DNA from: Catajapyx aquilonaris
Taxonomy: Eukaryota
DNA length: 64,000 bases
Direction: 5' to 3'
NCBI GenBank assembly: GCA_000934665.2
Contig: KZ538506.1
Span: 1 to 64,000, forward strand
The position numbers and the translations under genes were made by a program. The notes below the pieces were generated by a model. That model saw only the letters and a program-made list of their open reading frames with translations. It was not told the DNA's origin and made no database searches. The number at the start of each line of letters is the position of its first letter. Positions within the stretch are counted from its first letter, which is position 1. Positions 1-64,000 of the stretch are shown piece by piece.

Positions 1-768
1 CCGCTAAGTAAGAAATAAACAGAGTGGCAGCAATTTTTACCAGACCCCACAGAAATTCACTGTCCAAGGTATAATCGTATTTATTTCAGTTGTTAACCGT
101 CAAATGAACTTCAAATTTGGTATCCTCCTAGCTCAATTGTTACTATTCATAATTATCCATTCTAAAGTCCAGATAATCTTAATGGAAACTTTTTATCACA
201 TCCTGTGTATAACCCCACCACTCCATTTTTTGGGGGTGTCCCAATATTTTCAGATCAGAGCAAGTATATTTTGTGAGAACCATTATCCTGATTCGCGATA
301 GAATACTTGGGACCAGGACGATAAGGATTAATGGCACATAATCAAGTGGAAATATCGGTGGTCTGACTAGAATGACTTCTAGTTCCATGTATAGGGTCAA
401 TATGCAGCACCGTGGAACTTCAAAGTAGATACGTCTCCCAGCAGGTGCAGAACAATTATCCCCATTCTAGTGTATCAGTCATCAGTGTATGGAACCTTGC
501 TCAGTTCAGATGTGGCCTGAATAATAATAATAATGCCAACAAACTAGTATTGGAGCACATGAATCAATTGGCCCAACAATTTAGATATAATTTTCCCGAG
601 ATGGACAATTTGACATGCCAATCAATTGGATCAAATCCATTTGAGATTTCTTTGCCGCTTTTGCCTATGTCTGGACTCAAATGGTGGCCATTACCAGCAC
701 ATGTTGTGATGCCACATAATAAGGTTAGTTCAGTTCAAATTTCGTTGCAATATCTTCCTTTGCATTAA

Positions 769-1182
769 AGGGACACTCCACTCAAAAGACAAGTTTGGCT
801 CTAAAAATCGGGCAAAAAATCCTGAATCCGACGGTGCAATTAGTTTTTCGCTACGCGGAACGGTAATCCCAGGGCGAGGTGTCAAAGTGTGTCGTCTGCT
901 AATGAGCTGCGGCGCCACGCGGGGAACAGGGGAACTGGAGGGCTGCACCGCTCTGGGATGGGCCTAAGCGCGCGGGCAGGCGGGAGCAGCCCTCCAGTTC
1001 CCAAGGTCCCGAGGGCGTCGCTGGCGGACGGCCAGCTTCTAGCCCACTATTTGAATTTCCCCACTTTGACCCCTCGCCCTGGGATTATAGTTCCGCGTAG
1101 CGAAAAACGGATTGCACCTTCGGATTCAGGATTTTTTGCCCGATTTTTAGAGCCAAACATGTTTTTTGAGTGGAGTGTCCCG
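769..1182. mobile_element. Non-autonomous TIR element (MITE), Kolobok-like, TTAA target site
   Basis: ~120-bp terminal inverted repeats (AGGGACACTCCACTCAAAA...TTTTTGAGTGGAGTGTCCCG) flanked by TTAA at 765-768 and 1183-1186. A second internal inverted repeat reads gggaactggagggctgc / gcagccctccagttccc. Confidence 0.8.
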
Positions 1183-1401
1183 TTAAAGTTATTAAAGAAA
1201 TGCCGGGTAAAGTAAGTAGTGGGCACCTTGTATGTAGAAGACACAGTGGCTACTGTATTACTCCTTCGATTTAAAATAAATAAATCTGGTGATACGTGAT
1301 AGCTCTGGCAGTCTGGCCAGGCCAGTCATCATCTTCGGGCCAACTGTGCATACATTGGGTGTCCCACTGCAGCTATAGTTGGGCATTTCCATGATGCATC
1401 C

Positions 1402-1566
1402 GTCCGTTCGTAACACAAGTTTTGCCTACATGCACAAGGGTATTTTATTATAACAATGCCAGGATGCATGCACTGCATGCATCTCATGCATTTCATGCAA
1501 TGTGTATGTATTGTTACAATAAAAAAAAGCTAGTACATGTCGGCAAAACCTGCGTTACGAACGGAC
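1402..1566. mobile_element. MITE-like inverted repeat
   Basis: gtccgttcgtaacacaagttttgcctacatg pairs imperfectly with catgtcggcaaaacctgcgttacgaacggac; the core is tgcatg-rich. Confidence 0.55.
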
Positions 1567-2916
1567 AGTATGTCTGTGTTTGCGTGGAAATGCCCTTTTA
1601 CTGTACCACTGCAATAGGATCCATGTAAGTAGGTACATACGTGCAGCCAAGTTCACCCCGTCTGAAATGCAGAGAAATGAGTTCTGCTACGAATTTCTTA
1701 ATGTGTTTTTAAGGAACGACATACATAAGCTGCAATAAATATTAACACCACTGGAAAGGTTCACCTACATCTCCTAAGATGGACAAGACACTTGGTTCAC
1801 AACTTCTTGATTTGCAAAATAAAGTTTGCACACTATGAAAAATGGGTGGTTTCATGGGGTGGGCTTTAACATTTATCTCCTTGCTCACCTATGTCTGCAT
1901 GGGTGATTTTTTCCCCCTACAGCATGCTAAGCGCTGCAGTAATGGCATGATGTCATTGAAAGGTTCATTTTTATGACACGTTCCCTTAAATATTTGTTGG
2001 AATTTTGGAATTGTGGCCAAGTTCACCCGACCTTTAAAAATCGTCTGATGCAATTAAGGCACAGTTGCATAAATTCAAATTATTCAGGAGCAAATCTGCG
2101 TTACCTCTACCAAGAGCTAATAACTCTTGCCTCTACATAATGCTCCCATTTCCTAAATTCTCTTCAACACATGTAACCATCCTTCCATTCATCCCATTGA
2201 AGTTCCAAATAAGGCATTTATTGGAAAAATGTAGATAATGGTCAAATTTCATTTAAATGACAACAGTTTAAAATTATGCATGAAAGACAGCTCTGAATTC
2301 CATTCGTAAGCCTAGTTGCACTGCTTATTGCCCTTGTTGTTTTGTTACCAACAATAAGGAGAAATGTGCCATTTTAAATATTCCACGAGGACACCTAACA
2401 CCTGAAAGAGTAATGACATCACATTTCAGGAAAGAGAAATCATGGAATTAAACATCAGGCATGTCAACGAAAATCCCCTAGGGAATGTATCTTTATTGAA
2501 ATAAAATAATTATGCTGACTTGAAATATTGAACCCAACAATGTTTTGATCTGTACAAAATTGAAGCCACCATCACACTGATGGCCTTATTATTATGCACC
2601 ACATATTATGTACTACACAGGAGCATCTCTTCTCTGGAAGGTGGGGTAAGAGTATTGCAGTCGTGAGTGTGTCGCATCTTCTCTGCCACGGAGTCACTAG
2701 GAGTAAACATGGGCTCAGTAAGACAGTGTGTATTGAAGCCGCATGTCCAGTAGCAAAGCTCGGGGTGTGTGCCTTCGTGTTAATGAACACTTCTGCGTGG
2801 GGATATGCATAAACACCCTAACACAAATCATGAAACCTCTGAAAGCATATGGCACGAGTATGTGACACTACACCATTATTATTTTTATCATTCTTATTAG
2901 ACTATACTACTCACCC

Positions 2917-5900
2917 CTACGCACTCTTGACTTTCTCCTTGTCCTTCATGCCATAATACACAATCTGAGCAGCAATGATCCCATTGGCCACCGTCGCACT
3001 GAGGTACGTCAACACCACAATGGTATCTCCCGTCTCCTGCACTGACGTGAACACCCTGGCCATAGACCCAAAGAACAGCATGTACACCGTGGCCGCTGAC
3101 AACTGACCCGTACTGCTATTCCGATAGTTAGTCAGCGCCTGCATCATCTGCAATACAAATGCACAAAATATTTTTTTAAATTTGTACTGCATTACAGGTT
3201 GTGGGCCATGTTGGCCTTTTAGGGGGAATAAATACACAAAATATTAAAATATACATTTTTTTTAAACAATAAAGGTAGCCCTCCCAGGTGGTGGCAAATG
3301 AAGACAACCCCTTGTTACACCCTTCCCCAGACTTGGGGAGTTTAGAAACAGCACAATCAGCATCGCCATCGTGACAGGGCAAACGAACCGTGAACCAGAT
3401 TACCATCTCTCAAGCGCGGTAGCTGCAAACAACTGTTATCGCCACACTCCGTCTCTTATTCCAGGTAAGCGGAAAATCCGCTCCCATTTTTTTTTGGTTT
3501 GTTTTTTACCACCATCTGTGGGTGGGCGTCATTACACAAATTATATCACATCCGATTACAATGATTACAACCGTAAGCAAATTGGTCTGATTACACCCAA
3601 ACCCTTGCACGCTAACCTGGTGCGATATCAATAATCATCGCATCTTATTACATTCCGACCTATCATCAGACCAGTGTAGAAACGTCTCAATTAAACATCC
3701 CTTTTGGGAGGGNNNNNNGGGGGGGGGGTGGTTCCTGCACGACACCCCGCTGGAAGAAGTTCCGGCAGTCAAGCACAAAGCCGCACTGTCACGAACAATT
3801 TGTCGAGACAAAAGCAATTTGCTACAATTTCAGCCGGTTCTTTGCGTGGCACTTTTTCTTCCAGTTTTTTTTATGTAGCCTACCTACGGCCGGTTTCTTT
3901 TGTCTGCACCGAGGGTTGTCGTGCAGGACCACCGATTGCAAAATTATCAAAAAATTTCCTATAGGATAAGGGTTTGGAGCCCCCCTGTAGTGGACATCTG
4001 ATAACTGGGACAGTAACATATTGCCTGCTACCTACAACGTCGTTGTCACCGGTACCCAGGACACATAAGCCACCAATCACGTATATGTGTGCGGTACACC
4101 CATGACAAACCAACCCAGCATAAATCTGCCGCTTAGCACTGGCTCTGAAAATGCTAAATAAACAAGTTCCACACAGCGGGCTTGGTAGCGCAACACGACG
4201 ATGGGTAAGATTTACTGCTCACCTGCCCAAATCTCCGGTTGTCCACACCATCCGGATTTATGTGACCGTATAAGTTATCACCGACACACGACTCAATTTT
4301 CCGTACAGATCCACTGAGACTTCAAGGCTCGAAGGGGCTCGACGAATACCCCCCCAAAATAGTAATTTTTCACCAACCCACAGTAAGTCGAAAGCAGGCA
4401 CTAGGTCCTATTGTCCATCCTTAAAACAAAAGAGACGGCGTGATTCTAAACAAAGACCTAGTTGAAAGGAAATAAAACGTATTGGTTGGGGGGGGGGGGG
4501 GGANGAGAGGAAATGTGAAGAAAAGACCCTAAGGATGTTAATGAGCCGGAAAGGCAACTCAATACAAAACCCAGCCTAACTCCATCTTAACCCCTCCGAT
4601 TTCCTTCTCTCAAACTTTCTTTCCCACTTTTGTCTTAGAGCTGGTTAAAAGCCTTTACCCAAAGTTTCTTAATGGGACTTGCAATTAATTGCAGACATTA
4701 CTTCTGTTGGTGACGTGTGCACTATTTTCAATTATTTTCCTAGCCCCCACAACCTACTCATTAAATTCGGCCACACCTCCCAGCAATATATTGGCCCAAA
4801 CAAATGTGGATAGCAGGTAGATAATTCAAAGATTTTAAAATTTAAAAAAAAAGTGAGGTCAGGGGTGTTTAAAAAAAAACGGGCTTTTATCACATCCGTT
4901 GATCGACATCCAATTTTAAAACACGCCATGACCCCGCCTGGATTTAAAAATACACCCGGAAAGACTCGCGTTTTCCAGGAATGACCTCTGTCCCTATAAA
5001 TTTCCATAACAATATCTGCCTTGGAATGCAGTGTCTCAATTTCGCGACATCCTATTAATAAACGAATGAAAAATGCACCGACATGCCGACAAAGTTGCTC
5101 CATTAAAGTTACATTGCCCCAATAAATCATTTGCTTGTTGTGACATTAAAATTACGCCACATGCTGCTTGTAACAATCTGTCTACCGCGCATTTTTCGTA
5201 ACATTTTCATATCCTCTTACATATTTTATTTTGATCCTCTCTCATCATTGGGGAAAACAAGACTGTTGCGCAATACCATGTGAATGTACGTCCTTCAAGA
5301 CCTTACTGTCTATCATGCTGTACTCATCACTCATTTTTCAGTCCATCAAGATTAAAAAGCCAGAGTATTATTCCCATATTACTGCAAGGTAACACCAGCA
5401 AGGACACATCGCACAGTAGTCATCGAACATATGTACCAGGTCTGCGATACATTTAGTTTGAGACTCGACCCCCCAGGCAGTGTTCCCGTGTCTAAGACGT
5501 TCCATTTTCCGCGCAAAATGGAGAGGAGGAGTAAGAGCTGACAGGTTGCCACAAAACAAATTGAACGTCAAGACAGAGAAATAATTAAGCTGTTTTGCTG
5601 GCAGTCGTTTCGAGGTGAAGAAGGATGGGTGGAGGGATGGATGACGACTTCCTTCCACACCTACCCGGCATCGGGTGTTGATGCCCCCCATGCACAACCC
5701 CTTCAAACTTTCTAATCAACATCTGACACCATTCCCCCAATCATACTTGCAATACCTACAAATCCTCAACAAAACAGATGGTCCAACTTGTCAACAACCG
5801 GTGCCGACCACAACAGAAACACTGTAAACAATCCGAACCAATGATTACTATTATACATCCTCCGATAGTAACACAAGACACCGCTCTGCAGATGCGGAAG

Positions 5901-8900
5901 GCAGGTGGCAATGAGCCTTAATTTGAAGGAAGTTGCGGTCACCCCCAGCTTCCCTAAGTGATGGCCACTGCTGACCACATGATTACAGGGACGCCTCTAC
6001 GATGCTGAGAACGTGGCACGGAATGGACCATCACGCGAAGGTCGCACAGGGCAAAACGACGCGATTTTTAGTGTGTTCGGAGTCAAATTCTGGGACCATT
6101 GTCAGTCAAGTCACGCACCTAAATGTCGACGATGATGAGAAACTGGGAGGGCTATCGTCAAAGGCCATCGGACGATGGGCCATCTCCAGCACTCCTGTCT
6201 GACACGGCTGGTGTCCCAATCTGGTTTACATTGCAAATGAGACCGGGTCCTGCCCCACCTATAATCGAACAGGTGACCCCGCAGCCATCTTTAGGATCCC
6301 GACCCAGGGCAGTGTCACAAGGAGCTCTAGAGGCCACCAACGACTTCTTAAAATGTGCGTGACCACCGATGTATTCTCAAGGTCCCCTAAGCTGACAGGT
6401 GGCAAGCTATGTTGTGACGTCTATTTCTATCTCTAGCTAATACTTAATTAACTCTAGCTACTCCACGCCCCTCAGTCTGCAAGTAACGTAGACCACCCAG
6501 TGTCCATCCTTTTTTTTTTTTTGTCAAACACAATCGTGACAATTAAGCCCACTTTTTTTATGTACCTGTAAAGGCAACTACGTGCAAACTCCTTTTTCGC
6601 CAAGGTCCAATCGATGATCGAATCGAATTTTNNNNNNNNNNNNNNNNNNNNNNNNNNNNNNNNNNNNNNNNNNNNNNNNNNNNNNNNNNNNNNNNNNNNN
6701 NNNNNNNNNNNNNNNNNNNNNNNNNNNNNNNNNNNNNNNNNNNNNNNNTGCCCCCCCCCCCCCCTTTACAAAATAAGGCACCTGTAAATTGATTATTAGG
6801 TAGCAATCGTGACGGTTCATCTGAAGCTACTAATGGACAAAAATAGCTACTTTTTTTTTCAAAATTTCAGCTAATATTAGCCTTCCTGATGTCCCCACCA
6901 GCATGTCCATAATTCTCACTCAATCGCTCATCATTAAGCATCTCACCCTCACCTTGGCATCGCGCCTCAAGAATTCCTCCCACCCCTCCCTTCCCTTGAT
7001 GACAAGTGACGAACGACAAGCCCACTTTATCGTGACACGCCATCCAACAAATCGGGGCAATTACGCCGCTCCCGAGGCCCCTTCGTTCTTGCCAACACTG
7101 TCGCGCTCCGGAATCTGCGGCAAACCACATGACAAATGACAGTAGGACTGACTGGCTTGTGTCCCGATTGAACAAAAATATATACACGCACCGGTACACA
7201 CCACAAAAAAAAATTGGAAGTACCTAACACAATTAGTGAGACAATCTGGCCTCAAAATCGCCTCTAAACGACCTCCAAGACACTAACGAGTCAATGAACA
7301 AGGCAAAAGCTAGTAATTACGGACGATAATCCTTTGCCTTGATGAACTCCCCCCTCCCCCCCTCCTCTTTTGCCGAAAAGACTTCCCCCGAGTAATTTCC
7401 TCCCATGCCAGTAATTTCTCTTTCCAATGTGGGTGTTGGCGGATGGTGCCAAACTGCCCTCCCTTTTCATTAACCGGAACACTTTGTCCCGTCAAAGGAT
7501 TCATTTGCAAGCTACGCCTCAATTACCGTTTTAAATGCGGGTCACTCCGGAGCAGCTCCCCTAAAAATGTTCCTACTTGGAAGACGCTGAAGCTTGTTAG
7601 CTTGTAATGAAACCCAACAGCACCTGCATATTAGGAAGTAGGTCCGGGTATTGTTTATGGCGATGCAATCTGCCAAAATGGGACGACATGACAGGCTGCC
7701 GTGACAAATATAATTCGACCGGTACCGGCGTGACAAACAACCCCGCAATACCAGAATAAATTCTTACCTTCCCGCTGATTATGACAGGTACGTTTCCAGC
7801 CTGCAGTGTCCACAACACCTTCATGGGCGTAAGGCCACTGACTAGTAGGCTAACCACCATGGCGTAGATCAACACGAACGCAATTGCTGGCGCTGTTCTT
7901 CCAGAGTAGTGTAACACCAGGGCAGCCACCGTCAGTGTCTGAAGAGCCAGGAACAACCCTTCACCCCATGCGCTGAAATGGGACAGGTTTAAAAAAAAAA
8001 TGTCATATGGTGTCATATAAGCAGCTTTAGTAGGGGTCACATATGACTAGTTGACCCCCGGATGGGCCGGCACTCTTTCAGGTTGTAATCTGATGGCAGG
8101 TGGCACACCCCCCAGTGGCAGCGGTGCCTCTTGCACAGATGGCCCCCACCGTTTTGAGCGGCCGTGATGGAAGTAATGGCTGGTAATTAACACGACGCCA
8201 CGCTGGGCACAAGAACCAACCTTTCCTTTCTGATCAAAATAGCAGGGTGTGACCTCCTTCCCCCAACCATCCCTAGAATCTTTTTTTTTTTCCCCTTCCA
8301 TACCCACTGCTTCCTCATTAAGCCTGCCGGGCAACACCGTAGAAAATTGCTCCCAATATTACCCGTCCTGTGTGTAACTACAATTTCATTGTCTCCCGAA
8401 AGTGTAAGTCATGTCGAACTCGGTGCATCCAAGGCCGAATCCTATGTGATTGACGCATTACAAATTGGATGGACGTCTAGGATCATCAATAAAGGTCACT
8501 CTCAGTGGCGATGGGTACTCCAAAAAAAAAATCCATGGCACCAAAAATTCTCTTCCAATTTGCCGGGCTGCAAATGGGTCCAGCACCCCCGCAGAGTCAC
8601 CGAGGGGGAAATCACGGGAAAAGCCCGCCTGTTTTTTCCACAGGTACCCCATACCTGACCACCCCCTGCTGAGAAAGATCCAAAAACGCCGGCATGACTC
8701 AGCACACACAAAATTCGCTATATACCAAAAAAATATATAACTATTACATATATAAGCGACACTATTATTACGACGTCCATTATGAGCAATACCCTGTTGT
8801 CCCCCTCAAGTAAAAGCCGCCTTCATTCCAAACCCCCTCTTGAAAATTTTCTCCGGCACAGCGGCAGTTAGTTCCCCTCGAGCACAACCACGGCACTCTT

Positions 8901-11900
8901 GGCAAAGTTTACCCCCTGCCTTCCCCAATAATCCGCAAACTCATTATTATCCTCGCAGGCGCTAACTGCTGCCATGAATCATTAATCAAAAACAAAACAA
9001 AACCCCTCCGTTAATCCCGCGGGCCTCCTGATTACCCAGCGGTTTTCCCCCCACCGACTTTGCCCCGGGGCCAAATCATCATCGCCACAAGGTGGAAATC
9101 CCCCCATCTTACACCTTAGCTCAAATCCTAAAATTTGGGTATACAGTAGCACTTTTATGACTGAATCGCTATGCTCGGCGGTAGGGCTTCGCACCGCCTA
9201 GGTTCGCCCCAATTTTTATTGTATTTACAACTATTTCCAGCCTCTTTTTTTTTTTCTTCTCCTAGCTATTCATCACAGGATTCATCCATCACTTTCACCC
9301 CCTCGGTGGTCACCTTTCCGTCACGCTCCGCCCCTTCTACGCTCACTCCTCAGGAGTCAGTCCGCCTAATTACGTGCCCGTCGACTCCGAACCAAGTTAC
9401 GCGTGAAGTCCCCAAATACACCCCACAAGACGACAATACCACATCGGGGGTACATGCACTAGCTAAATTCCCCCCCCCCCCTTCCGGACTGTGAGCTGCA
9501 TTCACATGGCCACTGTGTTGACGGGCAGGCTATTTATTTCGGTCCTGTCAAAAACGCGACATTCAGATTGGCCGCTGGCTCTTCACAAAGTGTACACTAA
9601 AATGTTCCGAATATTTCATTACCCCATTGAGCGACATACCCCTCCCTACCCCTACCCCCCTCGGGTGCAACAAAGATCCATTTAAATTAAAACTCCACAA
9701 AAGCGGGCATTATGCGGAATAATGATACCCGATAGGACAAGGATATTCGGTTGCGCTTCAGCAGCAAAAAATTGCAATGCGGGGGATCAACAGTCACAAG
9801 CGACCTACCGTGAACCGCTGGTCGCCAACTCCACAACTAGCTGAAGAACAATGTGACATCGGACCCATTATGGTCACTCTATACGCCATATCTGACATTC
9901 GACCCTATATTTAAATACACCCCAGCTAATGATGTTGCCCATAAGAATTCCTAGAGGCATACCGTGGAATGTGAGGTTCTAGACAGCTTGGCCCCACCAT
10001 TTTTTTGTGTGTCGAACCCCATTCCCACGCCCCTTTTTTTAACACCTTATAACCGCACATAGCCAGTAGCCGGTATGTCCACTAACTACCGTTCGGGTTG
10101 TGTTAAAAAAAAAGGACGGCACTTAATTTGTACCGGCTTGCAGGTGTGTGTATAACCAGAGAGGGCGGTCAGGTACAAAGTACCCCCACACCTGTGAACA
10201 TAGTGCATTCTGGTCACGTCCCGTTGATGAGATGTCCATTGGGGTTGCTTATCGCCTTGTATCTGTAAGCTAAGCATCACGACGGTATACATTTGACAGA
10301 CTACGACCGTCCAACTAATGACTCGTGTAAACACCATACCAAAAATAACTTTTGGCACCACCGCATCTTGTCGTCAAAAAACCCGGGCATCCAAATGAAG
10401 ACAGTTTCCCCCCTTTCCTTACTAATGAGAATTTATGTTCCTCCCAATGTGCAATGTGCAGGTCCAGCCCAACCTCCGACCTTTGGACCGATTGTCCCAC
10501 TGTCATCATGCCGGGGGGGCCCCGCATCGCAACACCCCCACCATCTCTAACCCGCCATTTAACCGGGGTTCTGAGTTATGCTGGGATCCGGACTCGCCGG
10601 CAGCCGGACAAAAGACGGGCCTGGCCAAGAATTTATCACGCTACCAATCGCAACCTCCAAACGACGAGTTGGAAGCATTTATCACTTCCAAGAAGTAGAA
10701 AAAGGTAACTGCGGAGGATTCCTCCACAAGCAGTGATCTATTGAGGGAGGGAAGAGGATAGCTACTGCGTGCTACGCCTGTTCTACCACTTGCCGGCTCT
10801 GATTGTCCGGATGACTTCGGAATCACATTTCATTTTAAGGAGGTTGCTTTGATGTCCTCCGGTGTGTTTATCTCCTGATCAAATATGTGCAGCCATCCCA
10901 AGGAGAAACATCCTATGTCCAAAACCAGTAAGGGTGAAAGTCGCATCCATGCCCTGCACTAATCCCCCCTAACTCATGAGGGATTAGTGCAGGGCATGGA
11001 TGCGACTTTCACCCTTACTAGTTTTGGACATAAAGTGTTTCTCCTTGCAACATGACGCATGTTGTTCTAACCGATTTTTTTTTTTTTGAAAAACCGAAAT
11101 CAATGCACACTTGAGCCAAAACGTCATTGCATTGTCACCACGATCTCATTCCAAAAAAAACTGAAAGAAAAAAAAGTCCCGAACAATGTACCCTCTCGAA
11201 GCAATCTCTCTTCAGCACGGAAGGACTCCCTATGTAAACCGAGCCTGGCATCAACTTTAGCATAGAAATTAAAACCTTGGGAGAAAAGAAGTACCCCCCC
11301 CCCCCCNNNNNNNNNNNTATATATATATATATATAGAGGGGGGAGGGGGGCCTTTCACATCTATAGGGACGCATTACTCGAAAAAATTGAATCGAGCAGA
11401 CCCTTCGCACACGTCATTATTACTCATTATAAACCCGTCCTCCAGATTAGTTTGATGGATGACTGTTGTTGGCTTGAAGAGCTCTTGAAGTTGTAAAAAA
11501 AAAATGGTATTGTTGAGGTCTGAGAGAAGTGTGGGTCCGGATATCATTTTCCGGCCTGTTTGAGCCACCCGAAAAATCTGTGAGAGGAGGGGTGCCTAGA
11601 GGCGACTTACGTTGCACAAATGGTAATAATAATGGAGGGAAAAATCAATGGCCTTCTGCTGCAGTGTTACCTAACAGGTGGCGAAGATGCCGAGTGATTC
11701 CCTGGAGCGATAATGCTGCACATCTAATGTGTAATTAAATTTGGGCCTCCGGGGTTGCTGCATCTCGCTCTGATGGAGGTCTGCCTCTAGGTGGGTGTGG
11801 AACAATGTGGAGCTCTTTTGGCTGATCATCGTTGGGCCTCCCACAGCACTGGACACCAATTGAATTATTGTAGATGTGTGAACATATCAAATCATCAAAA

Positions 11901-14900
11901 TACATGGGTTGGAGCACAGTGTATAATGTGCATAACATGACTTGTCCGCAATTTGTCAGTTGGAATTAGCAGTGTGAAGCTTTATCGACGCACACATTTG
12001 TCGCACATATAATCATTAAGTGAGTCACAGCCAGAATACAATTCATGTACCCATAGGCCTTGCAAACAGTAAATCCAAAACTGTATTTCCCCACCTCTGA
12101 CGAATCACCCACATATGAAACACATTTCATTTGTGACATCTTCTTCGACCAAATCACCTATTTTGTCATCATCACAGACTTTTTCCATCACCATCAAAAT
12201 GACTGGTATTGCCCGTCATGGCATATTCTAGAATCACACCTACACTGACTGCATGAAAATTTTCATCATTCACCGTACCAGGATTAGACGCATTAAGGCC
12301 ATTGCAATACACACCAAAGAGAGAGGGGAGGAGAATTACTCTGACTTGTCTCCACCAATGTCACATCAAAAAATTTAAGAATTATGCCAAAAAAAACCTC
12401 CCACTTGCTCTGGCACCAATGTGATGGGAGATATAAACTTTCTGAACTGAATCACTAGCACAAGATATCGTAAACATCCCTTTGGCAAGCTCAGCTTGTC
12501 ATGCGAGCCAGTGTACAGATGTAGGGTGCATTATCCTCTGACTGGCATTACCTCACTCTCCCCTACAGTACAGTTGGAGACACCTAACATTATTTTACGC
12601 TTAACAAAAATTTATTGACCGCAAGATTTGCAGCACAGAAAAATGACGACAAACAAAATGTTAATTTCCTTCTCACAACTTTTCACATGACTTTACAATG
12701 AGTTTCTCAAATGCAAGTGTGACATGATACCAGGCATTAGGGCAAAAATGACGAAAAAATGTTTCAAGAGTTTGTCTCCAAAGTCAAATGTGTTTTCTTG
12801 GGGTTCTGATTTTTTTACACTGGCCAAGACCTTCTCATTCACATTCACATGATCTTTCCATCTCACCCCTCACAGCTCCAGATGTCCCAGCTCGCACACT
12901 AACCAAACATTCATCTCAACACAGATTTCAGATACACCCACTGCTCCTGACTACTTTGTAGGTAAAACTTGTGTAAATTGACCAACAAGTCACACAAATT
13001 TTCCTTTTGCTTTCCCTTGCACGCAAATGAAATCAATATCTGAAAGCTTTTGAGCTAGGATTTTATGAGAAAGTGACCTTTTGATTTAGAATGGGATGGC
13101 ATGATTATGGGGAAAGCACTGCTACTGATATTAAACATGAAAGATTTTAGAATTATTGTATCACCATCGGTTTAGAGAGTACATCGCAGCAAAGAATCTT
13201 TCAGTTTATGCTGCTGCAAATAAATTATTCTCACGTGCCGAATTATACTCAAAAGGTATGTATTACACGGTCATTTAAAATTGACTGCAGGATAATACCT
13301 TGTTGCAAGGAACTAACGCCTATTTCTTTTTTTTTCCAGTACAGCCACTCATGGTTATCATTAGGTATAGCCATATTTTTCAGAGAAATTGGTGCCACTG
13401 AAGACAATGCTACTGTGCTACAAAAATTACCAGATTACCCTGCAAATAGCAACAGGGGTGATCATATTTTTAGAAGATATACTGTACATCTGATGGCTAC
13501 ATTAAACTGCTAGCGTGAGGTGGAACATGTCAGAATGGAGGAAGTTTCCACAGGAAGCATTTGTTGTTCAACAGTGGTTCAAATTCAAAAACAGCATGTA
13601 AAAATTATCCAGGTAAGAAGGAAATCGCAACGTAATACTTTCAGGCTGGATCCCCGGGGTAACACTAGACCCCAGTTGACCTCATTTAACACCAGAAAGT
13701 CCGAGCAAGCCACTATTTGCAAGGTAATTAAGTGGTAAAACTTTTAGTAGAGTCCTGCATATAAGCATTATTCCTAAAAAAGCAAAAAGCAGTGCAATGA
13801 AGCTTGTGGCATTCCAAGACTTGGGACCACTCCTTGCAATGATAATCAACACTTAAATATTGATCTCAATTCAGGTAAGTTAATCAACCTGCATGAAGTA
13901 GCCTTATGTTTGTTATTTAACAGGTTGAAGAGTACTATCAGAACAAAAAAGGTGCAGACACTTGTCATTGATCAGCCTACCCGCAAGTGTCCGGACCATT
14001 TCCGTGCCAATAGTACCTTACTAGATATCAAGAATCTTTAATAATCATTGGAAGGATGGCCTTTCATGTCACATAGCACAACTGCAGTCATAGTGCATCA
14101 ATGCAAAATGATATGTTAGTTCACGACTCAATGCAATCAGGAGGATTAACTTTAAAACTGGTCATTAAAACCAGAGGACAGCAACTAGCAGTTCAGGGCT
14201 ACAAGCCATGAACACTTCACAGGCTTATTACTTGAACACCAACAGTTTCAAAAAGTTACATCACATTTTCCATTGATCTCCATGTCAGTGAATCTGCAGA
14301 TGATTTAGTGGCAGGCAATGTGTCACTCATCCAGTCACCTGAAGCATTAAAAGCAAAGTTCAAATGCTTGGAGTTGGAGCACCATTTCTACCCGAAAAAG
14401 GATGTCTAACACTTTAACATAGTGTTTTTAAAAAGCCCACCAACAGCACAATAACACAAACTTTTCAGAAGTTGTAAAGCTGGTAAGTTAGCAGTCTTCA
14501 ATTGGCACTCTGTGGTCCACATGAATGTCCAAAGACCTCTCGAACATACAGCCTGTTCCAGTTTGTTGGTGTTTTTAGTTATCACTGATATCATCTGAAG
14601 CAGTTATTTTTGTGTAGCTTGTTGCGCTTGTAGAACCCTTTGGACAAGCCTGAGGAACACTGGTTGACGATAGTGGTCCTTGGGTTATTTTAATATTATA
14701 CTCCAATACAACACATCGTCGGCATTAAGGAGAACGGGTGAATAGACCATTTTAGAAACTTTACAGGAGAGGCAAAAATTAGTTGAAAGTACAATGGCCA
14801 GTCAAAAGAAATTGAGACTGATGTTTTAATGTGACAAAGATGATTAGTTGTTCATGACTCGTAGTGACTGGCATCATGTCCACAATGGCTTGAAGTATTC

Positions 14901-17900
14901 CTACACCAACTTTTGCTCAAAGATTCCACGATCCCAGGCGACAGTGACACCGCAAGTAGAGTTAGGTTCACATTTGCCTCCACTCTGCAAGAAGGTCAGT
15001 GGTGAGGACCAAAATTCAGTGTTGAGGTATTGCTTCCATTTGAAGAAAACAGCAACAGAGGTGTCGACATGCTAAGACTATGAAAAGCAGACACTGGGTC
15101 ACCATGTCAGGCCACAAGACATTGCAACTCTTCGCAAGCCTCCACCCACATCTGCCTCTCCTCTGGAGTCAATACCCCGGGGCCCTATAGCATTGGGTGC
15201 AAACGCATCGCATGTGCAAAAATCAAAAATCGTGTGGGCACTACCACTGGAGGTACCAATCATTCTGGCAAGGTCATCGACGGTTATGCAGTGGTCTTCC
15301 CCGACAATCACTGCATAGGTGGTGTTAATGATCTCTGTAAGAACTCAGATGGGAGTCTGCAGACCTATCTCTTTGAAAGCCGACTACGGACCCTTGCTGA
15401 ATGCCTTGTACCATCGTTATGATGTGGGACACATCTTCACCATCTCTTAGCATGTCATACACCTCCGTCACTGTTGTCTTCAAACGGAAGCAAAACTACC
15501 GACCTCCTGGTAGAGCTGAGGTGAACATGAACCTAACTCTACTTCAGGTGTCACCATCACCTGGAATCGTGGAATATTCAAACAAGAATTGGTGTTATAA
15601 TACTTCAATCCATTCTGGACATGAAGCCATTCACCCCAAGTCATGAACGAATTCTCATTACCACATAAAAAATCAGCCTCAATTTCTTTTGATTGGCCGT
15701 CATAGTCCTCACAAATCAAGTGTCACTGTATGTGCATTGTTCCACCTACGCATTTGTCCTTTCACCAAAACCTGCACAGTGGGCGATGTCACTTTAAAAT
15801 ATGCATTTTTGTCATTTTCTATAAAAAAATGGTATATTCGCCCTTTCTCCTTTGTGCCAACGATATGCTCTAGCTCAGTTATTTGGCAATGCGGACTGCA
15901 CATTTCTAATATCTAGTCTACACAATAATTTTATCATGAATTTTGTACCAAGTCCTTTATGTAACAAGAAAAGAAAAGAAAATGGAAACTAAATCCTATG
16001 TAATTACAACCTTGGAATTCTCACCCTGCGTAACTGATAACAAACTCTGAAGGCTACCAAAAAAAAAAAAAAAACTGCCAACAGGGATAAGTTATTCAAA
16101 AGGCATGAGACAAATTGTCATGAATATGTTCATGGTGGGTCATGAATAGGCAAAGGTTCTCTGAAAGCATCAACAAACTGGATCATGTGTAACACAATGA
16201 TACCAGATGATACCCTCAGTTTCCAGCATACCTGAATGGAAAGCGGTTCATGAAGCTGTAGGACACTGTTGCAGTGATGGCAAACAGCTCTAAAAGGACA
16301 CTCAGGAAGCTGAGGCCTTCTGCACTCTTGTTTGCCCATATCTTCAATATCTGAGGCAATTTCACTGCAAATGAAACCGGCATTAATTCATGTTGTACTG
16401 CAATCATAACAAGACTGGTAACTCTTCAATAACATTCATGTTTATCCAAACAATAATTTTCGCACAAACTCTATTCAAAATGTTTGAATCCACAAAATAT
16501 GCTGCTTTGAATGGGGATAACAGTTGGAGGATTATGAGCCTTTAACTTTCCTCTACTGTTACTTCCTTCTCAGGTATTGCAAAATGAATAGTATTTTATT
16601 ACTTGATAAATATGAACATTAATTCCCTACCCCATCTACCCTAGCTATCATGTAATATGCACATTGCAACAGCTCTAAGAAGGAGTGTCAGTGATGTAAA
16701 CCCACTTCAACAGATTAACTTTCCAGCTTGCCTCTGAGGCAATTATAAGGACTAGTTTTCAAGTGCAGCAATAATTGAAGTGGAAACTAGAACAATTCAT
16801 TTAAGTAAGTAGTGAGTGGCACTGTGGGTTAGTGCCACAGCCTGCCACCTCTGAGATTCCGCATTCAATCCTCTGGTAGGACGGAGAATTGCCTCAGTGA
16901 AAAGAGTTTCGTTGGGTTCTCTTCATGCTCATGTGGGTTTTCTTGGGGTTCTTCTCTTTCCTCCCATAATAAAAATCCTTGAACACTATTGACTTATTGA
17001 GTATGAACTAATAAAGTTTAGAATTGAAATTAAGAATCCCCTATAAGAGTTATCAATTATTATTATAATTACTTTTCCAACTACACACAGGTACATGTGG
17101 GCAGTTGAGGACTCTAAATTTCAAGAAAAACATCTGCTTAACAGGTGGTCATATCACTTTTTCTGATAGAGGTCTACTATTGGCTTCTTTCGAGACTATG
17201 CCATGGTTATTGATTGATGTGATGGGGCAGGTTAGTATGTCTAACACTTCGGCAAACTCTTTGGTATAGCTCATTGTATGGCAGAGATAAGGCAGTCCAC
17301 AGGCTACAAATAGAATCAATTGAATGGTAGGTTTGAAAGGCTCATTTCACCTCTGGTTCCACATTGCAGAATAAATGAAATTCAACTTAATGTAAGAGCT
17401 ATTCAGAACCATTTACCAGAGCAGACATGAGAGAAATATGCAGCATTGCAAGCTCACCATAAAAACCGAGGCTGTGTGCAGCATATGTCACCATTCTTAT
17501 GTCACGAGGTAAAATGTATCACATACAAAATAGATCAAAGTTGATTTATGCATCCCTTCAAGTGTCCATCAAAAGGTCCTTATGTCTTATCACCATCTTT
17601 TCTGACACGCCATTTGCAAAATACAGGCCTAGTGTGGTTAAATGTATTACGTCAGTCATAAATTCAGCAGGAAAAAAAAGAAAAAGTGATCCTCCTGTAA
17701 AGTTGCTGAAATGTACTTAACATGTTTCACCATCTGATGGGAGAATTGTGGCCTGTGATATGTAGTTGTGTGTGGTCTGTGGTTTCCTGTGTCCATGCAG
17801 AGATATCACCTTTTACTACAAACATACTAGTCTAACAGTGCGGAATATTAGCCTGACGGAACACTCCTACGAAGTCACAGTAAAATATTCGTAAGCATTG

Positions 17901-18676
17901 ATGTGCACTGACTAAAATTGTCTGTTCAGTGATCAAAGCGCTGTTGTGGGCCACTCAAAATGTACTTTAGGAAGATCCAGCAAGTTCCCAGTAAGTATGA
18001 ACTATAACTGACCATACAGAAAACAGCCTACAGGTGATTTTGCCATCCTCAAACACAATTTACTGCGAATAGTTGTTTTGGTGATAGTTGTTACCGGTTG
18101 TTACATTGAGCAGTAAGCATTTTTCCTCGTAAACCATGCATCATGTTTTTAAACATCTGCAACACGGTGTTATTCAAATCACTCGCGCTGTTCCTATTAA
18201 AATACACATTTTCTGTATTCACTGGTCAATCGTAGTTTATAAATGACCACATTCCCACTCACGGGTAATCATAAACAGCCAAAATACAAGATTATGTCAA
18301 TACCTAATAGAGATCCCAGAATGATTCCATATCCAAGGCCCTTGCTGATAGCACTCTTGAGACACTGCACTGTAAGGGAAAGAAAGATCGCGATTAGGAA
18401 ACAGCCACCCAATTAACCTTGCACGTCAGCAGAAAAAAACATACGTTGCATAAAACTTTTTAAAGGGCACCACGTATTCGAACAAGATGACCTTCGAACA
18501 TAATACAAATAAACGCCATTGAGATGGTTTTTGACTACTGTTTGAAGTGCGGGATGAAGCTTCACCCTCCCAGCGTCCTTCCCCGTACCGTGTAAGAAGT
18601 TTAAATTGACGAAGAACTCCTCGTAGCAGTCCGGAGTCAGAACGAGAAGCACAGCTGACCTGAATAAAGCCGCCAT
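2917..18676 (-). CDS. MPDU1: Mannose-P-dolichol utilization defect 1 protein (PQ-loop membrane protein), 5 exons, ~240 aa
   Basis: Exons 18676-18589, 18369-18304, 16364-16232, 7972-7768, 3147-2917; all GT-AG, phases consistent (723 nt). Motifs: [77 protein letters not shown]. Confidence 0.95.
6632..6748. other. Assembly gap (N run)
   Basis: Continuous run of n. Smaller N patches occur in or beside poly-G/poly-C tracts (about 3713, 4504, 11308, 47902). Confidence 0.99.
10899..11047. repeat. Near-perfect long palindrome / fold-back element (probable MITE)
   Basis: Arms of ~68 bp (caaggagaaaca...gccctgcactaatccc / gggattagtgcagggc...tgtttctccttg) around a ~12-nt loop, with few mismatches. Confidence 0.85.
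14848..15130 (+). mobile_element. Degenerate mariner-like 5' fragment (inverted partner of 15230-15650)
   Basis: Clearly similar to the reverse complement of ~15430-15650, e.g. gtgacaccgcaagtagagttaggttca vs gtgacacctgaagtagagttaggttca. Confidence 0.6.
15230..15650 (-). mobile_element. Degenerate mariner (Tc1/mariner) transposase N-terminal HTH remnant
   Basis: Minus-strand peptides RWYKAFSKG and [24 protein letters not shown] resemble the mariner HTH consensus (W...F..G; EDRRITV.ELA..LGIS.GSVHTI). Frameshifts and stops are present. Confidence 0.7.
16813..16975 (+). mobile_element. tRNA-headed SINE remnant with V-SINE-like core
   Basis: A-box-like gtggcactgtgggtt and degenerate B-box gcattcaatcc, followed by gagttt...atgtgggttttcttggggttcttctctttcctccca, resembling the GGGTTT.CTCCGGGT.CTCCGGTTTCCTCCCA SINE core. 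Confidence 0.55.
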
Positions 18677-19099
18677 CTTTCAATCCAGGAAAAAGCAACC
18701 GAGAAAACAGAACGGGATATCGAAAATATTTTGTCGGCGAGAATTTAACTCCACCGCAATTTATTCGCTTTTAATTTGAAATTTAACGGCGCACAAACTA
18801 GTATTACTGCCATAAAATGTAATTAACATTACAGACACGTACATGTTTACACGGCATCGCGCCAGTAATACGTTAATTTCTATTGGTCGCTTGTGGATGA
18901 ATTGACCAATAGGGGCTTGCAACATCACCGCATCTTTTGACTGCGGCACCGTGTAAATTCCAACTGCCGGCCGTACAAAATGGCCGACGGCCAACTCGCC
19001 TCTTTTTCGTGAAACTTTCCTTTCTTTTTATAATTTATTAATTTGTCGTAACTGGTGGGGGATGGGAACTGAGCCCGGATCCTGACCGCAACAACAACC
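18677..19099. promoter_or_regulatory. Bidirectional promoter MPDU1 / cyclin C
   Basis: Divergent ATGs about 420 bp apart. CCAAT boxes on both strands (attgg ~18882, ccaat ~18906) and a YY1-like caaaatggccg (~18976). Confidence 0.6.
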
Positions 19100-20219
19100 A
19101 TGGCTGGGAACTTCTGGCAGAGTTCGCACTAGTACTGGTCGCATTCCTACTATTTCAGCATTGTACTGTTCCATTGGGGACTAATGCAGTTTGTCGCAGA
19201 TGATGCATGATTTGGCTAGTTCTGATATGAGATCTTGCTAATTGCAGCCAGCAGTGGCTCCTGGACAAGCACGACCTGATTAGGGAAAGGCAACATGACT
19301 TGGGCATATTGGTTGATGATGAGTACCAGAAAGTCTTCATCTTTTTCTCCAACTGTAAGGAAGCGCGTCTATCTCCACTAGTAAGGGTCACTACACATTC
19401 CTTCTCCAGTGATTCAGAGTCTGGGCGAGCAGCTGAAGCTACGCCAGCAGGTGATAGCAACGGCCACGGTCTACTTCAAGCGATTCTATGCCCGCAACTC
19501 CCTCAAGTGCATCGATCCACTCTTGCTGGCTCCGACTTGCGTCTTCCTTGCTTCCAAAGTGGAGGAGTTTGGGGTGATCTCAAACAGCCGACTGATCTCA
19601 ACGTGTGTGACTGTTGGTGGGTATGAACGCGGATGACTTATTTTCTAGGCATGCATTGGCTCATTATGACCCCCCGTCCCAACAGTGAAGAGCAAGTTCA
19701 ACTACGCCTACAACCAGGAGTTCCCATACCGCACCAACCACATTCTGGAATGTGAGTTCTACCTCCTGGAGAACATGGACTGCTGCCTCATTGTGTACCA
19801 GCCTTACCGCCCATTGGTCCAGTACATACAAGACATCGGCCAGGAGGAGCAGATACTACCCCTGGCTTGGAGAATAGTCAACGACAGTCTCCGGACTGAC
19901 GTTTGCCTATTGTATCCACCCTACCAGATTGCACTCGGTATGCAGCTTGTCACATTTCAAGCTTACAAGGTGGAGCCAAGCGAAGCACTTAAGGAATTGA
20001 TGTTTGTGTTTTCCAGCCTGCCTTCAGTTGGCTTGTGTGATATTGGCCAAGGACCTCAAGAGCTGGTTTGCGGAGCTGACAGTGGACATGGAAAAAATCC
20101 AGGAGATCTGCCGCTACATCCTAAGCCTGTACGAGCTGTGGAAGTCATATGACGAAAAGAAGGAGATTCAGAACCTGTTGGCCAAAGTACCCAAGCCTAA
20201 GACGCAGCCTAGCAGGTGA
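19100..20219 (+). CDS. CCNC: Cyclin C (CDK8 module of Mediator), 5 exons, 266 aa (short form)
   Basis: Exons 19100-19131, 19248-19354, 19410-19616, 19686-19937, 20017-20219 (801 nt). Motifs: [66 protein letters not shown]. Confidence 0.97.
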
Positions 20220-20728
20220 CCTGCCGATCCTTCATAGACAAAAAAAAAGCAAGATAATGATACGCTTGAACAGAAAAAAAATCCTAAAAAACGATTGTGA
20301 TTTCTTACAAGACTTGAGAAATACAGGGCAAATAGTTAAGAGTTTAAAAAAAAAAGGATTAAGACTGCAGTTGGGATTAAGTTATTCCCCAACATGTTAG
20401 ACCAGCACTGAATTATTTACGCTTATGAAGTTTAATTCCAATGTCACTCTTTACGTGTATTAATAATAAACCTTGAGGGACTACTCAGGAAAAAAAAAAA
20501 AATTATAACCCCCCAATTTGTGTAGTCTTGATTGGTAGGAAATTCCTTTCCCTGCACTTTCTTCTCTAACCTCGGGGAATATTTTTGAAAAATCCCAAGA
20601 AGAAATGTCACTGGGAAGCGGGGCAATTTTTTGCGGGGAAAACAAAAGCACAATCTAGTTTTGGCCAGAGTGTGTTTTTGTAGTTGTATTAACAAACCAA
20701 AAGCAAAAAACCAATTTTTCTCTTCCAG

Positions 20729-20825
20729 GCCTCCCTCCTCCGCTCAAGTTCAAGATCCCAACAATCCCCAAACGTCGTCACAGGAGACTCCGGTTAGCCA
20801 ACCTCCAATGGGAGTTCAAGGATGA
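20729..20825 (+). CDS. CCNC: Candidate alternative terminal exon of cyclin C (long form ~297 aa)
   Basis: Donor AG|GTGAC at 20215/20216 overlaps the short-form stop. Acceptor tttttctcttccAG|G at 20728/20729 joins in frame to give ...PSRPPSSAQVQDPNNPQTSSQETPVSQPPMGVQG*. Confidence 0.6.
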
Positions 20826-21424
20826 ACGCTCGAATTTTCAGTTATTTTTTTCCCTTCTTCTTCTTCTCTCTATTCTCATGAAAAGTATTTTAAATTATTA
20901 TTATTATTATTATTACTACTACTTGGTGTGAGGAGTAGTGCAAGTACAAGAATTTTTTATAAAACTGCCACATGGCTTGTCAAACAAGCAAAAAAAAGTC
21001 GCAAAAAAATACAGTTGCAATAATTAAGAATTATCACAGCTGCTTTAAAAAAAATGGTGTCACTAATCTAATTAGTACTGTTCAAAGGAGAATTATTTCA
21101 GGGACATTAATGACCAATAAAAAAAAGTGTTCGCACTTAAAGAACCGACTATTTAATGAGGTGTTCAGTTCTCAGGATAAAACACCCTAAATAAAGAAGA
21201 GTAAATTGTGTATAATTACACACACAAAACATAATAAATTGAATGCAGTTTGTTTTTCTATCAACACAGCAAATATTTCAGACATGATAAATGGTTTGTA
21301 AAAAATTAAGCTCACGTAAAATTGAGAGAGAAAAAATATATGGAATGGTTGCTCACTTCAACAAGAGTACGCAAAAATTGCACTTTCTTTTCCAACACAT
21401 TCCAATTCAGTTCTTTGACGAAGT

Positions 21425-23968
21425 CTATTCAGCTTCCGCATCGCTTCCCTTCTTCTTCTTCTTTTTCTTCTTCTTCTTCTCCTGGAAATACATTTCAAAC
21501 GCTCAGTACTTCCTCTTCCACAGGAAAGATTGCTGAAACTTACCGAACTCGGAGCTTCATCTGCACTTTCTTCACCGCCGCTCTTCTTTTCCTTTCCCTT
21601 TTTCTTCTTCTTTTCCTGGAAAAGAAGTAAATTTTGGAGCGCACTTTCTCTCAATAAGTGTATGCATCTATTTCTTTACATCACATGACATGTAATGACA
21701 TCAGAAAAAGATGCTGGCTGGTGAAATTTAATACCAGTTCCTTGCGCGTGGGCTTATGATTTCTGCCGTTTACGTCTACAGGACATTCTAACCAAACTTT
21801 CCCAAAATTATAGCGAAACCTGTATGTACCAGAATCGCTGCATTATGCAAATTTTTCTCGTAATGCACAAGTTTCTGCTATATTTGGTAATACTAAATTA
21901 TGAAAATAATTCAAGCATATTAACACATGGCAGAATTGGTGTCCCCAGATTTGTGAGATCTGGCAGAGCTATTTTTCTTGGCTACGCTTCATTCATGATT
22001 TGGAAGTGTCATTGCTCATGAGAACATGGAAACTCACAGATGTTGGTGGCTCCTCTTCTTCCTCATGCTCTTCCTTCCGCTTCTTTTTCTTCTTCTTCTT
22101 CTCCGAGGCAGGGAGTGATTCTGTGTCTGGTGTCGCACTTTCTCCACTTCGCTTCCGTTTCCGATCCTCTTTTGGCGTCTGGACGTCATTGGAAGCCTGG
22201 TGCACCTTGGAAGTGTTGTGCTCCTTGCTCTCCCCCTTTGAGTTAGGGCTGGAGAGAAGAATCCATTTAGGGGCAATCCCCACTCTCAACAAACACGCAA
22301 ACAGAATGAAGGACTCACTCGTAATCGACATATGTATTGAGCCAATCCTTCGGCGTGTTCTCATTTGGCTTCCCGTATTTGTCTAGCAGTCCACTCTTAA
22401 TCATGTTTTTCTTCGCAGAAGCCTACGCGGAGAGGGAAAACTTGTTAGCAAATCAGTACAGTACCCGAGAGCAAATAGAAATGTGAGGGCATTTTTACAA
22501 CCCCAAGTATAGATCAGCCTTGGGGGAGGTGACATCTATACCTTGGGTCCCAAGCCCCACTTTTTTGGGTAGGTGTCACGCTCCATGATGACGCGCTTGA
22601 TTTTTGCAACTATACCATGGTCGCAGCTTGCAATTGTTGCAGTCGTCATGAGCGCAATACCTGTGGACAGTCACAGGTTATTTTATGAAGTGATAAAATT
22701 ATGGTATGACTTTGAAAAAGGACAAACCCAAGCAAATGGCCTCTCCCTTGGTGGTGATGATAACGATCTCTTCATTAAGTTCAATCCCATCTTCGTACCT
22801 GAGGACTCCTGGCAGCATAACTTTGGCACCGTAACAGATTGCATTCACCTGGAAAACGGCATTATTTGTACCCATCCCAACTGACCAATCAGGCATCATT
22901 CAAGGGCAAATGAGTACTCACGGAGCTGTCTTTCATGATGATACGCTTGTGAGAGACTAGCAGTGCCTCCAGAGGCTGGATGACCCTGCGCAAGTACCTC
23001 TCGTCCTTGTGATTGTCAAACAGCCACATGGCATCCAGGATGTCATGCATGGTGACCAGGCCGTGCATCTCATTCTGTATCCCGGACCGGACTCGTCTTA
23101 GCTCCGCCATTTGACCTCCAACCCCAAGCAACAGGCCCAAATGGACACACATTGTACGCACATAAGTGCCAGCCTCACAGCTCACCCAGAATATACCTGC
23201 GAGGGAAGAGATCGATTAGCATAGTCTTTTATGCCATTGAAGAAGCCTACTGACCCATGTTTGTCTGATCATTATACTCGATCATCTTGCTCTCGTACAC
23301 TGTCCGAACTCTAAGCTGCCTCTTGACGGCCGATATGAGAGGCGGCATCTGGAACAATGCGCCTCTCAACTTCTCGAGAGCCATAATCACCTGCTTGCGA
23401 TCTGGAACTGCCGAATGCAATTTGAATATGCAGACGTACTCCTTCCCGGCTCCCTGCTGCGACTTGACCAGCCGGGTGGCCCTCTCTATGCAAACAATGA
23501 GGCAGCCAGTAACTTTGGGGTCCAGCGTTCCCGAGTGCCCTGTCTTGGCCACCCTGAGCATCCGCTTGATCCATGCGACGACCTCGTGAGAGCTGGGGTT
23601 AGAGGGCTTGTCCAGGTTGATGAATCCGGCTGCTATGTAGTCCTTAAGTTCCCGCTTCAAAGGCGAGGACCCGTGAGGAAGGGGGGTGTAATGATTGGTG
23701 CGGACATTCAGTCGGTCAAAGTTCTTGAGCAGCAGAGGCCACTGCGAGGCATCCAGCTTGGGAGTGACGGACGAAGGCTCCACCTGCTCCATCTTAATCT
23801 TCCGCTTCTTCTCCGATGCTGGAAAATTATGCCGTTTTAATCATATTATGCTGGCTCCACACTTGGAAGTAGGCCATGTGTGTTGTTTTTATCAATGTAA
23901 ACTTTGAACCCACGCCACCATGCCGCAAAAGGCAACAAAAGCATGCGCGTACCGGTGTCCGTGTCCAT
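21425..23968 (-). CDS. DKC1: Dyskerin / H/ACA snoRNP pseudouridine synthase (Cbf5/Nop60B), 9 exons, ~512 aa
   Basis: Exons 23968-23953, 23818-23255, 23196-22922, 22848-22728, 22660-22542, 22422-22319, 22248-22038, 21615-21544, 21481-21425 (1539 nt). Motifs: [51 protein letters not shown] (catalytic Asp), [12 protein letters not shown] domain, Lys-rich tail. Confidence 0.97.
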
Positions 23969-24355
23969 TGCTGGCGGCGCTGGGTGTCCGTCCTGGGCGC
24001 GTTCCTGCGACGGTGGGGCCGGTGGGATCCGGTCCAGGGGCACGAGGGGAAGAGGCAAGGCCCGACGTGCAGCACGTGGCTTCCACTGGACGCCGATCAA
24101 TCCCTATCCGTAGCCATCATGGCCGGCGTGCAGGGTTGCCAGGCGAAAGGAGACAAAGCTGTCCATTTGATCGTACCAGCAGTGGTAATTACTGTAGTTT
24201 AATTCAAAAATAATTTTGGTGGGTTTCCTTCTATTACACTAACACGGTGGAAGTGTCCATTTCTTTAATTTTGTTTAACATTTGGTGAAATTATCTGAAC
24301 CTGGCAAGTTTGTTCAAATGGGGATAATTCGAATGGCTTGAGCGCCTTGAGGACG
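23969..24355. promoter_or_regulatory. Divergent promoter region DKC1 / CatSper-delta-like gene
   Basis: ATGs about 390 bp apart. A GC/CpG-rich half lies toward DKC1 (to ~24150) and an AT-rich half toward the CatSper-like gene. Confidence 0.5.
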
Positions 24356-27300
24356 ATGGCCAAGATGGTGTTTCTTTCCCGAATTGCTTTCGTGTGCCTT
24401 CTAGTTGATGTCCTGCTCCTTGGGAACACTTGCAGGTACGTAAGGCGTTTAAATTATTGCGACAAATGCAAGATTATTACATAATTTGTATTGCAGTGCG
24501 TTTTCTGACATGGATGAAGATGTTATCATCCCTGCAGAAAGGGCATTAGGTATGTGCAGCCAGAGTGTGCATTGATTGCATTTTATGCGTCAGTGTTGTG
24601 TGTTTTGCCTGGAATAATTCTAATGCGATCATGTTCTTCTCAAGATGATGATCGCAGACCTGATGTCATAGAGAAGAAGCAGGGTGACAAAGAGACTGGC
24701 ACCATGGATGTTTTGGAATGGCCAGGTACAGTGTATTCATTATTATTTAAAATGATAATCGAAGGCGATAGGTTTCAAGCATTTACTCTCAACTGCTCTC
24801 AACACTTGTGAATGTTTTTCAGGCGAATCTCATGACGATGATTCTGATTGGGTGAGTACTCACTTTATTAATGGGCTTTCTAACATATAACTCCATATGT
24901 CAATATGGCATGAGCATCTGCAAAGTTTCTACTGGCGTGGATTGTGAGAAAAATTAAAAAACACGTGCTACATTGGCTGGCTCTTTCACATTGTACAACC
25001 ATCGCACTTCGTATTGTAGGTCAAATTTACTTCAACCAGGACTCATGCACTCTATGAATATCATGCTTGCAACATGGAGCTTGGAACAACATGGGCTGCC
25101 TATGGATTGTAAGCATTTTTGAACACTGAAGGCTGAGCATGTGATACCTTGGTGATACACAGTGTTTGGTCCTCGTATGAAGCATGGTCTTTTTTTCATT
25201 TCAGTGAGTACGTGTATGTCTCCAGTATCATGCTCACAACGTATGTACTTCCAATTCAGATTCCTGAGAGTGCAAAGAATGAGAGTAAGAACGTTGAGGT
25301 GCTTGATTTTCGATTCATGATTGACAAGCTTGTGGCAGTGACTGGCGACAATGTCTTGGTGCACAACTTGGATTCAGGAGAATCTGTTTTTGCTCCAGGT
25401 AATAAACTGTTGTAAAATTTTATCTCATTCATGCAATAATTTATTCTTTTTTAAAGGTGAAATTAAAACTAGAGTTACCAGAGTTGTGGTGAATTTGTGC
25501 TGCAATTTGGAAGACAGCTGGTGCAATTATGCCAACAAAATTGCAGTTGTGTGGGACCCTGATAATTTTGACAGGTGACAAATATTTTGCAGTACTATTA
25601 TTACATACTGGATGACTTTGGCAAGACAGCAAAATCTTTTGCGACATGCTTACAGGGTGTATGTATCAAGTAATTTTGATCCAATGGATGACGACCTCAA
25701 ATTCGTGGAGCGAAATGTGGAAGATATTGCAAAAGCTAACAATGCTATAAAAATACTGCATGTATCCATCCTGGCTGATTACCACGTTATTGCCATATAC
25801 TTCAGCGTTATGGCAGGAAGCACAACTGAGGTACTCTAATAACATGTTACACATATCTTGTTATCAACTGTGTGAAATAGGAATTAACACTGTGGAAAAA
25901 CTTATCAATTTCATTGTCCAGTGCATTATACCATTCCTCAATTTTTAGGCTTTGACGCACTACATCCCACTGGAGCAGGATAAGAATGGATCCATGCATC
26001 ACCTAGTGAACCTCGGCACGATGCCCTACAATGGCTTCTTCAAAGGGGAACGGTTCAGAGATGACTTTGGAAACTACATGTTCTGGGATAACAATAATCT
26101 GTGGTACACGGACAACTCTGGTCAGTTATTAATGCCAGTAACTCTCATGTTGATGGAAGTGGAGGGAAACAAGGTGATATACAAGAAAGCTAACAGAACC
26201 ATAATAGGAGAAGAGTCCGTCTGCAGGACTGTGAAAGGAGGCAGGTTTGCCATCCTGCAAGAGAATGGGGACATCCTCTACGGCCGCATGATCATCAACA
26301 CGGACTACAGGGCGTATATGTTCAGGGCCCAGGACAACTTCAAGAGGGAAGGGATGGGAATTGCCTTCAATCTCAATGGAAAGTTGGGTGAGACGCATTA
26401 ACTTTGTCTCTTGGTATATAACTTCACATGATCCCTTTTCAGTCATTGCGTATCCTCCAAAGCTCCTTAGGGACGAGTCGAAAATATTTCATCAAATGAG
26501 ATTGAAGGAAGAGAAGATTGATGTGTCCCAGAAGGTTCAGGAGTACATGCCATTTCTGGATGCCAACTTCCCAGAGGGTATTGGCAAATGTGAGGTGCAT
26601 GGCTTTCACACCAGTATTGTAGGGGACACTGCCTACCTGGACAAGGGATCGGATCTGAACTTTAAGGTTGCATTCAGCCAGTCTAACATTGACCATCCGG
26701 AGCTGATCATAAGCCTTTCCAATCCATTCCTTCTCACTGTCACTGCAAAACAACTTGAATCAGACAGAACACATCCAGAGAAGCATGTGCACAAGTGGAA
26801 TCTGCATGTCACATCTAAGCATGACGATGCAGTAACAGATGATTACGAGGGAGGTGAGATACGATCACCTTTGGAATTGAGTTTTTTTTTTTAACATTCT
26901 GTGCACATTGCAGGGATCACGCACTTGATGGTTGGGGCAGTAGGAGGCAACATCAAGTGCTTTGATCCACCAAGCAAAGTCATACACATGGGAATTGCAT
27001 GCCCGCCAAACAAGAAGATCCGAGTGATGTACAGGACAACGTAAGTTTATGTCATAAAGAATTTGATATTTTTTGTGTGACAACAATGCTATTAAATCAG
27101 TAGTGGTACAGACAACCGATGTAGTATAGTTGACCTTCAGCTTCACCTGGTGTACCACTTTTGACACTTTTAAATGCAAACATATCACAAAATTAATTCA
27201 CTTTCGTTTCATCAGCTTAGAAAATCTGACAAGCAGACAACATGGTAACGCAGATCTTTCAAAATGTGAAGGATTATCTGACTTTCAGAGAGAAAATATG

Positions 27301-29127
27301 AATTTGTCTAAAGTGCAATATATTGCACCTGCAGGATCTGGGGGTTAAGCAAAGACCTAAATCATTATAATAACTGTATGTCTGTATATGAGTCTGAATG
27401 CCTTCTTTTTTTCCAGGGCTCAGCTGATGTGTAATGACTACATCAATGACTACAAGTACACCATTACTAAAGGAAACTGGGACCCAAATGTGTTTAATCT
27501 AAACAAACATGGCGACAAGCATAAAGAAGTGTGACATAGAGCAGTGCAATTACCCTCGATGCTGTTATGACTAGCCAAATTGCATGTGATCAGCATTCTC
27601 ATTTCCAGGTGGTGGCCGAGACTGAGGAAGTGGATGCAGAAGGCAACCTCCATGCCAATTACAATTTTGAGGAGCTAGGATGCCCACTGGAACCACATGT
27701 GACAGACTCATTTGTACCTGAGGTGCACCTAATCGAAGGTGGGGTGGACAAGGGGGAGGTGGACGCTGACTATGTCATACATGAGGTGCATGGTCTAAAT
27801 ACCTTCACCTACAAGAAGAAAGTCAAGAACTCAGGATGCAAATACAAGCCACAGAGCTGGGACGAGATGTCTTCCAATTTGCAGAATTACAATGGGACAT
27901 ATGGTAGAATATGGACAAGAAAAGTGAGCCATGCAAACATTTTCCATTATTTTTTTTCCCATGTCAACAATGCTCAAAGTTTCATATATTGTATGGAATG
28001 CACGCATGTTTACATGAGGACATACTTAACTGCCATAGCAGTCTATGAGGCAGTGTTTCTCTTTGCTGAATGTTTCAACATCAGCCAAAATTATCAACAA
28101 TGAAGAGGAAAGCCGATTCATCAATAGCTGCAGCAGCTACGTATACACGTCATGTAAAATAACCTTAGCATGGCTGCTGGCAAAGCTTACCAAGTTTCAC
28201 GGCAGGGTTTTCTTAATTACTAATTCCATTTTTAGGGTAAGGAGCACCGAACTTGGGAAAGAAAATCCAGCAACAATAGTAATTTTAATGAGTTCGGTGT
28301 TTCCTGCCCTTAGCCAAGCTCGGGCTTCAACATTATTTTCACTTCCACATTTGCCTGGCATATTATAAAAGGACACGTTGCTTCCAGAACTACTTCGATT
28401 GCACAAAAGACCCTGTTGACTCATCTCGCTCGAAACTCTCTAAGCTCCCACCTAAAGACCAGGACAAAGCTTTTCAGGTGATGGGGAAGCGATGGGGAAA
28501 TGCTATCACATGGGGACCTTCAAAGCAGTAGTGAGTTCAAATCCTTAACCACTTCCATTCACAACATTTCGCATGGCTTGCTGTTGTCAGAATCAATCTA
28601 GGCATGTAATCAACTCTCTCTTTTCATTGGCTAGCATTTATGTTTTTGAAGTGCGGGTAGTTGACCCTATGTACACATACTGTGATCTGAGAACCAGATT
28701 TGGAGTCACAATTGGTGAAGAACTGGGGGAATCGCCTTTTCCTGAACTGGTACTGTGGGCTGTCACATGTATCATTGGTAAGAACGTTTTGAAAATTACA
28801 CCCCATTTTGCAGGGGAAAAATAACACCCCCCCCCCCTCTTTATTTCTCAAGGTTTTATTATGGTTGCCATATATTACCACATGAGCAAAACTTACGCTG
28901 CCCGCCAGGAGAGAGAGCATGAGCAGATTGAAAACTTTGAGGTGGCAAGCAGGCAAATCATGAAGGATGGAAAGGGAATGGCCACCAAGTATTCCAAGTG
29001 CCTGGACTCAAATACTTGGGAGCAAATAAGAAGGAACGTGGAGAGAGAGAAGATGAAGCAACGGCAGACATACTCTGTATTTACACCTTTCAGAAAGCTC
29101 ATGGATGCTCTGGGCATAGAGAAATGA
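24356..29127 (+). CDS. CATSPERD: Cation channel sperm-associated auxiliary subunit delta-like (CatSper delta/TMEM146 family; epsilon less likely), type I membrane protein, 16 exons, ~927 aa
   Basis: Exons 24356-24435, 24497-24549, 24645-24725, 24823-24851, 25020-25108, 25205-25398, 25457-25574, 25656-25830, 25949-26387, 26443-26853, 26914-27040, 27417-27528, 27609-27923, 28388-28530, 28635-28777, 28853-29127; all GT-AG, phase-consistent, 2784 nt with no internal stop. Signal peptide, large ectodomain, one C-terminal TM (LVLWAVTCIIGFIMVAIYY). Motifs match remembered CATSPERD: LPIQIPES, NLCC, WYTDNSGQL, GKCEV, ISLSNP, ACPPNKKI, YNFEELGCPL, VDADYVIHEVHG, CKYKPQSW, WTRKNYFDC, YVFEVRVVDPMYTYCDLRTRF. 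Confidence 0.85.
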
Positions 29128-29244
29128 GATGAGAATTTGAACACTTAAGTGAGTTGTAATAATGCTTTGTGTTTGGTAATACATTCTGGTCAACTACAAT
29201 GATTGGATCAAATGAATTTGAATGACAAACAAAAAGTACAAAAA

Positions 29245-32200
29245 TTACAGAGACATTTTTCTTCCTTCAATGCTGATTTGCACTGCTCGCTGGGTCTTAA
29301 GCATCTTCTTGCGTTCCACAAATGTGCGGATGTGCTTGTCCAAGCGAGAAGAAGTCTTCTTGGTGTTCTACAGAAAGTTATTCACAACGTAAATATGTCA
29401 TATTACATGTTGCGTAATGCATTACTTCATTGCAAAGTGGTCTGACTGCGATAAACATGAACAAAAAAGATGTTTGGTAACTCTTTCATTCTGAGCCAAA
29501 GGCAGGTCATTATTCCTAATCATACGATGGTCGTAATCACAGAGTGATGAACTTTCTTAGCAATAATAATGGGAGGCAATCCAATCAATTTAATGGAGTA
29601 TTCCAGTAGGACTCACCTTACTAATGTCAGTGTCCACATTCCACTTGGGTCTAACCACATAATCCTTTGTGGATGGCATTGGGACTCGTGCCCTTGGAAC
29701 CCACCCAGGGTCACCAGGCCGCAGAGCTCTACAAGTGCATAATTTCAATAATTATTTAAAAGGCAGTCAAAATATGAAAAATGGATCCAGAATCTGGATC
29801 AACTGATGCAATTTTTCATAACATATATAACATAATCAAGATGGGTGGACACCATCTTCATGGTTCAGAAAATCTTTGGGGGGAAAAGACTCATGACGTT
29901 TGATAGGACTGGGAAATCCAAAGCAGATTGACAGTCTCAAAAAACCTTCTGGCTGGTAGGCAACACTTTCACTTGCTAAACAGTACTTCAGAAAATTACC
30001 TTTAACATTATTAGTCAACTGCAAAAAATTCTGCATTTACACCTGTCACTAAAAACCACGGAAGACAACTCACTTCTCTTCCCCAGTCAACACCTTGTTA
30101 ATGTCTGGCCTGGGTGTCCGACCTCCTTCATCTGACCTCCTCCTCTTGGGCATTTGCTCGAGGTCACGCTGCTCACGCTCCTCTTTGCTCAAGGCTGTCA
30201 GCATGCAACAATTTAAAAAATTATCAGCAAATTTCAGTTGCAGCTTACACACTACTCATGTAAAATAATAAAAAATTCACATACACAAGCAAAAGACATT
30301 TGACAATGCATCACGCTATGACTGACAGTGAGTGAACATAGATATCAATACCTAGAAATAGACCCAACACTATTTAAACGTCACATCCTTTGCTTGCTAC
30401 AGTCCCGTTAAGGAAATTCCATTGGCCCGAACTTTCCTTTTCAGCACGAGAAGTAGTGTGGGTTACGAGAGAGAAGTTGTACGAACAGGGCTCACCTTTG
30501 AGATCAGCAGACAAATTAAAGATGGGTCTGGCCCACTCGTTGATCAGCCTACCAGCCCTCTCTTTATTCTCCTTGGTCTCCTTGGGATGCTTGTAGAGAT
30601 ACATGACTGCCTTCCCGATGCCAGATTCCTTAAGCAGTGACTGATCAATGTGTGGAAACTCTGGCAACAGCTTCATCAAGCTCTCTCGTATCCTGGGGGC
30701 AGGTAGGCTGCGGTCAGGCATTGGGGCCATCCAGTCTGTCAGCACCGCTAAGATGTTGTGCTCTAGAAAGGCCATCTGCAGGTCATGCTTCTTCAGCTGG
30801 GACATTACGGTTGGAAGCATGGCAATCTTTTTAGTCGCTGGCCGACGTTCACGATTCAGCTGGCGGTCTTCCTCTGATGCCACTCTCATGTCTGAGATTA
30901 GCTGCGAAATCAGGTCGTCATTGTCATTAATGATGTCAACATCTTTGCGTCGTCGTCTTCGGTACTGTTCACCCTTCTTGCGCTGCATCATCAAATCAAA
31001 GTCAGACTCCATGCTGCCACCATGCCTATGCAACAGAAAGAGAAAATCCTTCAGTTAGCAGAATGCTCTGAAGCAAACCACACCCTAAACATTTGCTGGA
31101 ACCAACCTGTCTCCATCGTCAATCCCCTCATCATCACTGTCTGACACGTCTGGAAGCACGACTCCCTCTGCCTTCTCTTTCTCTCCTGCTTCCTCAGGAG
31201 CCTCATCACCCTCCTTCTTCTTCACTTCCTCTCCCTCCCCCCCACTTTCAGATCCCTTCTCCTTGTCCTTCTCTTTCTCCACACCTTCATCTTCATCCTC
31301 ACTCTTCTTGCCTTCATCATCTGAGTGCCCTCCTGCTTTCTCATGGTCCGATTCAGAGTCTGAAGCCACATGGATTCTTCGCCTCTGTCAATTAATATTA
31401 ACATGTTAAGGATAACCAATTCATATCGCGGGATTATTATGAAAAAGATTACTACCTTCTTCTGAGGAGTCTTCTTCTCACTGTCGCTATCACTGTCGCC
31501 ACTAACAGACCCTCCCCTCTTCGCTTTGGTCCGCCCCACAACGGCCTCATCGTCACTATCACCATCGCTACCAGACTTTCTTCCCTTATCATTGCCATCC
31601 TCATTGTCACTGTCGACTACAGATCTCCTCTCCTCCACCTCATCATCTGAATTGTTACCTTTCCCACCCCCACCACGAGAAGGTCCTGGAGACCTTTGAT
31701 GGGATGAGGACCTGGATCCCCCAGGAGAGGAAGATCTGGATCTGGACCTGGATGAGTGGGAATTGGCAGGAGACGGGGATCTTGACGTGGCTTTCCGATT
31801 GGGAGATGGGGATCTGGAGGCAGCTTTCCTGCTAGGTGATGGGGAGCGGGATTCCGAACCAGATCGGGATGCGGCAGGGGAGTGAGAGGATGATCGTGAT
31901 CTGGACCCTGCAGGAGAAGGGGATCTAGGTCTGGACCGGTCACCTGCAGGCGAGCTACGACCTGACTGGCTGCCTGTAGGCGAGGCAGGGCCTGACTGGC
32001 TGCCTGCAGGTGAAGCAGGGCCTGAATGGCTTCCTGTAGGTGAAGCAGGGCCTGAATGGCTTCCTGTAGGTGAAGCAGGGCCTGACTGGCTGCCTGTAGG
32101 TGACGCAGGGCCTGACTGGCTGCCTGCAGGTGACGCAGGGCCTGACTGGCTGCCTGCAGGTGACGCAGGGCCTGACTGGCTGCCTGCAGGTGACGCCGGG

Positions 32201-32802
32201 CCTGACTGGCTGCCTGTAGGTGAAGCAGGCCCTGACTGGCTGCCTGTAGGTGAAGCAGGCCCTGAATAGCTGCCTGCAGGTGAAGCAGGCCCTAATTGGT
32301 TTCCCGCAGGAGAATGTGGCCCTAGTGGGGAACTTGGGCCAGATTGATTTGATCGAGGAGAAGCAGCTGGAGATTGGCTGGGTGAAGGGGAATGGGATCC
32401 AGAACGTGAGCGGTTGCTAGGGGTGGGGGACCCAGATCTGGGCTGTGACGGGGACATGGGTGATCCAGGGGGTGATCCAGATGGAGACCTGGGAGGGTAT
32501 CCAGGAGAGTCAGGAGGTGACACGGAAGGTGACCTAGGAGTTATTGCAGGTGAGCCAGGAGGTGATTGAGAAGGGGACCTTGGAGAAGGAGAGGCCGGGG
32601 GTGAATCAGGTGACCTTGGCATCACTTCAGGAGAGCCAGGTGGTGACCCACTAGGGGACCTGGGAGGTGACCCAGATGGAGACCTTATCCTGGATCTAGA
32701 AGCATGGCTTCCTGAGTTGGAAGAAGCATCATCGACGTCCATGTCCTCCTCAGGCTGATCCTGTTCAATGTCAGAGCTTGACTGGCTCATGTTTGTAGCC
32801 AT
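29245..32802 (-). CDS. IWS1: IWS1 (Spn1) transcription elongation factor, 6 coding exons, ~836 aa
   Basis: Exons 32802-31456, 31384-31107, 31025-30496, 30194-30074, 29728-29617, 29367-29245 (2511 nt). TFIIS-N-like core ([54 protein letters not shown]), [19 protein letters not shown]-terminal [14 protein letters not shown]. Confidence 0.95.
31942..32301 (-). repeat. Coding 30-bp tandem repeat, ~12 copies, encoding S(Q/H)SGPASP(A/T)G
   Basis: Plus-strand unit tga(a/c)gcagggcctgactggctgcctg(c/t)agg, visible with period 30. Confidence 0.95.
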
Positions 32803-33008
32803 TTGGAATTCTCTTCAGAAGATGCAACCCTGTAACTGTAAAGAAACCTATTTGTTGTACGTAACTCTAGAGGAGGGTTGTAAGTAAAGTATTGACAAGA
32901 CTGTCAGTAACTCAAATGCTGGCTCTCTTCATGGCACATACTCAGAAGTCGACACAGCCCATTCTGAAGGGCCTTCACAGGCCAAGACAGCCTTCATATT
33001 CACATGAA

Positions 33009-33135
33009 GTGCAGAAAACTAAACAACGATCTGACGTCATCACAGTTTCCATGGAAATATCCTCACAGAACAATACGAGTGAACAAAAAGCAACAATGGA
33101 AGAAACGATCACGTCAGATCGTTCTCCATACATTA
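33009..33135. mobile_element. MITE copy (same family as 46942-47093), degenerate
   Basis: Shares aacgatctga.gtcatca...ggaaatatcctcacagaacaata.gagt...aacaaaaagcaacaatggaag with the reverse complement of 46942-47093. Confidence 0.75.
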
Positions 33136-33811
33136 TCAGCCCATTCTTACAAGTAAGGTAATATCATTGTGATTAACAGAATAAACTCTACAATATGTTC
33201 ACAAAATTCGGGCAGTTTCCCTAGGATCAAAACTTGTAATTCTCCCGGTCGTTTTGCTATCACCAAAAAGCAAAATTATCAGGATCATTGGTCAAATGCA
33301 CGGAAAGGCTATACTACCCATGAGAGGGAAAATGTCGTGATGATGATGATGGCCCCTTGGATCAAGATCTATGTTGCACAAGGTAAAACTGTATCCTCCC
33401 ACAAGTTTGGCAAAAGGTGCGAAAAAAGAAGAATACAATGACAGTATGAAATTGACCACTTTCCAGTTGCACGCCTCTAGTGGCCAACAACGAACGTTCA
33501 ATCCCATGTAGCAGGATACAATCAACCCTGCTTCCCTACCAGGATTGACCTCACCATCTGGGGTTAAGAGGATTAAAAACATGTCAATGCTTCAATCAAA
33601 CCACAGCCCATGTTTCACAGCCACAAGCGGATGTTGCAGCCTTTGACCAGGTATGGCACATTCTAAATCAGGCATGTCTGAGAGACAGGGCTTGAATGCG
33701 TCCACCCGCAGTGTGATTTATACACCATCAAGCGAAGTGTCAACAGAATTCATTCCTCCAGCAAAATCTTGCAACATCTACACTATAAGCCGCAACACAT
33801 TAAAAGACCAT

Positions 33812-33966
33812 CTGGTGAGCCTCCCATGGAGCATCAATTGTTAATGCTCTTCTAATGCTCTTGTCATGCTTTCTTGTTGCTCTTCTAATGCTCTTGTGAT
33901 GCTTTTATGCCGCTAAAAAGCATCACAAGATTATTAGAAGAACATTAAAAATGGGAGTCTCATCAG
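33812..33966. mobile_element. MITE with 16-bp TIRs and internal aatgct/agcat repeats
   Basis: TIRs ctggtgagcctcccat / atgggagtctcatcag. A related left end occurs at 39853 (ctagtgagactcccatggcgcatcaatt). Confidence 0.7.
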
Positions 33967-34165
33967 TTACGCTTTTAATGCTTTCTGGTTTACAGTGCAG
34001 TTGTGCACCTATTGAGGCCATGCAGTTCCATCTCCTGCGGTACGTCTACGCCCCAGAATAGGTCCGAACATCTGATGACGGTCACAATGCCCCTTCCCCT
34101 ATCGAACCAGACAACAGCTGCACGAATGTCCATCCCCTCCCAGCTCTTCCTTCCTTCCTACTCAC

Positions 34166-35341
34166 CGATTCAGACCCTCCTGACCGATCCGAAAATCCTT
34201 CCAGCTCAGCCGTGGTCTCACCACAGAGCAGATGAGGGCAGCAGAGCGAAAAACCGACCCCAATAAACCAGGGTTACGCGGCGGCCATATTGCCCCATCC
34301 GGAGAAGAGTTATCGCGCAAGGGTACCAGGCACACACCTCCTCCGCCACTTGCATCACTCTTAACCCACATCCAGTGCACCACTGGCACTTTTAAAATAT
34401 ACGGATTGTCTTGATCGGACGATGGAATTAAAATAAATAGAGTGCGAGATTAGTGGGTTGTAAAGGGGGAGGAGGAGGAGGAGATGGTCGGCCATGTTGC
34501 CTCCAGTTTTTTTTCCTTCCACATTTTCATCACATTTTATTATTTCCTCCCCATTTGAAGTGGAGGGGCCGCTGCACAGGAACGTGAGGTTGCTTCGGAT
34601 GGACATGGTTTGAGTGGTCTGGATGGTCCACACTTGTTATGGGGTGAAACCGTGGGTTCAGAGTTGGGGGGTGACATGTCCGCTCTTGACAAATGCATGT
34701 TGACCTGTTCTGGGTCAATGGAACAGGGGCCTTATGCCATTCGAGTGATGATGCTCGGTTAAATGAGGTCAGAACAGGTCAGGTGCACCCTTGCCTGCAT
34801 TGTCACCACTTGAAATTGGCAGGTACTACAACTGCATGAGTGACAATCAATTAGAGCCATTCGCGAGTAATGGTGTAAAGATTAAATTAATTCGACTTAT
34901 GAAGGCCTGCGTACACTGAGACTGAAGTTCAGTTGAAATCCAGCTGAAGTCCGGTCCAAGTTCTTAAAAGTCTGTCGTACACTATAGTATCAAACGATGA
35001 ACCCAAGGCTCCTCAACCTTTCTACCCTTGCGGAACCCTGAAAAGAATACTGATGTCTCAGAGAACCCCTACGTAAAAATTATTATACCGCAACTAAATT
35101 ACTCAAAAAAACATTGACATATGATTAGCCTATTCATCACTATAGTTCGTAAAGCGCTGGACTAACCCCTCGAATAAATTACTACTTGTACGAGTATTCT
35201 GAGAGGCAGCAAATACTGTACGTATGATTGCAAACAGCTTAGGAAGCATGTGCTGCAAATTGGCAATGGTCCTGCATAAATTACGGTGCTTAATCTCTTT
35301 TGCGTCCAATTTATTCATTGCCCTACTTGCAGTTCTGAGAA
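34166..35341. promoter_or_regulatory. Divergent promoter region IWS1 / UVRAG, including probable IWS1 non-coding first exon
   Basis: Strong minus-strand donor G|GTGAGT at 34166/34165 and tandem acceptors at 32836 and 32830 just upstream of the IWS1 ATG. YY1-like ATGGCCG motifs on the minus strand near 34285 and 34492. Confidence 0.45.
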
Positions 35342-37819
35342 ATGGCGTACCAGCAGGTGACCCCTCGTGGGAAGGAGTGGATCCCGCTGTGCACACAGCA
35401 GCTGCGTCTGCGCAATTTGCTGCAGATTTTGGCCACCAATTTGCAGTTGGATCAGGTTCCGGATGAGCAGCAGCAGGAGCGATCCCCGTGGCCCATTCAG
35501 CAGGGCGTGTCAGTTCATTACACGCTTCACGTGACTGTCATGTCGCCACCGTTTTATACTAGTGAGAAGATGTCGGATACGCCAAACCCCCGCTGGAAAG
35601 AGATTGAGCCAGGTCGATTTGCGCAGGATGTTAACACTGCCCTTCCAGGAGTGGTGGTCAGGATTTGGGCAACTGGGGACCGCCCCATGGGAGATCGACT
35701 GGTCACCATGTGGGGCGTGTTCTTCAGCGGACTCACTTACATTGGTCACTCCCCCCCTGTTAATCCAAAACTGTACTCAACCAACACAATACTGTTCCGG
35801 ATGCATGGAGGGTACTTCACTGCGGTTGATTGTTTGGCAGAACCCGTTGAAAAAGCACGTGTAATTCAGGCGTCAATGGATAAGGGCGAGGTGCAGCCAA
35901 GCTATTCGGTTAATTTGTTATCCCGCCTGCACATGATTCAGCGGGCAATTAGACAGCAGATGCAAGCATCTAAAAAACTGCGAGATCAAATCATCTCCAG
36001 GGGATTTGAGGATGCGCCAAACAGCCGTCGCCCACTAGTCACACGCCGGCTGATGTCGCCTGCTCGTGCGGCACAGCGCGGGACTATAATGAAGCTGAAG
36101 GTGGAAATGGAGGATGTTCGGTTCCGCGTTCGATTGCTCCAGGCTGAAAAGGAGGCCAAGCAGTACAAGATGCGCCGTCTCCTTACACAGTGCGAGGCGG
36201 CAATGGAATGTAACCAGGAAAAGGGTAGTGATCTGATGGGAAAGTTTCAGGATCTGCATAAGGAGAAGGAGAAGCTGCGGGAATGGGAATGTGCACACCT
36301 GGAGAGTCAGGAGGTGTTTCTGCAGACCCAGGCGCAGCTGACCCTTCGCCAAAAGCAACTCATCTCAGAATTGAATGTCATATATCCAATCGCACAGCTT
36401 CCCAGCAGCTTGTACACCATATGTGATGTGCACCTCCCAGACTCGGAGGATTTCATGGGGCATGAAGAAGTGATGATATCTGTGGCGTTAGGGTATGTGG
36501 CGCATGTGTCCCAGATGATATCACATTTCCTGCAGATTCCTCTCAGATATCCGGTGCTGCATTGTGGTTCTCGGAGCCGGATTATTGACCACATAATCGA
36601 CAAGCTGCCTGACAAGGATCGAGAGTGAGTTGATATTGGGTCGCTTTTAAAAAGAGGGAATAACACTGCGACTAATCTACAGTGCAAACTGTCTCATCAG
36701 TTGCGTTCACTTACCTGTTTGTCACTCGTTTGTTCCAGGTTCCCATTATACTCCAAGGGCAAGGACAAGTATCAGTTCAAATATGCAGTGTACCTTCTTA
36801 ACAAGGATGTGGCTCAGCTGCGATGGTACTGTGGCCTTCCCACACGTGATTTGCGTACTACTCTTCCCAACCTGGCTGGTCTGCTTCAGCTGTACCCTGG
36901 AACTGCCACGTATGTTACGAAAATGCAGAATTGGTTCAATAAAATTTCACTGGTAATCAGTAACATGTCTGCCACCTCCATGTGATGAAAATACTAAGTT
37001 TCATTGGCAGTGTGTGGGCAGTTGATTGGTATGTATTGTCTGAAAACGATGCGTATTCTTCCTTGCAGCATGCTTTCAGAGCCAACGCTTCCAGTATTTC
37101 CACGTAGACTGACCTCTCAGCCACCTGGGAAGTTCCTGCCGAGGATCGACCACCGTGACAGTGGTGGTGGAGGAAGTGATCCTGGGCGTGTCTCCATGGA
37201 CCTGGCTGCCTCCGAGCGCAAGGGACATCGCTACTCCAAGTCAATGGACATCCGTGACCTGAAGCTGATGGAGCTAACCCCACATGTGCCACCCACTGGG
37301 ACATCTGCAGACACTCTTGCCAACAGTGCCTCCCTGAGCTACTCCCTGGACAAAGGGCTGGATGAGTTTGAAGCCATGACCACATCGGGTGGGCGGATCG
37401 AGGGCAATGGCACAGCTTGCAGCGGATCTGAAGCCAGCCTAACAGTTGACGGAGAGCAAGATTCTGAGGTGATTGAGCAGGAGGATGAAGGACACAAGAC
37501 GCGGCAGTTCCTCCAGGAGTGGCACTCGGAGACACCACTGTACTACATGGAGGACGAGTTGGCACACACAGAAAAGGTGGTCCATGAAGAGGAGGTGGTT
37601 GTAAAAGAGGAACCTCTGGAAGCCAAAGAGGCACCTGCAGATGCAACAGAGGCACCGCCAGGAGAATCCCAGAAAGAAGTGCCAGAGAGCACTGCAGATT
37701 CAGACGCTGACTCATCTTGGGCTAATGTTGCCAGCAGGACGGAAGCCCTTGCTAATCGCACTCGCAGTTTCAATCTCGTGCGTTCCAGGCACAATACCCT
37801 GGAAGACTGCAAGTCATGA
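35342..37819 (+). CDS. UVRAG: UV radiation resistance-associated protein (Vps38, PI3KC3 complex II), 3 exons, ~734 aa
   Basis: Exons 35342-36624, 36739-36909, 37069-37819 (2205 nt). [15 protein letters not shown]2 domain ([22 protein letters not shown]), coiled coil, BARA2 ([46 protein letters not shown]). Confidence 0.93.
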
Positions 37820-38627
37820 GCAAACATTAACCAAGCTTAACCTGTAAAGAAGAGATGCAACCAATATGTGGGCTTCTGTGATATGATCAAAGTTTTGCTA
37901 TGTTGACGACTGGTGTGTGGATTACCACTGCCAAAAATAAAAGCTACTAATAAAAGTAAAAAAAACCCTTTCTCAAGGTAGGGACCAAAACGGAAGGAAA
38001 AAAAGAGCGGCATTCCAGAGATGCAAAATCCCCAAGTGGTAAAAAAAAAACAACCAACAATGCAAAAATCCTATCACTATCATGTAACATTAGCTTTTTG
38101 TCCCCTAATCAATCCCGAGTGACAATTGGCCACTACAAAACTAGTCATTTCTGCCTCTGTGTAGCCCCATTCGTTATATTTGCCATTATATTTCGTGTGC
38201 CATGGGCGCACATTTTCATATCAAAAAATGTGGTAGCCGATGTATGGAAAAGGGGGACAGCTTTTATAAAGTTGAACCCCTGGGTGCAATTATTCAAGAT
38301 CTAATGTACATAACATACTTGAGAGTTAGTGAATAAATAATTTTGCAGCACTTGGTTCATTTCAATCCCACGTATCACAATTAAAGACATTGCAGGAATA
38401 TCATACTGCATTTTATTCGTTATAGGAGGAAGGGGGTGGGGGGGAATTCACTAATTCGGACACTGGAGAAATGGTCCCATTGAATCCTTTTGGGTTTTTA
38501 CAAATGTCTCCTTGATTTTTGTAAAAACAACCTTCATTTCACCGACGACAAACGTGCACTGCATTGAACTGCAGCACCTTTTTTATATATTAATATATGT
38601 ACACAACAACATAAAAGCTTCCCATCT

Positions 38628-40422
38628 TCACGCCTCCTGCAAGAGTATGTTGGTGGCCACCTGTATGTCATTGCTTGCGCTCCTCAGTGCCACTACAACT
38701 CTGTCCCGTTCAAACCCCATCTCCACTAGAGTTTGCACTTGCTCTTCAGATGGCGGGGGCGTATCTGTCGTGTAGGGGCAAATTGTACAAAAGACGTTGA
38801 ATGCATGACGCTTCACCTACCTTCGTGGTTGTGGTTTCCTCTGTTACGTAGGAGGCCTCCAAGCAGGGTGCCATTGTGCTGCAGGTAGTTGTCGGCTGGA
38901 CCCCCAACCAGCCTCTCTGCATAGCCTTGCCCTTGCTGCTGCCGGCGGAACTCTCTGGCTCTCTGCAGCAACATCTGCTGCTCCAGTTGTTCTAGTTGCT
39001 GCTGCCTTTGAAGCTCCAGAGTTGCACCGATGGGTCCCTCTTGCGGAGCTCTCGACTGCATCACCCAGCCAAGTACCTTTGCACTCACTTTTGACACCAA
39101 TTGGGGCACTGCCAACCAGCGTCTGACCCATAGGGCATTGGTACGGTACACCAGGCCTGCCACCTGAAAACAAGAGGAGGGTACATTACATTGCCTTCCT
39201 TCCACCACGTACCACAACATACGCACTACAGTCTGTTAAGCTAAGGAATAACATGACTTCACGTTCAGCCCGCCTCTCATGTTCCTGAATCGCTCTGGAA
39301 GCATGCTACTGTGCATGCTCAGAAAACACAGCTGGTGTGACGTCATGTCATTCTTTGGCTTGTAGTAACTTACAATGCCGCAGATTCCAGAAATGGCTGT
39401 TGCGACAGATGTAGAGCAGACCTGGAGCCCCAGTAAATAGGTGAGTGTTTTTCCGGTCACAGGAACCCCCAGGATGTGCGTTTGCGCCACCCTGGGGATG
39501 TCGAAAAAGTAGTTTACGAACAGTGGGAAGATGAGGCCGTACGGTCCCTGGGGCATGATCCCGCCATTGTGGAAGTCAAACTGGAAATACTGGAGCATCC
39601 AGATGGTGGCCACCTCCAGAAGCGTGGCCACCGTGCATGTGGCCAGCAAGTAGGAAGCAAACTTATGCGACCCATACCGCCGCTCAAACACACGGAAGTA
39701 GTAGATCAACAGTGCGCCACACACCAAGTCCTTCGTGTCCAGGAAAGTTATGCGAGACGTGAACAGACGCCAAATCTGCCAATTTGGGAAGGAAACCATG
39801 TAATTGGTGCACGTCCCTACACTGTACGCTGCAAACCATTCAATGAGCATCACTAGTGAGACTCCCATGGCGCATCAATTTGTGATGCTCCTTTGTTGCT
39901 AAAAAGCATTACAATTTAATTTTCAATGCTCTGGTAATGCATCTTTGTTGCTAATAAGTATTAGTTTTAATAGTATTGTAATGCTTTTTTTGTTACTAAA
40001 AAGCATTACGAGAGCAGGTGCGTTTACATGTGAGCGATTTGATTGCGCGATATTATCACAGTGATGAATCCAATTGTTTGGAGCAAAATCACGGTAACAA
40101 TCGTAACTCGGGTTACTCAGAGATGTCATCGCTTGGCAATCAAATCGCTCACATGTTACTGCACCTTTTAAAATTGATGCTGCATGGGAGACAGCGATCC
40201 TGTTTGAACGGTTTGCGGTTTACAGTGTGTACGTGAAGGCTAGCGACGTACCTCCTTCTTGGAGAGTATGTCTGGTATCCTGCACATGAGGTACTTCCTG
40301 AGGTGCGCCAGGAGAGGCATGTTGATTGCCGTGCACGTCAGGAACATGCACCCCATCAGGCCTTTGGACACCGGGGCCTTGTAGAACCCAGTCGTGCTGT
40401 ACTGAGACAGTATCGCCGCCAT
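38628..40422 (-). CDS. UBAC2: Ubiquitin-associated domain-containing protein 2 (rhomboid pseudoprotease + UBA), 4 exons, 350 aa
   Basis: Exons 40422-40252, 39775-39374, 39163-38821, 38764-38628 (1053 nt). Motifs: GFYKAPVSK, IWRLFTSR, YYFRVFERRYGSHKFAS, YLLGLQ, GATLELQRQQ, UBA SEEQVQTLVEMGFERDRVVVALRSASNDIQVATNILL. Confidence 0.93.
39853..40010. mobile_element. Partial copy of the 33812-33966 MITE family in UBAC2 intron 1
   Basis: Left end gtgagactcccatgg.gcatcaatt followed by aatgct/agcatt repeats; right end not identified. Confidence 0.5.
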
Positions 40423-41273
40423 CCTCTCACCTCAATAATATCTCCCCCTCAAAAAATGCTCAAATCAAAACCCTGGAAAGTACCCCAAAAACATTGTTAG
40501 CACTGCCGACCGCATTGTTGCCCCCTCACCCGCCTACCTAGGGCTGCAGACAGCTCATTGCGGGCCACTTGCCCCTTTCCCTTCTCCGCAGAAGAAACCC
40601 CAGTTTCACAAGCAGAAGAACCTTTTCCTTTTTGTCCCCCAATCGCAACAGATTTTGCTCCGGTCATAATTCGCATCGCGTCTAAGCAAAGTCGCCGCTA
40701 GTTGCCCGGACCACTAGCGGCTACTACCCCTTGCAGTCCCCTCGATACAAAAATAGCGGTTAGTTCCGTCCCGAATGGCAGCGGAGAAAAAATTAATTGC
40801 AATTAAGACCAATTAATTTGCATGGGTTGGCTCCATGGTGGGCGAGACAAACCGCGATGTAATTAAAACCCGGCTCGGAGGTTGATTACGGGGCATAATT
40901 TTGAAGGGACATGCAGCGCCGCCCTGGTGGCAGGTTGGTGAACTGGAGTGACCTCCCCGCCCCACCCCACCGCGGCCACTCTTTTGAAACGTGGGCGCCA
41001 AAAATAGATTTCCTGCCCAGTTTCCTCACATGTTTTTTAGGGTGCTTGGCCCTCCTCCTACTTCGCCCGGTCCACATCCGTTCACACAAAAAAAGTACCC
41101 ACAGCCTCCTAGTCGCATCAAGCAAAAGGATCCCAGGTAAGGTGCTTCCCTCATTATTGTGGTCAATTAGACTCAATAGGGTGGGCACATGCAGTCAGTG
41201 CATGTGCAATCAATTGAATGCAAAAAAAAAAAATGGACCGATGACTCACACGGTAATGAAATTGTCAGCAGCA

Positions 41274-44200
41274 ATGCCGCCAGTGAAGAAGTGCCCGGGT
41301 CTCAGCCACCTGTGCTTGGAATGCCTGGTACGGAACCTGCTGCAGGTGTCTACACGTCCTGACCTTTTCCGGTTTCGATATGAGCTGCGTCGCCACCTGC
41401 TGACCACATATCCTCCCGTGGTCCGCGAGGAGATCCTCTCTCGAGCCTTGATACGCTACCCAGATACGGCAGCCGATCTGATGACCCTCCTGCTGGATAG
41501 CCACATTAGGCGGTTGAGCTATGCCTATCGCCTTCCCTGGGAGTGTGATCCCGAAGATGCGGATGGCAGGAAGCGTGTGGACGAGACCCACCGCAGGCAC
41601 AACAAGTTGTCTGTCCTGGACTGGCATGAGCTCCTCACCGTCCTGGCCAGGAGTAACGCAGTCGGTTTGGAGACCTTGGTGGTCAGCGCATGGCTTGATC
41701 CACTAAGGGACTTCTCCCTGCTGCCTAGGATCAACACCCCATACCTTGGGTTTGTCAGCAGGATGAAGAATCTTAGAGAGGTAGAGTATTTGCCAACCTT
41801 CCTAAGACAAAAGAAAAGAAGCTTCATCTTTTGTTCACAACTTAGACTAATCAACAACAATCCTGATATTAAGAGAGGTCATGAAACAGCAAAACAAGCG
41901 GAAGCCTACAAAATATTTTTTTGGCTGGATACTACAACCTTGGAAATTGGGGCTGTGTATCGAAAAAAAATCCCAAAATAAACTGTTTTTGCTCTCTTGT
42001 CTAAATCCATTAGCCATGACATCTTGGCACTTCAGTGGGGTCAACGGTGCCAATGAATAGAAACGACCACTCCTGCAATTTTAGAAATGTTAAATGAGGG
42101 GTGTACGTGGTAGCGTCCTTGGCCAGAACTCGCAGTAATTTTTAGTGATGATCCAATAAGGGTGCTTACTGAAAAACAATACAGATTATTATTAGCATTA
42201 AGCGAATTCTAGTCCGCATGTAGCAAGTACAATCTGCGAAGAGAATCCTGCCAGAATAAGCTATCTTGCAAACCGATCGCAAAACCATGGTGGCATCCAA
42301 AGCCCAATATAGTCCAAGGGTTGGTTTTTCCTGGCTGCATCAGCACTGGGAAAAACCCAGAGAAACCAAACTTAGTCCATTGTCTTTAGCTACCACATCC
42401 AAAATAAAGCCACTGAATCTTTAAATCTGAATGAGTGTCAAACCTAAGCCTTCCGCTCCCCAACAACTAGTCAGCAACATGTGTGTTCCACCGCCACACA
42501 TTTAATGTATCACACACACGTTTTTTCCCTCCAGATTGTTCTTCAAGGTATGGCAGACAACAAGCTCCTGCTGGTGCTGGGTCAATGCTGCCCAGGTCTA
42601 GTGTGCGTGGATGTGACCCGTTCCTGGGGAGTTGATGACCAAGGAGTGTTCAGCCTCTGCCTCAACAATGGAGCCCTCCCTCCTCCCGACATTCCCCCCA
42701 GCAAATGGCCTCTCAACAGGTGCTGTCAGACCTTGGAGCGAGTCTGCATCCAGGACACCTGTGTTGGAGCCAAGGGTGTGCGGGTTCTGCTTCTTTCCCT
42801 GCCGCGACTGCAGTCGCTGGGAGGGTTCATCTACTACAGCAGCGTCGGAAGTGTAGTGCAGGATGCCAGCACGGAGGGAGCAGGAAATGAGGGAGGCGTG
42901 ACCTTTGAGCTGGAAGACCTGTGGGACACAGACATCCCAGTGTCCAAAGCAGCTCAACTGGCCTGCGCACTGCCCAAAGTACATCCCAACAGGATCTCTA
43001 ATCACAACCCTGACTAACTTCCTTCCATCCATTTTAACGGTACAGTAGCATCAAGTTGTGGAAGTCTCGTAACCCCCATGCACACAAGCTGTAGGTTACT
43101 GGCTTAGTACCAACTCTCCACAGACAATGGCCTCTAAGATATGTAAATAGACTCTCGCTGCCAGAATTGACGCCATGACTTGCAGGAATAATCCGCTGCT
43201 TATTAGCTGGAAGAGGTATTTTTAAAAGATGTAATTAGTTGCACAATTAGGCGGAGGATCATAAAATATCAGGATTCCTTGTAAGCTCCATTACTTGTAT
43301 TCAATGTAGGCTATACAATATTTCCACGCATCAGGAGAACTCACAGGGGTGCTTATAAAAAAGGAATAACTTCAAGCTGTGTACATAAACTGATCTCGCA
43401 AGTTGCATTACACACTTTAATTGTGTAAGCAGCGGCTGACATTGAATGATCCCTCCTGCATGGTGAAATGGGTTTATTTATGCAACTGGCAAGTTTCTCT
43501 AAACACTGAATGAACTCACGCTTGGCACCTGTGAAACTGTAAAATGCAATCCACATAATTACTAATTACTACCTAACAATAATCCTTGCACCTTGACCAG
43601 AATTCCTGGTAGTTGACAAATCCAACTCTTGGATTCGTCTAAATAAACAGATGTTCTGAGAGCCTGTTAATTGGGTGTTGGCAAATCTGGCCTCACGCCA
43701 TTAATGAGGCAATTTACAGTTTGGTGCTCTCTGATCTTTTGCCAATCCCAACACACTGGACTTTTTCCAGGTGAAAGAGCTGTACACGTGTGGGGAGCAC
43801 GTGGAAAGTGCTTCTCTATTCACCAAGATGACCCGTCTGACTGTTGATCTTGACTTTCGTGACTGGCGGGATCCACTGGAGTCATACCTTACAACATGTG
43901 GGTCCGCACTGACTCATCTAGAACTGCGAGATCAGAACCACCCTTTGGACCTTCGTGTGGTGGGTTCATCTTGCCCTTCCCTGAGACGCCTTGTGTCAAA
44001 GCTGGAAGGTGGCTGGGATCCAGAAACTGATGAAGGATTGCTGCTGCCAGGGCTTGCGAGCTGCTTCGTTGGTTTCCAGTCACCAGAAACCATGGTCGAC
44101 TTCCTGAGCTACACACAAGGCTTGCAGCATGCAGACATATGCATGCTGGAGGTAAGAAATCTTTATCAGTGGACATTTGATGTGCATGCCTATACTACGG

Positions 44201-44550
44201 CAATGGAGCAACTCTGTAATATTTTCCAGACTGATCCATTTCGCCCAGCAACTTCCCAGATTGACGACACCCACCTGTCACTGGTACTGTCACGTGAGGG
44301 TCTTCGTAACTTGTGCTCATTCTCGCTCCGAAGTCCAGAGTTGCTCAGCCTCTTCACTCTACGTGCTCTCCTTCACTCCTGCCCAAATCTGCGCTTCGTA
44401 GGCCACTTGCAAAACTGGGGGCTGCTTGAATCTTCCGAGATTGCCAGCTTGGAAAAAGAGGCAGCATCGCACAATTGGGACTTCATCTTCTGGGAGACAT
44501 CGGCCGACCTACCCTTCCCCAAGCGAGTTCCTATTTCCAACCGTATGTGA
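41274..44550 (+). CDS. Uncharacterised leucine-rich-repeat (RNI-like/LRR_CC) protein with N-terminal BC-box-like motif, 4 coding exons, ~550 aa
   Basis: Exons 41274-41780, 42535-42978, 43771-44151, 44230-44550 (1653 nt, all phase 0); probable 5' UTR donor CAG|GTAAGG at ~41137. LRR motifs: LGQCCPGLVCVDVT, LERVCIQDTCV, LPRLQSLG, CPSLRRL, LLHSCPNLRFVG. N-terminus MPPVKKCPGLSHLCLECL. Confidence 0.8.
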
Positions 44551-44778
44551 AAAGTTTCAATACATTACATCCTCATTTTATCAGGGCATTTCTGGCGTGT
44601 AATAAAAATAATACCCTTTTGTACTGTGACAGTGGTGAACTTCAATTGCACGAAAGCATTTCCCTGAAAGACCTGGGTTTTAAAAAAAAAACCTCTGCTG
44701 ATCATAAGGATGGGGAAACATTTATTAATCATTCTGATACCAGATATTTAAGTGGTCACACACAAAATTAGGACATAA

Positions 44779-47700
44779 TTAATCCTCAGTGTACTCAAAT
44801 GGCTCGGGAGGTTCTGGTTCATCCTCTTCCTCCGTCTTGGGTCCAAAGGCAGACACAGGCTCTACAAGTTCTTCAGGTTGTTCAGGCTTTGTGTCACGAA
44901 CCAGGATGATTCCACCAATGGTGACATCTTTGAGAGGTGTGTACTTGCAGGCTTCAGCAAGCTGAACAACTTTCAGCTGGGTAAAAAAATAGAGAAATTT
45001 ATCTTCATTACACAAGCTCATTATTTATTCAGATTGGTAGGCATGTTCCATGAATAACTGCAGTAACTTGTTGACAACAGGCCTGAAAAATTCCAGTATC
45101 TGCCCTACCTGCGTAACAATTCATGTAATATTATCAGTCCCTCATTTTCAGTAAATCTCCATCACCCATTTACAGAGAAAATTGCTATGGGAATAATTGG
45201 AGGGCAGACTGAAATAATTTCTGTTCAATTCTCAGAAAATGCTGAGTGCATATGACAAATTCACTTTCCTAATGCATGGTGCTTATATTATCAAGGGACT
45301 TGCATAACAGTGCATTGGGAAAAAATGTACTTTCGCCTAACTGGGCTGTGTGTTCCATGACACAAGTTCAACATGGCAAAGGCACGTTTCCGTTGAAATG
45401 TGTAAATAATTTTACACAGCAAATGTATACACAGCAGCAGTTCCCATTATTAGAATCATATAGGCCATGCTTGTTTCTGCCTACCAGGTCCGGCTAATGG
45501 GATCCTTTGTGGAATAAATCTCTAAATTGACCTGCAACACACCGAATCAGTTATTATATGAACGTTAATATTAGTGTGCGAAAAATGAGAGAATTTTGAA
45601 TATAATTATACTGTTAAACAGTCTCAATATTTTAGTCCATAATAAATTAGAAAAGAAAACATGTGCCTTCCTCCCCCTCTGTTGCTATAAACTTGTAGCA
45701 AAATAATTTATTCTCAAAAGGATTCAAAAAAGTGGACATCAAAATGGATTAAAAAGAAAACACTCTGTGTGTACCTATATACACCACCAGGGCAAGCATA
45801 CCACCCCCTGACACATCACTGATTATCACCTACTGTCACCAAAGGCTGTGAAAGACCACAGTGACACAGATATACCGTGCGTTCATACTGAGGGTTTTGT
45901 AGTGTTTATCAGATTATCCTCTTATTGGATTTGGGCTGCTTATTATTAAACAGTCATTTCAAACACGTTATTTTAAGGTATCTAAAAAATATTAGCTGCT
46001 AATATTAGATCTGAATTTGATCATCTAACCAAGCTCCAAATGGCCAAAAATGGCATGTGACGCTCTGCCATACCTCCCCCTCCGGGACATGATGTGACTC
46101 AAGACGTTCCCGAAGCTGCACGTACAACTGACCAAGCATGGCCACTAGACACTCTACAATTTCCATCCCCTCTACACTTTGTTCAGCAAAATATCTACTG
46201 TTTACCTAGTTACCTAAACAACGCCCAGACTGTCATGGTTTTCACCAGACCCCTGCAACTAGCTCTTTTTTCCCGTGCTCTTAGCTGGTCCGCTATCACC
46301 AGATGTTGAGAATACCCGGATGTGGAGCCCTGTATCAAAACGCATTCGGGGGGATGTCTCTGAACCGTTCTGAGCCTACCTATATTGTCAACTCCCATCA
46401 GCCCCAGTTTGCAGATCCACCGCACCAGCCACCCAAACGCAGGTATGGCGGTTTTTGTCACTATCGGTTATTATGTATAGAAATTATAATTTGCTTTGAT
46501 TGGGAGTTAAGTATTAATGGTAGATATGTCGTTATGACATTGTTGATTGATTGGTCCAAATCGCATTCAGATAGTTGGATCTGCAAACGTGGGCTGATGG
46601 GAGTTGACAATATAGGTAGGTTAGGTTCAGAAACGTCCGCCAGAATGCGTTTTGATACATGGCTCCGCATCCGGTATTCAGACTCTACATCCGGGGATAG
46701 CGGACGAGCTAAGCGCACGGCCTTCCCCGAATGGCTAGATAGGAAGTTTCAGGGGGCTGGTTTTCACTGTGTTTACTTACATTGTGGGCATACAGTACAA
46801 GTCAAATCCACCAAGTTTTGACAGTTTTGAGTTACTTAGGCTATACCTGTAGTGGCCCAGTTAGCCACACTGTTATTGTCTTAGCAACAATAGCTGGGGA
46901 GAGTGTACAGCACATAGTTATGACGTATGCCAGTCTCCATCTCTAATGTAGGGAAAACGAGAGAACGATCTGACATCAAGGTTACTTCCATTGTTGCTTT
47001 TTGTTGACAGTGTTTACTCATATTGTTCTGTGAGGATATTTCCAGGGAAACATTGATGACATCAGATCGTTCTCTCACTTTCCGTACATTAGAATAAAGC
47101 ATGGAATGAAAGTCTACGAATCAGAAGGAATCTATGCCTCGGTCCATCACGTTCCCTGCTGGTGGCAGTGGTCCACTTCATACCACTAAAAGTAGCATTT
47201 TTCTGCACTATGGCCTGATGGGAACCCATTTAGTCACAATGAGCCAGAAAGCCAGGATTTTCTGTCTTCACTAGCATGTAAGCTAAGGACTATCTTGAAA
47301 CTGATTTTATTTTTTAACTTTGTGCATTTAACACAATATAGGGTGACCGTAAAGCAAGTTGTGTTGTTGGTCTCCAGGACACCAATATAGTCAACAACAA
47401 TAGAATATTATTACCTATGTGTCCTAACTTTACGGTCACCCTGTACATTCTCTATTGCTATTGGTTTGTACCTGCTGCTTCATGATTCGAGCAGGGTTGC
47501 TCAAGATCTCAAAGTTGGGCTCGTCCTTCTTCTCCTCTTTCTTGGCCGTCTCCTCCTTCTTGGCCGTGTCCTCCTTCTTGGATGCCTCCTCCTCCTTACC
47601 ACCTTTCCCTTTACCAGCTGCGGCATCCTCCTTCACCTTCTTCTCCTTATCATCCTTCTTCTCCTCCTCCTTCTTCTCCTTCCCCTCATCCTTCTTCTCC

Positions 47701-49172
47701 TCATCCTGTAAAGAAAAAATGCAGGTCAGTGTCAGATGATGCAAATGCCATTTCATAATGGGGTCGAGAAGGTGCGACGCTAAGAATGCTCGAATCAGGA
47801 AAATCGTCCTATGAAAAATTCTGCTCATCACCCCTTGTCGGAAGTCCCCCACCGTCATTAGCGCACATTCTGCAGTATTCCAGGTGACGCCCCCCCCCCC
47901 CCNCACCCCAACCACCCACCGATGGAGACTTTGCATATTCCGCTCTCATTTCCAGTCTGAGCTCGTTCCTCAAAGCCACTCAACATATGCGCCATTGCAA
48001 ACCGGTTATTTGCATGTCGCTTGGTACCTCATTTTTCCATATGCCACACTGTCCATCTTTCTGCAAATCTGCATTATGTACCGACAGAGCTGCCATTTTT
48101 GCCTGGGTCAATTATGAGAGTCCTTTGAGGAATTTCGCCCCATGGATAATTACCAATCCGTGCGATTTTTATTACAAAAAAAATCTAGGTCGAACCCACA
48201 TTAAGGGGAGGCAAAACCAGGGTAATCTAATCGCACGGTTCGGTCCACGTCATTAATTAATGACTCTGGGGCTGCTCCCTCAGGAAGTACAGCCGCTCAA
48301 AAGTATCAACATTTTTGCAACATTGCAATTAAATCAGACGGTTCTCCTTCAAAATTAAAGCCCATCTGTCTCTCTCTCGAGTGTTTCTTCATCACGATTC
48401 TGTAGATCAAATTCGTCGCCCGCTGTCGCTTTTGGTGACAGATTTTCGTCCATGAAGTCGCAGCTGCTGTAGCTCAGCAACAATGCCGTCCTCGCCAGTT
48501 CATATCTCAAAAAAAAATTATAGGTCACACTGGTGTCAACCGGCTTTGCTTTTGATGCACACAAAACGCCCATTTTTTCCCCCCAACAACAATGTCCGGA
48601 TAAACCCAGATAAACCGGACACCCGTCATAATCTCGGGCTACTGGTCAGCCGATACCTGGGGGCCTCAGGGTCGCCACATTTGATGGGAAGACAAACGAC
48701 GGCCGCTCAATCAACGGGGGCGGTAATGAGCAGGGCAGACCCAGAGAAGAGTAAATCAATCAGCTAATGGAGAGAGAGGACCCACCCACTTCTCCTCTGG
48801 CGCCTACGCACACACACACAAAAAAAGGGGGGGAATATGTCCGAAGGTGAATCCGGGCACAGGACGTGAGGGCCACTGACCACCGGATAATACCTTCGAA
48901 CCCTATGGGCAGATCCATTTCCAATAATTCCGGTTACAATGGGATTTTGCAAGCGCCATTTTGATGGAGGATTTTTTTTTTTGTCCCTAGCTTACCACAT
49001 CCATCTTTTCCTCACGGCCTCTCCTTTCAGCCTCCTTCCTCTTGGCCTTGGCGGTGATGGACAACACAGCAGTGGTCACCTTCTCACGTTCCTCCTTCTT
49101 CTTCTCCTCCATTGCAGGAGGGTACCCATAAGTCGATGGCTTCGCATTAGAACGGAACTCCAACTTCGGCAT
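44779..49172 (-). CDS. PSMD1: 26S proteasome non-ATPase regulatory subunit 1 (Rpn2), last three exons; the 5' part was not found in the window
   Basis: Exons 49172-48996, 47705-47472, 44976-44779 (all phase 0). Motifs: [55 protein letters not shown]-terminal [10 protein letters not shown]. Confidence 0.95.
46273..46720. mobile_element. MITE / fold-back element with ~145-bp TIRs
   Basis: ccgtgctcttagctggtccgctatc...cctacctatattgtcaactcccatcagccc pairs with gggctgatgggagttgacaatataggtagg...gatagcggacgagctaagcgcacgg. Confidence 0.85.
46942..47093. mobile_element. MITE with ~35-bp TIRs
   Basis: tctaatgtagggaaaacgagagaacgatctga / tcagatcgttctctcactttccgtacattaga; a second copy lies at 33009-33135. 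Confidence 0.8.
47339..47443. mobile_element. Small Tc1/mariner-type MITE (TA-flanked)
   Basis: TIRs agggtgaccgtaaag / ctttacggtcaccct with TA on each side; ends ~28 nt from a PSMD1 donor site. Confidence 0.7.
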
Positions 49173-49224
49173 CTGGAAAACCACAATGAACGTAATGAGA
49201 ACAATCCTTTTTTTGTTTGTTGCA

Positions 49225-49294
49225 GCAGAGTTAGCTGTGTGGTAACACATCCGACTCTCAATCGGGAGATGCGGGTTCAAATCCCGTTCATCAG
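49225..49294 (+). pseudogene. tRNA-Glu(CTC)-like pseudogene or tRNA-derived SINE head
   Basis: A-box tagctgtgtggt; anticodon arm tccga-ctCTCaa-tcggg; T-arm gcggg-ttcaaat-cccgt. The acceptor stem does not pair. Confidence 0.55.
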
Positions 49295-52200
49295 AAAAAA
49301 ATTCATTTTTGTTTTAAGAAAAAAAAACTGTTACAATTGTTTATTATCTGGAGGTGAAGTCAATTACAGAGACGCGAATGTCCCACACGACTTCTTGAAT
49401 AACCCCCAAAGAATGACAACGTAATTACACCCATTGCATAATAGAAGCCCCTCTACAAAAAAAACCCCGGAGAGAACCATACTCCAGCCATTATTCAGGC
49501 CACTATATATACTTTGGACAATTTTTGTTCTTGTCCCCCATAAATGTTGGAATAGAGCCAAGTGGGCTCTAGACCCTGGGCCGTTACTGCAGTCGCAGGC
49601 TGTAAGCGGATTAGTGCAACGAGATTAGTGGCAACTGCATGGGGCTCTCCTTGTGCATATAGGTGTGCGGTCAAGTTGGTCAGCTGCCCTCCCCCCCCAA
49701 AATTGGGAAGAGAGGAGGAAGCCATCCAGAATAAAGGATACTGTAACAGACTCGATTGTGATGCTAAAGATGGCTGGAACAATATATATTCATTGTACTT
49801 TGGGTTCATCCCAATTAAGCCAGGGTCGGGGCTCTTGAGAGGGACGAATTAACTAACAGGAATTAAACTGATTCAGGAGTTTAGCTCGACTTCTGCACTT
49901 TGCATCGTAAGGACTCCAGGGAGTTTACCACTATGCTTTAAATGTATGTACATTAAATTTTTTTCGTCGAGTTGATCACTTCCGCTAATTACTCTAACTG
50001 CATCAGCACTCAATATTTCATTAGAAAGCATAATTCAACGTGCATACTGATTTGCTGCGTACCATCCACCCACCCCCCCAAAAAAATTCAGTTATGGATT
50101 TCACTAGACACATATACCACTGCAGACTGCCGTATTTACCACACCATAATTTAACCCCCTAAAACAATATTAGACTAACGAACTAATCGATCAGCAATCG
50201 CTCAACATCCTAATTGAGGCCAATGCTTTGTCGACATTTTTCTTTTAGCCAAGTTACTAAGATATCGAGTAACTCCATGCCTCAAAAAGTTATAACCCAG
50301 CAACCCAGAAACTGCACAAGTGACGTCAGGAAAGAGGCGGGCGCACGGGTAGCAAAGAAGAGGCCGAAATCACCCCATTGCACAGCATTGATTCTTGTAG
50401 AATGGGCTGGCTGGAAGCTGCGTTCCAACGATTTCGTACGTTGGGGGTGATCCTAGAAACGGAAACTCGGAGGATTCCTTCCCAAGAAGAAATGTTCGCC
50501 TGCAAAATGCCAGGAAAAAAACCCCACCCGGAAGAAAAATAAATCCCCACGCTCTCTCGCCTGCTTCTGACAGTTTATGCATTTCTTAGGGGAATAGTTG
50601 CTAACCCCGGTTGTAGAAAGTGATCCTGCCATTTTTCACTTCGACATTTTCTACCGCTGCTGTGTAAGGCAATGAGATATACCAACCCGCGTCTGCGTAC
50701 TGTTACAAAAAAAAATAAAAAATCAGCACTTCGCTCCCCCAAGAAAATCCCGGTAATACAGTTACGCAAATGCTTATTTTCTAAGCAATAACAGGTGCCA
50801 GACTGGCGAAGCAGAATCTGCCAACCGCTATCTCCAAATACGAAAATTGATGGCGAAGAGATTGGGACACGATAAAGGAAGAGCCCTCATATGAATCTCA
50901 AATACAAGAATCCTTTAGCCGTGCAGAAGAATACAGAAGAAAAAGAGGTTTCCCTTTGAGGCAGGTTCAGAACAATCTCTTTTCGAAAAAAAAAAAACCC
51001 CCTTTCTTCCGATACAATTTTGGAAACGTGCAGGTCACCATAAAACTGCGCTTAAGATGTAGCTAAAATCTCGGCATGGGGCCAGAACTAATTAATTTGT
51101 TCACAGGGAGGGGGTTCTTGATTGTAAGTGATAAAGTGCCTTCCGACTCAATTATACTACAGAATTTTCTTCGGCTGATCTTCCAGTTTTCTCCCATTCA
51201 TAAATCTCCAGACCTCCCAGTAAAATTATTGCCTGGCCGTATAACCTTGCCAACTGCGATATAATTTAAAAGGAACCGCATTTCAAACTTTACTTTTTTG
51301 ACATTCAGAACTGAATATACGAACCAATTTGTACATCTAGTTTGAAATATAGCTTCGAGGATAAAACCTTGTTGCATTTCTATATATCCTGGCCCAGCAA
51401 TTGTGCGCGTCAGAAAATTCGGACAAAGGCCTCTCGTTATGCAAAAATGAAGAAAGAAAAAGGTGCGCTTGTCTCTCATCCAGTCCAATATCAAGGGGTT
51501 CTTAGTATTCCGACTAAGAGGCACAGCAGGAATTTCTTTATTGGGCCGCCTTGCTGGGCAGCTGTTGGCAACTCCATATACGTATTAGATGAAAAAATTC
51601 GTGCAAATAATCCTCGCTTTTCGCAATACCCTTTTTTTTTTTGGAGCAACAATCCGAACAATGTCTATGGGTACTTTGCTCACAAAGAGGCGCATGTGCA
51701 TCATGGATCACAGAAGAGGCAGACTTCCGTCTCTCCTAAGTGTCCTCTCATTTAGTACGGGCACTTATACCCCCATCCCATTGAATTTGACGTGCATGAT
51801 ATCCGGTCCCCTAGGAGTCGACCAGGCTGCACTATGGAATAATAGGGGGCTACCCAGTTGCCTATTTCCATGGGCAGTTAATTTTCCATGTCGTGTGCAG
51901 CAGAACAGACAAAAGGGGTTTGAGCAGAAGGGGGAACAAGAGCTCGAAATGAAAGCCAAATTGGGAAACTTTGTGCCCGTGCATCAGGCATGCCTACTCA
52001 GCTTACTATCGATAGGACACCTTCCATACACCCGACAACTTTCACGGCCATTACTCGTCCTATAGTGTTCCACAGTAAACTGCGGTGAGGGTCGATGGGG
52101 AGGGGCTCCCTAGTTTTAAGCAGTGACATAAAACCTGGGGGGGTTAACACGAGCTTTACTCTGCAAACAAATCCTTTCGAGATACCGGTAACAGAAAATA

Positions 52201-55200
52201 CGTGGGCCAGTTAGGTTCATCGGCATTTCGCTAAAGGAAGAGTTATGTCCGTCCCATTTTCTGCGAACAACGGGTATCTCAAAATAAACCTTCGCCTAAA
52301 CTCGATTCCTTTGGTTGGGCGCCAGCATCATCTTCCTCATCTCCAAAGGCGTTAAGATGTGGCAGATAGGAATTTCACTGACTCAATTACCTTATTAGAT
52401 CCCGTGGATTGGCAATCGCGGCATAGTCTTCAATCAGGACGAGATGGATGCTATGATGCTGACGCCACAACTGGTTTCCTAGGTTCCCGACTATTTTTTT
52501 ATATATAATATCCTATAGTTCATTTCGATTTCCCGAAGGCTGATAATAATTTTATTAACACTGTACTTTCACTAGCATTAATTATGGTATACAGTGTTAA
52601 TTACTTTCGTTACCAATATCGTAGAGTGTTGATGTGGTGCGAAATTGTAATTTCTATGCACAGCAATGTCTATATATCATCGCTTGAAACTAAACTTGTA
52701 AACACGTAGTTCACTGTCATTGACGGCAAAATACATAAGTCAACATACTGTACTGTCAGGCATACTAAAATTGCAGCAGGTTCTATTTTAACGTATGGCA
52801 ACCAATAAAATTCTAGACGTGAATTCGCTAAATGAAAAATTATTTAAAAAGTAAATGGAAAATATTACCAAAAAAAAAAGAGGCGCTGATCGAACTCCCT
52901 TATTTTCTCAGATTACCTATCGATTGAAAATCTGATCACAGCCGTACCTTCGACATAATTTCATGCCTCTACGCTTCCTGTTAACGTGGTTGTTACTTTA
53001 TAAACACTGTCGATCACTGTCAGAATGATTAGCTGCAGGGAATTAGAAGTCTGATGCAACATCAGTCTCCGTGGCTGCAGGAATACTGTAAATGGAATTA
53101 GGTCCCGCCTTTTGAATGCAAGTCAAGGCGCGGATCCGAATTAATGCTTGAACGTATTTTTATGCCTGCTCTTGATGCGGGGCTTACAGTAATGGATTAA
53201 GCTAGCTCTCATGCATGTTAAAGGGAATGTATTCTGAGGGATATGACAGATGACTCTGATGCATGACGTAACATCTCCACTCCATTTTAGGCGTCGAATA
53301 TATCCTGTCCGAGATTATACGCATATCTGTCATACCTAGTACAGTACATGATTAGACCAGAGTCATGCTTAGGCTATAACTGTTTTGGGCTTAGAATGTT
53401 TTTGATCGTTTATAATACTGCACGTGTTTGTTACTAATTATTGGGAAATGCGCTTGACCTATATTAGTTAATTAATCTTCGCTGATTACTTTTTGTTGCA
53501 GTTTGCCAGAGAACAATAATTAATTCCAACAGGCCTATCTTGGTGAGCAACAAGTTTCACACATCCATTCTTCAAAAGCAATCTGTTCCCTCCAGAAACT
53601 GCTGTGTCCGAATGTTCCTCAAGTACGTAAAAAAGGACCAAAAAAACATGAAAAATGATGTGTAAAAGATAAATATTGAGTTTTCGTGACACCGACATTT
53701 TATCACTTCTTGTGGTGAATCTACACTCTGCTGCGTGTTTCTGACAACAGACACAAACCGATCAAAATAGAGGTCGACCCGACCTATGCCAACATTTCAG
53801 CAATAGAACGTATCAAACAGGAAACACCAAAAATTCACCGTCACCATGACACTCCCCAGTCAGTGGAGGCTGTTAAATACCACATCAAAGAAAAGAGTAA
53901 TTAACAAACAGCTCATACTGCGCGTTGCTTGAAATAGCAGAGGATAATTGGAAATGCGTCAAGTTTACAGCCTTGAGCAAACACTTCCCTCAGCGCTAAA
54001 GAAATTAACCTTGGCTATACCCCCCGACCTACGACAATATCGCGTAATTAAAACTGGCTGCAGCACAATTTCACCTGCATTCCAATCAACCTTCAAAATC
54101 TCTTCTGCCGCCCTTTTACGCGCTAACGGGAAAAGAAAATTGTAAGTCTGAGAACAAAAGCCACACATTTCACAAATTCATACCAAGGAATCTGTATAAG
54201 ATTCGTGTATTTTGGCCGACGGAAAAATACTGCCGACATACAACCTCAAACAATGACTTTTAAAACACCATACAGAAATGCTTGTGCGTGGTACTAATTA
54301 CAGTGAAAACGCAAAAATGCCACAAAATATTTCTAGAGTCATCTCATTACTCAACAAGCCATTAGTGCCAAATAACGGCTTCAGGTTTCACAAAACTGGC
54401 GGCTTTTACAAGTATAGGTTTCGAACCGTCCAACCACCAATTACAGTGTCTCAATTTCCCCATCACCTCCAAAAATTGGGTCAAGCATACCTCCTATCAT
54501 GCGTACTGATCCATATTCATAAAATCCCAAAGCCTAGAGCCATAATTATCCCCTTAGAATAGGAAGCAGTGACACTCCCTGGTGCAACCTACCCTCCACT
54601 GAACAATCCGCGACAACGAAAATCAATCTAGCATTACAACAGCTCCGCAGCACAAGCAACTCAGACATCCTGGTAATAGTCCATTTCATTTCCGTGTCAT
54701 CTAGCACATGCCACATAGCACCTTTTCTTATCTAAAATTGTCATTGGTGTTCTCCCGAAATGCTTCCAACTGAGACCAGTTTTAGCAAGGATTTCCCCAC
54801 TTTGAGCTTCAAATTCTGCCATTTGTGTGGATGCGGTTAGGCCAGTAAAAAAACTTACAGTTTCTCGGTAAACAATACGCTTGACCGACTAAATGCGCCA
54901 CATCAAAACGCGTCGGTGGCCGTGGTGCATTGTATAAGGTTTCCCTGGTGCGGTTTGGGGGTACTGTTGCGTGTATACCAGACCCAAATTAATTCGCATC
55001 AGGATTATACACATTTGAGTTGTTCTTCCTATAGCATACATTTTACCAACAACTGCCCGTTGAACACGTTCAACTTATACATCAAAGTGTACTGTACTAC
55101 GTTGTTACAAAAGTTACACTGTACAGCATAATGTAATTAGGAATATCGGAAGCCTTCGGCAGGAATACCCTAACACGCCAAAAAAAAAAGTATAGATGCT

Positions 55201-58200
55201 ATTAGGTGAGGGACGTTTAAAGCGCATATGCTGCATGGTAATCTTATGACTGGCATAAATGTCCTCTCGCCATTGTGCCACAGAGTTAGAGTCCATATAA
55301 TTTCTTGATTGCCTTGCGCAATCACCCAGGGATGGTTGGTGAACTGGGGAGGGGAAAACCTTCTTTTTAATCTCATGGACCCCTTGAAAATTACTGGGTG
55401 CCCAGAAAGAAGCTAGAATGTGCAGGGTGTTCCACAAACCAAATTGCTGAAGTTCATTTAAGCCATTTGGGCTCAACGATAGGAATAAACGCACATTAAT
55501 TTTTTGCTATCCTCCCCCGCACTTTATCATGACATTTAGACGTGACCCTGACAAAGGGCAAATGATAAAAAAAGGCATATCAATTCCCTCACTAAGCAGT
55601 TAAAAATCCGAATTTGAATATGTATTGCACTAAGTCTGGGGTATGAAATACGCAATTCGTCTTCTATATAAAGAGCCCCCTTTTTCCTAAGAATCGGTCA
55701 AAGGGCAGAAGAAGAAGCAAAAAAAAAAAAAGCGGATACACAAGTAAAGCCACTCAGACTACTACTTCCTCACAGCCTATACCCCCATCCGATTTGCTTG
55801 TAAATCTACAAGTTCCCTGAGGCCTACGTTGCTCTACGAGTCTACGGTTCTTCCATCTCGCAATAAGGAGATGGACCATTTCCCTCGAGGCTTTTTTTTC
55901 TCCCCCCGCCATGTTTTGCCCCACTTCCCAGCATGCACCTCGTTTTCCGAACGCTCAAGACGGATCAAAAGAAGGACTTGTGATCGGGTTTTCTTCGACT
56001 CGAATCGACGTCCTCCTTGCAGAACGGGACATGGGTCATTTCGACGGATTGATTTTAAGACGAGATTAACGTTGGTCCTTTGACATGTGCAAACTGTGCA
56101 GCGTATTTGGACATTTCGTTCTCCCCAGGAGGCTTCAGCTTCAATTTAGGACAAGCGTACCAAGGAGATGACTCTAAAAGCTTTCTTTCGGCATGTCGGA
56201 GCGAATGCGCCGAATTTTATAGCATTTAAAGCAGGTCGGAAGTTTAAGCCCGGTTTTTAGCTAGCATATAGGTTGTGTATGTTTTGCACAAAATGCGTAG
56301 CGGAAACTCAACTAACAACTTCATTACACACTATAGGTGCACAAAGGCATTCTGCAATTACTTGAGGCGGTCCTTGTGTGTGCGAGCATGCAACGTAAAA
56401 TGAATAAATTCAACTTCAGTATATTCAGTACTCCCTACAGCCGCTTATACGCAAGATACAGAAAAACCACCTTCGCATTCGTGAGAGTAGGAAATTAAAG
56501 CAAAGCGCAATATTATATTACACCAACACACACATATACACAACACATGCAGATGGGGAAGTGCAGAATAAACCCAGCAGGCATATACATGTACTGTACA
56601 TTCTAATTTTCCTCAGAAAGCCTATATGTATTTGTACTATGAATTTCAGTTCTGGGAATGAAGTCACTCGCTTTTGTAAACCGCCACCACATAAAAATTT
56701 CAAGTATTTCATATTATTCTCCTACGCATTATAATTACACACACATATATATAGTGTTTATCCCACCCATGCAGAGCTTCCAAAATTTCATTAGGCCCCT
56801 ATACAGCTTTCTATTCCGACGAATGAATAATTTAGATAGGACATACGTACTGCATCTCTCGAGTACCATGTTACATCTCACAGAAACACTTCTAAATCTA
56901 ATCTCTGAAACCTTTACATTCAACAAGACAGAGCTTAAGTTAAAAAGTCTCCCAAGTGCAAAATCTTCTCACGCAGTTAGGGTATCGCCTTTAATGCAAG
57001 GCATCAACTTTATGAAAATGGGGAGCTATCGAGCTATCGTTTCTCCAGCGCAATATCCACTGGAAACCCAGCACACGCCAGCCTACAGTTCCTAGACAAA
57101 CCTTTTTCCTGCCACATGTAAATGATGGTTAACAAAGTCGAAAAACGGGTGGGATACATGCACAACTATAGGACACGTGGGACCTTACAGTTTTGCTTTG
57201 TCAGCAATTTTCAACAAAAAATCCACGTCAAATTGTTCGTCCCAGCTACAAGCATATCTGGATCCCAATAGAAAGTTGTGCACCCAACAAATTTTGAGCT
57301 TGCCACTCTATAAGAGGAGCAAATGGCCTTCGAAAAAAAAAAACAACGTGCCACTACTCCGACTGGCAGGGTGAAAAAACGAGCAAGTCCGGAAGCAATA
57401 ATTTTCATCCTCAGCATCTCAGCCCAGCACTTAAGAAAAATCGGTCCTCGAAGCATCAAGACATATCGAGCCAGTCAAAACCCGCTCGCACCACCCATAA
57501 AAAATGGTCCGTCCAGCAGAAAACGGGCCACAATTTTTCCCAATTCCAATATCGCTGAAGAAGCTAAAGCGAAGGCCGACGAGTGGCATGATCAGTACAT
57601 TGTGCAGTTTCCACCACGACATTCCAGATAAAGAGGGGCAAGATCCATGACATAAGGGGGGGATAAGCGGGCTGTGTTCGGGCGAAGGCCAACTGGGGGG
57701 CGGGGTGGCGGGGCGAAGCCCCACCGCCGAACATAGCGAGTCTGTCGTCCGCGAAATCCGCGAAAAGGAACAACACTCTCGTAAAAGTAGCAAGATGATA
57801 TCTGCTGGCTCCAGCAGTAAAACTTGCATGAATCTCTTCTCTGTTTGGGCGTCTGCGGCCAGAGTCGAAAGTTTCAGAATTTATGGGGCGTCGTGTCTCT
57901 CCCCGCCACCCAGCCTCCTCTGNAAGCCTTCCTCAGAAAGTCTAATGGCCTCCTCCCAAAGTCGGCTACAAACTTGGCACCTTGTTTCCCCCACATCCAA
58001 CGCAATCCATCACCCAGCCAAAATGGGTAGCCTTACACCGATTACAAGCCGGACGCCTCCAAACCCTAATCCTAATCCCAATTAACGCCGTGTCCTTCGC
58101 GGCTCATTACACAAATTAGGTTCCATCCTTCCCGATCCACTTGGTCGCAGCTAGTTTTTGTAACTATGGGAGCCAAGCCAGAAATTAAGAGGCGGTGGTG

Positions 58201-59857
58201 TATAACTCATTTCTAAGCGCCAAGTTAGTGGACAGAGGACAAGTGAGCTCTGGTTGACCTTGACCTAAAGTTCATCGAACAGTCTTTACTAATTTAAAAA
58301 AAATGTCAATTTATAATCACATACTGCAACCACTGACATCAAAGGGTCACAAAAAAGTGGTCCATTTTGCTCAACTACTGAAGTGCGCACATTATCCGGC
58401 TATACCCAAAGGTGGGCAACTAATTGACTCCAGGGGTCGTCATTGAAAATCGGATCTAGCCAATTCCACGCTGTAAATGGGATCGGAACAAGTTTTATTC
58501 AGGGCTTGAAAAAAATAGATCCGAGTGTGCCGATCCCATTCCCATTAGTTTCAAAAAAAAATATATAGAGGACACGCCTCTGATCGGCTCCTTTTGGGTT
58601 GATCGACCATTTTTTAAAAAAAATGGATCAAAGGGGGCGAAAAAAGACGGGCGAGATGATCATTCTCTTGCAGGCAGGGTTGCAAATGCCCCGGGGCAGC
58701 ATCCTGGCAAGATCCCCAACGACCCAGCCCAATACCTACCAGCCATAAATCCAGTCCTATACCAACGACCTACCATGCAGAGGCTGTGTTGCAATCGACG
58801 TTCTGAAAGGTCATACCGGAGTGCACTCGAGGGTGTTGATGACAGCTGATGCCCAGTAGGTGGGTCTGCATGCGTTCCCACAGGTTGAGCCAAATTTTAG
58901 TGCAAAAAAAAACAAAAAAAAAACAGGGTGTACCACGAAGAAGTCCGCATTATCAGCAAAAAACCCGCCAACATTCCGCCATTACAGAGCCACTGAGCGG
59001 ATTCAACAATCGAATAAGCTGTACTTGAAATCCCCCTCGATGCGCCACTTAGCTTCAGCATGGGAATAATTAGAGATAACTGCGGCATGTATGAAAATTA
59101 GCATTACATAATGCCCCTCCTGACCAGACTGATGGTCCAGAATCATCTCCACACTCACGCTCCAGAACTCACACCCTGAAGGCCCTTAATATCCCGAAAC
59201 ACTGTACATGAATATCGACCGGAAAAAATCAGAACACTGGATGCCTATATACCTTGGGAAAAAAAAGAACGAAACAATCAAGGTAGCTGCTAAACATGCT
59301 CCAGGGGCTTGGTGTCTCCAATCCAATAAAACAGGGAAGTTCCCTCGTGTTTTCCGCCAAGGATTTAAGACTTATAACGTCCCCTCCCCCGCTCTCTTTG
59401 GTCACAAAGGAAATGGAAACGGGCCCTGAAGTTGCGCATCTAGAAAATTTGACGCGAATTCACCCTATCCCTCCCAGCCTCACCCTATTGAGGACCTGTA
59501 CTCTTTTAATATCTCAGCCACTTTCTCCTCTTCAAAGGCAGGTCATTACTAAACTACCCCGCAGCATCTTTCATCTCTGTTCTTCCTCCTCCTTCCTCTT
59601 CCTTTACTCCGCTTCCTATATTTTCTATAGATAGCTCGGCAATTACTTGAAAATTTATCGTCTTCCGAGTCTTAAATGATGAAAAGGAAAGGTGCAGCAT
59701 CCCAACAGATTTCGCATTAAGTGCTGCAGTCGTGAAAGCATTGCTTAGAACCTTAGATAAACATCTCCCAAGAACCATTCCTGGCAAATTTGGTACAGTA
59801 CCACACTCGTAAGTATACTGCACTGTACAGTGTTGGACATTAATCGCGTCATACTAC

Positions 59858-60010
59858 GAAGTGATAGAGTGTGAGCCGTGCGAGTAAGAAGATGTAGGCC
59901 TTGAGTGACGTCACCGGCAGTGGGGCAATGGAGAAAAGGCTTGTCCCCAGCCAGTGACGTCACCGAAGGGCTACCATTTCTTACTCGCACGGCTCGCACT
60001 CTATCACTTC
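59858..60010. mobile_element. MITE with ~33-bp TIRs and two internal GTGACGTCAC palindromes
   Basis: gaagtgatagagtgtgagccgtgcgagtaagaa / ttcttactcgcacggctcgcactctatcacttc. Confidence 0.8.
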
Positions 60011-60921
60011 CATTTGCACTTCTGCCGCATCAGAAAATGTCGCAAGCAGTATGACGGGATTAATGTCCAAACACTGTACAACCTATAGCACTGGGCATTA
60101 CGCATGAGGTGAGATCTACACTTTTCAGATAACTTTTAGTTACACGCGGAGCAGACGCCTGAAGCTCTAAGTAATTAATATGCAACTGAAAAGCCCTTAG
60201 TAATTTCTCAGCACTCACGCATTTGCGTACAGAAACTCCCACTTGTTAGCTAACCATGAAACGGACCAGGTTGTTTTCTAATAAGAAGTTGTTAGAACTC
60301 TTGTAATGCCTACGGTTGGTGTAATTACCTGACGCTCCGTACTGTAGATATTTGAGAAACTGGCCAGATGCCTGGAATGCACGCAGGCGGCGAATCAACA
60401 CTGCTGAAATGCTGTTATTATAAGAGCCCCCCCCCCCCCTCTAGCCTCCCCATTCCTTTCCTTACCCACCACGTCCACCCTCCAGAACAGAATCCCCAAT
60501 TTCCTTGGAAATTTCCGCGCCTCCGCACCCGCAAAATTCATTCTGAACTGTCATGGATCCTTGAGAAGCGCAAGAAGCTTTTGAGCTCCCAAGGAATTCA
60601 CATCCACCCCTTCAGCAATTGGTCCCGCTCATTTGTTTCCCAAGAATTTTAATTAAACCATACCAGATTATAGGGACTTGGCTTCAAGTGACTTCAGTGC
60701 GGTGATTGGATAGATCCGAGATCATCCACGGCGATTAGGCGACGAATAAATGTTTCAACTAGTTACATAGTCAACTGGCATATACTTTATCTTCCTATCA
60801 TAAATGTCAAGCAGTTTGAAATGCCCCAGATAGCAACACCGACAGTTGTCGATCTCCAACCCAACAAAGAGTGGACAGCGTCAAACTCTCCCATAGCTTC
60901 AGCACGCACGACCTGTCCTCC

Positions 60922-61278
60922 GTCCATGATGTCAACTTCGTTACGAAGCAAATGACACTTCTCTAAACTTCCGCTTTAATTGGGATGTCTCAACCTGACT
61001 CGATTATAAGGTGACAGTAATTCATTCCTGTTTACCACATCGCCTGTTCTGAATCGCGGACGTGGAGCGTGCCATGTTTTCGCCTCGCTTTTCAAACGGN
61101 GTCCATGATGTCAACTTCGTTACGAAGCAAATGACACTTCTCTAAACTTCCGCTTTAATTGGGATGTCTCAACCTGACTCGATTATAAGGTGACAGTAAT
61201 TCATTCCTGTTTACCACATCGCCTGTTCTGAATCGCGGACGTGGAGCGTGCCATGTTTTCGCCTCGCTTTTCAAACGG
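60922..61278. repeat. Exact 178-bp direct duplication separated by a single N (probable scaffolding artefact)
   Basis: 60922-61099 appears identical to 61101-61278, with n at 61100. Confidence 0.9.
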
Positions 61279-64000
61279 GAACAAAACCACACGCTTCTAT
61301 AAAACCCTACGCTTCAGATATTACGTGTTAGGTTTGAAGGACCATCAAGCAGGAAACTCAGGTCAAGCATCAAATATGACGTCAACCTATATAGTGTCGT
61401 ATGCTGTGCTAGAGTGGAATTGTGATCAAATGTCAGTGGAAAAACATGGGTTCGTCCAGGGTGATTAATTTCACTTATACAACTGCGGCTTAGAAACTTG
61501 TTTGGGCTTTATTGTCAAATTTCGTCTCGAAAAGTTTTCGCGCATTTGTCACACCTACAGTGAGACACCTTCTCCGGAGACAAACGACTTTCCTCTTTCC
61601 ATGTAAGCTTAAGCCTGGGCATATAGAAAATGTACGCTGCGTACGTCCTCATATTGTACGCCTATTGGCAAAAGACCTATTCAAGAACCATTATCTGAAA
61701 CAGGCATCTCGAGCTGTATTATTGAGGAACTTGGAACAAGCAGACAAGTCCCCCGTCTCTTTTTCAAACGACGTCTTTGATCGCAGCAGTGCTACTTTAC
61801 CCCCTTGCTCTTGCATCTTCAAAGAAGCCTAATTTGATACTTCCTGCAGAGAGGAATAAATGGAATCGATCTAACCACAGTTGGTTAGCTGACGAGAGTG
61901 AAGGGAATTTTGCTGAATTAGAATTTAAGAGAAGCCAACCGTGGTATATCCTGAGTTAAATCAAATACCTCCTCGGCAGTATTGTACATTCTGCGATTTC
62001 AATATGACCTTACATCCGAAAGTTGCTACAACTTGAGCCGGATATATCTCACTGAATGCAAGAGTCGCCATCTTGTTAATTGAGAAGTTGGAGAATTCAG
62101 CATCTAGCTTTTGCAGCCTCTGATGAGTCACTCAAGCATTACCGATTCCAAACCATTCATAATATACTGTAATGATTACCTACATAGTATTGCAAAGATA
62201 ACGAGATCGCATATGAAAAGGTAAATGTGCCCAACTTTGAAATACAATATACCTATAATTAAGATGGGTCTAATCTAGATAGCACAGAACATCCCTGATG
62301 TCCTGTTGCTCCATCCTTTTAATGAGCCGCTAAAAGCTTACGCAGGTAATCAATGTTTATATATGACACCTAACGGCAATTCGTATTAATGGCCTGTTGT
62401 AAAGGTGGCAAAAACGGGACATCAGATAATATTAATCTGCCATGTAACTCATTTTAAATTACCGATTGCGTTCCCGGGAATAACTGAGAATTCACGCCTT
62501 TGTTATGCAACATAACACAGCCACGCCAATATCAGCCTCCATTTGCATGGTGTACTTTGCTTAACGAACAATTTAATGATTGTTATAAAGTCTCGTGCCA
62601 TCTTACAATCTAAACCACGACCTCAGTGACGTGCTTGAAATGCAACGGCTGTGTAGCGTTACTGTACAGTACAATATACAAGTTATCAGTTTGGCTTAGG
62701 CACAGTCCCGGGCTCCCGGCATTAGCAAAAGGGCGCTAACACGTGGCGACCTTTAGTATGAGGACCCTCGGGACAATTAATAATGGCGCAGTCTAGAGCC
62801 GGGAACTTGAAAATTAGTGGAAACGTGCCCTGTTTCGCTGATCGCCGCCAGCAAGCGTATCACTTTGCTATAACCTATACTTTTACTTAAAAGCGTCATT
62901 CTCTGTCGTTATAGTCATAATGGTAACACTCCGGCATCTATGTCATGGCAACCTCAGGGTCATCGCAAGCCACTTTCATGGAAATGCCACCGAAGCTACA
63001 AGACAAAGGACAACTGACTCGCAGTTTATCTACTTTGTAATGCAGAACACACTGCAGGGTAAGCACAATCTGCGGTGGTTCTTCGTCATTATTAAAACAT
63101 GGTGCACCAGACCTTCACACAGCAGACACACGCATCGCGATGATTTAATCCACAGCATGCTTCCACGGTGCTTGGCCCAGCCCATTCTGCTATTCATATA
63201 GCTGACTAATCACGACCTCATTAAAATATTAAACCTGCCTTACCTAATCTCCAGAAAAAATATTGACCCCCGTTAATTGAAAGGTTGCGGTCTCGTTATT
63301 CTCCTGACAAGGGCATAATTCGACTACCCCGATTTGCTACAAGCTCAGCTGAATTGAATCAATTGCAGGCTCTCTTTTTATATGCGGAATGAGCAGGAGC
63401 TCGTCTTCAGTGTTTCCCATGAGAATTTCAGCATCAGGGATGCACATTCAGCTCCTTTATTGGACCGCCTAAGGGGGCTGCCTGGATCATTACGTAACGT
63501 CCTTAAAGGTGTACGGTACGTTACATCACGTTACGTAATATGTCTAAAACACTTACGATGGAAAAGGTAAAATAAATCACAAGCAGTTCATGGACAGCTA
63601 TTAGACTGGTCCAGGTTTGAAACCAGGCTTCGGCGTGACTCTCGGAAACGAGTCGGGACTAAATTGATTTAAATCGGAATGAATGTCAGGGCTCATCAGG
63701 TCACGACCAGAGGGCCTGGGATGATTCCCCCCGTTTCGAGGGTCTCCCTGATTCCGGATCCATGTAAATACACTCGCTCAGGGACTCAAGCCCGGGTTAC
63801 TAGGGCTGTTCCGGGGGAGAGACTCCCGAAAAAAAAAGAAAAAAAAAAGTGGGGGAGAGAGCTGCATAAAAATAGAGTAATTTGCATTTCGGTTCTGCAG
63901 CGGAAATGTATTGAGCTGAAAAAGCTGTGTAACCCTGGCTACTTGGAACCAGCACTAGGGGTAAAAAGGTTGCGACCATATACCCGGTAAGAGATTGCAG

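Follow-up and report, generated by a model that had tools for sequence, protein, structure and literature searches.

Background

In mammals and sea urchins the sperm flagellum is controlled by Ca2+ that enters mainly through the CatSper channel. CatSper has been lost many times, in flies and many other arthropods among others. Arthropods are often listed among the CatSper losers, as in PMC5553355, while a later report describes the pattern in arthropods as 'heterogeneous' and devotes its Fig. 4 to which arthropods carry CatSper (PMC6660944). From springtails, pore subunits are reported in Onychiurus arcticus (a CatSper4-like EST; PMC2572835) and Orchesella cincta (CatSper1; PMC13674862), which shows that some hexapods still have parts of CatSper. 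The patchy arthropod distribution that an earlier note on this DNA had invoked was already in print (PMC6660944). Our searches of a literature library turned up no paper on an insect CatSper auxiliary subunit.

Among the auxiliary subunits, mouse CATSPERD (chain G of 7EEB and 9UBW; 805 residues) is a type I single-pass protein. Its canopy contact with beta is required in mouse for pore assembly and fertility (PMC13484710). CATSPERE (chain H of 7EEB), likewise a single-pass canopy subunit, shares the C-terminal domain PF22850 with the protein described below. It also carries two N-terminal domains as well as a propeller family and an Ig-like family of its own, none of which was detected in that protein. 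It has been stated that delta 'appears later in evolution' (PMC5362262). Outside vertebrates, the nemertean Tubulanus polymorphus has a protein (here P0031) named in NCBI 'cation channel sperm-associated auxiliary subunit delta-like [Tubulanus polymorphus]'.

We analysed a 64-kb stretch of genomic DNA, hereafter the window, and found an intact 16-exon gene that probably encodes a delta-type auxiliary ('canopy') CatSper subunit, with a predicted role, in a hexapod. The springtail genes encode pore subunits of Collembola, whereas the window gene would encode an auxiliary subunit and lies near a UVRAG gene that groups with polyneopteran insects.

Gene structure and protein architecture

The gene model (24356–29127, forward strand; Table 1) was rebuilt from coordinates alone. 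Its exons join in frame into a CDS of 2781 nt, comprising 926 codons followed by TGA, with no internal stop, and all 15 introns (55–464 nt) follow the GT-AG rule with a pyrimidine-rich tract before each AG. This agrees with the earlier note, which had proposed 16 in-phase GT-AG exons and an ORF of ~927 residues. Its remark that the ORF track shows only fragments also held, since the stop-to-stop ORF list contains the locus in pieces only, the biggest coding ones being exons 9, 10, and 13.

Table 1. Exons of the CatSper delta/epsilon-family gene, with positions in the window, encoded features and the basis of each call
Feature	Position	Strand	Encoded feature and basis
Exon 1	24356..24435	+	ATG at 24356; donor CAG|gtacgt; translation start and hydrophobic, signal-like stretch (residues 1-26); without homology support
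Exon 2	24497..24549	+	53 nt; acidic linker; AG/GT sites and reading phase; without homology support
Exon 3	24645..24725	+	81 nt; acidic linker; AG/GT sites and reading phase; without homology support
Exon 4	24823..24851	+	29 nt; acidic linker; AG/GT sites and reading phase; without homology support
Exon 5	25020..25108	+	Start of delta-type profile match (residue 84, ~base 25026)
Exon 6	25205..25398	+	Beta-propeller region; profile alignment unbroken over both junctions
Exon 7	25457..25574	+	Beta-propeller region; CC...C motif (Cys 190, 191, 198), Cys198 on a conserved delta column
Exon 8	25656..25830	+	Beta-propeller region; profile alignment
Exon 9	25949..26387	+	Beta-propeller region; PF15020 below cut-off; tblastn of P0031 3.1e-08
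Exon 10	26443..26853	+	Propeller end and Ig-like region; PF23747 below cut-off; profile alignment
Exon 11	26914..27040	+	Ig-like region, then start of C-terminal domain (C-P-P-N-K-K-I); Cys572 and Cys586 on conserved columns
Exon 12	27417..27528	+	C-terminal domain; profile alignment
Exon 13	27609..27923	+	Core of CATSPERD/E C-terminal domain; PF22850; mouse delta/epsilon chain matches
Exon 14	28388..28527	+	C-terminal domain; donor GCA|gtagtg; profile aligns over junction
Exon 15	28635..28777	+	End of C-terminal domain (V-V-D-P-x-Y-x-x-C-x-L), first TM half from ~28741; PF22850; hydropathy
Exon 16	28853..29127	+	Second TM half (to ~28884); charged cytoplasmic tail of ~80 residues; TGA 29125-29127

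The signal-like and transmembrane (TM) calls derive from Kyte-Doolittle hydropathy only, which gave strong hydrophobic segments at residues 1–30 (signal-like, with windows above 1.6) and 821–847 (TM), and an additional marginal 19-residue window at 248–266, just over threshold. The resulting picture of a signal-like N-terminus, a large ectodomain, and a single TM segment near the C-terminus matches a type I topology, as in mouse CATSPERD, and supports the signal peptide, single TM and tail read earlier from the sequence. Only ~55 acidic residues separate the signal segment from the propeller; this short linker is followed by the ectodomain, made up in order of propeller, Ig-like part, and CATSPERD/E C-terminal domain and collinear with that of delta-type proteins, and then by the TM segment and the tail. 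In comparison with mouse CATSPERD, the window protein, at 926 residues, has a charged tail of greater length and, behind its signal segment, the acidic linker; both lack an epsilon-type N-terminal domain and keep the conserved cysteines. Taking as conserved any column shared by 11 or more of the 13 delta proteins, the window protein retains 47/63 such columns, and 9/9 of the conserved cysteine columns. The motifs listed in the earlier note all occur in the translation in the order given there, most of them on conserved delta-profile columns. A structure predicted for exon 13 alone from a 33-row alignment (mean pLDDT 58.4, pTM 0.39) was too poor for a fold search.

Host lineage

Judged by the neighbouring UVRAG gene, the host genome is that of a hexapod, which narrows the 'arthropod-like' assignment made initially. 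The best 14 named UVRAG matches are insects without exception (14/14), and in the UVRAG tree the window falls inside the hexapods, in one group with a katydid and a stick insect. No springtail UVRAG was found among the 120 matches listed.

A divergent member of the CatSper delta/epsilon family

The Pfam scan was run on 12 single-exon pieces rather than on the spliced protein, and PF22850, the CATSPERD/E C-terminal domain (cut-off 27.4 bits), was recovered from exon 13 (58.5 bits, E = 8.4e-16) and from exon 15 (30.0 bits, E = 4.5e-07), at collinear profile positions 17–103 and 150–183, respectively. At the level of single exons, the CATSPERD/E profile search that the earlier note had suggested passed the cut-off in both. 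Exon 13 also matched both the delta and the epsilon chain in the mouse entries 7eeb and 9ubw, at E-values from 8.5e-11 to 2.5e-9. On mouse CATSPERD (chain G), it aligns to residues 553–639 (E = 1e-10), and residues 686–723 are matched by exon 15; divergence in the propeller and Ig-like parts is too great for them to match this chain directly. In a library of 1.84 billion proteins, exon 13 had 82 matches at E <= 0.001, of which 57 were scanned and 53 carried PF22850. The top-scoring P0001, together with P0044, P0047, and P0055, was rejected as a chance match, these four being Ig-repeat or low-complexity proteins without PF22850. By homology, therefore, the locus is a real and intact gene of the CatSper delta/epsilon family, and a highly divergent member of this known family.

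The best library identity of the spliced product was ~24–29% over long alignments (BLASTP), leaving no close orthologue for a purifying-selection test, and no library protein exceeded ~40% identity to exon 13 over a long alignment. A word-based homology search with exon 13 gave no match among 29 candidates, a word-index search with a protein alignment returned only the alignment's own first sequence (P0031), and an ESM Atlas search with exon 13 gave no usable match. Word-based searches can miss genes of such divergence, as one did with exon 13, which points to a gap in annotation. Searched against the PDB with phmmer, exons 9 and 10 found no CatSper chain; their best matches (lectins, phage lysozyme, and a thioredoxin-like protein; E = 0.0096 or weaker) were set aside as weak and unrelated. 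The rest of the window holds no other delta/epsilon-like stretch, with 0/53 tblastn HSPs falling outside the locus.

Delta type as the better fit

We built our own profiles from 13 delta-type proteins, from 12 epsilon-type proteins, and from the epsilon-type proteins plus unlabelled long forms. The spliced protein scored 354.7 bits with the delta profile, 143.2 with the epsilon profile, and 225.3 with the epsilon-plus-unlabelled profile, and the delta-type match covers residues 84–851 (E = 4.4e-110, Z = 1). In BLASTP, near end-to-end matches were obtained with delta-type proteins only, led by P0031 of T. polymorphus (5.5e-51, 24% identity over 722 residues, spanning the propeller, Ig-like, and C-terminal parts) and P0007 (1.8e-50 over 773 residues), whereas the matches of epsilon-type proteins are nearly all confined to the C-terminal part, beginning around residue 469. 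The N-terminal Pfam families seen in the single-exon scans were delta-specific only and all below cut-off: PF15020 (Beta-prop_CATSPERD) in exon 9 (E = 0.0013, 18.6 bits; cut-off 27 bits) and PF23747 (Ig-like_CATSPERD) in exon 10 (E = 0.041, 14.8 bits; cut-off 27.8 bits). Exon 15 likewise matched mouse delta at 0.0012 vs 0.071 for epsilon. In a quick tree with no outgroup, of the kind proposed in the earlier note, the window protein and P0031 both fall on the delta side of a delta/epsilon split with 99% SH-aLRT support. The end branch of the window protein is very long (2.03), about twice that of P0031 (0.99), a protein of another phylum. In composition, too, the window protein deviates from the alignment. 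When it was constrained to the epsilon side, the log-likelihood differed by 6.6, and an AU test did not reject this placement (p = 0.072). Delta type is thus the better fit and is favoured, although the call is not decisive given the AU result and the sub-threshold scores of PF15020 and PF23747 on single exons. The CatSper-delta identity put forward initially accordingly stands at the level of the delta/epsilon family, with delta preferred but not proven.

The strongest competing reading, which we nevertheless consider unlikely, is that the gene is a CatSper epsilon orthologue, or an undifferentiated delta/epsilon homologue, and that its delta-like look arises from fast evolution and long-branch effects. 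The unrejected epsilon placement, the long branch, and the deviant composition are compatible with this, as are the near-equal matches of exon 13 to mouse delta (7eeb_G, 1e-10) and epsilon (7eeb_H, 2.5e-9) and a length of 926 residues, closer to epsilon-type lengths than to the 611–819 residues of the 13 delta-type proteins. However, the surplus length is accounted for by the linker, insertions, and the 80-residue tail, and the score with the delta profile is over 200 bits higher than with the epsilon profile and ~130 bits higher than with the epsilon-plus-unlabelled one. Moreover, the propeller and Ig-like parts align with delta-type proteins only, and the propeller begins at residue 84, while intact epsilon-type N-termini start theirs at about 170–260. 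The CATSPERE families for NTD1, NTD2, propeller, and Ig-like domain (PF22841, PF22843, PF22844, and PF22849) gave no match at E <= 1 in the 12 exon pieces.

Predicted role of the delta-type subunit

By analogy with mouse, the ectodomain of the window protein would join beta, gamma, and epsilon in spermatids to form an extracellular canopy above the CATSPER1–4 pore. The canopy would be needed for channel assembly, stability, and delivery to the flagellum, where Ca2+ entering through the channel would reshape the beat. For the host animal itself, expression, partner subunits, and function are predictions.

A delta-type gene might instead have outlived its lost pore subunits, and be heading for decay or have been taken over for another surface function. 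PMC6660944 reports partial CatSper sets, with two of four pore subunits in Heliconius melpomene and none in some arthropods; the butterfly shows that partial sets exist in insects. The extreme divergence of the protein would also suit such a fate, as would the position of the gene head to head with dyskerin, a housekeeping gene whose large coding exon ends ~516 bp upstream, and no partner gene was seen in the window. Against this, the reading frame is open through all exons and their canonical introns, and the retention of conserved delta and cysteine columns is not expected of a decaying gene. In mouse, delta is not known to act outside the channel, and disrupting the contact with beta lowers the level of delta (PMC13484710); CatSper genes are described as lost as a set (PMC5553355). 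We therefore regard persistence without a channel as improbable, and retain a canopy subunit as the preferred interpretation.

CatSper in hexapods

Together, the window protein and the nemertean delta-like protein argue, from sequence comparison, that delta and epsilon separated before the protostome–deuterostome split. A broader proposal can be offered tentatively, and we hold it somewhat more doubtful than not: that this hexapod, whose UVRAG groups with polyneopterans and not with springtails, may still run a complete CatSper, that at least one lineage of Insecta proper may therefore have CatSper-controlled sperm motility, and that the delta/epsilon duplication would predate the protostome–deuterostome split, contrary to PMC5362262. 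An intact delta-type subunit in a non-springtail hexapod would mark a lineage in which CatSper could be studied in an insect, and would help to date CatSper losses within Hexapoda.

Support for the splice sites

One might suppose that picking splice sites to keep the frame has produced a spurious model, and that no such mRNA exists, but this is hardly credible. The model is known from sequence alone, and the short exons 1–4 (residues 1–81), which lack homology support, were called by splice consensus, by reading phase, and by the signal-like segment; yet the delta-type homology runs through the exon 5–16 junctions as a single, continuous alignment with no breaks, a match that arbitrary splicing cannot yield. 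For exon 14, an alternative donor at 28477 was rejected because it breaks the frame; the donor at 28527 alone keeps it, as the homology confirms. Exon 3 has a length that is a multiple of three, so that it can be skipped without a frame break and could be a cassette exon.

Gene model and encoded protein

We rebuilt 16 exons across the CatSper locus from coordinates alone, and the intact 16-exon gene proposed in the earlier note was borne out: although plus-strand stop-to-stop ORFs here are fragments only, the exons join into a 2781-nt CDS (926 codons and TGA), and all 15 introns (55-464 nt) are GT-AG with pyrimidine-rich acceptors. A donor for exon 14 at 28477 was dropped because it breaks the frame; the donor at 28527 keeps it and is confirmed by homology. 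Every motif of the series named in that note was found in the translation, in the same order. The region is eukaryotic DNA of ~41-43% G+C, and its 138 Ns form short runs from 3713 to 61100 (assembly gaps), with none in the CatSper locus.

The encoded type I membrane protein is intact, and its domains follow the order seen in delta. By hydropathy, residues 1-30 and 821-847 of the spliced product are strongly hydrophobic, and one further window (residues 248-266) is marginal. The product carries 17 cysteines and four N-x-S/T sequons, and it retains 47 of 63 strongly conserved delta columns, including all nine conserved cysteine columns.

Family assignment

Pfam searches with each of exons 5-16 on its own (12 pieces) gave two PF22850 matches above the cut-off, so that the CatSper delta/epsilon family call made earlier holds. 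These matches and the weaker ones to PF15020 and PF23747 occur along the gene in the order of the delta domains. None of the CATSPERE-, CATSPERB- or CATSPERG-specific families matched at E <= 1 in these pieces, and one weak unrelated match lay in exon 8 (L51_S25_CI-B8, E 0.087). Among solved structures, exon 13 aligned with mouse delta (7eeb_G, 1e-10; 9ubw_G, 8.5e-11) and mouse epsilon (7eeb_H, 2.5e-9; 9ubw_H, 2.2e-9), the remaining 7 of 11 listed sequences being noise (E > 0.5). Exon 15 also aligned (delta, 0.0012; epsilon, 0.071), whereas exons 9 and 10 matched no CatSper chain directly.

Features of the CatSper locus and its neighbourhood
Feature	Position	Strand	Evidence
Probable CatSper delta-type gene	24356-29127	+	16 exons
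Exon 9			PF15020, CATSPERD beta-propeller; 18.6 bits, below cut-off 27; E 0.0013 (single exon scanned)
Exon 10			PF23747, CATSPERD Ig-like domain; 14.8 bits, below cut-off 27.8; E 0.041 (single exon scanned)
Exon 13	27609-27923	+	PF22850, CATSPERD/E C-terminal domain; 58.5 bits, cut-off 27.4; E 8.4e-16
Exon 15	28635-28777	+	PF22850, later part of profile; 30.0 bits, cut-off 27.4; E 4.5e-07
Cyclin C gene	19670-20152	+	Cyclin C-terminal domain
Dyskerin, large coding exon	23247-23840	-	Pfam DKCLD and TruB_N domains
IWS1-like gene and adjoining open frame	30374-31054 and 31222-32814	-	TFIIS/Med26 helical-bundle domain
UVRAG gene piece	35339-36628	+	429 residues; Pfam ATG14/Vps38 family
Rhomboid-like protein	39236-39874	-	Weak rhomboid domain, E 0.00021, slightly under Pfam cut-off
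Three long open frames (189-358 codons)	40905-41981, 42448-43017, 43735-44550	+
Partial tRNA-like match	49237-49287	+	Rfam, 35.4 bits, model positions 10-63 of 71

A HMMER pass with exon 13 over 1.84 billion representatives returned 82 proteins at E <= 0.001, of which 57 were scanned with Pfam (25 shorter ones were left out) and 53 of those contained PF22850. The other four (P0001, P0044, P0047 and P0055), Ig-repeat or low-complexity proteins without this domain, were set aside. P0001 was the top-scoring match (2771 residues, E 1.5e-25, 10 matched stretches), with Ig_3, I-set and PKD repeats and a Por secretion tail. It aligns at window positions 27711-27860 (residues 35-84 of exon 13), pointing to a likeness between part of the CATSPERD/E C-terminal domain and a repeated Ig-like module.

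Delta or epsilon type

We classed the relatives by Pfam content as delta type (delta propeller and/or Ig-like domain), epsilon type (NTD1/NTD2 with epsilon propeller and Ig-like domain) or unlabelled (PF22850 with few or no epsilon-type domains; mostly ~1000 residues). By BLASTP, delta-type proteins aligned with the spliced product nearly end to end, including P0007 (1.8e-50, 773 residues) and P0031, named a 'delta-like' subunit by NCBI, from the nemertean Tubulanus polymorphus (5.5e-51, 722 residues, although at just 24% identity). Epsilon-type proteins aligned almost only from ~residue 469 onward.

Profiles built from 13 delta-type, 12 epsilon-type and 20 epsilon-plus-unlabelled proteins scored the product at 354.7, 143.2 and 225.3 bits, respectively. 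Residues 84-851 align to positions 43-748 of the 753-position delta profile as a single stretch, and the unbroken course of this alignment through the junctions of exons 5-16 validates them. In a quick IQ-TREE analysis (35 rows, 814 columns), the window protein grouped with the 13 delta proteins and P0030, another exon 13 relative, and the split between this delta side and the epsilon side had 99% SH-aLRT; the window protein sits on a very long terminal branch (2.03) and differs in composition from the alignment. Delta identity, as first proposed, is thus favoured by the profile score and this split, but an AU test leaves the epsilon side unrejected, because forcing the protein there cost just 6.6 log-likelihood units (p = 0.072). 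Unlike CATSPERE, which has NTD1/NTD2 domains, the 12 exon pieces of the window gene matched none of the CATSPERE-specific families at E <= 1. We consider the protein likely to be of the delta type, chiefly because of its whole-length profile score and the lack of matches to epsilon N-terminal domains.

Host lineage and expected function

The UVRAG piece had 182 relatives at E <= 1e-10. Among the matches listed, the best 14 named were all insects, namely the stick insect Bacillus rossius (46% identity), 12 Hemiptera (36-46%) and the katydid Anabrus simplex (53% over 72% of the query); the highest-ranking named match outside insects was a scorpion (38%). In a tree of the window piece and 38 rows picked from the best 120 relatives (28 named species, comprising arthropods and four outgroups, and ten unnamed proteins), the window fell inside hexapods, where Bacillus, Anabrus and two unnamed proteins joined it in a five-row group (96% SH-aLRT). 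These results support an arthropod-like genome and narrow it to a hexapod. A polyneopteran affinity is tentative, as it comes from one gene with a long window branch (0.72) and rows whose hexapods are all insects.

The CatSper locus holds a genuine, intact gene of a known family in a hexapod, highly divergent and probably of the delta type. In mouse, the CATSPER1-4 pore is roofed by a canopy made of the ectodomains of four single-pass subunits, delta among them; beta-delta contact is an early, required step, and its loss destabilises the pore subunits, abolishes CatSper current and hyperactivation in sperm and leaves males infertile (PMC13484710). By analogy, the window protein would take the delta role in such a canopy, in spermatids and on the flagellum. 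Cai and Clapham (2008) described CatSper loss in many lineages but also a springtail EST that is CatSper4-like (PMC2572835). Cooper and Phadnis (2017) counted arthropods as having lost the entire set (PMC5553355). Romero and Nishigaki (2019) found a heterogeneous arthropod pattern, with two pore subunits in one butterfly (PMC6660944), and rows 1-17 of the 47-species table of CatSper-bearing species in Zhao et al. (2026; Table 1) hold one arthropod, the springtail Orchesella cincta (PMC13674862). According to Chung et al. (2017), delta 'appears later in evolution' than epsilon, based on 17 genomes (PMC5362262). The literature searched yielded no report of a CatSper auxiliary subunit in an insect. 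A putative complete CatSper channel in the host lineage is plausible.

Gene neighbourhood

In the window, 25 tblastn queries gave 53 HSPs, none beyond the CatSper locus, hence no second delta/epsilon-like stretch. The three open frames at 40905-44550 had no Pfam match at E <= 0.001 and may be exons of a single unannotated gene. The tRNA-like stretch may be a tRNA-derived repeat, since ARAGORN makes no call there. Dyskerin and the CatSper gene are arranged head to head, and with ~516 bp between the large dyskerin coding exon and the CatSper start codon downstream of it, the two may share a short bidirectional promoter region. The open frame adjoining the IWS1-like gene (530 codons) is Ser/Pro-rich, with many near-identical G-S-Q-S-G-P-A-S-P repeats.
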